From assembly GCA_038496445.1 (NCBI GenBank), contig JALMLS010000341.1, forward strand, positions 1-64,000: a stretch of DNA of 64,000 nucleotides, in the 5' to 3' direction. Position numbers and translations under genes: made by a program. The notes under the pieces are model-generated. The model was not told the DNA's origin and did no database searches. It worked only from the letters and a program-made list of their open reading frames with translations. Below, in pieces: positions 1 through 64,000 of this stretch. The number at the start of each line of letters is the position of its first letter. Within the stretch, counting starts at the first letter, position 1. The DNA comes from Trichosphaerium sp. ATCC 40318 (lineage: Eukaryota > Protista > Tubulinea).

Positions 1-381
1 CACAAGAGACGAAAGAACGGTATTGGACCAATTCGATGGATGAGTCCAGAGTCCATGCGAAAGTTGTATGAACCTAAAAGTGATGTAAGTCCAAACGCAC
101 TTCCAACAATATTGTTAATGGTTTCGCAGGTTTGGTCATTTGGAATGGTGATGTATGAGCTCATTTACAGGACAATTCCTTTTGGAGAAGTAGATGATTT
201 GTTCGATCTTGCTGTTCGTATCAGAGATAAAGGATATACACCTGAATTGGATGATCGTGTTCATCAGCAATGGAAGAGTATCATGGAAAACTGCTGGGCA
301 TTTTCTTCTTCTGATAGACCAACTTTCAATAAGTTAAAAACATCCATTAGTAGCGCAACTCAGTTCGTAACTAATGAGTAG
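1..381 (+). CDS. 3' end of a tyrosine-kinase-like protein kinase (5'-partial); inverted paralogue of the kinase at 8828-12800
   Basis: IGPIRWMSPES...YEPKSD|VWSFGMVMYEL...CWAFSSSDRPTF across a GTAAGT..CAG intron (85-130); closely similar to the 8828-9210 exons. Confidence 0.85.
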   Translation, partial: HKRRKNGIGPIRWMSPESMRKLYEPKSDVSPNALPTILLMVSQVWSFGMVMYELIYRTIPFGEVDDLFDLAVRIRDKGYTPELDDRVHQQWKSIMENCWAFSSSDRPTFNKLKTSISSATQFVTNE

Positions 382-463
382 CTTTAACCTGTGGCAGAAT
401 AGTACTTTTACTTTTCTTTTGCTAAGGTACTGTACCTCGTTGCTTATGTTGTAACAGCCCTTA

Positions 464-3081
464 ATGAGCATCACGTGGTACTTGTATGTACTCACTATCG
501 TGTTACTTTTCCCTCAAACGCTTCAGCAACGCTATGTAAATAAAATATCAAAATCAGTGCGAGTATGTTGCCTGTAGCCTTACTACGCTTAAATAACGAT
601 AAAAAAAGGGATTTAAAGAGTCACAAGCTCTAAGTATATACAGCGCTTCTGAAAATCCGCTAGCAGTGCCTCAAGATGTTTTCTCGGCGATGTATGAAGA
701 CAACATAGCGTTATGGGGAGATATGCCAAAGAAAGACGCTTACGTCAATTATATGCGAACACAAACTGGAAATGTTGATAGCGCGAGGTAACTAATCACG
801 TGACATATTAAAAAAAAATTGAGAAATTCCACGTGTAACGAAAAGCTTAAAATTTTTTTAGGTTGCTTTTGGAATTCGGCATGGTTCCTTCTGTGAAAGC
901 TTCGCAGTCTCCACTGCATGTTGCCATTGCAAAGGAGAGTGTTGACACTGTTGAAGAAATCCTTGAACAAAGTACGTGTTTGCAAAATTCACGTGATTAA
1001 TTGTTATTCGAAGGCACAAGTGTAGTTGTTATAGATCAAGCGGAGGATGATGGTGTAACGCCGTTAATATCAGCTGTTATGGTTGGCAACGTTGAGGTTG
1101 TCAAATTACTGCTTGGAGAGGTTCGTCAAATCCCTTGAGGATACGTTTGTTTTAATTTAACTGTAGGGTTCAGATACAGAAGCAACTGCAAGAAATGGTA
1201 TGAACCCTTTATTAGTTGCAGCGTCTATGAATCATGTTGAAGTTATAGAAGCGCTTCTAGGTACTTGCCCACATTACATTATAGGTACTCAATGCAAATG
1301 TAGACTATGGCGCGTATATTGATGCAAGGCATTCATTTGCTGGATCTCACGCTCTTCACTTCGCTGCTGAAATGGATTGCGCTGAAGGTATTAGTAACAT
1401 TAGCTTGTATTGAATGTTGTTTCTTACATTTAGCTAGCAATTAAAGTGCTTTGCGAAAGGGGAGCAGACGTTGAAGCTGAGAAAATTCATGGAGGCACAG
1501 CTCTTCATATTGCAGCTGAATCGAATCACCCTAAGGTTGTAAAAGAATTAATCACAACATGTAAGGCCGATACAGAGAAAAAGCTATTGAATGACACAAC
1601 ACGTACGCTCAAACAAGATCTCTACCTCAATCTTACAACAAAAAAGCATTGTATCTTGCAGCTTCAAAAGGAAATGTTGAGGTTGTAAAAATCCTCTTAG
1701 AACATCAAGCTAATACCGACTTTGTCATGCCAGTTGGTACTACTCTTGTACAACAGAATGGTTTTAATGATATTCGATTCAGGTGTAATGTCACGTGCTG
1801 TTACTGCTCCGAAAGAAAAGGCTAAAAAAAATAGCATGGAAGAGTACTTTGCTTCACTTCATAACCCAGGTTCTAGTCCTTTTAGTAACAGTTTTGAAGC
1901 TGGTAATGGCGCTACTGCACTTCACGCAGCAGTTGAGAATGGTCATATAAAGGTAGTGAAGTTACTGCTTGATCACGGCGCACGGCAATTACAGTCTATG
2001 GAAGGTACAGCCAAATAAAAGTCTATTGTTTTGATCTTCTAACATAGGAGCGACTCCACTTCATATCGCTGCACAGTATAATAGGCCAAAAATTGCAAAA
2101 CTGTTGATTAATAGTGGTGCCCAACTAAATGCACAGAGTACTCGCGATGGATCAACTGCGATACATATGGCTATGAGATCAAGCAAGGCACTCATTGCAT
2201 TTCTTGGTTTTTTCTGATTGTCTATACTAGAGTGTTTTGAAAGTACTATTAGATTCTGGAGCGGATGTGTCTGTCCCAACGTTTGAAGGAGTTACAGCGC
2301 TTCACATGGCATTACATAGATCGCAGGATCAATTGGCGATAAAGTTTATTAAAGCTGGGGCAAACTTGAATGCAATGACATTACAAGGATACACTCCCCT
2401 TCATCTTGCCGTTGAAAGATCCGATCCTGGATTGGTTAAAATGATGCTTTCAAAAGGAGCAGACACTGAAAAGGTAAAGAAAAGCTTAGAATAACAAAGC
2501 AAAGAAGTGAAGACTTCGAATTCATCTCTCATTGTATTGTCTACTAACTTTAAGTCAGAAAACAGAGCAAGGCTTAACGCCTTTAATAATGGCAGTACGA
2601 TCTAATAATCCAAAAACTTTGTTAGTATTGCTCAAGCATGGTGCCAACACCGAAACAAAAATTGGTATGAAAGCAACAGCACTTCATCTTGCTGTTCAAA
2701 AGAAATATGAGAGTATTGTAAGATTGCTTGTTAAGCACAATGCAAACATTAATGCGAGATTGACAACTGGCCAAACACCTCTTTTCATTGCTTCAGAAGA
2801 TGGATTAGTTAATGTCGTCAAGTTGCTTTTGAAGAAGGGAGTGCGAGCTATAGATGTAAGAAATTCAGCAGGACTGACGCCATATATGATGGCAGCAGCA
2901 AACCGTACGCTTAGAGGTGATATAACACGTGTTTACTTACAATATTTCAGGTCACTTCGAAGTTGCTGATCTCTTACTTAAAGCCGGTGCTGATAGAAAT
3001 GCAGTGGATAAAAAGGGACGAACCATTGAAGAATTAATAATGCGAAAAAACATAGTGAAGCGCAATAGTGTCAAAACCTAA
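464..3081 (+). CDS. Multi-exon ankyrin-repeat protein, probably with an N-terminal signal peptide
   Basis: Many G-x-T-P/A-L-H repeats (GVTPLI, GGTALHIAA, GATALHAAV, GYTPLHLAV, GQTPLFIAS) joined by short GT-AG introns and one GC-AG intron (2188-2230). Putative exon 1 is MSITWYLYVLTIVLLFPQTLQ, whose splice is uncertain. Stop TAA 3079-3081. Confidence 0.85.
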
Positions 3082-3122
3082 TAATCTATTTACTGTTCAC
3101 ATTTTTGTGGTTTGTTATCTTT

Positions 3123-5354
3123 CTATCTCCACAATAGTTCTATGGCGAGCACACAAACCAATAAAATAAAATGTACACCTAGAGCTGTTAAATACATTAC
3201 GTTATATACACGTACCAACAGTCGAACAAGAAGACGGTGGACCTTTTGTTGGCGCGGTAGTAGATATCGGCGGTACAGTCATCGGTGACATAGTAGCAGG
3301 TGAAAGCGTTGTTGGAGATACAGTATTTTGAGAACCAGTTGGAGGTATTGTACCTGCACATGTGTAAATAAACCATAGGTGTTGAAAGACGTACAATTTA
3401 AGCTCAATGGGAAGATATCATTTTGTGGAAAGTAACATCCTTCGTCTGGACTTCGACATTCGTTTGCTGTACACGAATTTGTGTCGTCGCATCTAGCATT
3501 CTGACATGTACATTCTTGATTGCACGTGCATTCTGCTTTGCATGCTGGGCCACACAAACTTCGTACTTCTGTTCCTGTGTAGTGTTAACCAAACGGTGAA
3601 TGGTATTCTTCGTTACCTTGACATAATTCACTTTTAAAGGCCCGTAAAACACTTGATATAATGCTAATACGTGCAATGTTAATGTTGAAAGAAAATGGTA
3701 ACACTTTATTAATTCCAATTCCGATTGTCAGTGAGTAAAGTGCAAATCCCTATTTTTTTCTCAATAAATAAAATTGTGTTGCTTTGATACCTCAGATTCG
3801 AGAGTGTTTGTGATATTGTCATTTAAATCAAATTCAGCACATTTGGGACCACGATATTGATTGACAATCATCACTTTTTTATTTCGTCCATTTCTACCAT
3901 ATGTATTGAAATGATCACGTGCAACCGAAAGACCTTGAAATACAAATATTAGATTCAACAACTTGGTTGAAATAACAAATCTACCTGTTGTAACATCGTC
4001 ACATCCTCCCAGTGAGTTGATAGTACGAATGTTGTTGAGTTGTTCAAGAAAGTAAGATTTGGAGTGGCTCCCCAAAGGCAATACAACTTGAGCTGTATCT
4101 CGATACAACGTGATACCAGTACGATATCCATACTCTCCAAGTTTGAGTGGAGTGATCACATCAATGATAAATTGAAAGTACAAGTCCCAGTTTAAGTGTG
4201 TGCAACACTCTTCGAATGATGATCTATTGAAATAACCATATCCACCGCTAGGCCCTTGACTACACTCGGATGCTAATGTATTTTTGTTAGGTAACAAATA
4301 AATAAGGCTCTATTTATAACTTCTGTACCACACGTCAAAGTGTGTAAGACATTTTGAGAAGCACCAACAACTACAAAGCGTAAACACACTTGTGGAGATG
4401 AATAAGTTAAAAGTTGTAAGAACTGACCAAACATCAAATCTGTTGTATCAACGCAAAGGGCATCAGTACAATTATCCAGTACTGGAAGGCTTCGGGATGT
4501 TGGACTCCCAATATCAACAATAACATCATCAGAAAATACAATCCTATTTTCAAAAAAATGAGTGACAACGAGACTAACACTTTATAATGCAATACGCTTC
4601 TCCTTACCTGGCTAGTTCCGTTGTTCCTTCAATGTAGTACAACTCTACAACATCTAAAAATGTACCAAATACACTTAGATCCCGTTCTCTTTGGAACCGA
4701 GTCCTTTAATAAGCAACAATTAGCATCACAATAATCCAAAATACCAAACTGTTGTACGTATTTACAACCATTTGAGAAGGTAATGTTGATCGATGCTTGA
4801 TTGTCACGTGGTGCGTTTCTTCTTTGTCAAGCCATGACATGGCATCAAATGGGTTCTCACTCAGACCGATATTGTCTTTCACACGTCTGAGGCATTGAGT
4901 TTCGCATGCTGTGTACTGTACAAGCGACCTCTAAGAACGATTAAAATAGAAGTTGTAATAAATAGTCGACATGCCGAAGAAGATGACCAGTTTTCTCCAA
5001 AGTACTTCTCAGGACTTTCTCTATTGAAGTAGACGTCTGTAGTTTCGATAGTATCATTTTGACTAAACACGTGATACCCAAAAGATCCATATCGTACAGC
5101 CTTGAACGTACGTGTCATTTGGTCAACGTTTAATGGATATTTAAAGCGCGCCGTAAAACTGTACGTACAATACTTGTATTTTTTCCATACATAACGGCTT
5201 CTGTGTCAAGATCATAGCTTGATGCGTCTACCATGAACTGTAACAATACTGACAATATTATTATTTGTAAGGCACCTAATCAGCGGTATGTTATACTCAA
5301 CAGGGGTACAATCGTGGATGTTCTACTTATACACAACGTACGTATCGAATACAT
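3123..5354 (-). CDS. Surface protein, copy 1: signal peptide, unknown N-domain, vWA-like domain, Dictyostelium-type Cys repeat, Thr/Pro stalk, GPI-like tail; no kinase
   Basis: Spliced start MYSIR-ALQIIILSVLLQF; vWA core VITPLKLGEYGYRTGITLY; CDDTNSCTANEC repeat; final exon ALGVHFILLVCVLAIELLWR*. Confidence 0.75.
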
Positions 5355-5714
5355 GTGAACAATCTTTTTTATTGCAAGTTTTGCAGGGTACACAAAAAAT
5401 ACTGCAAAAAAAATGCAAATCTGAGTAAAAAGATGTGCTTTCAAACCTTGCTCGCTTTATTTATCTATTTAATTATCAATTCAAAATAATTTGAATGCGG
5501 ATTAAGTCACCAAAACTAGGGAAAAAAACGGTTTGTTCGTTCAATCTACTCAAGTTGGAAGATGGTTTATTAATACTTTAGGAGAGGAGTGAGAACAATG
5601 AATGTAAAATTGCTAGGCTGACGCCATACCAGTAGCAAATAACATGCATACTAGTTCTTGAAGTTGTTGATCACCACGATATTTTTTATTTACTGTAAAC
5701 ATTTTATTGTTTTC

Positions 5715-8527
5715 TTATCTCCATAATAGTTCTATTGCAAGTGCACTAATCGCTATAATAACATGCATTTCTAAATCTGTTACTAAGGGTGTACTGTTAG
5801 AAACACGTACCAATAGCTGAACAAGACGATCGTGGACCATTCGTTGGTGCCGTAGTAGGTGTTGGCTGTACAGTAATAGGTGGTATAGTATCTGGAGAAA
5901 GAGTTGTAGGGGTTGTAGGTATTGTTGTAGGCGCAAGAGTTGTTGGAGGCATTGTAGTTGGTACCAGAGGCAATATAGGCTCGAAACAACTTGGATCAGG
6001 TTCATAGATGCATTCTGGATTGTAGAAAGTTTGATTTGGAGCTTCAGGAATTTGAAATGGAGCCAAGTGCCAACTTGTTAGACTTGAATCATATATAATA
6101 CACGGAGGTGTCCGTGATGAGCAAATCTAAAAATTCTTAACCTTTTTTTTACAAGAAAATTCACGAATGACGTACATCTGAGAGTTGAACAGATACACAA
6201 CCAAAAACAAATTCTTTGCTAGGATCACAATATTGTAAGACAAAGGAGTCTCCTTCTTCACAAATAAATGCAGGTGATCCAGGAACTCTTTTTTCGGTAA
6301 TACACGTGCCAGTTGTAACATCGCAGTAAGATATGTTGCATAAATCAGAAGATACACAATTAGGGGAGCATGGTATTTCGGTATTGGGAATACACTCTTC
6401 TCCATTCTCATAGAAACATTGCAACGGCGCTAAAATTTTCAGATAGTAGAAGTAAGTTTAAACATACGTGCTCTACAAAATGTTCTAGCAGAAGCGTTTG
6501 TTCTTTCAGGATTGCAAAAAGAAGGTGAACCGCCTGCGCATGATTGTTAAAAAACCACAGGGTTGCAAAGACGTACAATGTACGCTTATTGGAATAACAA
6601 TGTTTGGGAAGATTTCATTTGGTGGGTAATGACATCCTTCGTCTGGACTTCGGCATTTGTTTGCTGTACAAGGGTTTGCATCATCGCATCCGGCATTATA
6701 ACATGTACATTCTTGATTGCACGTGCATTCTGCTTTGCACGATGAGCCACACAAACTTCGTACTTCTAAACAAGGTATTTGCTAAAGGTGAATGATATTC
6801 TTTGTTACCTTGACACAGTTCACTGTTAAAGGCCCGTAAAACACTTGATATAATGCCAATGCCTGCGATTCTGATGTTGAAAGAAATTGGTAACACATCC
6901 GCAGATGTTCCGATTGTCAGCGAGTAAAGTGCAAATCCCTATTTTTTCTCAATAAATAAAATTGTTGCTTTGGATACCTCAGATTCGAGAGTGTTTGTAA
7001 TACTGTCATTTAAATCAAATTCAGCACATTTGGGACCACGATATTGATTGACAATCATTACTTTTTTATTTCGTCCATTTCTACCATATGTATTGAAATG
7101 ATCACGTGCAACCGAAAGACCTTGAAATACAAATATTAGATTCAACTTGGTTGAAATAACAAATCTACCTGTTGTAACATCATCACATCCTCCCAGTAAG
7201 TTGACAGTACGAATGTTGTTGAGTTGTTCAAGAAAGTAAGATTTGGAGTGGCTCCCCAAAGGCAATACAACTTGAGCTGTATCTCGATACAACGTGATAC
7301 CAGTACGATATCCATACTCTCCAAGTTTGAGTGGAGTGATCACATCAATGATAAATTGAAAGTACAAGTCCCAGTTTAAGTGCGTGCAACACTCTTCGAA
7401 TGATGCTCTGTTGAAATAACCATATCCACCGCTAGGTCCTTGAAGACACTCACGTGCTATTTTATTTCATTTAAGTAACAAATAAATAAGGCTCTGTTTA
7501 TACCTGCTGTACCACACGTCCAAGTGTGTAAGACATTTTGAGAGGCACCAACAACTACAAAGCGTAAACACACTTGTGGAGATGAATAAGTTAAAAGTTG
7601 TAAGAACTGACCAAACATCAAATCGGTTGTACCAACGCAAAGGGCATCAGTACAATTATCCATTACTGGAAGGTTGCTGGATGTTGGACTCCCAATATCA
7701 ACAATAACATCATCAGAAAATACAATCCTATTTAAAAAAGTGAATCACGTTACATTTAGCTTCTCCTTACCTGGCTAGTTCCGTTGTTCCTTCAATGTAG
7801 TACAACTCTACAACATCTAAAAATGTACCAAATACACTTAGATCCCGTTCTCTTTGGAACCGAGTCCTTTAATAAGCAACAATTAGCATCACAATAATCC
7901 AAAATACCAAACTGTTGTACGTATTTACAACCATTTGAGAAGGTAATGTTGATCGATGCTTGATTGTCACGTGGTGCGTTTCTTCTTTGTCAAGCCATGA
8001 CATGGCATCAAATGGGTTCTCACTCAGACCGATATTGTCTTTCACACGTCTGAGGCATTGAGTTTCGCATGCTGTGTACTGTACAAGCGACCTCTAAGAA
8101 CGATTAAAATAGAAGTTGTAATAAATAGTCGACATGCCGAAGAAGATGACCAGTTTTCTCCAAAGTACTTCTCAGGACTTTCTCTATTGAAGTAGACGTC
8201 TGCAGTTTCGATAATGTCATTTTGACTAAACACGTAATAGCCAAAAGATCCATATTGTACAGCCTTGAAAGCACGTGTCAGTTGGTCAACGTTGTCAACG
8301 TTTAATGGATATTTAAAGTGCACCCGTAAAACTGTACGTACAATACTTGTATTTTTTCCATACATAACGGCTTCTGCGTCAAGATCATAGCTTGATGCGT
8401 CTACCATGAACTGTAACAGGACTGACAGTATTATTATTTGTAAGGCACCTAATCAGCGGTATGTTATACTCAACAGGGGTACAATCGTGGATGTTCTACT
8501 TATACACAACGTACGTATCGAATACAT
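5715..8527 (-). CDS. Surface protein, copy 2: same ectodomain plus an extra Cys-rich module, Thr/Pro stalk, GPI-like tail; no kinase
   Basis: Near-identical to copy 1 at the 5' end; CDDANPCTANKC repeat; ends SSCSAI-DLEMHVIIAISALAIELLWR*. Confidence 0.75.
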
Positions 8528-8636
8528 GTAAACAATCTGTTTTATTGCAAGTTTTACACGCTCTTTTAGTGCACAAAAACCAACGGAAAACAACTTTGCT
8601 ATTCAAAGAACGGTGACAGCAGTTGACTAAAGACTC

Positions 8637-8756
8637 ATGACGGATTCAAAAGCTGGTATACTATCGATAATCCCTGTGAGATGAGCGCGTGAACAGTTCC
8701 TAGTAGCTTAAGTTATACGTATTTGTGCTGATTGTCGTTTAGCGGTCAGCTTATCC
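8637..8756. promoter_or_regulatory. Conserved ~120-bp non-coding element upstream of receptor-family copy 2
   Basis: Blocks ATGACGGATTCAAAAGCT..GATAATCC..TGTGAGATGAGCG..GTGAACAGTTC and TGATTGTCGTTTAGCGGTCAGCTTATCC recur at 12975-13098. Confidence 0.6.
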
Positions 8757-8827
8757 ATACAATACTAGTGGCAAGGCAAAGCTCAATTTCAAAAGATGAG
8801 CATTTATAATAATGTAACTAAACTGTT

Positions 8828-11800
8828 TTATTCTGTTCTTTCATTCGTGATAATTGGTTTTGAGCTCTCCTTTGCGTTATTTATATCAATCTCTAAATCC
8901 TTGAAGCTTGGCCTATCAGAACAAGAAAACGCCCAACATTGTGACATAATATGTTGCCAATGAGGGTGGACTAGATCACCGACCCCAGGTGTATATCCTT
9001 CTTCTCTGATCCGCATTGCAAGATCAAACAAGTCTGGTACTTGTCCAAATGGTCTTGTCTTGTAAAGAAGCTCCCACATTAGCATTCCAAATGACCACAC
9101 CTAAGTAGTTTGTTTTCTCAATACAAGCTCAATATGTATTTAACTTACATCGCTTTTAGGTTCATACAACCTTTTTATTGACTCAGGACTCATCCATCTA
9201 ATTGGTCCAAAGTTTGTTTTTGTTTTTTTAGCTGATCCTGAAAGTGTTGTTTTTCTGAACTTGATAAGAAGGCAAAGGTGATCAAGAATGTTTTTTATTG
9301 AGTACCTTGACATTCCAAAATCGCTTATTTTGATAACATCGTCTTCTGATATCTATCATTGCACTGTCAATCATGTATCAAAAAACAGAACACTACGTAC
9401 CAATACATTTCTACAGGCAAGATCTCTACAAACAATATTTAATTAGTTTCATAATGACAAGCTGCTAAACATACCGATGTATGATCATATTTTGATGAAG
9501 AAAAGTCATCCCTGATGCGATTGAACTTAAAAACGTTTTGATTTCGTTGAATTTAAAATCATCGTTTTTGCTCTCGTACAAATCTTCCAGCGATCCATTT
9601 GCCATAAACTCCAATACCAACATTGGCTTAGCATCAGCGATACAAAGACCAACAGTACCAACAATATTCGGATGAGGATCGAGACTCATATTTACTTCAA
9701 CCTGTGAACAATAGTTAGTAATAACATAGACTATCTGTCTCACCTCTCGTAAAAAGTTTTGATTTGCTTCAGGGCCAAGATTTGATATCTTGACTGCAAC
9801 ATCTATTCCTTTGTATTTGGCTTTCATAACAGATCCAAAACTACCCTCACCTTAACAACAAGGAAGTAAGCTACAAGAAAATTGAGTTTGAAATTGTTAC
9901 CAAGTTTTTCACCAAACACCAAATTCTTATACTTGAGCATGTACGTCACCAAACTATCTCGTTGTATCATTTTTAAGTCTGCACTACCATCTGACATATC
10001 TCCATAATGACCACTTAACTCTCTACCCACGGTGGCACCATCACCTGCATCCATTTTTTTCTTTAAAACACAGCAACAAAAATACACAACAATAGCATTA
10101 ATGATTACGGTAACAACTACAAAGATCATAACAAGCATTGATATCACCACTGTGGAATGTTAATTCATTACACTAAAAATGTGACTTACAAACATTTGAT
10201 GGTACAGATCTAGACTCTCCAATTGGAAAAGGTGCCCCACTTGATCTTTTCGGAGGTAATGTAAATATTGAATATATTGGTGCAAGGATGACTGTCGGAG
10301 CAAAACAACTTGGATCAGGTTCGTAGAGACATTCTGGATTGTAGAAAGTTTGATTTGGAGCTTCAGGAATTTGAAATGGAGCCAAGTGCCAACTTGTTAT
10401 GTTCGGGTTGTATATCATACAAACAGGTACCTTTGTCTCACAAATCTATGTAAGACATTAACACTTAACCAAACTAACATCATACCCTTGATATCTCAAC
10501 TGATGCGCATGCAGTACTGTCCAGCAGAGTTAGTGTGGAATCACAATATTCAATAACTTTAGAATCGCCTTCTAAACAGCCAAATGCAAATGATCCGGGT
10601 TCTCTCTTTTCAACAACGCACATACCAGTAGCTTTATCACAATACGAGGGGTTGCAAACTTCTGGAGATATACAACTACCAGTACATGTCTTATTTGACT
10701 CCAAACAGTTTTCATTTGTATAGCTACAGCTCGTTGTGCCTACAACTTTTGTCAAGTAAACGCACAAAACGGGTGTTATTCTGTACCGTTAGGGTGTGCA
10801 AAACACTCAGAAAAGACTAAATTGTTTGTGGGTTCTGTACTACACAATGCCAGTGAATTACCTAAGATAATCAGTTACGTGAAGATACAAGAAATAGTTG
10901 GAGTACATTGTACTTTAACATCATCAACTGCGTTTATGAGTGCCGCATTTGGTCTATGAGCGCATCCTTCTTCTGGACTACGACATGTACTTTGTGTACA
11001 AGGGTTGGCGTCATCACATCTAACATTTTCACATGTGCACTCTTGCTTGTATGTGCATTCTGCTTTGCACATTGGACCACAAAAACTCCGTTTTTCTACT
11101 TCTTGTTAGTAACGCTTGATTACATTAATTCATTTAGGACTGTACCTGGGCACATTTGAGGTAAAATACTAAAGCTTAGGGTTGATGGTAACTGAATTAT
11201 GTCATCTATATTTAGGGTGTACGGAAATAACAAATTAAACTCAGCTCCTATTTCAATAGATATAGTTGTAAACTCCTTTTTAAAGTTTTTAGTACTAATG
11301 CTAGACTACTTTTTTGTACCTGAGTTCCGAGAGCAGATGTTATATTACTCTTTGGGTCATAAATACCGCATAACGGACCGCGATTTAGATTGACAATCAA
11401 TATTTTTTTATTTCGTCCATTTCTTCCATATTTATCGAAATGATCACGTGCAACTGAAAGACCTTTGAAGAAGTTTAAGCGTGAAATAATAATAAGTGAA
11501 AATACCTGCTATAGCATTTCCACACCGTTCCATTGAGTTGACAGTACGAATGTTGTTGAGTTGTTCAAGAAAGTAAGATTTGGAGTGGCTCCCCAAAGGC
11601 AATACAACTTGAGCTGTATCTCGATACAACGTTATACCAGTACGGTATCCATACTCTCCAAGTTTGAGTGGAGTGATCACATCAATCATAAATTGAAAAT
11701 ATGAATCCCAAATCAAATGAGTGCAACATTCGGTAAATGATTCTCTGTTAAAAGAACCATACCCATTAGTTCTTTGAGCACATTCCGCTTTGTGTAAAGT

Positions 11801-12800
11801 TAACAGAATAGAACACAATATACAATTCTATTATGTGCCTCTATCGTTGCAAGTGACATTAATCTGCACATTTTCGGAGGCGTCAACAACTATCAACATA
11901 CATGAGTAAATTGAACGGACTGCAAACAACTGACCAAACATCAAATCAGCAGCATCAACACAAAGAGCATCAGTACAATTATCTGGAATCGTAGGAGGAT
12001 CATATTCATACGCATAAGCACCAAAGTGAGTGTCAATGATAACCCCATCAGAGAAAACGATCCTAGAGTCTAAATAAACTTGGATAAATCTTTTATTATT
12101 ATTCTCGCCTTGCTAGATCCGTCGTTCCTTCAACAAAGTACAATTCTTGAACATCAAAAAATGTTCCTAATGCACGTTGAGGAGGTTGTCTACGATATCG
12201 AGTCCTTGATAACCAATTAGATATTGGATATCTACCTTCATAGTACGTATTAACAAGAGGTACTATAGCTTCATTAAATCGATGTCTAATGGCTACGCCA
12301 TGCTTCTCTTCTTTTTCAATCCATGTACTGATAGTGAAAGGGCTTTCTGTCATGTTCATTCTTTTTGAAAGCAATCTTTGTAAACACTTGTTTTCCCAAG
12401 TTTTTGTTTGAATCACTTGTTTACCTGGCACCTTGGAAAACTAAATAGCGTTTGTTTTACGCTGTATTAATATAATACGTACCTTGGTATCACGTGACCA
12501 ATTTTCCACAGTCGCTTGTGAGGCCCTTATGAAAGAAACTTCCGCATCAACTACACCTAAATTGGAAGACCACAGTACTCTATATCCAAACTCTCCGTAT
12601 TGTAGGGGCTATAAGAATGCTCAATGACTAATTATTATTTAAACAAATCGTACAATGCTTGAAGTATTATCAAACATCACCGCTGACCCTTGTCGCTCAT
12701 AAATACCCGCAGCGGCACTCTGCCCGTTAACAAACACAATAGCTAATGAAGTTAAAAACAACCTGTAAATGACATTCGGCTTGTTTAATAGTGCTAGCAT
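8828..12800 (-). CDS. Receptor tyrosine-kinase-like protein: signal peptide, vWA-like and Cys-rich ectodomain, TM helix, kinase domain
   Basis: Start MLALLNKPNVIYRLFLTSLAIVFVNG; TM ISMLVMIFVVVTVIINAIVVYFCCC; GEGSFG, VAVK, HRDLACRNVL, DFGMS, GPIRWMSPES, SDVWSFG motifs after splicing. Confidence 0.88.
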
Positions 12801-12974
12801 TGTGAAGATATTCGTTGATTGTCAGGTATACCACGTGCGACTATTTGAGTTAAAAAAATATTGGTTGGCTAGTTTGAACTAGCGTGTAACCTCGTGGCAA
12901 TTTATACGATAGAATACTACTAGGAGCCGAAAACCACTACAACTGAATTGGTTTTAGTTTTAATTGTGAAATCG

Positions 12975-13098
12975 ATGACGGATTCAAAAGCTAGTACACT
13001 ATTGATAATCCATGTGAGATGAGCGTGAACAGTTCGTATGTGGAAAGTAAGTTGCGTACGCATTTGGTGGTGATTGTCGTTTAGCGGTCAGCTTATCC
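12975..13098. promoter_or_regulatory. Second copy of the conserved element, upstream of the receptor kinase
   Basis: Direct repeat of 8637-8756 with a variable middle. Confidence 0.6.
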
Positions 13099-13517
13099 GT
13101 AAAATAAGCTAGTGTCTAGCCAAAGTATATCCAGACGTAGCTACCACACTTACCGTTAGGTGGTCCTGTATGAACAAAGAAAAGGCACCACCTGCAGTGG
13201 CATGGTGTTCAAAATTTAGAGCATTTCAGGCTCTGTACATGCCTAGACTGAATCATTTTTACTTTATAGTTACGCTCACCTTTTCATAACCTCACAGATC
13301 AAAAGCCAACTAGGTTTCGAATGACGTTGCTATAATTGGAAAAATAGGAAATCACATTTACCACGCAACAGCCATACAAACGTATTATCACGTGAGATTT
13401 ATCTGACTCGCAACATTAGCATTCCTACAGCAACCAAACGATTAGCTTCAAGGGCTTAAGAATATCGTATCAAGCACTTTGAAACGATACCTTAAGTGGA
13501 TAGCCTTGCTACCAGTG

Positions 13518-13985
13518 CAAGGTTGTGTCTAGCTAACTCAAGGGGTAGTGGCTGACTTGCACTTCGCTCGTCTTGGTTTTCAAGTACGCTGTAGATTGAG
13601 TTAAGACTAACTCGAGGGTAGTGGCTCTCTTGGGCTTCGCTTGGTACTGGTTATTTTGAACGCTGTTTGATTGAATAGTGGAATTTAGTAAAATACAATG
13701 TAATACTGGCTAAATGTTATAAGCTAGTGCACTTGCACAGTTTCCTACCTCACACACAGGGTGATTACTCGAAATATGAAACTGTGGTTGATTGACTTCC
13801 AAACCAGAGAAAGGTTGTGTCTAGGTAACTTAGGGTAGTGGCTTGTGTAACGCTCCAGATGTATTACTCGAATTATCACGTGACTTAAACTTAAACTTGT
13901 ACTTAATAAACAGCTGTTTTACTTACTATCAACGCCGTTCCTCCAAAGAACCTTACAGCTGGCTTGAACTTCGCTGGTTCTTGGC
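13518..13985. repeat. Degenerate ~70-bp direct repeats, 3-4 partial copies
   Basis: AAGGTTGTGTCTAG-TAACT-AGGGTAGTGGCT at 13519 and 13811; CTAACTC-AGGG-TAGTGGCT..CTTCGCT..CGCTGT..GATTGA at ~13533 and ~13607. Confidence 0.65.
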
Positions 13986-14385
13986 TATCTGGTGCGTTTT
14001 CGGGAGAATTTCCTTCGAACAACCTTGTTCGAAAAAAATAGGAAGCATTTACATTATCTCAACACCACGTCGCTGTCGCAGCGTACAACTCAAATTAAGT
14101 TTTTTGAGCTGTCACGTGATAAAAAAGAGCCAAAAGGCACGTATCAACCTGCTTTTATTTTAATTATACACAAAACCGCTCTATGCGGTTGTGGAGCTTG
14201 AGTATTTGGGTAAATTGTTGAAGAAAAACACAGGAACGCAAAAACAACTTACGACTGTTTACTCGCGCAAGTAAATAAACAGCTTCCCCGCGAACCGGCT
14301 CGGACTCGGAATGCTCAACTCACAATATTCAAGTATCGACGTCAGTAGCCACAGCTCATGTCAAACAACAATAAAGGGATTTGGC

Positions 14386-14447
14386 GAAAAGGCAACACAT
14401 TACAGAACATTAGATCCCTGTAATGTTCTGTAATGTGTTGCCTTTTC
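14386..14447. repeat. Perfect inverted repeat: 27-bp stem, 8-nt loop
   Basis: GAAAAGGCAACACATTACAGAACATTA-gatccctg-TAATGTTCTGTAATGTGTTGCCTTTTC. Confidence 0.95.
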
Positions 14448-15029
14448 AAAAGAGCCAAAAGAGAATTGGCGTTTCTCCATGACCAACTGTCTAAAATACA
14501 CGGATACAATCAAGTCACTGCTGTATCAGCACAACTTGTATGCAATGACGTCTTACGTAGAAACTTTGGCATGTACAACACAAAACTTAAGGTCGAGTTG
14601 AGCTGAGCCAAGACGACTTCAAAAAACCATGTGTAAATAAATTCAATAAAACCAATTTTCCTTGTTTTTCTCATTTTATTTTAAATGCACAAACTTGTAT
14701 TGATGGCTAGGAGGGTTTATGCAACACAATCTGATGTTTGATCTGCTCTTGGTTTGATTTTGTTCAGAATGTTGGTTTTTTTTTGCGTCTAGACTCCGAA
14801 CCGATTTCAACATTGATATAGGCGTGGCATATGTTAAGTTTTACTTGAAAATGCCTTGCCTAACCATCAAACCTTCACGTGCATTAAATGGTGTTGCCAT
14901 CCAGGGCATGACGATACAATTTACGATCACGTTCACAATAGTTTTGAGTTTAGGCACTATTCGAAACGTGGTGGATTGAACCAAAACTGACTCTTTTTTA
15001 AAAAAATACTACAAGTTCGTAAAAGTCAT

Positions 15030-16037
15030 TTATAGTCCATTAAGTAATAACATGATAATAGCACAAAACAATAGAACACAAATCACACATAGCTCCCATA
15101 TCTGGCTTTGTTGTTCTGAAATAATTTTCTCGCTATCGCATACTTTTTGCTTGAGTGTGCGCACTTGCTCACATTCGAGAGCGTGTCCCCTTTTGTTGAA
15201 ATGTTTATGGAACACCTCTTTGCGTGATTTCAGTATCTCGACACGTACTGGCTGTGTTGCAGCGCGCTCATCACCACATTTAGAGGCTTGAGGGTGTAAG
15301 CCCTGCTTACAAGGCGGATTATGTGAGCACTTATTCCAATTGAAGTTGAAGTATCTATAAAACAGTTAACATTAACTTCACCAAGGGGAGATACAACATT
15401 AAATAAATAACGGGTTTTGGTTTTTTGTGCCGAATTTTTGACTTTTTTTTGACAAAATTCTACATATTTGGGCTTCCGCAAACACGTACTTTTTACCGTC
15501 AACTTTTCTCCAACCACTTTCGCGTTCCGAATGAGTAGACTCCCAGCATTGATAAACACAGTGTAGCTCAGATAAATACACATTACCGCGGTATACGCCT
15601 GGTAGCCATTTCCAATCTGTACCATCTTCATTGCGATCGTAGATTGATATACCATTTGTAGCGAGTGCAATATGCGTGATTGAGTACTTAATATCGCTGG
15701 CCGGCCTAATGAAGGGCCTGTTGTCGGTATTTTGGTACTTTCCATTGGCAGTGATGCATTCCAACGGATCCTCCCGCTTTTGCGTTAATAAGCAATTGAG
15801 CAAAATAGGCAGGTTTTTTAGTCCTATTTCTCTAGCATCGGGAGTGCAAGGGTCTCTTCCATTTTCGTTGTTACGTGCGTGTATGAACCATTCTCTTCCA
15901 GGGTAATGCCGACCCCTGCGGTAGCGTAATGCTTCAATTAAGGTCACTGTTGGTTTTTCATCTGTTTCTTTTTTGTAGAATAGAGTACCAGCCCATGCGC
16001 TGTTGTCAGTTTCTTGAAGAGAGTGTTCGCGTGCCAT
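15030..16037 (-). CDS. His-Cys-box (zf-His_Me_endon / I-PpoI-like) endonuclease-related protein, apparently catalytically degenerate, with C-terminal coiled coil and TM helix (290 aa, 2 exons)
   Basis: A phase-2 intron 15489-15355 (GTACGT..TTATAG) joins ORF 15399-16037 to the frame ending at 15030, giving ..KYSITHIALATNG..YLSELHCVYQCWESTHSERES..NWNKCSHNPPC..LCVICVLLFCAIIMLLLNGL*. Confidence 0.6.
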
Positions 16038-16462
16038 GTTGTTGTTGTTGTTGGGTTGGAAAATAAATGACTAGCCTCATGATTGATCAAGAGTGATTTT
16101 ATTCATGAGTTTTCAGTGATTGGTTTTTTTACATTTCGCTCACAAAGTTCGCTTAGAGTTATGAAACTAATGGCTTGGATTTTCAAGGGGAAAACAACTT
16201 GGCTTAGGCTTGGCCAAGGCAACATAAATACACTCTTTGTTAGGTTGTAAGTCTCCTGCACATATCACTTTACTTTCAAAGACAATAATATGGACGCTCC
16301 ATTCGAGGTATTGCTGCAACACAAGTAATCGAGTTGTTCATAGGTAACTAAGTGCTGTCATGGTGAACCGTCTTCAAAAGCTTTTCGTAGAAGCAACAAG
16401 GACTTAATAGACATAGCTTACAGTCTCAATAACAAACAAGCAAATATTAAACAATATTTTAA

Positions 16463-17386
16463 TCACATTACAATACATCCACGCTGTTTGCGTTTTGGTG
16501 GTACTGAAGCTTGGAGTTTATCAAATTTACAAATCTCTCTTACAACTTCATAAAACTGTTCATCAACATTGACACGTGTTTTGGCAGATGCTTCAAAAAA
16601 TACACATTCATTCTTTTGTGCAAGTTCCTTTCCTTCTTCTGTTGTTACTTGTCTATCTTCTTCCAAGTCCACTTTATTTCCCACTAGTACAATAGGAGCT
16701 CTGTCTGTATCTTTTACCCTGTACACAAACGCTTAGTTAAAAACTGTTTTCATTAATAATATCAAACAACTGTTGCTATTGTGGGTTACAACCAAATAGC
16801 CAGACCCAAGCATCTGTTTTTAACTATGTGAAAAAGTGGAAACTATCGAGATATTTTGAAAAGACTAGGGCAGGTTCGCTTTTGAGACAGTTTCAAGAAA
16901 TTTTGTGAAAAAGTGTCAAATTTTTTGAAAAGCGATGCCGTAGACTATTTCTGTTACCTGTAAATAACGTCAAAGAAGTTAGGCATCTCTTCAAATGATA
17001 GTCTGTCTGTGGTGCTATACATTAAAATAAAGCCTTGACCATGTCGAATATACTACAACCGTTAGAATATTCAGCTTGCTTAAGCGTTATTTAATTACCG
17101 AGTCACGCATACAAGAGAACTCTTCAGGTCCCGCTGTATCAAGAATATCAAGTAAGACAGGTTTGTCGTCTATGGTGACTTGCTTGCGATACCTTAGCGC
17201 GTGAGTGAGCGTTTAGAGTTTGTTTTAAGCTGTTTTCCTCCTTTTTACATTAAAACAGCAAAATACGTACGAATCTTCTATGGTTGGGTCGTATTCCTCT
17301 AGAAATACATTTTGAACGAGTTGTATTGTTGTTACTGATTTTCCAACGCCTCCAGGGCCCAATAAGACGATTTTATAGGTATTCAT
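16463..17386 (-). CDS. Ras-family small GTPase (4 exons) with a Q61P-equivalent substitution
   Basis: [17 protein letters not shown], effector [26 protein letters not shown], CaaX CIVM. Confidence 0.92.
16734..16826. mobile_element. Possible MITE-like insert in the last Ras intron
   Basis: 11-bp terminal inverted repeats TAGTTAAAAAC/GTTTTTAACTA with an internal hairpin (GCTATT..AATAGC); the intron is much longer than its neighbours. Confidence 0.3.
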
Positions 17387-18308
17387 ATCAGTATGTACCT
17401 TGTGAGGTGTCGTTTGTTAATTTTACGGAAGTGTGTACCAACTTAATTTAACTCATTTCATTGAATTCTATTTTAATAGACATGAAAGGAAGTTGTTAGT
17501 TTATTAGACTGTAATGCTCCCATACACATTTTGCAATACCATACGATCTCCACCTTCTTTTGGCATTTTGTCTAAACCTCGAGTTGTGCGGATTTCTAGC
17601 AGTAATTTCTTTGGTAAGTCACGAACTCGATATTAAAATCTGTCACGAAACCCTCTATATTTAACTGATAGTAATATTTCGCCAGCAGGAGATAAAGTAG
17701 ATGATACATATCTCATACAAGGCCATTGTAATTCAGCTATTTTGTTCTGGATAGGTATTTTTTGAAATTTCTATGCATGGGCATTCGACTCTATTCGTAC
17801 TGGGATATTGCATTACACATCTCCATATGTTCATTAAGCTTAGGAATCTCCGGAACTGTCTGAGATCCGATAACGCCTTTGGGTCAAATTAGTAAATAGC
17901 TTGTCACTTAAAGGTGATCAATGTACTTTTAAGTTATTGCTTTTCCTTGACTCCAGGTGACAACCAATCTGTTGGTCCGAAGTACCCTGATAGGTATTTT
18001 ACATACCTTGAACTATGTTCAACTGGCCGAGACGAAGTCACCTTTGAAACAAACTTAGAAGGTAAAAAAAAGGGTGTGAACTTTAGGTTCAACGGAAGAT
18101 TTTGGCACTTCACGGTACGACGTCGACCACTCATGTTCGCCTGAGTTGTTTAACCGATTGCAACAAATGGGGACACCTCAACCACTACAATATAAAAAGT
18201 ACAATAGAAGTTCTTAATTATTGGCAATGAAATTAAATAGGTTTATTTTTTGAAAAGAAAAAAAGATGATTCGTTTTCTAGTGTTTAAATAAGTGTTAAA
18301 GAGGGCTT

Positions 18309-21300
18309 TTACTTCCACGTTATTGATCCAATATTACCATTATCCTTTGCACCCTATTGCAATTACATTAACAATCGAACATGTATAAAAATAGACATAC
18401 GTCTAATCGAGTTGTAATGAGTTTGCACTGTTGATTATCACGACCAAAATTAGTGAATATTTTAGTGAGCAGTGTTGTTGGACCAGTCAGCGAAGCATTG
18501 TTCTGAGCAAAGTAGTTTGTCTTGACTCTAAAGTCTCCTGGGAATGCTTTTTTGATGAGATACTCTTCAGGACCTAAACAAACAGTTAGAAACAAATAAA
18601 CATACAAATAGCCTACCATATCCTCGTGTGAAATCACGTGAACAAAAGCCACCTGCACTTGTCCTTCTATGACCATAGTATGCCTCTTCTCCATTTGGTT
18701 CAATCACTATTGAATACACGTTAATAGTAGATACACATAACAGTTACTTACCATGAAGATCCATGTCGGTGTTATCTGTGTCCCATTGGAGTGTGATACG
18801 AACATCAACATCCAGATTTTTAACAAGTTCGTTTGGTAATTCTTCTGGGATTTCAAGGTCTTTCCCTTCTCTCTTAGCTTTTGCCACAATACTATTGAAC
18901 TCATAAAGTGCAGTTACTTGAACGAAATGTCAGCAATAAAACGAGTAAATTGACCACAGGTGTACCTTCTATTTCAATAAAAGCACTGTTCCAGTTTGGT
19001 CCTTTGATCACTTTCCAGAGTAGTTCAATGGCTCTTTGGTATTTTCCAACCTTTTCCAAGACAAGAGCAAGATCTCTGTAGCTCTGAGGTTCATCAGGAC
19101 GAAGAGTCAGAACTTGTTCAAAGATGAGAATAGACAAATCGTATGCTTCCTAAAAAAAACAACATAAGTCCAATGTCTTCTCAATAGAACTGTCTCGCTT
19201 ACTTTCTCGTCCAAGAGGTACCCCATCATACGTAGAAGTTGAGGACTATCCAAACGCAACTCACTTATTGATGATAGAATACGTACACCGATATCTCTTT
19301 CGTTGATAGAAAAGAAATGGTGAGCGACATCAAGGTAAAATGCAGGTGAGTTTCTGTATTTTTCACGTTGATCCAAGTAGCAATGATACTTGTCTTCTGA
19401 CTTTGAGTGTTTCTTTATCGCAGCTAAATAAAAAAGAACTCAAGTTAGATACATGAAAACACGTGAACTCTTAATTAAGTTATTAGTTAAATACTTACTC
19501 ATGTAAGGTGTCTTAGGGTCCCAGAATTGTACTTTGATTGAAGGTGCTGATGATTTTGAAGATGATTTTGATTTCTTTTTCTTATTCCTTGCTCCTGATG
19601 CCATTTTTTCCATTTCTTCTTCTTCTTTTTCGTAAGCACCTTCATCACAATCATCATCGTCGCCTTCTGAGCACTCGTCTGAAGAGGCTGATGAAGAGCA
19701 ATCTGATCCCAATGCACAACCAAATCCTGCTTTTTTATTTTTATAACCAGAAGCCTATTTACAAACATTCAGCATACGGTTTGATACAATAGCGTACGTC
19801 ATAAGTTGTGTTCCACCAGTTTATTCTAGTCAACCACCATTCCTTTTATACATAAGCAAAGGGGAAAGAATACTCTTAAACAATGAAATGGTGCGTTTTT
19901 GCCAAATCACGTGATTTTGTAATAACTGAGAAATAAGAAGAAACGTACTTTGACTTGAGCTATCTTTTTTGCAGTCTGTTCTCGTTCAACTTTCTCATCG
20001 CTTTGTTTTTGATCCATGTAACTCTTGTACATTTCTTTACGCAGTTTATTTGGAACAACTTTATGTTCCAAGTGTTGTTGTAGTGTCTCGAGAACAAGTA
20101 GAGATGTACCAGGTGTAACAACACCAAAGGTTCTGCCAAGGTGAAGCATTGCATCTTTGTTTTGTTCTTTGAAAACAGTCAAAACATCAACCTTCTTGTT
20201 GGCATACAACAACGGAATTAGACCTAAACATTGATCCATTAATATCTAGTTGTGAACCTAACTTTAATTCATACCTGACTCAGTAATATCACTGGTATCA
20301 ACTTCGATCGTAGTGGTATGTCGTACATCGTGTTTACCATAGCCGTAGTTGATTTTAAAAGTGGTTTGTTTACCTTTTGTGAGATCCAACTTGCAAGCAA
20401 ACACAAAGTGTCTTCCTGTAAGAGGTGTCATCAAAGGTGGAACAACTTCAGCGAGCATATCCTCATTTTCAGATGTGATAGAAACAAAGGCTAGAGATAT
20501 CTTGCCCAAACTGGCAACAGAATCACGAACATCACTTGTTGTGACATCAAAGTATCTAAAGCAAAGTAATAAGGAACATATCATGAATACGTTTAGTGTT
20601 TTGATATCACGTGCCTTCCTCCTGTAGAATTTGCCCAATGTTTTAAAAGAGTGGTATTTGTTGCAGGGCCAGAGCCGGAGAACACATAAACAGGAGGAAC
20701 TGTGTCAATGTTAGGAGACTTGAACTGTTTAAATGGTGGCGTACCCTTTGGGTCAGCAACAAACTTGGCGTCATCGTCTCCAATAGATCCCATGCCATCG
20801 GTAAATAGCAATACATAGTCATACACGGACAAATCGGATGCAGTGGACATAATTTGAGAAAGTCTCGTACCACCATCGTAATCAATGTTGGCAATAAAGT
20901 CGAACACTTTATCAGGTTTGAATCGCTTTGCTGGTGAGGATGCATGTCGTGTTAGATATACATCAACATCTACAGTATCATCCAGATTGTTCAAGAAAGT
21001 AGCAAGGAACTTAAACTCAGAAGTCTACAAACCCAACAAGTTAGAGAAATGAAATGATACAAAAAAACAACTACAACAAACGATTGGTCAAACGTGCCTT
21101 ATCTACTTTTTCGCGACTTAATGATGCATCCCACACTATTGCCACACATGAAGGATCGACACGCTTTGGTGGTGTAAGATCTACATCTTTTGGGATGGCA
21201 TCTTGGCAAGCCAAATAAAAGTTATCATCAGGACCCTTTTCAATAAATGTTTGAGCTTCTTGTACGTCATCTGTTGGAAACTTTATGATCAATGCATGAT

Positions 21301-23112
21301 CTTTTGGTGAGAAATTCTTCTCTTCGATAGCCAAAGAACAAGCAACAACACCAGCTGATATATCTTGCTTTGTGAATGTATTGCCTTTGAGTGACTCTGT
21401 TACAACTGTAGGAAGAGTTGAGGTTGTTTGAATGATATGAACATTCACAGCAAATCGCTTCAAGGTATCAGAAATGTTGATCGGATGCCTAAAACATAAC
21501 ACCGTTATTTAGATTGTAAAACTCTTTTTTCATCTTCTTCGAACGTACCAATACAAGACCTCTCCTTTGTCATTCCGTACAAGCTCTGAAACATATGTGA
21601 AACGAACTTGTCTTGTACCACCAGCAGCGAATGGGAATATGCGGGTTTTGAATGAATTGCCTCTAACGTGTTCCAAGAGACCAGGATCAACGTCTAAAAC
21701 CGTATGAGTGAACAGAAATCAATCCAGCTGAGAAAAGTTTATCGTACTCTTTCTAACTTCATCTTCAAAGATACGTTTTGCCTTGACCTTCTCTACAAGC
21801 GAAGCAGGTACAAGTGCTCCATCAATGTCTATTGCATAACCAGATATTGTAGCACCAGGAGGAATAGGGAAGTCTAGTTGACCTAAAATGGATTTGTTTA
21901 ATTACGAGATGCAAACTTAAACAAATATTGGGTACCTTCCAAATTAGATTTAGAAGAAGTGTTACGGAATGTCATGGTCACTTCTGTTTTTGTCAAAAAT
22001 CCACTTGCAATTGCATTGACTTCAAGCTCTTCAAGTACAATCGGTTCATCTTTTAAGCTCTTGACAGTAAGCTACAAAGAAATGGTAAACAAAAAAGGAC
22101 TAACAACAAAATACAAAGACTTACAGATACTTTTTCAAGCATAGGTGGAACTGTCCATGAACTGCTTGGAATACCTGCAAATGCATCTCCATAGAACAAG
22201 TCATCACCAATACTTGTATTATCAGTATCAGTATCAGTACCATCAGTACCATCTAAAAGTATGTTAAGTTCGGACTTTTCATGTAAGTTGAAAAATTGAA
22301 AACTGCTTCACGTGATAAAAGTTACCTGAAGTGTCTTCTTCCACAATAATGAATTGCTTTTGATCCAGGATTTTGTTTTGTTGACGCCAGAAAGTAGACA
22401 CCTTTCACAAATGAGAACTAGGTAACAAAATGACAGATATCGCACCTTTAGTTCGTTTGTTTGTACATCAACAGCGTAATCTTTGCTTGATTTCATTGCT
22501 TTGTTCGAACTGTCACTTGTCTTTGTAGATTCCTTGCCAACAAGTTCCAAAGTGAGCGATATTTTACCAACAGCTTGTACTTTCTTTCCTTTGCTTTTCA
22601 GAGGGAAGTCTTGTTTGATTGGTTTGCCTACCACGTGTTATCAATGTGTTAACCTTTCACTGTCGCACCTTCCATGTTGTCTTTGTTGAGTTTTACTGTC
22701 ACTTGAGCGATACACTTTGCACTAAAAATGGCTCGTTTCTCAAGTATTCTAACAAGTACACCTTCGCATTTTGACGCTAATCTGATCATAGTTAGTGAAG
22801 GAAAGAGTACCAGTTAAGTGACTTTGTTTGACAAATAGTTCACATTAAGCGTACATTGCTGATTGTAGGTCAAAAGGTGGCTCGAATGTTCCTTTGTGCC
22901 ATGAGGTTTTAAATGATCCTATTTTCTTGGCGTTAGAACTCCGTTAGAGTTTGTTACGAACGAAACGTACCAGCGACGGCACCAGAAGCGTTAATAAAGT
23001 TAACTTCAGCGCATACCTTCTTTTTGCTTGGCAAAACGGCACTGCCAACTACAAAGTACGTTAGAGTACATTAAATACACTAAAAATTCATACCAGTGAC
23101 GCGCAGGTGCAT
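18309..23112 (-). CDS. C2 + VIT + vWA-like + TPR-like + DUF2135(YfaP-like) protein, copy A
   Basis: VIT: [47 protein letters not shown]; vWA-like WDASLSR/YDGGT/LLFTDG; [13 protein letters not shown]; DUF2135 [25 protein letters not shown]; N-terminal C2-like beta domain. Confidence 0.85.
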
Positions 23113-24296
23113 TAGTGAGTGTCTTTAGCGGTTGTGGTTTTTTTTCTTAAGTCCGTTTTGGTTTGGTTCTCGGTTTCCTGTCAAACCATGAAATATTGTA
23201 CGGGCGAAACTATTTATGGCGATTCAAGGGATACCAACGCACGTGATAGTATTGTTTAGTTTTGGATACCACTCAGTCTCCAGCGAAAAATCAGAGAAAC
23301 AATTTTTCTCAAACCAACACTCCCTCAGTTTTTTGTCACGTGACAACTATGGTTGTTTTTTACCGTTCGGTTTTGAACCTTTTCTCAACTTACCAACAAC
23401 AGTGGTCGATTCTTGCAAGATTCAGAAACGTACTTGTTGCCGTAGCGATAGTTTGCTCGCAGTATGCTATTATGGATAGCATTGTGTTTAAGCACGCATC
23501 ATTTCTTCCGCTTGACGTGGTCAGAAAAGTATCCTAAAACCGCACTAAAAGATCGACCCGGTTTACTACGTATACAATTACACTTCCGCACGATTGTAAA
23601 CCATCGTATTATGGATACATACCAATCAACCGCTGCCTTTGAATTACACCAGAGTTTCTACTCGCCATATCATAAAACCTCGCGTACGAGAACGGTAAGT
23701 GAATCTGGAAGCATAAGGAAGATATACAACTTTTCACATGTGTTACAATCAGTACAACCTTCTAGAAATATGTGTTGTCGTTACAGGGCTTAGTTACGCA
23801 TAAATTCAAATACCATCCACTGCAGTATTAATGTGATCTATTTTTTGAATGACAAGGATAGAACGATTGGCATGGGTCAGTCAGCTTCAGTTTTTTTGAA
23901 ATAACTCAAAAAAAAAGGTAAAAATTGCGTTGTTTAATTAATAGTTAGCTGCAAAGACGTACAAATAATTTTTTATTGTACACGCTAGGAAGTGATACCG
24001 CTCTTGAAATGATATGCAAATATAGAGCTCGTCTGTGTATGAACGTCTTCAGCATAATTAGCAACAGTTCTCGAAGTTTATTCCTTGCGGTTATGTTGTT
24101 AGCCTGAGAACACTCTGTGCACTGCTAATGATGCAAACAGCCATACATATATAATTAGGGTCTATAATTAACCTCCATATGGAACAGTAAGTAGTTTGCT
24201 TGCTTAGATGACTATCCAGCACTTATTTTCGAAAGGAGAAAAAACCAGTTGACAACCTTCCGATTGACTGCCATTTGTCAAGCATATCACAATATT

Positions 24297-26539
24297 CTAC
24301 TTGTCTAATAGTGATGACGTGCAACTCAATAAACCACTAAGCAGCATTCTTAATTAGAGAAAGAAAAAAGAAGGAAAACAGCAAAATACTTGCCGTTGTG
24401 AAGAGCGTTTGTTTAGCATAGAAAATAAAGACCATTGCCAATCATATTTCTCATCGTATAGCTTTAACACTTGAGGGAAATAATCTAAAATACCTGCTCC
24501 ACCATTAGCAATAATCTGTGGTCTAGACACACGATACCTAGGAAATATTACTAAGGGTTATAAATAAAAAATTACGAGAACATACCAAGCTTTTGGTTCA
24601 TTTATGTTTAGAATTTGTGCCAAATACTTTATGAACTTTCTCCGCGTTTTTTCTTCCCTCCAGTCACCAAACCTGTGTTGTTGTGGTTCGGTGAACACCG
24701 ACATTGCTGCGGTTACAACACATCCTTTGTATCTACAACCAAGTAGGTACAAGTGCATGATTACGGAAAAAATATGTGACTATTTTCGTACTTTCTCAAA
24801 ATAAACCCAGCTCCATCTCCTAGTTCTCTAACAGATTCTGCACTCACTTTAAACCAATCACTTAACATTTTAACTCCTAGGTCCTCAGCGATGTCATTGA
24901 GTCTTCTTTTCTGATTCTCGAAAGAAGTCCATACAGCTCTCTTTGAAAACCTGCACAGATTATAAAAAAAACGTGATCATTTCGATACTGGAGAAATTTG
25001 GACGAAAATAACGAGATAAGGTGTAAGGAAAATTGCACCAACTTTTTACTACAAGTACTTAGGATTCAACCAAAGCGTACCTGTTTAGCAATGGAACATG
25101 ATCAGGGAAAACACTTTGTAGAGTCAATTTAAGTGAACCATCATATCTAGTAATGTCATTGAGAAGGAAATAAAATTAAATCACAAATACCTCTTCAATA
25201 CTCCAGACAGTGCGTTGAGAAATGCTTGGTCATCTTCAAGTGAAAGAAAGCCGGAAATGTCTTTGACATTAAATTTTTTCGCAACTTTTTGCAAACAATC
25301 TCGTTGTGTATCTATTGAGTACCAATGCCTCTTTGGAGACCGTCTTAACGTATTAATTGTTTAATTGAATACAGAAAACTCAATGAGATGAAGGGAGAAA
25401 ATTACGTACAAAAAAGCGTTAGGGTTCCAGTTGAACTCTGGATAGAGTGCTTTAAGTGTTTTTAAAGTTGAGCCAGCATGTCTATAAAATAGTTACTAAT
25501 TTGGCCTAGTCAAAGGAACTTACTTTGAGATAATACCTCCACCTCCATGTTCACGTATTTGACGACAAGAAATATCAGTACCTATACCATACCAACCACT
25601 TAAATCTTTAATTTTGAGAGCTTCCGCAATATCGTCGAATTTTCTCCGTTGAGCTTCAAGGGTTGGCCAAGAATTCGAGCACGCTTCTTCAACGGGCCAT
25701 GTATATTCATAAAATACATTTTCAAGCATTGAAATTATCGAGCCATACCTATTTTTCAGATAAAGTGATTAATCAAAGTACTTTGCCATAAATTACTGAA
25801 AAACTGAAAAAGTTTTGAAAAATCCTGTCTTAGCAAACGTACTTTTGAAGTAAGTCATCCATATTATGTTTTAAAAACGTAGCACGAGGTACATCAACCA
25901 AGTCAGTTATAAATAAAATATTTTCCTTGAACGCAACACGCTCAATTCTTTTTCGTTCATTTTCATTCCAAAAACAGTTTTGTCTTCTTTTGCAAAAACA
26001 GTTAGTACGACGTCCTTCTACCTTCTTATAAACTCACTCAAGTGCTTCCCAGTTGTAACCAGGGTACAAAGCGCGCAATGCAGAGGAGGAATCGTCATAG
26101 CTGTAACACAAAGTAAGGAAAAGTAACCGAGTTTTCGTTTCTCCGTACTACTGAAGAATTGAACTTGATCCAAAATCACGACATGCTTTAGAACCCATAG
26201 TGAATTCAGGCAAAAGCCTGTTGTTTTATGTTTAAAAAACGGATACTAAAAGGGAAAAAAAATGAACAGAAGAACATGTACCATTCATCAAGAGTTCTAA
26301 CGTTCAAATTTTTAGCAATCTCATTTAACTTTTCTTTCTGGTGTTCTACATTTTCCAAACAACCTTTGGGTGTCTTACTGATACCATTTGAGTAAACTGA
26401 AAGTCGGTTTTTCGAACACGTACTGAAATAATGTTGGTTTCCATACATGCTCGTTATAAACAGCAGAAAGAGTAGTGTAGAGCGAATCGTTATGCCTATT
26501 GTACTTTTTATTTGTTTTGTGGTGAAAAGCAACCGACAT
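24297..26539 (-). CDS. W-rich helical-repeat protein (W..enqr..fd.ia..lnik...dWY..i..gG..l..y.s...L...yp...W repeats); ends approximate
   Basis: Repeats such as WPTLEAQRRKFDDIAEALKIKDLSGWY and WREEKTRRKFIKYLAQILNINEPKAW across many introns; includes a GC-AG intron near 24393. Confidence 0.65.
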
Positions 26540-27016
26540 ACTGTTTTAATACGCTAGAACCACCGAAACGAGCGACTTCAGTTGTTTTTACGCGATACCA
26601 CGCATCAATAGTGCGAACACACAACTTTTCAGCTACACGTTCTAGTATCGTTCTTTGATACAATAAAACGCTCAAAGCTAACATTTAACATGTTAAAGGT
26701 CGGTACAACAGCCTAAAATTTCGCGTACTTTTCATAGCGCTTTACAAACATAACATACCGTTACGGTTATTATTTATAACGCGTACCAGTGCGGTTTTTT
26801 TAACTTTGGGTGAAATTCAGGGTATTCTACAAAAACGTCTTGTACTACAAAAACTAACCGAAAGTTGTTCTAGAATAGTTTGGGCGTTATCAGTAAACCT
26901 CAGCGAGATTTCTTTTCGGCCTAAAGCCAGATTTTGGTCACCAAACCAGAAAAGTCTCATCCATTTCCAAGCAAAATAAAAACAGACACACACTGTACAT
27001 ACAAGAGAAGCAACAC

Positions 27017-28489
27017 ATGACATTCGTTATGGAATTATCAAGCGGTTGGGTGGACCAACTCCACAAAGGAGCAGCTGTAACACAACCAATTCTCCAGCTC
27101 ACAGAAGTTAAACAAATCGACTCTGTATCACGCTTTGCTTGTGTAGCAAGCGACGGTGTCAATTTTACCAAATTCTTGGTCCAACTCAACCAAGTGGTCG
27201 AACTTCGGCCTTTTGACGTTATAAAGGTAACGAACTACGCATTGAAACCCATTCTAGACGGAACTAAAAGGTACGGAGGCTAAAAAGTCCAAGTCAAAGC
27301 CGTTTTCGATAGCACACATTTCTTACCTACTCTCTTTAGGGTACTTATTGTTACATCGTTAATTGTTTTGGCTCGTTTGGACATCCTCATCGGAAACCCA
27401 ACACAAAGTGATTATTCATTCAAAACACCCACTGACTCAAAGTTCACGCTCAAACAACTCCTCTCAACTCCTCTCGGCGATGAACTCGCTGACGTTCAAA
27501 TTTCTATTGGCAGCGCTGTTTTTAGCGCTCACAAGGCTATACTGGCAGTACGTATACCGTACTTTCGAGGGTTATTCTCATCAGGCATGACGGATGCCGA
27601 AAAGGTACTGACACGCTATGCGTTACCGGTATCTTACAGTTCTACGCCTAAGGCTCAAGTAACTCTGTCACCACTCCACGTACCTGCTGGTGCTTTCCAG
27701 GTCATTCTAAAATACATCTACACCGACTCTTTGGACCTTCCAATCTGCAGAACCGGCTTAGAAGAATCCTTGCTATGGCAAACATACCTAGCAGCGGGAT
27801 TCTTATGCATAGAAGGACTCATCAAAGCGATTGAGGACTTTATAATCACAAAGATCCTAGACGTTTCTAATGTCTGTACGCTCTGGTGCTTAAGGTACAT
27901 ACAGTTCTTCATCATCAACGTTGCAAACAAGCCACATTGCTTTTCGCTAAGCGATTGTTTTGGCGCTTTTTTTTTCCTTTTTTCGAAACTTTTTTTGTTG
28001 CTTAATCACTCTGGCTTACCTTCTTTTCTTAGCTCTAGCATCAATGCTCAGAGATTGGCTTACCAATGCTTGGCTTTCTTAATAGCTAAGATGCCTCATA
28101 TCATAGACTCTAGCGAATTTCTTAACGCTCCACGGACTCTTCTTCAAGAATTGTTTCACAGGCTCCAAACATCTCAAATGTCGGAAGAAACAGCCCACCA
28201 TGTACGACGTGGTATGTTACAGTGGATTAGAGTGAATGAAGACCAAAGCCGAGTAGCAGACTTGTTGAAGCGATTAATCGTTTTCAGAGACGGTAGATCG
28301 TCGTCACCTTTGATTACAGCCACAAGCGGTTAGATAGGAAGATTGAGACGAAATGTAAATTTTTTTTGCATCTCTTCTTCTCTGACTTCGATGGACGACA
28401 AAGGAGTTGAGAGGAGAGGTTCAAGTTCTGGCTTTGTGGAAATTTTTCAAGCGCTTTACAAGGCCTTGTATATATGTATTACTAGTTAA
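27017..28489 (+). CDS. RPA70 N-terminal OB-fold (Rep-A_N)-BTB/BACK fusion protein; last exon uncertain
   Basis: LSSGWVDQL..QPILQLTEVK..RFACVASDG..FDVIKVTNY..RVLIVTSLIVL..IGNP spliced (intron ~27270-27339) to BTB ADVQISIGSAVFSAHKAILAVRIPYFRGLFSSGM..FQVILKYIYTD and a BACK-like region. Confidence 0.75.
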
Positions 28490-28953
28490 AAATTGTACAG
28501 GCACGTGTGACAGTAAAGAAAAAGTGTATTCTAGAATCTTATGTGTACAGTTGTATTATTTAATTCTTTTTGTTTGTTATCAAAAATCAATCAGTTGACA
28601 AAGACAGTTCAAAGACCTCGCTAGCTGAGCTTGGGGAACAAGCTGCGTTGGCATGGAATAGGTCACTTTGCATTCGCATAGCGCAAACGGTAGTAAACGA
28701 AAAGTATAGTAGAAAATGCAATGATTGATTTACTGGTAAAATATTGGTTTCTCGTGGTTGTTGTCGACTGTTTCACGGTGTATTTCCTGCATCTCAATGT
28801 GAACATCATTGAACACTATTAAACAAGCACAAAACGAGAATGGCATCCCAACTTTTTAGCCAAGAAAAAATTTCTTTTAACACTGCACGTGTTGGAGTTG
28901 GTGAGGTGTTTTTTATTTATCATTATATTTTTCACAATTTATATCTACAGAAA

Positions 28954-31010
28954 TTACAATCCTCTCGCTCTCTTTACCATCTTTTTGAAATGGAATGGTT
29001 TTACACCATTTTCATCCCAATCTTCTCTTTCCATGTCAAGAATATCTGCAATTTCTTCTAAACCGTACATCTCAAGTTTTGTAATGTACTGGCTTAACCT
29101 TATCTCAGCAAGGAACTCACGAAGTGTCATATCTTTGCTTAGATTAGCAGCCTTAGGCGGAGGAGATGATTTAGAAGCAGGTTTAGGTGGAGACGATTTT
29201 GACGCTGCTGATGGTTTTGCAGCTGATTTTTTAGAAGAAATAGGTTTTTCTTCAATAACTGGGGGTACTACTTCCTTTTTAGCTTTTGGCTTAGCTTGTC
29301 TTGCTGGCTTTGCTCGTTTCTTCTCATCTTCGTATGCGAAGACATCACCTTCATCCCATTTAGACTTTGCTGTCTCACTCTTTGGAGTAGAAGCCTTTGA
29401 AGCCTTAGAAGGCTTCGATGCTTCTTTTGCTTCCTTGGCAGCTTTAGCCTTTGCCTCTCTAGTAGCTTTTGCTTTCTCTGCACGTGCCTTAGCAGCTGCT
29501 GCTTTTGCATCAGCTTTTGCCTTTGCTTCAGCTGCCTTAGCTTCAGCTGCTTCCCTTGCAGCTTGTTCCTTTAGTTCTTTTTTAGTAGGTGGCTTTTTTC
29601 TTCCCTTTGCCGCTGGTTTTGTTTCTTCTTTTTTTTCAACGGCCTTAGCAGCTCCTCTCTTCTTTGTAGCCTTGACAGGTTCTTCTTCCTCTACTGGAGC
29701 AGCCTTTGCGCCTCTTTTTGATCTTGTAGGTGCTTTAGGTGCTGGTGGTTCGCTCTTGGATGCACTACGTGATGCTGGACTTCGTTTTATATTTTTTGGT
29801 TTGAAGACAATATCAAAATCTTCATCGTCTTCATCTTCTTCTTTAGGAATATTATCCAACTCATTTGGTGGCACTAAATGTTGACGTGCAGGCGTTTTTC
29901 CTTTTCTACCTGCTTTTGGAGCTTTTGGTGCAGGTGGAGGCGGTGGAGGAGGAGATGGCTTCTTTGGTGCTTTTTTTGTAGGTTTAACGACATTTCTTGG
30001 CTTAAATGATGGTTCTGGTGCCTCTTCTTTATCTTCCATCTCGCTCTTACGCAAACGTCTGTTAAAAGAAACCAAGTCTGGCTTATTATTCGATTTGTTT
30101 GATTTGAGCTTGCTACCGCCAAAGCTTAGCCCTTTGTTGGTTGCTGGAGGGTTGCTTCGCGCAGGTGAAGAGCGTGGGGCACCTGGAGGAAGCTTTTTAC
30201 CAGTTTTAGCATCATAAGAGTCGACTATTGAATCAAAATCATTATCCGTCATTTCAAGTACGTCGTCTGTCCCTGATGAGCTAACAGGAGTAACAGGATC
30301 AGCAGGGGGATCATTTCCGGTTATCCAGCTTGCCGGGCTAAAAGCTCCTTCTAGTTCAGAGCCAGGGAACTTGAACAGATTTTCTGCGGGTATTTCAGTT
30401 TCTTCTGCTACTACGTCGCCAGCAGGTGCTTTTGTAGCGGAAGCTAGGACAAAATAAGGTTGATGGAATTGTTTTAGGTTTTTTTTTACCGTTTAGCACA
30501 AAAGCTATGAGATCTGGTTTGCGCGTTTTGTTGCCACCATTAAAACCCATTTCTGTAGCTAAATTGCGTAGATTTTTTACCGTCATGTTTTGTAGGGTTC
30601 TATAGTTACTCATTAGTTGTTTAAAGCGAGTTGGAAGGTACACACGCTTCGTCGTAATTGTCATCATCAAAAACATCTTGGTCTTTAAGCGGAGCGTCAA
30701 ATGTATCATTATCGAGCGCTAATTACGTCAGCGCATTGCAAGGAGAGTTATATTCAAATTTTCGAAAAAATAAACCGCCAGTACCACTTGAAGTGTTGTC
30801 AATAACGTCCAAGAGTCCATCCATTCCCTTACTTTGTTTCGCATGTAATAATCGAACAGTTGAAAAATATCTTGCAGAGCGTCTAATCTGTACACCGCGC
30901 CTTGTATTCACTGCAGGACGCACACGTATAGATTTATGTTGTTTGCGCTCCTCATTGGTTCTGTATGAGCGAATCTGGGCAATACGAGGAGCTAACAAAC
31001 GAAGTGCCAT
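28954..31010 (-). CDS. Putative mitochondrial nucleic-acid-binding protein: presequence, Rho_N/SAP-like HEH motif, Lys/Ala/Pro-rich H1-like region, SAM domain
   Basis: Arg-rich N-terminus MALRLLAPRIAQIRSY; NMTVKNLRNLATEMGFNGGNKTRKPDLIAFV; C-terminal LREFLAEIRLSQYITKLEMYG..GVKPFHFKKM; three introns restore one frame. Confidence 0.7.
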
Positions 31011-31137
31011 TTGCTAAATTGGTCGTGTTACTGCTGGTGCTAAACTCAGCCCGCTAAGTATGGAGTAAAATTCGCATGTTTTACTCACTTTGAATTCACT
31101 CTTTCAACACTTTAATTACGCAGTCGTACAGCAAAGA

Positions 31138-31733
31138 ATGGGTAAAATACGGAAAAACAGGAGAAAGGCTCAACGCTTTGCTCCCTACAATACAATGGAT
31201 ATTGACGAAGACGCTTTTGCCCAAGAACTTCTTTCTGGTAACATTGTACGTATTACAACCATAATTACAATTTTATGTTAACTGTACAAAAGAAAAACGA
31301 AACTTTGGGTCAAATGAAGAAACGTCATCACGAAGAGCGTAAAGAGAGTAAAGCAGAGTTAATAGAGCTAAAAAGACTACGGTACGTACAATTTTCTACG
31401 CGAATTACACTATTTACATGTAGCACAAGCACTGCTTCATTACTAGCACTATCTACTACCAGCAACAAACTAACGCTAAATAGAGCTAAATTGTCCAAGA
31501 AAGACATTAACAAACGTGATGAACGTAAAGCTCTTACAATGAAGATCAGAACGCTTCAAATAAAGCTAGAAACGCGTCAAAAAAAAGAATTAGCAACTCT
31601 AGAAAAAAAACCAACACAGAAAAAACAAAAACAAAATCCTGAATCAAGAAACCTATCACTTATACCTGAAGAACAACCAGAGAACCCTTTCTATAGCGCA
31701 CAACTTGGTGCCCTTGGAAAGTTAAACTTTTAG
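31138..31733 (+). CDS. Small basic coiled-coil protein resembling the N-terminal domain of Otu2/OTUD6B, with no OTU domain
   Basis: ETLGQMKKRHHEERKESKAEL..KLETRQKKELATLE; 2 introns. Confidence 0.5.
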
Positions 31734-32188
31734 TAGGTCTAGTGGTTATTAATCACTGTACAACACTTACAATAAAATAAAGAAAAAAAATGTAAATACC
31801 TAAAACAAATCACGTGACACCTTTATTTATTGCTCGACAACGCCAACAAAGATATGACCAATACAGCCACAACGCTAAAAGGGAGTATAAAATATCATTA
31901 GGTTTGTTTCTATCTCATTTTTGGATTTTTCTTCCACGTCACGTTTTTCGCCGGCTACATATGTGGTGTTACGTGCTACTAACATTAGCTGTTAATTTCT
32001 TTGTTTGGAGAATAACCGTTATTTTATTAGCCTATATCTCATGCCACGTGTAAATTATCTATTTTACGAGGTGGGTTTGGAAGTTTGATGGTTGAACAAA
32101 GATGAAAATTGTCGTTCTCGTGCACATTTTGTAAATTAAGCCGCTAATACCCAACAATAATTATTTTAAACAGCGCAAGTTGTGTACC

Positions 32189-35100
32189 ATGATGTACCGT
32201 GAAGGTATATTTTTCCTTTTTGCTGCTGTGTGCTTAGCACAATTCTGTGCTGAATACAATGGCGAAACACCAGCGTAAGGAACTCCGTAGAGTGTTTTAG
32301 GCGCGTATTGACATGTTATAGTTGTAATCAGTTAATACCTTCGGGAGGGCTGTTCTATGTGCCGACAGTACGTCTTTGTATTTACTACAATAACATCTTT
32401 AGGGTAAAACAGCAGAAGAAGGTACGCATTCTCCACTTACGTCCCAGTAAATAATATTTATTTAGTTCACACTACAGTGCAAGGCCTAGCAGCTCTAAAC
32501 AGCCTGATACCAAGCGGTATATAGTTAAAACGAACACTGGCGTCGATTTTCGTCTAAATTATTTTAAATAGGCTTTGCGGATTGCAAAAACTCATCATTG
32601 ATAGCAACGTGTGTTGGAGAGTACAGGTAGGTCTTTTTTAATAACAGTTTACCTGAGTTGTACCGAAAACCGTAAAGTACTGAAATACGCGTAAAGATCG
32701 TCTCACTATACTTTTAAAGGTCTTGTTTTGTTGATAGGGCTACGAACACTAGTTATCCAGTTCCTCTTTGTAGCACGCTCTGTGAGGCTGTTAACAGCGG
32801 GTGCAGGTACGTTTTTGATGAGTTTTCGTGATACTGATGTTTTTAAAAGCGATTTGTTCGCATTGACAAATAGACAACCAGAGAACTGTACTACAACGCC
32901 TGATCCAGATTTTCCAGGTTCGAACCTTCCGTTTTTGGCATTTTTTTTAATTTCAGTTTGACTTACTGGCTTTTTACTACAGTATACCCAAAATATGGAT
33001 CAGTAGGTTCTAATAACGAACCATTAAACTTTACAAGGTAAATTTGTTGTTGGCTTTTTTTTAGTGTATTTTCTGACATCTTCTTTGTTTTAAGAACGAT
33101 TTTTGGTGTTGACGTTGAATTGAGTTGTTCTAACGTGTTTGTTGTTCAATCAAATGAAACACTTACATTCTCAAACGAAACTGAAGTAACATGTGCTTTT
33201 CCACTTGCAAAGAGTATGTAGTTATTGGCTGTTAGAGCTACAAAAATCCGCCAAAGAATCTGACATTATTTTTTTTGTAGATTCTAAAGGAGAGTGTTAT
33301 TGCTGTGGATGTCCTGATAATGCATTTACAGATACACAATATAATGTTTTATTTGGTATATACTGGTTTATTGGTGCTCTTGTTACAGCTATGCTTCTTT
33401 TAAGTACCATAACATTTTGTCTTGTACCAAAGAAGAAAAAGGCGAAATATCCTGTACGTTTTTTTTAAAAGAGCTTATGACTTTTATCTAATGCAATCTT
33501 TTTATTAGTGGAACATTCCCTTCGTGTATTACTCAATATCAATGATAGGATTTACTGCTACATGTACGGATAATGGCTTGTTGTTATTAGTCTTGCTAAA
33601 CTGTATCAGCTTTGATTTCTGCGGTATTTAGTATACAAGGAAGTGCGTTTTTTTCGTTTAGTTGTTGTCGTGTTTGTTGACTAGTTTTAGCATTTTGTAA
33701 CGAGGGTGATGACTTTATTGAGCCTGCGACGCAGAGTAATAATTGGATTTGTGCTGTTCAAGGAGTAATCTTGATATATTTTACATACTGTACTTTTCTT
33801 TGGATAATAGCTTTGGTGTCGTACGTTGAATGTTTCTTTGAACTTTGTGCTTGTTTTTTTGGCAATGTTGAGTTGTATCTTTAGGAACTTTATTTATTAC
33901 TACAACAAACTTAAAATAATGCCTCACACCAGATGGTGGTACGTTAAGAAAAATTGTTTGAAGTTTTACAATTCTTGTACTCCATGCTCTCCAAACCCAC
34001 GAGGTTTTGGGCCTCTGGGTTTGTTTTTTTGGGCGTAAACCTGACAATGTCACAAATAACTTTATTAGGCATTCGATATGGGTATTCTCGCTTCTTCCTG
34101 CAGCTGCTTCTTTGATATCTTTTGATGAAAATGGAGGTGGTGGTATTGGGTATGTAAGAAGCTCTCATACTGTACGACAAAGGAATTTTCTTCGCATCTT
34201 TACAAAGACTTTTAACTAATTTCCTGTTCTCTTCCATAATTAGTGTTTTATCCGTGTCAATGAGAATGTTGCAAATACAGAAACATCGTGGTTGCGTGTT
34301 GGATTGATATTTTATTTTCCAATCAGTTTCTTGTATATTTTTATGTTGGGAGAACTGATTCTTCTCACTTACCTCATTTACGTCGTACGTATTAAACAAT
34401 TGTTTATGATCTTAATAATGGTATTAATCATGTTGCTTTAGACAAAGAAAAAGGTTGCTTCTAAATCTAAAAAGGGTCAATCACACCGACATGAATACAA
34501 GACAATGATACTCGTGCTTTCATTTTTATTCCACTTTTGTACGTTTCTTTTTTATGTTTGTACTTTTTTTTTTTGGATCACGTGATACTAACATGATAAT
34601 TAGTGGTGGTAGCGGGAACTTTTTATTACGGTATTATAGCTGAAAGTAGTATTCAACAGGCTTATACTGATTGGACAGAATGCTATGCAAGTAAGTATCT
34701 TGAAGGATCATTTGGAGCTCTCAATTAGTTTGTTTTTTTTCTTTCCGCTCAATACGTTTTTTAGGGAATCCGACCGGTTTTAATTCAGTAACTGGTGAGG
34801 AATGTAAATTGAAAGGAGGTTTTCCATTTGGATTATTTGTATTCAATGCGTACGTACAAAAGTTGACATCATATGATTTTGGAACTTATTCTTTTTCTTA
34901 AAAGATTCCAATCTACGTTAGTAGGTTTTACAGGCTTCTTTATTTTTGGATTCTATGACCATATATGGAAATACTGGATGCCAAGGTTAGGCTTAGCTAA
35001 ATATGTTAATACAATGCCTACATATTCAACAGGAAACTCTTCTGGACTTGGTGAGTTTTTTTATTACTAACTATTGTTGTTTACCTTTGTCTTGTTTTGT

Positions 35101-35337
35101 GTGCCAGTGATTACTTACCGTTCTATAGTTACTAAAAATGCAAGTCAACTTAACACACCAAATCATGATAGTTCACCACCTACTTCAACTCCTTTAAGAG
35201 ATAATTTGCCAGAACCTGAGAGTAGCGAAGTTAAAACGGAATCTTCTTCTGAGCAAGTTGATAACGTAAAAACTAATAATGTAGAAATGGATATGTATAC
35301 TGATGGATCTTCTTCTTCTTCATTGATTGATTCTTAG
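32189..35337 (+). CDS. Frizzled/Smoothened-like 7TM receptor (Dictyostelium Fsl-type)
   Basis: Signal peptide; Cys-rich CRD (FCAEYNGETPA-CN..YPVPLCSTLCEAVNSGC); CYCCGCP..; TM1 then KYPWNIP; WICAVQGVILIYF; GFTGFFIFG..IWKYW. Confidence 0.75.
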
Positions 35338-35571
35338 ATTATTAACCTCAGCTTCCTACCAATAAAAGATAAATTGTATTTCAAATTTGTCATAATTTTT
35401 CTTGCTTCCGCGTTGCGTCTAAAAAATGGGGAAGTTGCAGATATTGTCTAGAGATTTGATTGCGATTTTGTTGTTTTTTGCGAATTTGAGAGTTAAGTTT
35501 ATTTATTCTTGTGAGACCAATATTGACTGTTGGAAACAAAAAAATGCGGAAAGCAATTTGCTTTAGCCGAA

Positions 35572-36736
35572 ATGACATCCGCAACAAACGATGAATACGC
35601 CAATAACGAACTCCCTGGTGTTAAAATGGTAATAATTGGAGATGGTGCTGTTGGTACAACGATGGTTTACATAATTCTCTTTAAATGATCCGCATCCTAC
35701 GTTTAAAGCTATTTTAATACATTTTACTCCGTAACAGCTAACTCTGACACAGGTAAAACTTGTCTATGCATCAGAATGGTTTTGAGTGAGTCTAAAGTCT
35801 TTATTCGTTTGTTAAAACCAATAATAGAGGAGTTTCCGAAAGATTACATTCCAACTGTTTTCGATAACCATGTGTACTTTGTTCATCTTTTCCTCAGTTT
35901 TTTGATCCACACGTGACAAAACTATTTTGTTAAGTGGCTTTGAGTATCACCCGTTGTTGTGTATGGTGCTAATAACTTGTAGACTTCAAGAAAACACGTG
36001 GCTTGGACGCAAGGTAGAATTAGGTATATTAACAGTACTTATTGTACCTTATGGCTTATATGTAGGCTTTTGGGATACTGCAGGACCTGAGGAATATGAC
36101 AGACTTCGACCTTTAAGCTACGCCAATGCTGTACGCACTCAATAGTTCGATATGAAATGTTTTATTGATTGTATGTGTTTCTAGAGCGTATTTATCATTG
36201 CATTCAGTCTAATAAATAGACTGAGCTACGAAAATGTGTTTTCCAAGGTACTAATTGTCAATTAACACTGTATTTGACAAGTGATAATAATGATGTCACA
36301 AAGTTGTAGTAATTTTTGTTGTTCCTTGTAGTGGGATCCAGAAAAGAATCATTACTGTCCAGGCGTCCCTGTGATATTGGTTGGTACAAAACTAGATTTG
36401 AGGGAGACAAATTCTCTGCAGTATGGCACAAAGAAAGCTGTGACAACAGAAGAAGGAATAAGTTTAGCAAAAAAAATTGGTGTACAACCAGCAATTTCAG
36501 TTTACACCGATTCTATACCCACTCACACTGTGTTATTTAGGCTCATAGTTATGTTGAAGTGAGCGCATTAACAGGTGATGGGACAGAAGAATGTACCTTT
36601 GTACCTTTTTTCTGATGTGTACTAACTTGCTTTTAAACAAATAGTAATACATGAAGTATCAGCAGCTGGTTGGTTATTCAGTTGTTATGATGGAAAACAA
36701 ACAGAAAATAATGATAAAAAATGTTCTGTCATGTGA
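35572..36736 (+). CDS. Rho/Rac-family small GTPase with a Q61P-equivalent substitution
   Basis: IGDGAVGKTCL, YIPTVFDN, WDTAGPEEYDRLRPLSY, VGTKLDLR, EVSALT, CaaX CSVM. Confidence 0.92.
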
Positions 36737-37362
36737 CATGTAATAAACAGTAGGGTCAACAACCACAAGCCGAGAAGGTTTTATGTAATATAGCAGCTGT
36801 TTGTGGATGTATATACCACGTTAACTGAGATTAGAAAGATATTATTCACTAGGCAAGTATCCTTTAAATCGGAATTTTAGAGGTTACATAAGTAATAAAA
36901 ATTGAGTATTCATCTATTATTCGTGTGTTATTTATTTATCGTGTTGTTACCTCAGTTTGCATCCATAATCTAAGAAGTTTGTACAGGTGTAGAATGTAGC
37001 AAATAGATGGTGCATGTTATATAAAACAGAGCTATGTTGCAATTACTCATTAACGTTTTAACTTAATTATTTTAGTGAATACAACAACGAACAGGGTAAC
37101 AAAGACAGATGACTTTTTGTATGATCATGGGGAGTGAATTTTCAAAGATGACAAGTATTCATAACAAATCGAAAACGAAGAAAAGCAAGATTGAAGCGCA
37201 AACAGCAGTAATTTTTGTAGATTGGTGATTACACACGCATGAATTACATTGAAAAAGTAAGAAAGTGTTATAACACGTGTAGAAACTTTACATTTCTTAG
37301 CAGGTAAAACTTGTATTTTTTAACAACTAAACAACAATCACAACAAAAGCAACAACAACCAA

Positions 37363-38383
37363 ATGGCTAATTGGATGGTAGCAGTAGATGAATCAGAGTA
37401 AGTATCGTTGATTTTGAAACAACATTTTTATTTTCGTTTAAATTACGACATTCAGCATATTTTCTTGCGAGCAAGGGTTTGTTTTGTTTTTACTAACTTT
37501 GACATTTAGATACGCTCAATGGGCATTCAACATTGTGCGTGAAGATCTTTTTGTTAGGTTACAGCCTTACTAACGAACGAATTAGGCTTTGAGTCTTATG
37601 AACGTAAAGACTGATAAGTTATTCATCTATAGAGCAGGAAAACTCGTGACATCATTGTATGGTGCCACCATGCATGGTTATTCTTCAATGGCAATGTCTC
37701 ATCTTGAAGAACTTAGAGAACAACAAGTACGCATTTCTATAAACTACAATACAGTTGACAACGCACATAGAAAACCCTCTGTAAAAGGACACTTCGCTTC
37801 TTTTACAAGAAAGCCAGAGATGTAGGTGTAGTACCTCGATTGGTAATGGGTTGGAGTACATGCAGGCGAAGGTATCTGTCAAGTAAGGATTAGCACTGTG
37901 GTATTAACAGTAAATGACTTTCATTAGGCTGTAGTAGAGAAACGAATTCATCATTTGATACTTGGCAGACGTGACATGGGTAGCGTAAAACGGTACACAG
38001 GTTTCTTTGTTTTAGATCGCTAAATCTAAATAGATTGTTCGTTGGATCGACCACCAAGTACTGCTTGGAGCACGCTGAATGTAATGTTATGATAGCTAAG
38101 AAGGCCTTTGGGGCTATTGAAGAGCATGAATCTTTAGATGACATCAAGATACAAGAAGAGAAAGAGCGATCTACAAGAGTATGCCTGCGGTATTCATCTG
38201 GTTTTTATTAAATTTTATTTGTAGCTCAAAGACGAGCAAGAGCTCAAAACTGTTGAAGAATCAGATAAACAATCGTTACTGGGAGCAGTAAAGAAAGCTG
38301 AAGAAGAAGAACGAGAAAGACGTATGCGTGAAGAAAGTCTTGAAGACGGTAAAGACATTCGCTTCCAAATCTACACATGGTAG
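37363..38383 (+). CDS. Universal stress protein (USP) domain protein with charged tail; apparent frameshift near 37860
   Basis: MANWMVAVDESEYAQWAF..GEGICQ..ILGRRDMGSVKRLFVGSTTKYCLEHAECNVMIAK. Confidence 0.75.
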
Positions 38384-38965
38384 CAACAGACAACACAACG
38401 AAGTTGAAGGTCTGTTGCATTTAATTCAAACAAACTGCATAATAAATTAATGTAACCATAATGTGTTAGTAATCTTGTTCGTTTTTTGGTACTTCTTGAA
38501 TCCAACTTTCTTATTTTAGGTACTTGGTTCCAGCTCACTATTGTATCCTTTGGTTATTGCTCTATGACAACCAATACAAACACACCACAATAATTGCCCA
38601 TACAGCAGCACAGTGCCTCTAGACACCATCCAGTACTAAAACACAAACTAAAAAAGCACAATGAGAAAAAAACGAGAAAGAAGTAACAAATTAGTTTGAG
38701 TGCATTAAAAAACGAGCTGGAGTGATGTCAGAATAACCTTAGTTTTTAACTTTGTTAAGTTAACATCACACCTAAGAAAATTACAACGCAAACAACACTG
38801 ATTGCGTTCATCTTGAATGGAAGAGTAACGACTGTTGAGCATATTTTTTCTTCACGCTTGGAGATTGTAATAAATGGTACTAAAGAGTAACAAAGGGCAC
38901 AGAAACAAAACTAAACAAAGTGATTTATTTTGGTAACAACTCGCTTTCAAAAGAGCGCTGATATT

Positions 38966-40117
38966 CTAGTCTAGTAAAATGCGGCATAGAAGGCGGTGAC
39001 CTTGAATATATCTAAGCTCACCCAGGGTATCTTCATCATTCAATCTCTTTCCAATCGAAGGACTCACAACACTTAGTCCCATCTTCTGATACCCCATCGT
39101 ATGCTCCTCGAGTGGTTTATTGTAATAAACACGTAACTTTGATGGCGGAATACCTATTTTCATATAAAAAGCCTCCTTGACTTCCTCTATTGTACTGAAA
39201 TACGTGAACCCACGCAGAACTCTAAGTCCTTGGCTTGAATACATCCCAATAGTGACATCAATTTCTTTACCTTTAGAGACATCAAGAGAATACAAGCTAC
39301 GATTGACCTTGTCGTAAATGACATACACATCTGGGTTCTCGGAAACGCATATCTTGTCGATGTTTATGTCTGGCTCAAGGTACAACCAAACAAGGGTATT
39401 TTTGGTGTAGTCCAATACGCCAAGACCAGCATCACCGGCTCCAACCAAGACGTAAGAAGAATTTCGAGCTCGACACATTGTACAAGTTCCAGGGGCGATG
39501 AATGGTTGTACTCGCTTCTCGGTCATGTTGATTATAGCAAAGGAAGCGTTAGGAAGGCCAAGGACTGCCACATAGGTATCTTCACTTAGTACTAGGAATT
39601 CTTCGAAATCAAAAGGTACTTCGAAAGCAACACTTGTTTTTCCTCCTTCAACGTCAATCAGGGTTATCTTCTTCTCGTCTGTGTCACCAACAAACACTTT
39701 TCCGTTATCTGTTTGTACCAGTGTCTGGCTGTTGAAACAAGCCGACTCAGGAGTGCCAAAAGGTAGTGTAGAAACAGTCGCATCTTCGTTTTTGTCGGAA
39801 AATGAAATTTGACGAAAAGAGGTGTTCTTGGAATCCAAAACGTAGATGACATCTTTATCTTGATCGTAAACGAGGCCAGTAGGTTTACCAAAGCGTGCAG
39901 AGGTAGCTTCTCCGTCAGTTTTACCTTCGTCGGTTGGGTGACCCAATAGAGTTGTTTTAACGCCTTTGGCGTCTATCATTGTCACAGAGTTGTCGTTTGC
40001 GCAGGTGTAGATGATATTTTGTTTTCTGGACACCATACTTGATATTGAGGGTTTCTCATCATCTGTAAACGTGTATATTTTGTCTACAGTGTACATTAAA
40101 CCACCGTTGAAGCTCAT
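38966..40117 (-). CDS. Intronless NHL-like beta-propeller protein with a C-terminal ubiquitin-like domain
   Basis: DGEATSARFGKPTGLVYD..IYVLDSKNTSFRQI; C-terminal STIEEVKEAFYMKIGIPPSKLRVYY..LNDEDTLGEL. Confidence 0.75.
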   Translation of the reverse strand: MSFNGGLMYTVDKIYTFTDDEKPSISSMVSRKQNIIYTCANDNSVTMIDAKGVKTTLLGHPTDEGKTDGEATSARFGKPTGLVYDQDKDVIYVLDSKNTSFRQISFSDKNEDATVSTLPFGTPESACFNSQTLVQTDNGKVFVGDTDEKKITLIDVEGGKTSVAFEVPFDFEEFLVLSEDTYVAVLGLPNASFAIINMTEKRVQPFIAPGTCTMCRARNSSYVLVGAGDAGLGVLDYTKNTLVWLYLEPDINIDKICVSENPDVYVIYDKVNRSLYSLDVSKGKEIDVTIGMYSSQGLRVLRGFTYFSTIEEVKEAFYMKIGIPPSKLRVYYNKPLEEHTMGYQKMGLSVVSPSIGKRLNDEDTLGELRYIQGHRLLCRILLD

Positions 40118-40312
40118 GGTAGGAGAGTATTAAATAACAAATGAATCTACTTGACTAGGTTCTCATGAAACTGTCTGGATTCATTGAACTACACTCAATT
40201 GATCTTTTATAAAGCAAGAATTTATTAAGAAAGTCAATCTTGCTAGTGGAACGAAATTACAACAGCCTCACATTTTCAAATTTCTATGCTGACAATATTT
40301 GAGATTCATTGA

Positions 40313-40508
40313 CCTTCAACAGTCACACCAACCCCTACAATAACGTCTCCAACAACTGTAGCACAACCGCAATACAGTGCCACACGTCCAATAACATTAT
40401 TGCCTACAACAATACTTTCAGCAGTGTCACCAATGCGTGTCCTTTCAACCGTAGTGCCAACAAACACCTACCATACACCTTCAACCACAAACAAACCCTG
40501 GAATTGAC
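40313..40508 (+). pseudogene. Orphan Thr/Pro-rich (mucin-stalk-like) coding relic
   Basis: Frame PSTVTPTPTITSPTTVAQPQ..VPTNTYHTPSTT is bounded by stops, with no clear start. Confidence 0.3.
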
Positions 40509-42106
40509 AGTCAAGCTATATGGACACCTGATAACACGTAAATGCGTAACCCAACAAAATAACATGACATCCAATCCTACATGTACCAAAATTTCACCTT
40601 TTGAAATGTAACCTTGCAAGCTAGATTGCGCTGAAAAATAGAGCTAATAACCAATAATGCCGCACTAAGTAAGAAAAGTTCCAAACAGTGCTCTTGTATC
40701 CTTGTACGGCAGGCTTTTACTTGCAACAAAGCAGTCGAAGCTACTTAACTCTCTTATCTTTGGACTCGCAATAGCTCTACAGTTTTGATGCTATCAATAT
40801 TATGTACAAGCTCAGGCGGTAATCTGACGCTTGTACAGACATCGCCAGACTTGTTGCAATGCAAAGGAAACACGCCGTAACAAAGAATGGTTGGATCAGA
40901 ATTTAAAAAGAATTACAAAAAACACGTGATGCCTGCAATATCAACAAAACCATGTAAAATACGTTACTCCTTATGTTTGTTCGCTGAAAGCGAGGAGCGG
41001 TTTATGCTTTTAAATCTCGGACCGTTTCTGGACCGAAAACTGATATCTTAGGTCCGGTATCAGATTGGTGTTCGCTACCTCTACAATAAACTGATTCAAA
41101 CAAAAAGAAAGATTGGAGCATTTTTTTTGCAACTTGCAATTTTATGTGTAAAGTTTTAGTGATTGATTTAAAAAGAGTCTATGAGAACTTCCGAAGACAT
41201 GTAGTCAAAAATAACGGTCTGGAAACAATGTATAAACTAGTGAGATGATATATGATAGGACATGAAGGCGAAATTCAAGTTGACGTTACTTTTCAGAACA
41301 GAATTCTACACAATACACTCTACGGCATTGCTGCCATAAAATCACGTGAATACTATTTTACCCCAGTTCTCCTGGTGATACTTAACTATCTTTTGCCCAC
41401 GACTCGATATTTCTCGTGGTGTTTATCATATATTATGAGCTACTAACCGAATCAGAACTTTTTCTCTTTGAGCACAAGATTGTAAATCCTGTTTTTGGGG
41501 TACACCACTTTTCACGAAAAATAATAGAGCCAAGGGTGTTATGACAACATTGATTCTATTTCAAGAACTAAAAGAGCGATAGCGATAAATGATCCATTGG
41601 TTTGCGAAAGAGAAGTTTTAGATTGTGATTTTTCTTTACCTAGAACATGTTTTGTTGCACTGTTAAAGCTCTCTATTAAAACCATTTTGATATTCCGTGA
41701 TAAAACTTAAAAAGTGACGCCAACAAACTCTCCTTGGGAGTTTCTGTCATGTTTACTTTGTCACTGGCTCGTTTGGTTGAGAAAATAAGCAGGCGGTTTT
41801 AGAGCTTGAAACAAACATTATGATATTCTGTGACAACATAAAAGGGTAACCACAACAAACTCTTCGTGCGAATCACGTGATAGAACACATTTTTGTAGAG
41901 GTTTGTATGGCTGTCGTACGCTCGAGAATTTCCGTGTAAGCTGCTAATGTTACCTTTTAAAAAGGTATCATTTGCAATAGATTAATCGTTGATACAGGTA
42001 AAAAAAAGTGAGCACTGGCTAGCGACATGGAAGTTCTCGCTATTTTCAAGTAAATCACATATTTGTCTACTTTTTTAAAGGCAATACAACTTTTAGCATA
42101 CAAACA

Positions 42107-43111
42107 ATGCATCGCCTCTCGCTAATACTAGCCCTTCTCGCTCTTGTACTACTGTGTAAGGTACGTGTTACGAAAACAGAAATAATCTGCCCAAGTATGT
42201 TTGTTAACTGTCTACAGTGCCAACCTACAGCTGGTCCACCAGCAAACGCTACAGCAGTTTCACCAACTTCTGCAACAGCTAATGATCCGCCGGCAGACGC
42301 TACAGCAGTTTCACCAACTTCCTCGACAACTAATGATCCACCAGCAGACGCTACAGCAGTTTCACCGACTTCTTCAACAACTAACGATCCACCAGCAGAC
42401 GCTACAGCAGTTTCGCCAACTTCTCCAACAACTAGTGATCTACTTGGCGATGCTACAGCAGTTTCGCCAACTTCTCCAACAACTAATGATCCACCAGCCA
42501 ATACTACAGCAGTTTCACCGACTTCTTCGACAGCTAATGATCCACCAGCAGACGCAGTTTCACCAACTTCTTCGACAACTAATGATCCACCAGCAGACGC
42601 AGTTTTACCGACTTCTTCGACAACTAATGATCCACCGGCAGACGCTACAGCAGTTTCACCGACTTCTTCGACAACTAATGGCCCACCAGCAGTTTCACCA
42701 ACTTCTTCAGCAACTAATGATCCACCAACTGACGCTACAACTACAGTTTTTCCAACGGATGAAGCTGATGGTACAACTGCAGTTTTTCCAACATCTAATG
42801 ACCCACCAGCCGATGATACAGCAGTTTCACCAACTTCCTCGACAACTAATGATCCACCAGCAGACGCAGTTTCACCGACTTCTTCGACAACTAATGATCC
42901 ACCAGCAGACGCAGTTTCGCCAACTTCTTCGACAACTAATGATCCACCAACTGACGCTACAACTACAGTTTTTCCAACAGCTGCTTCAACAAGTAATCGC
43001 GTAAGTTGTATACGAGGTTGTAGGGCCGATTATAGAGAATGCGTCCGTAATGCCCCTATTGCTGTATGTAGAGTTGAAAGACGTTCTTGCCTTAGACTAT
43101 GCCCTATTTGA
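42107..43111 (+). CDS. Secreted mucin-like repeat protein with a C-terminal 6-Cys cationic domain
   Basis: Signal MHRLSLILALLALVLLCK; probable in-frame intron 42161-42217; TTNDPPADATAVSPTSS repeats; C-terminal CIRGCRADYRECVRNAPIAVCRVERRSCLRLC. Confidence 0.85.
   Translation: MHRLSLILALLALVLLCKVRVTKTEIICPSMFVNCLQCQPTAGPPANATAVSPTSATANDPPADATAVSPTSSTTNDPPADATAVSPTSSTTNDPPADATAVSPTSPTTSDLLGDATAVSPTSPTTNDPPANTTAVSPTSSTANDPPADAVSPTSSTTNDPPADAVLPTSSTTNDPPADATAVSPTSSTTNGPPAVSPTSSATNDPPTDATTTVFPTDEADGTTAVFPTSNDPPADDTAVSPTSSTTNDPPADAVSPTSSTTNDPPADAVSPTSSTTNDPPTDATTTVFPTAASTSNRVSCIRGCRADYRECVRNAPIAVCRVERRSCLRLCPI
42235..42980 (+). repeat. Coding minisatellite with ~42-48-bp units
   Basis: Repeated ACAACTAATGATCCACCAGCAGACGCTACAGCAGTTTCACCAACTTCTTCG. 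Confidence 0.95.
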
Positions 43112-43896
43112 CAGTCTTGAATGGCACACTGTTTAGTATTGTTCCCAATAGTAAACCCCTCACATTCCAAAATTGTTTCGTTAATCATTTGACTTTTAAA
43201 GCTTAGTGTTTAGACTATAACCTAAATGCAATATATTTTCTGCATCAAGTGATATCATTCACGTGATAAATCAGTTTGAATTATTGCTAAAATAGTAAGT
43301 TTTGAGAAACAAGAACTACTAACAATATGATGGTATTCTCAGATTAATGCCAAAGCTGTTTTTCTAGAAGAGTGGCAATGGACATTTACGCATTATGTAT
43401 ATGGTGAAATTGTATGAGTACTAGTCGCAGCAGTGCCCGATCTGTAAGAATCGGCCTTGACATAAGTACACAACGTACTGTCGGTAATGCTCTGCATACC
43501 AGTATAGTCATTTTGTAAATAAATGACAGTTGATTAAGAGTGTTGATGTTTAAGGTCATCTTAAAATATGATGGCTAAGCCTAAAACATACAATACCATG
43601 AGGATGAGAAAAAATCGGGAGAGATTCATGGCAAGGCTAATGGTAATGTGACAGAATGGTATATGCTCAAATTCATGTTGTATACTCCTGGAAGGGAGAT
43701 AAGAAAGAAGGAAGATGTCGACTATTTCATGGTTTTTTTTTAGACATTAGTGTGTTAGGCAATTTGGCTGCAAGTCCAGAAAAACAGCCAAGTACTTCCA
43801 ATTCTTAGCGCAACAGAAGGGTTTAAGTGATTGTAGGCCTAGAAAACTTCTCACGTGATCTCGTGATAAAAATAGATTAAAATTCAATTTCTAACG

Positions 43897-45780
43897 ATGA
43901 CTTATTACATTGCGCTTAAGACAAGTTTTCTTTGGCCAAGTTCTGGTTTTGGCACTAACAAACTGTCTCAAATAGACTTCTATCCTCAATGCTTTGTTTA
44001 ATACGCGAATAAATGGTATTTGTACATTCTAGGCTGTAACGTATTCTTGACACTTCTAGTCGCATGCATATCGCATACTAGATCGTTTTGGGCATAAATT
44101 GGGGGCTAAAACGCTTGATGAATGGTATACCTTCGACATTCGTAGTATAAACGATGTGGGCGCTGAATTTTTACTTCATAGGTGCGTCACAGCATAACCG
44201 AACAATTTTAGAGATTACGAACTAGTTTCCATCTCATCCTACGCTTAGATACAACAACAGCGTTCTTGCAATGGTGTCTAACGTGTATACACATTACAAA
44301 TGGGATAGCTCAAAATTCAAGTACGGATTGAAGACAAAAAGTGTTTCTCACTCTAGATGAAAGAACTGTCCCTCGACGCCACTGGCACAGCATCCAAAAC
44401 CAACATAATAAACTCTCTGATATAGCTGAAACACTAAACGTCCACCTGTTGAGCGACTGGTATAATATATCGTACCGTGACATAGTACGCCATGGTGGTC
44501 ATTTCATTAGCAAGTGAGTCTTGCCTACAAAGACGCCACGGCTCACATTCTCATTAGGTACAACGGTTCAGTCTACAACATGCTGTCACACATGTTTCCC
44601 AATCATGAGTGGGATATGGAGAGTTTCAAGTGCGTTCATCAACCGCTAAGCCAAAATCTAATTAAACTTCAAGGGTGGTCAATCAAGTAGCTGTAACAGT
44701 CTCTACGTACAGATTTAGTATACAGCTAGTAGTCTAATTAACATGACATCAGCGACTCTTCCACTGCTATTGAGATACAAGATTTTTTCAATGCGATGGG
44801 AGAACAACGAGGAATCACACATCTTGATACATGGCACTCAGTGCGAGTAGAAGATATCATAAAATCAGGAGGATTGCGTCTACTACAAAAGTACCCCACA
44901 TGGATATTCAATGACTTAAATAGCGTGTAGGTACAGTAGAAGCATCCGAAAGTTACTTGCATTAGCATACCCAAAGTTTAAATGGCATGAATGGAGGTTC
45001 AGGTATGATGTTAGAGCCTGTAGGCAGCTGCATTCCTACCAACTAAGCCTCTTACTTTTGTTTAAGTGTATCTAAAGATAAAGATACTAAAACAGTTCCT
45101 ACCGGTTACTGGAACGATCTAAATAACCAACGAGCACATATGGATGATATTAGTGAGAAGCTAGGCATCAAACATCTTGGCCAATGGGTAAATATAAAAC
45201 GACATGAAATAGAACCCTATGGTGTCGGGACATTAATAAACAAGTGCGGTCCTCGATTATCGTCTACACAGCTTAGTCTTCGTTAGGCACGGTGCAAGTA
45301 TGCCAAAGATGCTCAGAGCTGTATACAGCGATTATAACTGGCAGTTCAAGGATGCATCGTATTGGTCTAATACTGACAACCAAAAAACTTTCCTATCATA
45401 TGCTGCTGATAAGCTGCGCGTACGCACACCGAAACAATGGTGAGTAGTTTTTCTTCTTGTTGGTTTGTTATATTAACATCTGTAATAAAGGTACCGGGTA
45501 TCAGACATTGACTTGCTGTCTCTTGGACAGGGTACTGCTTGTTTGAAATTTTATCCAACAGCATTGATGTTGTTGTATCCTAAGCATGAGTGGAATTGGC
45601 ATAGATTCTCGTCAATTGGAAAGAAATCAAAGCAAAGGTAATATCTTTTGCTATTGTTGTTACCAACGGTTTTTTGGTTGCTAATTTGTTTCAAACTAGG
45701 CGATTGCTTTCATGTACAGAACTGTTCAATTTATGATTGTTTACCCAAATATTTGTTTATCCTCAAATCAAAGAACATGA
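43897..45780 (+). CDS. W-rich helical-repeat protein, paralogue of 24297-26539; ends approximate, decayed extra repeats at ~43320-43840
   Basis: HWHSIQNQHNKLSDIAETLNVHLLSDWY, GYWNDLNNQRAHMDDISEKLGIKHLGQW, LYPKHEWNWHRFS. Confidence 0.65.
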
Positions 45781-46087
45781 CAACTCAAATCTTGGCAGGA
45801 TGCCAAGTTTTTCTTCGATAGCTATTATTGTACATACGGCAAATAAATTATCTTATTGGTACCAGTTATTTTACCACAGATCTGAACTTAACACCCAAAA
45901 CCGGAAACTCGAGTTTCAGTAAAATGGTATGTGAGCATTTGTGAATAGGTGAGACACGGTCTGATACCATACTATAGTTTAAAACCATCCGCGTACCATT
46001 CATATGTTGACAAGAAACCGTAAACCGAACACAAAAACACAAAACAAAAAAAGTACCTTCAGTCAAACAACACTTATTCAACACTAA

Positions 46088-49000
46088 ATGTACTTGCGCG
46101 TCACTGGTACAACTGTTTTTGTTGTAGTTATGTATCTAACATAGCTTGTAGTCGGTAGTGCCGTTTTGCCAAGCAAAAAGAAGGTATGCGCTGAAGTTAA
46201 CTTTATTAACGCTTCTGGTGCCGTCTCTGGTACGTTTTGATGGAAAATAAACCATAAAGACGTTAAGACCGTTAAAATCTATAAAAATAGGATTATTTAA
46301 AACCTCATGGCACAGAGGAACATTCGAGCCACCTTTTGACCTACAATCATCATTGTGCGTTTTTTTGATAAAAACGCGTGTAAATTGCTAATAAACGATC
46401 AGATTAGCGTCAAAGTGCGAAGGTGTACTTGTTAGAATACTTGAGAAACGAGCCATTTTTAGTGCAAAGTGTATCGCTCAAGTGACAGTAAAACTCAACA
46501 AAGACAACATGGAAGGTGCGTCAGTGAAAGGTTAACACATTAATAACACGTGGTAGGTAAACCAATCAAACAAGACTTCCCTCTGAAAAGCAAAGGAAAG
46601 AAAGTACAAGCTGTTGGTAAAATATCGCTGACTTTGGAGCTTGTTGGCAAGGAATCTGCAAAGACAAGTGACAGTTCGAACAAAGCAATGAAATCAAGCA
46701 AAGACTACGTTGTTGATGTACAAACAAACGAACTAAAGGTACGATATCTGTCAACCTCTATTTTCTGTTTTTTCTCATTTGTGAAAGGTGTCTACTTTCT
46801 GGCGTCAACAAAACAAAATCCTGGATCAAAAGCAATTCATTATTGTGGAAGAAGACACTTTAGGTAACTTTTATCACGTGAAGCAGTTTTACATTTCTCA
46901 ACTTAACGCATGAAAAGTCGCAACTTAACATACTTTTAGATGATACTGATGGTACTGATACTGATAATGCAAGTATCGGTGATGACTTGTTCTATGGAGA
47001 TGCATTTGCAGGTATTCCAAGCAGTTCATGGACAGTTCCACCTATGCTTGAAAAAGTATCTGTAAGTCTTACGGAGTCATACAATGTTGTTGGTGGCATC
47101 TTTGTTTACCATTTCTTTGTAGCTTACTGTCAAGAGCTTAAAAGATGAACCAATTGTACTTGAAGAGCTTGAAGTCAATGCAATTGCAAGTGGGTTTTTG
47201 ACAAAAACAGAAGTGACCATGACATTCCGTAACACTTCTTCTAAATCTAATTTGGAAGGTACCCAATATTTGTTTCTGTTTGTCATCTCGTGCTGTAAGT
47301 TAAGCACTTGTTTTAGGTCAACTAGACTTCCCTATTCCTCCTGGTGCTACAATATCTGGTTATGCAATAGACATTGACGGAGCACTTGTACCTGCTTCGC
47401 TTGTAGAGAAGGTAAAGGCAAAACGTATCTTTGAAGATGAAGTTAGAAAGAGTACGATAAACTTTTCTCAGGTGGATTTCTTTTCACTCATACCCTTTTA
47501 GACGTTGATCCTGGTCTCTTGGAACACGTTAGAGGCAATTCATTCAAATCCCGCATATTCCCATTCGCTGCTGGTGGTACAAGACAAGTTCGTTTCACAT
47601 ACGTTTCAGAGCTTGTACGGAATGACAAAGGAGAGGTCTTGTATTGGTACGTTCGAAGAAGATGAAAAAGAGTTCTACAATCTAAATAACAGTGTTATGT
47701 TTTAGGCATCCGATCAACATTTCTGATACCTTGAAGCGATTTGCTGTGAATGTTCATATCATTCAAACAACCTCAACTCTTCCTACAGTTGTAACAGAGT
47801 CACTCAAAGGCAATGCATTCACGAAGCAAGATATATCAGCTGGCGTTGTTGCTTGTTCTTTGGCTATCGAAGAGAAGAATTTCTCACCAAAAGATCATGC
47901 ATTGATCATAAAGTTTCCAACGGATGACGTACAAGAAGCTCAAACATTTATTGAAAAGGGTCCTGATGATAACTTTTATTTGGCTTGTCAAGATGCCATC
48001 CCTAAAGACGTAGATCTTACACCACCAAAGCGTGTCGATCCTTCATGTGTGGCAATAGTGTGGGATGCATCATTAAGTCGCGAAAAAGTAGATAAGGCAC
48101 GTTTGAGCAATCGTTTGTTGTAGTTGTTTTTTTGTATCATTTCTCTAACTTGTTTGGGTTTGTAGACTTCTGAGTTTAAGTTCCTTGCTACTTTCTTGAA
48201 CAATCTGGATGATGCTGTAGATGTTGATGTATATCTAACACGACATGCATCCTCACCAGCAAAGCGATTCAAACCTGATAAAGTGTTTGACTTTATTGCC
48301 AACATTGATTACGATGGTGGTACGAGACTTTCTCAAATTATGTCCACAGCATCCGATTTGTCCGTGTATGACTATGTATTGCTATTTACCGATGGCATGG
48401 GATCTATTGGAGACGATGACGCCAAGTTTGTTGTTGACCCAAAGGGTGCGTTACCAATTGAACCAGTTCAAGCCTCCTAACATTTACACAGTTCCTCCTG
48501 TTTATGTGTTCTCCGGCTCTGGCCCTGCAACAAATACCACTCTTTTAAAACATTGGGCAAATTCTACAGGAGGAAGGCACGTGATATCAAAACACTAAAC
48601 GTATTCATGATATGTTCCTTATTACTTTGCTTAGATACTTTGATGTCACAACAAGTGATGTTCGTGATTCTGTTGCTAGTTTGGGCAAGATATCTCTAGC
48701 CTTTGTTTCTATCACATCTGAAAATGAGGATATGCTCGCTGAAGTTGTTCCACCTTTGATGACACCTCTTACAGGAAGACACTTTGTGTTTGCTTGCAAG
48801 TTGGATCTCACAAAAGGTAAACAAACCACTTTTAAAATCAACTACGGCTATGGCAAACACGATGTACGACATACCACTACGATCGAAGTTGATACCAATG
48901 ATATTACTGAGTCAGGTATGAATTAAAGTTAGGTTCACAAACTAGATATTAATCGATCAATGTTTAGGTCTAATTCCGTTGTTGTATGCCAACAAGAAGG

Positions 49001-50821
49001 TTGATGTTTTGACTGTTTTCAAAGAACAGAACAAAGATGCAATACTTCACCTTGGTAGAACTTTTGGTGTTGTTACACCTGGTACATCTCTACTTGTTCT
49101 CGAGACACTACAGCAACACTTGGAACATAAAGTTGTTCCAAATAAACTGCGTAAAGAAATGTACAAGAGTTACATGGATAAAAAACAAAGCGATGATAAA
49201 GTTGAACGAGACCAGACTGCACAAAAGATAGCTCAAGTCAAAGTACGTTTCTTCTCCATTGTAAACGTTTTAGCACGTGTTGCTGTGAGACTAATTTTTT
49301 TATGCAAAAGGAATGGTGGAGCACTAGAATAAGTTGGTGGAATACTACTTATGACGTACGTTATATTGGTTTATAAGGTACAACACTGACACCAATGGAA
49401 ATAGCCTAAAGCACATGCGAAAAACAGGTATTATGAGGACGAGTGTGAAGATGAAGAAGAAGAGTGTTCATCAAGTGCAGGTGATGAACGTAAAGAACTT
49501 GAATGCGAACGAAAAATGGAACGTGCTGAGCCTGAAAGGAGAACAAGAAAAAAGAAATCAAAAGCATCTTCAAAATCATCAGCACCTTCAATCAAAGTAC
49601 AATTCTGGGACCCTAAGACACCTTACATGAGTAAGTATTTAACTAATAACTTAATTAAGAGTTCACGTGTTTTCATGTATCTAACTTGAATTCTTTTTTA
49701 TTTAGCTGCGATAAAGAAACACTCAAAGTCAGAAGACAAGTATCATTGCTACTTGGATCAACGTGAAAAATACAGAAACTCACCTGCATTTTATCTTGAT
49801 GTCGCTCACCATTTCTTTTCTATCAACGAAAGAGATATTGGTGTACGTATTCTATCATCAATAAGTGAGTTGCGTTTGGATAGTCCTCAACTTTTACGTA
49901 TGATGGGGTACCTCTTGGACGAGAAAGTAAGCAAGACGGTTCTGTTGAGAATACATTGTACTCATGTTGTTTTTTTAGGAAGCATACGATTTGTCTATTC
50001 TCATCTTTGAACAAGTTCTGACTCTTCGTCCTGATGAACCTCAGAGCTACAGAGATCTTGCTCTTGTCTTGGAAAAGGTTGGAAAATACCAAAGAGCCAT
50101 TGAACTACTCTGGAAAGTGATCAAAGGACCAAACTGGAACAGTGCTTTTATTGAAATAGAAGGTACACCTGTGGTCAATTTACTCGTTTTATTGCTGACA
50201 TTTCGTTCAAGTAACTGCACTTTATGAGTTCAATAGTATTGTGGCAAAAGCCAAGAGAGAAGGGAAAGACCTTGAAATCCCAGAAGAATTACCAAACGAA
50301 CTTGTTAAAAATCTGGATGTTGATGTTCGCATCACACTCCAATGGGACACAGATAACACCGACATGGATCTTCATGGTAAGTAACTGTTATGTGTATGTA
50401 CTGTTGACGTATATTAAATAGTGATTGAACCGAATGGAGAAGAGGCATACTATGGTCATAGAAGGACAAGTGCAGGTGGCTTTTGTTCACGTGATTTTAC
50501 TCAAGGATATGGTAAGCTATTTCTGTTTATGTTTCTTTTCTGACTTATTGCTTCAGGTCCTGAAGAGTATCTCATCAAAAAAGCATTCCCAGGAGACTTT
50601 AGAGTCAAGACAAACTACTTTGCTCAGAACAATGCTTCGCTGACTGGTCCAACAACACTGCTCACTAAAATATTCACTAATTTTGGTCGTGATAATCAAC
50701 AGTGCAAACTCATTACTACTCGATTAGACGTATGTCTATTTTTATACTTGTTCGATTGTTAATGTAATTGCAATAGGGTGCAAAGGATAATGGTAATATT
50801 GGATCAATAACGTGGAAGTAA
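46088..50821 (+). CDS. C2 + VIT + vWA-like + TPR-like + DUF2135 protein, copy B (inverted duplicate of 18309-23112)
   Basis: Nearly identical exons and many introns to copy A, on the opposite strand. Confidence 0.85.
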
Positions 50822-51227
50822 AAGCCCTCTTTAACACTTATTTAAACTACTAGAAAACGAAAGTGTAGTCTTAAAATAAATCTATTTATTTTATTTCATT
50901 GCCAATAATTAAACTTCTCTATTGTACTTTTTGTATTAATTGTAGTGGAGGATAAGATATCCATTTTTTGTTTGTTGTCACACTTGTGTTTGTTTTTCTT
51001 GTCTTCCTGTAACTTGTTTTTCGTTTAGTTGTACTTTACTACCCAACACAAGAAGCATGACGAAACATGAGAGTATTGGTAGCAGTTTTGTGACACTACA
51101 ATCGTCAATTTTGAAGAAACGTAAACATGTGAAAACGTGGCCACTTTATCCAATTTCTTAAAACTTGCGCAAAAAATGGCCCGTGAGAGTCAGCTTTAGT
51201 CCAAACATCGCTTGCTGCTCCTACACT

Positions 51228-52279
51228 ATGCACCATGTTTACCCTATTGCTCCCAAATGCACTGTACGTAATTTTAAACATAGTATCACTTTCCTGTTAA
51301 TACTAAATAGAAATGTACTGCAATACAAGAAGTTATATGCATACTGGACCTTCCAGTGGAGCTACAACTTGATATTATGGACTTAGACAATGAAGTATAT
51401 CTAATTTGGCCTCTGTTAGCATCAACAACGGCAACAGCAACAAGATTTGATTGTGATATGAACAAACATGGGAAATGGCAAAGAAAAAGTAGTACGACTG
51501 TACAACTTTTAAAGCAGGAGAATTGGAACCATGGTAAACGAAATGGAGAGTTTAAAGAGTGGAGAAAGAATGGTAATATATCTAAACAGTATCAATGTAT
51601 AGATGACAAAAGAGAAGGAGAGTACAAGTCATGGCACTATAATGGACAACTGAGTACTAAGAGTTACTATGTCAATGGTAAGCAAGAAGGAGATGAAAAA
51701 AAGTGGCGTCAGGATGGTCAATTGTTTAGGCAATATCAGTATGTTAATGGGAAACGACAAGGTTGTTTAAAATCATGGCATACTAATGGTCAATTGTCTT
51801 TGGAGTGTTACTATGTTGATGATAAGCAAGAAGGAGTTGAAAAGCAGTGGTATAATAGTGGTAGTATACGTGAGGAGTCACATTACGTTAATGATAATAA
51901 AGAAGGAGAATACAAGTTCTGGTATAGGAATAGTCAATTATGTATTCATTGTCATTTTGTTAATGATAAGAAAAAAGGACCGTATAAAGAGTGGAACAAA
52001 CTTGGTTTTTTGATAAAGCAATGTCATTACTACAATGATAAAATAGAAGGAGCGGTAGAGCATTGGCTTAATGGTAGATTATGGAAGCGATTTGAATATG
52101 TCAATGATAAAATGCATGGAGATTACAAGTGTTGGAATTCAAATAGCCAACTTATTGGCCAGTGTAATTATGTAAATGGCAAAATGCATGGAAAGTTTAA
52201 AGAGTGGCTTAGCAATGGCGAACTGCGACTTCACTACTTCGTTAATGGTAAACGAACACAAGAACAAAGCAACGATTAG
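51228..52279 (+). CDS. F-box-like motif + MORN-variant (YwqK-like) repeat protein
   Basis: Exon 1 MHHVYPIAPKCT, intron 51264-51310, then ILDLPVELQLDIMDLD and ~11 repeats of YVNGKxEGExKxWxxNGQL. Confidence 0.75.
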
Positions 52280-52548
52280 TAACATTACAGAAAGTGCAAC
52301 AAGCTACAAAAGTTGGTTTTGACCCACATACCTGTTACGCCACGGTTTGAGGATGTTGGATCATAATTTTTTTAGCTTGTTTACAGCGAAGCTTTTTCAT
52401 TGTTAAGTGCGTTACATGATGCTCATGGATCTCTAAATGCAACAAGTATGTATGATCTAATGTTCGAAGCACATCCACCAAGTAATGATACTAGTGTTGC
52501 TACAACTAACCAAAAAACATTCATCCACAAGTGTATCTGAGTTTATTT

Positions 52549-53631
52549 TTATTTTTTTCTTTGCTTACTGCGCTTTTTTTTGGGTTTGGTATGATTATAC
52601 TCTTCTGATCCACTTGTACTTTGTTCTGACTTGTTACTTTGATTTTTCTCTTCTTGTTTTTTCACGATGAATGCCATAATTTTAGATGACAATAATTCGA
52701 TGGCTTCTGTCACTGCAAAATCAAATCATTAAACTAATTCACTTCACAAACAAAATTCATACCATTTATTGAGTCTTTGGATGATGTCTCTAAAAACTCC
52801 ATATTGTGAGTATCAGCAAACGCCTGAAATAGTTTGTGAGTTTTAAGTAAAATGATAACGCAGAATGATGTTTGTTACCTTAGCAGTATCAGTATCAATA
52901 ACACGGTCTGCTGTTAGATCGCATTTAGTTCCCACAAGTATTTTTTGGATGCTGTCTCTCGCATATCTTTCAAGCTCATTCATCCACTTGACCAAATTAT
53001 CAAAAGTCTCTTGGCGTGTTATGTCGTAAGTTAACATAACACCATTATAATCTCTGTAGGAAGGAAATTGTCTCACTGCACCTAATAGAAACCTACCACT
53101 AATATCGTGAACATTTAGCCTAAGAATCTTTTCGTCTTCTATCTTGATATCTTTTGTTTTCTAAACGTAGATAAAGATAAATCATTGTCACGTGATTTTA
53201 TTGAGCAAAAAGCATTACACCACAGGGTAAAAACGTGTTAAGTTCTTTTTGTACTTGTAAAATTGCGCACTTTTTCTGGACCATTGGATTTGGAGAATAT
53301 GTATTCCTCTGTAAATGTGTCGTCGGCGAATCTAAGCACAAGACTACTTATCCCAACCTTAAAATCTCCAATTGGTGCTATGTTGAATAAATAATCGCTT
53401 TGGTTAACAAGAAGTGTCAGTAAATAGAAATACAAATAAACTGAGCGTCTTACTAGTCTTTTGGAGCCTCTTTGATAACCTTCCTAGGTTTTGAAGGCAC
53501 TATGTGCGCTGTTAGTTAATCAAAATCGACAGCAACTGCGTTAAATAAAAGAGCAATAGAGAAGAAAAATCAGTTTAGCTACCTGGAGTGTTAGCTGTGG
53601 GCTTTACTTCTTTACTGCTTTTATGGCCCAT
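52549..53631 (-). CDS. Divergent Rab1-like protein (probable pseudo-GTPase) with an N-myristoylation motif and a polybasic, Cys-free tail
   Basis: MGHKSS..; [28 protein letters not shown]; DISGR; [12 protein letters not shown]; VGTKCDL; ETSSKD; ends [11 protein letters not shown]. Confidence 0.75.
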
Positions 53632-54000
53632 GGAACTGCAAATTATAGGCAGCGCTGTAGGGGTCTACGAAGGGTACGTAGAGAGTAGTGCACAAATAAT
53701 TCATGCGTTTGATAACCGTTTGCTTAACCTTTGTTAAATAAACACTTGATAAACGCCCGCAAGAAGCAATCAATTGCTATTATGAGTGGCCAATATATTA
53801 TCGGATGAGCAAGACCTGGGTAAGTTGAAAAGTGGGATTATATTCCAAATGCCTACATCCCTAGGTAAGAAGACTGCAATATCACCTACTCTAGCATGCA
53901 CGTGGTAGTAACGAGGTGATACTTTGGCGAGAAGACAATGTACATGGTACTTTCAAGCACAAACGTCTTACGGTAGCTAAAATCGAATAAGACAAGGTAC

Positions 54001-56969
54001 ATGGCTAAAAAGCAAAATATAACGCCAGATGAATATGAATTACTAAATTCGTAAGTTAAAGGACACTACGTTCAAAGCCTTTTCATATCGCCTAAATCGT
54101 GATTTTCTGGTAAAGCATAAAAGAGATCTCAGGTGTATGTAAATCCATTTTTAAGTTGCATTCTTTCTTCAACAATCAATGTGAGCCTTTGTCATTGTAG
54201 TGGATTTTTACTCAGATAACTAGTGTTCGGAACATAATGCTGCCTTACTATCCTTCAAAACAAAAAGCGCACGTGACATACATAAAATAGTCACGTTTTT
54301 TCAAACAGCTTTAAACTAGAGTTGATGGAGATAGATAGCGATACAGCTGTTTTAAAAACAGTCACAGATGATACTAAGGATACTAGCAAGCCTCTTAGAA
54401 GAATAATTAGTCCTGGAACACTAGACTCGCCTGTTACACAACTAAGAGATGCCACTATACTTCGTATATCTGTACACAAGGCGGAAAACTTCTCATTCGG
54501 TGGAGAAGTTTACATTGCGTTTTACTTTCCACAGACAAACGCTTCAGCACGAACTAGGCGTACGATACCCCACGAACCCTCGAATTTATAAATCTTGTAG
54601 CCATAAACTTGGCAAAGCGAGAAGGATGGTATCAGAGGTTATACGTACCACTTACGTCGAAAGAACTTGATTTTCCTGTTCATATCAAAGTTAAATCAAA
54701 AGGGATCTTAAAAGGAAAAGAAGTGCGTCTAATGAATGTCTGATACTGTAAATGATATCCTTTAGCTTGCTGGAGTACTGTGGGGAGGTTTATCAAGCCT
54801 TCAGATAGGTGACAAGTGCGTACTGTAAATAAAACCTCGGCACGCTGAAGCGCGTGTTTGGTGTTAACTTTCTGCAAGTGACGCTTGTATCGATTTCGCT
54901 TCTTCTGGATTCAAATACATGAAGCTGTATTTGACTATAAACCTACAAAAAGAAGCAGTACCACTACCGTTTCTCAAAAAATCAGTCAAGTACGGAGAAA
55001 AACAGCTTGCACAAAATTTTTTGTCTCAATTTGTAATCATTTTCTCTCCAAATCACGTGATTTTTTTTGCAATATTGTTAATTTATGCTTTTAGTGAAAT
55101 GCCTCAAGTTCATATAAGTGTACCTCTGCGTACTTATCATAGTGGAGAAAACATTGAAGGAACTTTACACGTTGCTACTCATGAGCTCATAAAGCCTTCT
55201 CGAGGTGTATATATTGGGCTGTTTGGAGTTGTATGTTTGCCTCGAGATTTGTTTATCACCTCGTGTTTACACGTGTTGTAGGAACGGGTTCAATGGACAA
55301 GACAAACTGCATCAGACATGCCTGTTACATACCAAGGAAGACGCATTTTACTTGGCATTGCCACGTGTTTGTTCAAAAAGGTTGGACCAATTTGGTTTTT
55401 TTATTGGTAGTTTAATTTGGATTTTTAGGATATCTTACCTGGTCATCATGTATTTCCATTCTCTGCACCATTACCAAGAGAGTTACCATCATCTTTTTTA
55501 AAACGTAGAGGCGACTTGGCTGATATCTCATACCAAGTTCGAGGTTTCATAGACAAGTTCCAACGTGCTGCACCTGAGATCAAAAAACCTGCTGCTGTTA
55601 AAAAAGTGGGTAACTTCTTTGCAAAGCCACAAAAACCGAACTTCTCAGCTAGTACGTTTAATATTAAACTTTGTGTAAACTATATCACCTTACAAAGGAT
55701 TATTAAAGTCGCTGGTATTGATGTTGTGGAACAAATGGATGAAGAAGATTACCCAAAAAAACTCGATTTCACTCATGCAAAGACTGGTATTAAATTCGCT
55801 GTCGAATACGAAAAAGCAGTACACTATATTGATGATCCAAAAGAGCTAAAATTCTCAATTGTACGATTTACAAAGCAAGCCTGTTGGGCGCTGTTTCCAA
55901 GAAACAAATTTTTTTGTATTTTTTTCTCTAATTTCTTCTTTTAAGTTCATCGAAAATACAACAGAAAAGGTCCTCCAAGTAGTTGTTATTAAGTTTGAAA
56001 TGGTCCAATTCTTACGAACTAAAGGCGCCAAATCTTCTTCCAGGTACTATACTACCCTGCTGCCTGCGCTGTGCAGGCAGTATGGGGTTTTACCCTATTT
56101 AAGTCAACTGTTTTTCGGTTAAAAAAATATCACGTTGTGCTCCTGCTTCTTGAGGATTGTTTGAAAGGTGTGCTAATAATGTTATATAGGAATGTCATGA
56201 GCAGAATTAAGGTAAACTACACGGTAGAACCACATAATACAATAAAGAGACCTGTGTCTTTAAAATTCGACGCTAAAGCTAAATTATTTTGGCCAAGTCT
56301 TCCTGCGCTACGACATATATCAAGAACATATCAAGTGCGCCTTAAAACCAAACTAAAAAGTACGTGACTGAAGGCTTAAAAAAAAACGATTTTCAACTAT
56401 TTCCATGTTGGTTTTAACCATTTCTAAGCACGTGCAATCGGTGTTGCTTTTCCATATCAAGTATGTGGCCATCCACGTGCTAGACAAGTTAGTAAAGGAA
56501 AGAAACCAAGTTTCATACTACAAACTCAAGACGAATCTGCTAGCGAAGGGTCAGAAGATAGTTGCGGTTTCAGTGTTGTATCTCTTGCTGGGTAAGAAGT
56601 TGTAGTTTATGAATTTTTTCCACTTTTTTTCTTGTTGTTTTACTCCTTTTTGTGGTTGTTTATTTTTTATCTAGTCGTAAACCTATAGCATCACATACAT
56701 CTCTTGGTGATTTATGGAAACCTCTTGACGAAAATACTGAACAAAACGTCGATGCTGGTGAACAAAAACAGCTTGTTAATGTTGATGAAAGTGATGAGAA
56801 TAAAGAAGATGATGAAGAAGATGAGAGTGATGACGGTGAAGTAAAGGTTGATGATTTTATGTTAAGAAAACAAGGTGATGACGAAAAGGACATAGTCACA
56901 CCTATAATAAGATCTGATTTGGTAACAGTAAATCCATTCCAATCTGGACATTTCTTATACGTCCAATAA
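54001..56969 (+). CDS. C2-like + arrestin-domain protein with acidic tail; 5' end approximate
   Basis: RISVHKAENF (C2-like); RTYHSGENIEGTLHV..GVYIGLFGVE; LPGHHVFPFSAPLPRELPSSF..ISYQVRGFIDK. Confidence 0.65.
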
Positions 56970-57379
56970 ACTTTTAAACAAAAACTACTAGTAATAAAAC
57001 CATTAGTTTGTATCTATTGTTGATGGCAGTCAAGTTATTCAAAATAAGTAACAATTATTATTAACAAAGTCAACTCTGCAATTTTTGCCAACAAAAAGGG
57101 CTACATCTGGAACATTACAAAGTGGGCAAGTCAACAATATTCCTAATAATTGTTTTCACTTGATGCTGTTGAGTCTTAGGTAGTGGAATGAAAGTTGACT
57201 ATTGTCTCTTTTTCTAAACACATGATTACCTTGTTCTTAACCGAAACACCAGGCTTATCCAGCCATGATTTTTGTAGAAGTGCATTCATGTCATTCACTA
57301 AATGTGTCATATTTGATGGGCGAATATGAGCTCTCACTTCATCAGGCTAATAAACTTGTTAGCGCAAGTTGTTGTTAAT

Positions 57380-58290
57380 GTACATCAGAAAAGTATCCTT
57401 CTTCATGGTTTTGTATCCCAAAGGCTTCATGTGTATCTAGACTCATGTCAACATTGTCTAGAATGTGCTAAACTTGGTGCTGGAATCAAGGTTACTTTGT
57501 TTTCGATCTTCTTTTAACTCTTCTAAAGCTGGCCTAACAAAAGACGGATTGCAATTAACTCTTGGAACAAACTATATTGGCCATTTCTTGCTCAAAAGTC
57601 TCTTGTTGGAGAATCTAATGGTATGCTACTAAACCACCATAATCATGAAACATTTGCACACAAAGATAGATACAAAGAGCCTTTTTAGGTTCCACATATG
57701 CGCTTTTTGTTGCTGTATTTTTTAACTATTCACAATTGGTTCACCGTCTCACGTAATTAATAGGATGTGGTAGTACGTGTTTTAGTTATTGTTGTCAAAT
57801 CTTTGATAACAACGCATAGTACATATGGGTGCTGACCTTGTCGCATTGGAGACTGCTAGAGAAGAAGCTACTGGCATGATTAAGCCTTCAGAACCTCAGC
57901 TTGCAAATGCAATGTTCACCAAAGAACTTGCTAAACGTATTCGTGATAATGCTTTATCCGCATTTTGCGTGAACCCTGGTGTGGCATCTTCAGGTTTATT
58001 AAGGTTAGACAATTTATAAACTGACAAACTCAATGAAAATACCTTGGATTAATTGGGAACTACTGTTAAAGACTTGTACGAAATAATTTTGTGCTCTTTC
58101 TACTGTTACAGTTTACTCTATAGTATTTTGAAGAACGGTACGTGTACTCTGCCACAAGCAAAAGTACACAATTGATTGCAGTTTTTGTTCTGACTACATA
58201 GTGTTTCAGAACACTAAAGCTTGACAATGATACAGCTGTATCTCAAAGAACTTGCCCGTAAATCCAAACTAGCGAAGAAGCTCTGTACTG
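57380..58290 (+). pseudogene. Degraded RDH/WWOX-like short-chain dehydrogenase
   Basis: Fragments LTKDGLQLTLGTNYIGHFLL..LLENL and QLANAMFTKELAKR..CVNPGVASSGLLR; no intact TGxxxGIG or YxxxK found. Confidence 0.55.
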
Positions 58291-58882
58291 ACGAAAAAAC
58301 CCAACCTTGTATTAATTCAATTTTTTATACCACTTTAAAACTTGTGTATTAGTTTCTTTTACTACAACAAGAGATCAAACAAAGAGTTGACAAATAATTC
58401 AATCTACAAACTGTAAGCATAATTAAGGTCACTTGCGGGCAACGCTTGAGATTGACTTATACCGAAAGTTTAGATCGAAGGAGTGAAAGTTGTAAAATCA
58501 ACTATGTTCCAAATACATCAAAAAGCTTTACTGTATCTTATTGACACTCCTATTGTAGCTTCAAGCTTTGTAAATCGACCATTGCCTTGTGGCCCAATAG
58601 TGCCGTATTGTCAGCCATGTGGGTGCCAATATTCGACGAAAATCGATGAGCACAAGTTTCGGTTTGTGTTTTGGTACGTTTGGTGTTACCGAATTTTGCA
58701 CTACCTATTTGAGATACTCGTTTTCATTACTGACAGTGCAAGCTGACATTCGTGCTGTATTCCGTTTTATGAAGTCGGTTAAGGAGTGCTGGCTTAAGTT
58801 TCAGTCTTTACGTGCTTTGGAGAATAGAATACTCACATTTAAACGACTAGGACAACATAAAACAATAGTGACAAACGAAACA

Positions 58883-61384
58883 ATGCAGATATTCATTAAA
58901 ACACTCACTGGTAAAACTATTACAGTAGAAATAGACCCAAACGACTCAATAGATGAGATAAAACAAAAAATACAGGATAAAGAAGGTTTGTACAGCGTTT
59001 AAGCTGCTTTATGGTTAAAAATAGCCGTGCTAATAAAACAAACAAGGAATACTACCAGATCAGCAGCGGTTGATATTTGCTGGTAAAATACTTGAGGATG
59101 GGCGTTCCGCACAAGACTACAACATACAAAAGGTAGCGACTTTTTAGCTGAAAGCGAAAAAGAAAGAAAGACCTCTGCAATAGTTGAGTTCTCTGACCCT
59201 TCATGTTAGGAAACTACTCTACATATGGTCCTTGGATTAAGGGGTCCTTCACCTTCGATTGGATTTTCTGTTGGTGGTGCAAGAGACTTTGGAACTTTTG
59301 TTCAATGCATTAAAAATAACACTTTGCCTAAACACTCTAGCATCTCATACGAGGTACGTATTTGATACACATTGGTTGTTTTTCGTATAGTGCGGAATAC
59401 ATGTTTGTAGATCTAAGCACGTGATAGGGCGTATTCCAAAAGTACTTCTTTGATACTGCAAACGATGAAGAAGATAAACCTGATGAGCTGTTTTTTCCTA
59501 CTTTCGCGTTTGCACAATCACCTGGTACGTTGTTCTACTTTAGTTCTTGTCGTTTTAAATCAATAATCTAATTAATCTATAGATCCTTTGAACGGAGAAC
59601 CTTGTCATTACATGACTGTAGGTTTAAACAGTAACGAGAGCCAAGCTGAGTTTAAAAGAAAAATGCTCAACTTGGTAGTTGTTTTAGACATTAGGTTTGT
59701 TCTGTTTATTGTACTACCACCAAACTTATAACCTTTAGCGGTTCTATGAACAGGAGTTTCCAGGGAGGAAATGTGACAAAGATGGCTATTGCCAATAAAG
59801 CGTAAGAAGAAAAGTTTCAGCTTTTTTGTTTCATTAATCAATCCTAATTTCTTTTTAGTGTTGTCAGTCTCACAAGACACTTAAAGCTTGGCGAAGATAA
59901 CTTTTGTTTGATCTTGTTTGATAATGAAACGCAAGTATTCCATCCTTTTGGACCTCTTCCAGAAGGCAACGAATTAAACAAACTTCATGAAGGAATTCTT
60001 AGAATTAACACAAGAGGCTCCACAAACATGTCAAAAGGTACAATGAGTTCTTCAAACCTCTGATTAACCTTTCGTCATAATAGGATTTAAAGCTGGTTTC
60101 CAAACGCTTGAAAACAATTGCAAACTCTGCGATCCTGCTTTATATGAAAATCGTGTTATTTTTATTACAGATGACATGCCAAATGCTGGTGATACACGCC
60201 CACAGGTATGTGCTTTTACATCTCTAGTTTTGGTTTGTCTGGTTTGTTAATGGACAAAATGTAGTCTCTTTTGGGGCTTATTAAGACGGCATCAGAAAAG
60301 AATATTTATACTTCCCTAATTCATGTTGGATTTGATTGTGGTTCAACTTTAGGTGTAGCTATTACTAAGTCCAAGTAAGCTTTTCCCTATTTTTTACCTG
60401 CCATCTTGAATCATATTCGTTGTTAATCCGTTTATAGAGGTGCAAACTACATGTCTGTTACGTCGGAGAAGAGTTTCCATAAAACTTTGGACGAAGAGTT
60501 TGAGTACTTGGTTACGCCTTTGGTTTTTGACTTGAAACTCAACTTAGAGAAAGGTATGTCCAAACGCATCAATAAGTTTACTAAATAGTACTTTTGTAAA
60601 GGCCCTTGGACAATAGAAGAGATTTACGGTTCTCCTGAAGCCAATTCAACAACTGGTATGATAGGTCTCTGTTTCCTTTTTTTTTTTCTTATTGTTTTGT
60701 GTAGGAAGTCTGATTAGCGTCGGTACTCTATTTCCATCTCCTACAGATGACGAAGGTCAAACAAAGGGTGGCATAGGTACGATAGCACATAGTTATTACA
60801 ACAAAAGTGGGATTAGTATTGGCTCTCTTCTAAACAATTTTAGTGCTACTTAAGATGAAAACAAACGACTTAAATGCACCTCTTAACTTTTCGATTTCTT
60901 ATGAAGACAGGACTGGCAAAAAAAGCGCTAACAAGTACACTGCTTCCACGCCAGAATCATTTATAAAGCCAGGAACATTCTATCAAAACACTGGAATTAG
61001 AAAGGTACTATTCGAAGTAGTTCTTTGTGACTAAGCGTAGTGCTTTAGGGTGTTCTTTTGACAAGAATGGTTACTATGTTGAAGCAATGGTGTGTTGATG
61101 AAATGAATAATTTTGACAGCGGTATGGATATGAAGACTGGTATCTTCTCTTCAGTAAAACTTCCAGAAGATGTGAATGAAAAAAATTGCAATACTAAAGT
61201 ACACGTGATTTGAGATTGTTAATCTAATTGTTTTCTTCAGATATCTCCAAAAATGAAGGCTGTTTTCAAGAAGTTTATTGAACATTTCGAGGCAGAGTCT
61301 GATGAAATTGAAGATGAAACACTTGATGAAGAGCTCAAGATGGTAGAAACCATATTTAATTCACGATGTGTAGCAATATGCTAA
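58883..61384 (+). CDS. Ubiquitin-like domain fused to a prokaryote-type vWA-domain protein
   Basis: [51 protein letters not shown], then [60 protein letters not shown]. Confidence 0.85.
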
Positions 61385-62100
61385 AGAGATCACTGAGATA
61401 ATTAAAACCAACTCAAAAAGTGCTTTTTACGGAGATATCGATGTTAGCCTTATTTATAAAAATGCAAAATCATTTTAACTTAATCTCTCGCGTAGAGGTG
61501 TCTTGCTACTTACCTGTCAAACTCAACAAACCCTTTAAGAAATGCCAGCTACTCACTAAACTCAAAAAAGAAGGTGTAGACAGGTTAGCGTGCCCAAGAG
61601 TTGCTTTTGAATCTCTTGGAAAAAATTAACTTTTTTGGGTATTGCCAGCTTGCTTTAAGTCAATCAAGAGTCTTGGTTAATAGGCATGTGGTCAACCACA
61701 TTGCAACTTGCAATCAATCTAAGAAAGTGTGAATTTCAGTGTCAGAGTTTTATACCCAGGCGAAATGATTGGAAAGCATTTTTCTTCTTTAAACGTACAC
61801 CGTCAAAGTAGCTAAAGAGCTATCTGATTGAGAAAAAGCGTGACTAAACATGTATTCTAAGAATAGCAAAGGATAACTGTAACACAGGACATGTGCTACC
61901 GCTAGAGGCTTGCGTTTTTAGTGGAGTAGAGCACTCATAAGGAGTTTATGCATGACTAGGGCCTACAGCACGTCGGAACAATTCTTGGTACTACTTAACC
62001 TCACAAAAGCAAATTAAACTAGACGATTCATAGCAGCAAGTGATTTAACTTTCTAGTATTTTAGCGGCTAGCTTTTATTCTTTAGCTCTTTTGGTAAGGT

Positions 62101-63587
62101 CTGCTGACATTGCCAAACGATATTCAACTTTACATATGCTCGCTCGATAAAGAAGTTTACATAAAATATCACCTACTGTCTACTGCAGCTGCTAAAAACA
62201 CTCACTTTACGAATGATTTTAGAAAAAAGGGTATCTGGAAGCGGTGGTATTCAACAGGAGAGTTAAAACGCATGATTCAACTACCTGTTGGCGAGATAAA
62301 ACAATGGTATAAAAACGGACAACTTCAGGCGCATTACTACCATATATACGGAAAGCATGCTTTAGCAGCTGCAGTATCAATTGTTCTATTTACAAGGCAA
62401 ACTTCATGGTGAGAGAAAGAAGTGGCACTCAAATGGGCAGATTGTTAAACAAAGCTTCTTTGAAAATGGAAAAAGGACAGGAAAGCATCAAGAGTGGCAC
62501 GAAAACGGACAGGTAGCACAAGGAATGCTGAAAAACGACAAGTATGAAGGAATACTCCAAAAGTGGTATGAAAATGGTAATATGAAAGCATATACAAGCG
62601 TCACAGATGGAATAAAAGAAGGTGAAATGAAAGAGTGGTATGAAAATGGCAAACTAAAGATACACTACTTTCGTCAATGCAAAAAAGTGGCGAGGTTTGA
62701 AGAATATTTTGAGAATGGAAACCTTAAATCTTGTTTGTTCTTCGAAGATAGCACAGATGACTTCTATAACCAAGAGATGATCAAAGAAGGTAACATTAAA
62801 ACTATTAATGGCAAACAATGTCTAAAAGAAACGCACTACCACGAAAATGGAACAAGAAAATTAGAAAAATTCTGTTGCAATGGTAAGCCTTACGGCACTG
62901 CAAAACAGTGGAATGAAGATGGCCAAATTACATCTTGTGTTGAGGTAAAGAATGGCATACCGTATGGCAAGAGTGTCATGTACAAAGATGGATTAATAAG
63001 ATAAAAAGCGCTATGTTTAAGAACGGAAAGAAGAATGGTAAATACAAGGAGTGGCATGAAAATACTCAACTTGCGTTGCGTATTATATTGATGATGTGAT
63101 GGAAGGACTAGTGGAAAAATGGTATGAAAATGGACAAATGAAACAGGTTTATACGATTCACAATGGCAAAAAAGAAGGAGAACGTAATGCTGGTACAGTA
63201 ATGGACAGTTATCATCAACGATTTTGGAAACACGGCTTAGAACATGGAGAATGTAGACAATGGTATGAAAATGGTAAACTACAAGTACGGTATGAAGCAA
63301 AGAATGGTAAAACGGCAGGAAAGTATGAAGAGTTCTACGACAATGGACAACTACGCAAGCGCTTCTACAAATGGGATGATAAAGTACAAGGCGAAGTAAA
63401 ACGTTGGCACAGGAATGGACAGTTGTATTTACAGTTTTATGTAAAAGGCAGTATTCCTCATGGAGAAGAAAAAGAGTGGCATCCCAATGAACAAATGAGA
63501 CGATGTTTGACTCGTGTCAATGGAGAAGCTGAAGTTTACTTAGGATGTGTGGTCAAATTTACGTTAAGAATGTATTCTACTTCATGA
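62101..63587 (+). pseudogene. F-box-like + MORN-variant repeat gene disrupted by several frameshifts
   Basis: LLTLPNDIQLYICSLDKEVY (paralogous to 51228-52279); repeat frame switches near 62365, 63002, 63080, 63187 and 63215. Confidence 0.7.
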
Positions 63588-63862
63588 AGTAATAATACGT
63601 TTGACGAGATGAGTTTTACGCACGTGTTAAAAACAACGGCTCATTTTTGGCTACATTTAGTTCTGGTCGAGTGAACTACATTCTTCCATTTGGCAAACAA
63701 GCTTGGTTTGTAATTTGTGGCCAAAGCACACTGAGGTGGTTTGACGCGAAAAAAAATAGCATTTTTAGTTTGAATAAAACTAGGTATATACACGCACAAA
63801 CGCTCTGTATTACACAAAACCTTGTTGGATTGTGGTTGTGTTGACCCATTGTTTATTACATG

Positions 63863-64000
63863 TCACATGACAGAACATTTTTTATCATTATTTTCTGTTT
63901 GTTTTCCATCATAACAACTGAATAACCAACCAGCTGCTGATACTTCATGTATTACTATTTGTTTAAAAGCAAGTTAGTACACATCAGAAAAAAGGTACAA
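63863..64000 (-). CDS. 3' end of a second, inverted copy of the Rho GTPase gene (partial)
   Basis: Reverse complement matches 36599-36736 (last intron and exon ..NNDKKCSVM*). Confidence 0.9.

Follow-up and report, generated by a model that had tools for sequence, protein, structure and literature searches.

We identified a probable gene on the minus strand that is predicted to be spliced from two exons and to encode a protein of 290 amino acids. Computation on the window, by which we mean the whole stretch of DNA that was analysed (64,000 nucleotides), yields an open reading frame extended by an in-phase intron, a coding signal in both exons, a transmembrane helix at the C-terminus of the product, and no relatives. 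We lean towards reading this locus as a lineage-restricted gene for a tail-anchored protein, whose cytosolic domain carries a probable zinc-binding cluster of cysteine and histidine residues and which would serve as a membrane-attached adaptor. Zinc binding, topology and any function we infer from the amino acid sequence. An initial annotation of the same DNA had described the product as a membrane-anchored descendant of the His-Cys-box homing endonucleases. Features of the gene, of its product and of the surrounding DNA are listed in Table 1 and described below.

Table 1. Positions of the gene, of segments of its product and of neighbouring features in the 64-kb window
Feature	Positions	Strand	Description
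Upstream out-of-frame ORF	15944..16090	minus	25 codons from an ATG at about 16079, running over the main start
Exon 1 (predicted)	15490..16037	minus	548 nt; residues 1–182 and two bases of codon 183
Predicted intron	15355..15489	minus	135 nt; GTACGT...TTTTATAG; phase 2; acceptor TTTTATAG at 15356–15355
Exon 2 (predicted)	15030..15354	minus	325 nt; residues 183–290 and TAA stop at 15030–15032
First Cys/His cluster	15516..15572	minus	S156-E-L-H-C-V-Y-Q-C164-W-E-S-T-H169-S-E-R-E173-S174
Second Cys/His cluster	15309..15329	minus	C192-S-H-N-P-P-C198
Juxtamembrane helix	15102..15173	minus	residues 244–267; AlphaFold2 on exon 2
C-terminal transmembrane segment	15042..15101	minus	residues 268–287, followed by N-G-L and stop
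Stretch resembling a cell-wall-binding/CROP repeat	15480–15524	minus	S-G-W-R-K-V-D-G-K-K-Y-F-N-F-N, across the splice junction
(CAA)5 microsatellite	16037–16053		directly 5' of the main ATG
Imperfect inverted repeat	15024–15039 and 16057–16072		16 nt; 14/16 complementary
Ras/Rap-like GTPase gene	16463–17386	minus	three introns
Hairpin	14386–14447		27-nt arms in perfect inverted repeat (GAAAAGGCAACACATTACAGAACATTA and its reverse complement); loop of 8 nt
Direct repeats, first pair	13511–13543 and 13803–13835		33 nt; 85% alike; spacing 292 nt
Direct repeats, second pair	13543–13568 and 13616–13641		26 nt; 85%; 73 nt apart
ORF without homologue	38969–40117	minus	383 amino acids; complete
MORN_2-variant-rich ORF	51356–52276	plus	Pfam E = 3.5e-21
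MORN_2-variant-rich ORF	62381–63001	plus	Pfam E = 9e-24

The gene begins within a minus-strand open reading frame of 212 codons, which can be read from the ATG at position 16037 to a TAA at 15399–15401. This ATG is the first to follow an in-frame TAG located 13 codons upstream. Open stretches of at least 212 codons have a chance expectation of 0.01 per window, as estimated from 200 simulated sequences of 64 kb that share the dinucleotide composition of the window. The initial annotation had proposed one intron and a spliced product of 290 amino acids. Joining the two exons in silico at 15490|15354 does keep the frame and adds 108 codons, giving a product of exactly this length. The frame of exon 2 is closed by an in-frame TAA at 15366–15368, five codons upstream of the acceptor.

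Codon usage agrees with this gene model. Log-odds scores trained on the Pfam-supported ORFs of the window and on the exons of a neighbouring Ras-like gene give exon 1 a value of +0.12 and exon 2 one of +0.11 in the proposed frames, and negative values in the other five frames. The values of both exons fall inside the range of the training ORFs when each of these is scored by leave-one-out (-0.03 to +0.32), whereas the predicted intron has negative values except in a single frame, where the value is close to zero. The Ras-like gene also provides a local standard for splice sites. Its three introns, reconstructed from conserved Ras protein sequence, are about 60 to 270 nucleotides long, with the donors GTACGT, GTAATT and GTAACA and the acceptors TAAG, GTAG and ACAG. 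The donor hexamer of the predicted intron is the same as that of the first Ras intron. The predicted intron fits those of the adjacent gene, and we predict from the sequence that it is spliced and that the gene is expressed. Together, the length of the open reading frame, its codon usage, the phase of the intron and the Ras-identical donor argue for a real gene. The free-standing two-exon gene that had been claimed agrees with all of these features and is probably real.

The same features weigh against the idea that the locus is non-functional, and holds a chance or decaying reading frame, either young and de novo or left over from a degraded insertion, with splice sites that are usable by accident. 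So long a stretch would rarely arise by chance, both exons carry a coding signal confined to the proposed frame, and the intron is in phase and opens with a consensus donor. Such a reading draws on the upstream ORF that runs over the main start codon, on the failure of AlphaFold2 to find a fold in exon 1, and on the low recognition value that a protein language model gives the sequence (1316). It also draws on the imperfect inverted repeat that brackets the coding region, although this repeat is of a quality expected by chance and shows no target-site duplication. We consider a non-functional reading frame unlikely, though worth some weight. The upstream ORF also counts against our own preferred reading as a tail-anchored orphan, and so does the finding that both Cys/His clusters lie at a spacing close to that of the homing endonuclease I-PpoI, which is improbable under shuffling.

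Two further observations concern these flanking features. The upstream ORF, together with the (CAA)5 microsatellite beside the main ATG, might limit translation of the main ORF. The inverted repeat was considered as the termini of a TIR element, and this was rejected on the missing target-site duplication and on the finding that about a dozen pairs of equal quality occur per 5-kb region.

Searches for relatives of the protein were uniformly negative. Exon 1 (182 amino acids) has no match in a word-indexed protein search and no relative in the metagenome contigs that were scanned, and an exhaustive phmmer search of 1.84 billion representative proteins is empty for it at E ≤ 0.001. No paralogue is found in the window by tblastn, and an exact-product look-up of the unspliced 212-residue ORF finds no called gene on record. 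Pfam, NCBIfam and PHROGs contain no family for exon 1 or exon 2. The only sub-threshold rows are at chance level, with TANGO6_N at E = 0.037 (13.6 bits, where the cut-off is 27) and phospholamban at E = 0.71, and PDB sequence searches with the exons recover only chance-level helical similarity. Conservation is seen in no other genome, so that selection on this orphan gene is not demonstrable, which also counts against our preferred reading.

The lack of homologues in protein and metagenome searches would also suit a non-functional reading frame, but the gene is not alone in this respect. A complete ORF of 383 amino acids elsewhere in the window has only sub-threshold NHL, beta-propeller and ubiquitin rows in Pfam, and the word-indexed protein search gives it no homologue at E ≤ 1e-5. 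The absence of a homologue for this ORF and the presence of two neighbouring ORFs that are not on record indicate a poorly sampled lineage. Orphan ORFs seem common here, and orphan status is unremarkable in itself.

The clearest structural feature of the product is its C-terminus. Residues 268–287 form the sole hydrophobic stretch of 19 residues in the protein (its Kyte-Doolittle average over 19 residues peaks at 2.9), and the 290-residue product has no N-terminal hydrophobic signal. An AlphaFold2 model of exon 2 shows one continuous helix from residue 244 to residue 289, with a pLDDT of 73–97 over the last 30–40 residues. Within this helix the juxtamembrane portion begins at a block-mean pLDDT of about 62 and ends at 87, and the transmembrane segment is helical at about 87–97. 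The part of the same model that contains the C-x-H-x3-C motif is unconfident. A tail anchor had been claimed by the initial annotation, and the single hydrophobic segment, lying three residues from the C-terminus and modelled as a confident helix, bears this out. A coiled coil had been placed ahead of the anchor; the helix is recovered in the model, but AlphaFold2 does not establish a coiled coil.

Tail-anchored proteins are inserted into membranes post-translationally by a GET/TRC40-type route. Given the predicted splice, the product has a single C-terminal transmembrane segment and no other hydrophobic segment, which is the pattern that defines tail-anchored proteins. Like them, it lacks an N-terminal signal and would combine a cytosolic N-terminal domain with a juxtamembrane helix and a lone transmembrane segment near the C-terminus. 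This resemblance is one of topology, as tail-anchored proteins are a topological class and not a homologous family. Profile searches give no match to SNARE, cytochrome b5, Bcl-2 or other known tail-anchored families.

The second prominent feature is a stretch of 40 residues that holds seven cysteine and histidine residues in two clusters, one on either side of the splice junction. The motifs S-E-L-H-C-x3-C-x4-H-x3-E-S and C-S-H-N-P-P-C, on which the initial annotation was built, both read as written. Taken by itself, the bare C-x-H-x3-C motif recurs at eight further places when the window is translated in six frames. When the protein is shuffled, a generic spacing of six ligands appears with P = 4e-4 per protein. 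The exact joint pattern of the two clusters appears in 0 of 200,000 shuffles, a count to be read knowing that the pattern was defined after being seen, among very many windows and with one of many templates. The Cys/His residues are thus clustered beyond random scatter and, since such a spacing is unlikely for randomly placed residues, some form of zinc site is plausible from the sequence. The candidate ligands are H159/C160, C164 and H169 in the first cluster and C192, H194 and C198 in the second.

These candidate ligands lie at a spacing similar to that of the zinc ligands of I-PpoI. I-PpoI is a His-Cys-box enzyme of 163 amino acids in which His98 is the general base and Asn119 is the metal ligand. 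It binds zinc at two sites, one formed by Cys41, Cys100, Cys105 and His110 and the other by Cys125, Cys132, His134 and Cys138. The two proteins share the arrangement [C/H][C/H]-x3-C-x4-H-x3-E-S followed, some 18–19 residues on, by C-x-H-x3-C. In contrast to I-PpoI, the gene described here is a free-standing spliced gene and does not lie inside a group I intron of rDNA; in keeping with the initial annotation, which saw neither rDNA nor a group I intron, the window contains no Rfam family and no tRNA. Moreover, its product has 290 residues and a C-terminal membrane anchor, compared with the 163 residues of I-PpoI.

This likeness could mean that the Cys/His region is a badly decayed, nuclease-dead His-Cys-box domain, kept as a zinc-stabilised module for binding DNA or protein and carried on the tail anchor. 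Its ligand spacing and E-S pair match I-PpoI residues 100–138 except for a shift of one residue. The initial annotation had described the spacing as free of gaps, which is true only of the first 19 residues, as the interval between E-S and C-x-H-x3-C exceeds that of I-PpoI by one residue. In the register so defined, the hallmark positions Ser97, Leu99, Cys105, His110, Glu114 and Ser115 of I-PpoI are kept. Cys100, a zinc ligand, and His101 are swapped, their counterparts being H159 and C160. The conserved Asn107, Pro108 and Leu111 are lost, and a Gly stands at the place of the conserved Arg122. His98 is replaced by Glu157, Asn119 by Lys178 and the zinc ligand Cys125 by Phe185. The replacement of the general base, the swapped pair and the missing metal ligand had all been pointed out before and are seen in this register, whereas the Phe185 substitution is an additional loss. 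A counterpart of Cys41 is only a guess, the choices being C64, C82 and C94.

The statistical weight of these matches depends on how they are counted. Under strict matching 6 of the 15 hallmarks are present (P = 0.02 per protein in composition shuffles, for a pattern that was picked post hoc). If cysteine and histidine are treated as interchangeable the count rises to 8/15, with P = 3.5e-4 per protein. Values of 1e-2 to 1e-4 per protein are expected to recur in any proteome, several times.

Alignment offers a different picture of the same region. In a Smith-Waterman comparison of the whole protein with an I-PpoI fragment, the best alignment pairs C164-W-E-S with C112-W-E-S and not the residues of the ungapped register. 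Its score of 38 is reached by 267 of 5000 shuffles of the whole protein and by 224 of 5000 shuffles of the domain (p of about 0.05). The ungapped register proposed earlier yields a score of 11 across 19 residues, which drops to -13 across 31. In the C-W-E-S register there is no histidine at the place of the general base, and Glu171 occupies the position of Asn119. Two rival registers, both weak, make up a chance-like picture.

We also searched for the His-Cys-box family with profiles. A 71-residue stretch across the splice junction was used as the domain query, as the domain would straddle the intron. At E ≤ 10, neither this stretch nor exon 1 or exon 2 has a Pfam match to PF05551 (zf-His_Me_endon). 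A positive control of 50 amino acids (I-PpoI residues 97–146, verified as identical to the same residues of PDB 1A73) matches PF05551 at E = 2e-6 with 28.4 bits, which is only slightly above the cut-off of 27 bits, so that the profile is weak for decayed members of the family. I-PpoI is likewise absent from the phmmer matches of the 71-residue stretch to the PDB at E ≤ 10 and from further PDB sequence searches. A single-sequence AlphaFold2 model of exon 1 has a mean pLDDT of 31.8 and no residue above 50, too poor to serve for a comparison of folds. A distant kinship with a known family, His-Me fingers among them, therefore keeps some likelihood and weighs against our preferred reading.

The proposed descent from a His-Cys-box enzyme therefore found no backing: PF05551, the PDB and pairwise alignment give no significant match, and the equivalents of His98, Asn119 and Cys125 are gone. 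As these tests have low power against a badly decayed relic, homology is better described as unproven than as refuted. We regard a decayed His-Cys-box domain as improbable, and we are similarly doubtful that such a scaffold was taken over from mobile His-Cys-box genes and then joined to a tail anchor. The functions that the initial annotation suggested for it, as a DNA tether, a sensor or a regulator released on activation, are speculative.

A degraded fold of this kind in a host protein does have a precedent. The MH1 domain of SMAD proteins is termed 'a degraded homing endonuclease' (Grishin 2001), as reviewed in PMC3384342. According to the same review, the link between MH1 and I-PpoI is structural, with 16% identity over 78 aligned residues (PMC3384342). 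Were the Cys/His region a relic, it would resemble MH1 in having given up catalysis while the His-Cys-box fold stayed on in the host as a binding module. However, MH1 is tied to I-PpoI by structure, while the Cys/His region here is modelled without confidence. MH1 proteins also lack a tail anchor: they are soluble and shuttle into the nucleus.

We considered whether the N-terminal domain is a very divergent form of a known fold, of the TLDc type or another, that sequence methods miss. TLDc clusters rank at the top of protein-language-model searches with exon 1 and with residues 120–182 (97 and 99/100 hits). Their scores of 0.86–0.87, with only 111–146 shared features, are in a range that shuffled proteins also reach, and Pfam TLD (PF07534) gives no match at E ≤ 10. 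A hidden fold of this sort is highly improbable.

A short stretch across the junction resembles one cell-wall-binding/CROP repeat (Table 1), and the 71-residue query matches only clostridial repeat proteins with TcdA-type repeats in the PDB. We rejected a CROP-repeat identity for this stretch: it occurs as a single copy, the independent E-value of each single-repeat match is 6.8 or worse, and the low total E-values arise from summation over many repeats in the targets. The stretch is present whether or not the intron is spliced, with K-Y following D-G-K in both readings.

The gene sits between ordinary genes, 425 nucleotides downstream of the Ras-like gene and on the same strand. The Ras/Rap-like GTPase has the P-loop G-P-G-G-V-G-K-S, a switch II sequence of D-T-A-G-P in place of D-T-A-G-Q, and the C-terminus C-I-V-M. 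Two ORFs rich in MORN_2 variants are found on the plus strand farther along the window. On the other side of the gene a perfect hairpin lies 583 nucleotides beyond the stop codon, and its arm is found nowhere else in the window. Two pairs of direct repeats follow, which could be a partial tandem duplication or the remnants of a small repeat element. The initial annotation had raised the possibility that gene, hairpin and repeats form a joint system. We rejected this association, as the hairpin arm is unique and 583 nucleotides away, and no feature connects either the hairpin or the repeats to the gene.

In the reading that we favour, the locus is a lineage-restricted nuclear gene from a eukaryote whose relatives are poorly sampled, and its two exons would yield a tail-anchored membrane protein of 290 residues. 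The N-terminal part of this protein, about 265 residues, would lie on the cytosolic side, and the helix formed by residues 244–267 would run on into the single transmembrane helix of residues 268–287 at the extreme C-terminus. Insertion into the membrane would occur post-translationally by a GET/TRC40-type route. The 40-residue Cys/His stretch probably binds zinc, to judge by its ligand spacing, and the zinc module would engage a partner, so that the protein may act as a membrane-attached adaptor or scaffold. The likeness to I-PpoI would then be a coincidence of spacing; at the most, small zinc sites would have converged.

If the region were instead a true decayed His-Cys-box domain, it would represent a second independent domestication of this nuclease fold by a host after SMAD MH1, and the first membrane-tethered case of that domesticated fold. 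Even so, it would be a variant of an event that has a precedent in SMAD MH1 (PMC3384342). A practical lesson is that a match in ligand spacing, with every catalytic residue 'lost', is not evidence of homology. As it stands, the gene adds one to the lineage-specific genes of a sparsely sampled eukaryotic branch.

What the first reader, a model, noticed from the sequence alone, without database searches (positions are those of the whole stretch)
27017..28489. RPA70N-BTB/BACK fusion: a candidate Cullin-3 adaptor for DNA-damage proteins
Seen: an N-terminal ~110 aa with RPA1 N-domain hallmarks (PILQL, SDG, IGNP) spliced in frame to BTB-BACK. Known: RPA70N is a protein-interaction OB fold that binds acidic motifs of ATRIP, RAD9, MRE11 and p53, and BTB-BACK recruits CUL3. 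Inference: an RPA mimic that ubiquitinates checkpoint factors. I do not recognise this architecture.
Basis: partly seen in the sequence, partly recalled or inferred. Interest (0 to 1): 0.7.

Follow-up and report, generated by a model that had tools for sequence, protein, structure and literature searches.

The report
RPA-docking domain on a BTB adaptor
An amoeba gene really does make one spliced mRNA for a 353-residue protein that puts a copy of replication protein A's partner-docking domain in front of a BTB-BACK module of the kind that recruits the Cullin-3 ubiquitin ligase. It belongs to a small, undescribed protist family whose function is still only inferred.

Summary
The gene (+ strand, ATG 27017, stop 28331-28333) has four exons. 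Exon 1 alone passes Pfam's Rep-A_N cut-off (33.8 vs 26.7 bits). Exons 2-3 are BTB and exon 4 is BACK. Single spliced cDNA contigs from two studies cover all exons, and a third study confirms two of the junctions, so the fusion is real at the RNA level.

The architecture is not unique. I found at least eight unnamed Rep-A_N+BTB+BACK proteins, plus one below Pfam's Rep-A_N cut-off, in soil metatranscriptomes and public RNA runs. The longest also end in an RPA32-type winged helix, RPA's second docking module. None comes from NCBI or UniRef, and I found no paper on it. This scan had already noted a 414-residue paralogue on other DNA of this genome; its note said "nowhere else", which my searches contradict.

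The family's BTB-BACK profile matches CUL3 adaptors best (KBTBD2, SPOP, KEAP1, KLHL3). The likeliest reading is a SPOP-style CUL3 substrate adaptor that reads RPA-docking motifs. The window copy is the degenerate short form: a near-neutral N-domain, two of five cleft basic residues lost, M-T-D in place of the phi-x-E motif, and no winged helix. Function is untested.

The parts
26985..27016 (+). 5' UTR (minimum extent)
   Evidence: cDNA contig of run X3 starts at 26985. ATG 27017 is the first start codon after an upstream stop and aligns with Met1 of the family members.
27017..27270 (+). Exon 1 (CDS, 84 codons plus 2 bases): most of the RPA70N-like OB domain
   Evidence: Pfam Rep-A_N 33.8 bits, above the 26.7 cut-off, E 3.5e-8. 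ESM Atlas nearest clusters are Rep-A_N, 0.94. An AF2 model of this exon alone aligns 70-72 residues to human RPA70N at rmsd 2.7-3.2, Z 5.0-5.4. That is not discriminating.
27271..27339 (+). Intron 1, 69 bases, GT..AG, phase 2
   Evidence: Skipped in cDNA contigs of X1, X3 and X6 (table 5). It contains an in-frame stop.
27340..27604 (+). Exon 2: last strand of the OB domain with the ILIGNP motif (27340-27400), a linker, and the first half of BTB (about 27479-27598) including the M-T-D variant of the phi-x-E motif
   Evidence: Pfam BTB 33.2 bits on this exon alone. It aligns colinearly with the family.
27605..27652 (+).
   Evidence: Skipped in the X1 and X3 contigs. Splice sites were checked.
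27653..27894 (+). Exon 3: second half of BTB (about 27665-27853) and the start of BACK
   Evidence: Pfam BTB 22.7 bits on this exon alone, model positions 54-109.
27895..28032 (+). Intron 3, 138 bases, GT..AG, phase 2. It is open in frame, so it reads through as an ORF.
   Evidence: Skipped in the X1, X3 and X6 contigs.
28033..28333 (+). Exon 4 coding part: BACK domain (about 28040-28270) and stop TAG 28331-28333. No RPA_C winged helix.
   Evidence: Pfam BACK 23.2 bits, above the 20.9 cut-off.
28334..28553 (+). 3' UTR (minimum extent)
   Evidence: cDNA contigs run unspliced to 28536 (X1) and 28553 (X2).

Best explanation
The gene encodes a 353-residue, SPOP-style substrate adaptor for a Cullin-3 RING ligase. 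The substrate-binding position N-terminal to the BTB-BACK is filled by a diverged copy of RPA70N, the protein-docking OB domain of replication protein A, where SPOP carries MATH.

Shown:
- The four-exon structure and a single mRNA.
- The three Pfam domains.
- Membership of a conserved protist family with the same layout. Its longer members add an RPA32C-type winged helix at the C-terminus.

Inferred:
- The BTB-BACK dimerises and binds the N-terminal domain of CUL3.
- The RPA70N-like domain (and, in long members, the winged helix) catches the short acidic or amphipathic motifs by which repair and checkpoint proteins normally dock on RPA, or the phosphorylated RPA32 N-terminus. Those proteins would then be ubiquitinated away from single-stranded DNA.

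The window copy is a divergent short paralogue. Its cleft is less basic and its CUL3 motif is altered, so its specificity or its CUL3 affinity may have drifted.
For: One transcript: contigs X1 (1256 nt) and X3 (1128 nt) each lie on 27026/26985-27268, 27338-27601, 27650-27892 and 28031 onward. They show three GT..AG joints. X6 confirms joints 1 and 3. That is three studies.

Domains: Rep-A_N, BTB and BACK all score above Pfam cut-offs.

Family:
- P0069, P0100, P0101, P0102, P0103, P0104, P0107 and P0018 have Rep-A_N (41-70 bits) plus BTB. BACK is above cut-off in seven of them and only 15 bits in P0018.
- RPA_C is above cut-off in P0069 and P0100.
- The window exons align colinearly with these proteins and share the N-terminal start motif.
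- The N-domain profile, which includes the window pieces, hits human RPA70N at E 5e-18 over residues 5-118.
- The C-terminal profile gives RPA32C as its six best PDB hits, E 4e-4.

BTB-BACK type: the best solved relatives are all CUL3 adaptors: KBTBD2 8e-31, SPOP 4e-25, KEAP1, KLHL3, KBTBD4 and KLHL11. The family keeps M-K/R-E at the phi-x-E position (motif defined in PMC3616122).

Three cleft positions in the window copy stay basic: K for R31, R41 kept, and K for R91.
Against: No binding or ubiquitination data exist for any member.

In the window copy:
- R43 becomes A and K88 becomes L.
- The N-domain is near neutral.
- The conserved Glu of phi-x-E is Asp. In KLHL3, E85A abolishes CUL3 binding; the effect of Asp is unknown.
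- BACK scores only just above cut-off.

The complete N-domain of the window protein could not be modelled, because the joined sequence was not to be submitted. The exon-1-only model gave only non-significant fold matches (Foldseek E at least 0.07, VIA Z 5.4).
Confidence: 0.5

Rival explanations
1. CUL3 adaptor with a re-purposed OB domain. The BTB-BACK does recruit CUL3, but the RPA70N-derived domain of this copy has drifted to bind ligands unrelated to RPA partners. It would be one more product of lineage-specific shuffling of BTB adaptors.
For: The window N-domain is near neutral and has lost R43 and K88. It shares only 18-34 % identity with the family N-domains. Earlier scan notes, untested here, report other BTB fusions in this genome.
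Against: The fold-defining and several cleft positions are kept, including LQ, SDG and IGNP. The association of 70N with 32C in the long relatives argues that the ancestral function concerned RPA partners.
Confidence: 0.25
2. Non-degradative dimeric decoy or scaffold. The BTB serves only to dimerise, and the protein competes with RPA for its partners, or bridges them, without CUL3.
For: The phi-x-E motif is altered to M-T-D. BACK is weak at 23.2 bits. Many BTB proteins are not CUL3 adaptors (general knowledge).
Against: The family profile scores far better with CUL3-adaptor BTB-BACKs (E 1e-31 to 1e-19) than with transcription-factor BTBs. A BACK/3-box region is present. Relatives keep M-K/R-E.
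Confidence: 0.15
3. Young, functionless chimera or annotation artefact.
For: No close orthologue exists in 1.84 billion representative proteins: the best hit is 74 bits and none is below 1e-30.
Against: The frame stays open across four exons and the gene is expressed in three studies. The only coding variant seen is synonymous. The same layout is conserved at 25-55 % identity in at least eight other proteins from different samples.
Confidence: 0.05

Closest known systems
SPOP / MATH-BTB (BPM) CUL3 adaptors
   Same: Size is similar (353 vs 374 aa). The order is the same: an N-terminal substrate-binding domain, a linker, BTB, then a short BACK/3-box. SPOP is among the best solved matches of the family's BTB-BACK profile (E 4e-25).
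   Different: The N-terminal domain is an RPA70N-type OB fold, not MATH. No BACK_BPM_SPOP signature was found. The motif reads M-T-D rather than M-E-E.
RPA70 (RPA1) N-terminal domain, DBD-F
   Same: Pfam Rep-A_N is above cut-off. The family profile matches human RPA70N over the whole domain (E 5e-18). R31, R41 and R91 equivalents stay basic.
   Different: No DBD-A, B or C follows, so it is not an RPA subunit. R43 and K88 are lost, there is one extra residue in the L45 loop, and the charge is near neutral.
KLHL / KBTBD BTB-BACK-Kelch adaptors
   Same: BTB-BACK of the same type. KBTBD2 is the best solved relative (8e-31), followed by KLHL3, KLHL11 and KLHL22.
   Different: There is no Kelch propeller. 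The recognition domain is N-terminal, and in long relatives there is also a C-terminal winged helix.
RFWD3 and PRP19 (E3 ligases acting at RPA)
   Same: They link ubiquitination to the RPA interaction network (general knowledge; review PMC6213728 listed).
   Different: Those ligases bind RPA itself. Here, copies of RPA's own docking modules are built into the adaptor.

Membership tests
Pfam Rep-A_N (RPA70N, PF04057) | Profile match above the curated gathering score | tested here: met
   33.8 bits against 26.7, on exon 1 alone, which lacks the last strand.
Pfam Rep-A_N (RPA70N, PF04057) | Five-stranded OB barrel superposable on solved RPA70N | tested here: inconclusive
   Only exon 1 could be modelled (pLDDT 77). 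It aligns 70-72 residues to 2B29 and related entries at rmsd 2.7-3.2, Z 5.0-5.4, tied with other small barrels. Foldseek E was at least 0.07. The joined domain was not folded.
Pfam Rep-A_N (RPA70N, PF04057) | Basic cleft residues R31, R41, R43, K88 and R91 of human RPA70N | tested here: inconclusive
   By alignment the window has K, R, A, L and K (with R next to it). Three of five are kept. Net charge is about zero.
RPA1 orthologue (RPA large subunit) | DNA-binding OB folds DBD-A, DBD-B and DBD-C after the N-domain | tested here: not met
   The rest of the protein is BTB and BACK. No tRNA_anti-codon, REPA_OB_2 or Rep_fac-A_C hits were found.
CUL3 BTB-BACK substrate adaptors | BTB domain with N-terminal alpha1 extension | tested here: met
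   BTB scores 55 bits. The alignment to KLHL26 starts before the core.
CUL3 BTB-BACK substrate adaptors | BACK / 3-box region after the BTB | tested here: met
   BACK scores 23.2 bits against 20.9. The family profile aligns through BACK with KBTBD2, KLHL3 and KLHL11.
CUL3 BTB-BACK substrate adaptors | phi-x-E motif in alpha3.1 (M83-S84-E85 in KLHL3) | tested here: inconclusive
   The window has M-T-D and relatives have M-K/R-E. The motif and the effect of E85A are taken from PMC3616122.
CUL3 BTB-BACK substrate adaptors | Physical binding to the CUL3 N-terminal domain | not testable with these tools
   Needs a binding assay or a complex model with this organism's CUL3.
SPOP / MATH-BTB | MATH domain N-terminal to the BTB | tested here: not met
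   No MATH hit. The N-domain is Rep-A_N.
Undescribed RPA70N-BTB-BACK protist family (this report) | Colinear Rep-A_N + BTB + BACK with the shared start motif (M-x-F-x-L-x-L-x-x-G) and the LQ, SDG and I/LG-x-P motifs | tested here: met
   Alignments A2 and A4. Exon 1 against P0069: BLASTP E 2e-6.
Undescribed RPA70N-BTB-BACK protist family (this report) | C-terminal RPA32C-type winged helix (long members only) | tested here: not met
   The window CDS ends after BACK. There is no RPA_C hit on exon 4, and the cDNA is unspliced through the stop.

The most novel reading that the evidence does not exclude
A conserved protist ubiquitin-ligase adaptor family carries both protein-recruitment modules of RPA (70N and 32C) on a CUL3-binding BTB-BACK. 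It would read the same docking motifs as RPA and so control the abundance of the whole set of RPA-binding repair and checkpoint factors, or of phospho-RPA itself, independently of single-stranded DNA. The window gene and its 414-residue paralogue would be diverged members in one amoeba.
Probability: 0.3. Interest if true: 0.75.

Novelty: new variant of a known kind. Interest (0 to 1): 0.55.

Why it matters
BTB-BACK adaptors are well known, and so is RPA70N. What is new is finding RPA's docking domain re-used as the recognition module of a ubiquitin-ligase adaptor, conserved across several uncultured protists. In the long forms it is paired with RPA's second docking module.

If the inference holds, this is a natural "RPA-interactome receptor". 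It would show that the short RPA-binding motifs of repair proteins can double as degrons. It would also give a compact tool for capturing RPA partners.

For annotation, it defines a family that currently has no name and no member in curated databases.

Tried and rejected
1. Word search with the read-through ORF 27341-28330: no hit at E 1e-3 or better. The protein of this genome is not in that collection.
2. Exhaustive phmmer with the same ORF: only 99 weak hits. It became useful only after I re-screened the hits with exon 1.
3. phmmer of exon 1 against PDB: RPA70N comes first, but at E 0.1. Significance came only from the family profile.
4. AF2 of exon 1 alone, then Foldseek and VIA: RPA70N-rich lists but not significant.
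5. AF2 of the C-terminal tail of P0100: a generic winged helix with no specific RPA32C match by fold.
6. ESM Atlas with P0100: nothing usable.
7. BTB-only hits on long ENA contigs (P0105, P0113): checked for an upstream Rep-A_N exon and none was found. They are ordinary BTB genes.
8. Paralogues inside the window: none.
9. Paper searches for the run and sample accessions, and for RPA70N/Rep-A_N with BTB: nothing relevant.
10. Not done, by instruction: joining the four exons into one protein for Pfam, homology search or folding. The basic cleft of the window protein was therefore judged by alignment only.

Full report
**What is there**

The window is eukaryotic, with about 38 % G+C and very short introns. 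On the + strand an ATG at 27017 opens an 84-codon stretch. It ends at a GT donor (27271) just before an in-frame stop.

Laying public contigs on 26700-28700 gave the gene structure directly. One 1256-nt contig of run X1 and one 1128-nt contig of run X3 come from different studies (2015 and 2023). Each lies on 27026 (or 26985)-27268, 27338-27601, 27650-27892 and 28031 onward. They skip three GT..AG intervals of 69, 48 and 138 bases. Run X6, from a third study, shows the first and third joints.

After placing the cuts on GT..AG:
- Exons are 27017-27270, 27340-27604, 27653-27894 and 28033-28333.
- Introns are 27271-27339, 27605-27652 and 27895-28032.
- The stop is TAG at 28331-28333.
- The product is 353 residues.

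The refuting condition "the exons belong to separate transcripts" is therefore not met.

**Domains, exon by exon**

Every search used one exon, or the naturally open read-through 27341-28330, by reference.

- Exon 1 alone matches Pfam Rep-A_N above the curated cut-off (33.8 against 26.7 bits, E 3.5e-8).
- 27341-27892 matches BTB at 55 bits.
- Exon 4 matches BACK at 23.2 against 20.9 bits.
- With the 48-base intron removed, both halves of the BTB still score on their own.
- The ESM Atlas places exon 1 among Rep-A_N clusters.
- Against PDB sequences, exon 1 ranks human RPA70N first, but only at E 0.1.

**Relatives**

The word search with the read-through ORF found nothing. The exhaustive search of 1.84 billion representatives gave 99 weak BTB hits and no close orthologue.

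Screening those hits with exon 1 and then with Pfam gave three proteins:
- P0069: Rep-A_N 65.6 bits, BTB, BACK and RPA_C.
- P0018: Rep-A_N 40.9 bits and BTB.
- P0009: Rep-A_N 22.1 bits (sub-threshold), BTB and BACK.

Profile searches seeded with these added P0100, P0101, P0102, P0103, P0104 and P0107, plus N-terminally truncated fragments.

All members come from JGI metatranscriptomes or Logan assemblies of RNA-like contigs of 1-2.4 kb. None carries a name, and none comes from NCBI or UniRef.

The four window exons align colinearly with these proteins. They share the start motif, LQ, SDG, the I/LG-x-P end of the OB domain, AHK..L..R..YFR, IY.D and VC..W.

A profile of the N-domains, including the two window pieces, matches human RPA70N over residues 5-118 at E 5e-18, and yeast Rfa1N at 2e-4.

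The architecture is therefore real and conserved, but it is not unique to this genome. My searches contradict that last point.

**A second RPA module in the long relatives**

P0069 and P0100 pass Pfam's RPA_C cut-off, and P0101 and P0102 fall just below it. A profile of the four C-terminal tails gives RPA32 C-terminal domains as its six best PDB hits (E 4e-4). The AF2 model of the tail is a winged helix, but by fold it is not specifically RPA32C.

The family thus gathers the two protein-docking modules of RPA and none of its DNA-binding OB folds.

The window protein lacks this tail. Its CDS stops after BACK, and the cDNA is unspliced through the stop.

**How it probably works**

The family BTB-BACK profile scores best with solved CUL3 adaptors: KBTBD2 8e-31, SPOP 4e-25, then KEAP1, KLHL3, KBTBD4, KLHL11, KLHL22 and gigaxonin. 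Transcription-factor BTBs score well below them.

The CUL3-contacting phi-x-E motif is M83-S84-E85 in KLHL3, and E85A abolishes binding there (PMC3616122). It is M-K/R-E in the relatives and M-T-D in the window protein.

The layout copies SPOP: a recognition domain, a linker, BTB, then a short BACK.

I therefore read the protein as a SPOP-style CUL3 substrate adaptor whose recognition module is RPA70N-like. That it binds CUL3, and that it recognises the acidic docking motifs of RPA partners or phospho-RPA32, are inferences.

The window copy shows signs of drift:
- By alignment to human RPA70N, R31 becomes K and R41 stays R.
- R43 becomes A and K88 becomes L.
- R91 and R92 become K and R, with one extra residue in the loop.
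- The N-domain is near neutral (pI 6.5), whereas most relatives are basic (8.7-9.7; P0018 is 6.9).

The AF2 model of exon 1 alone has pLDDT 77. It superposes 70-72 residues on RPA70N at rmsd 2.7-3.2, but only at Z 5.0-5.4, tied with other small barrels. The cleft itself could not be modelled without the joined sequence.

**Organism**

Earlier notes of this scan name the marine amoeba Trichosphaerium. The published draft genome has 37.69 % G+C and a mean intron of 75 bases (PMC10521059). That fits the window, but I did not test the assignment otherwise.

**Novelty and verdict**

No paper in the searchable library links RPA70N or Rep-A_N with BTB.

It is a known kind of machine, a BTB-BACK adaptor, with a recognition module not described before. 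It is conserved in a small unnamed family. I class it as a new variant of a known kind and give it moderate interest. The window gene itself is the short, more degenerate member, and nothing about function has been tested.

Noticed in passing
P0069, P0100 (loci L001, L004, L005); weaker in P0101, P0102 (L006, L007): Longer relatives of the window protein end in an RPA32C-type winged helix. Both protein-docking modules of RPA therefore flank one BTB-BACK. The window copy lacks this tail.
   Followed up: yes
window 27605-27652: A 48-base phase-0 intron sits inside the BTB. All three donors of the gene read AAG|GTAC.
   Followed up: yes
window 28331, 27409, 28359, 28387: Strain or allele differences appear in runs X2 and X6. 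AGA is inserted behind 28331, which keeps a TAG stop. There is one synonymous T>C at 27409 and two 3' UTR changes. No non-synonymous change was seen.
   Followed up: partly
window 27011-27372 (run X2 contig): One contig keeps intron 1. It is either unspliced RNA or DNA in a run guessed to be RNA.
   Followed up: no
window 28954-30252 (-): An intronless 432-residue Lys/Ala/Pro/Glu-rich ORF converges on the gene's 3' end. It ends in a SAM domain at 22.8 bits, just under the cut-off of 23.
   Followed up: partly
window 38969-40117 (-): An ORF with NHL/beta-propeller-like repeats and a ubiquitin-like stretch. All matches are weak.
   Followed up: no
window 51356-52276 and 62381-63001 (+): Two ORFs full of MORN_2 repeats, at 73 and 81 bits.
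   Followed up: no
same genome, other pieces (earlier notes s1-383776, s1-372583, s1-390506): Earlier notes report an F-box/LRR adaptor fused to an RPA70 C-terminal OB fold, an RPA-type OB fused to a dead caspase domain, and a G-alpha-BTB fusion. RPA-derived modules and E3 adaptors may be shuffled repeatedly in this lineage. I could not read those pieces.
   Followed up: no
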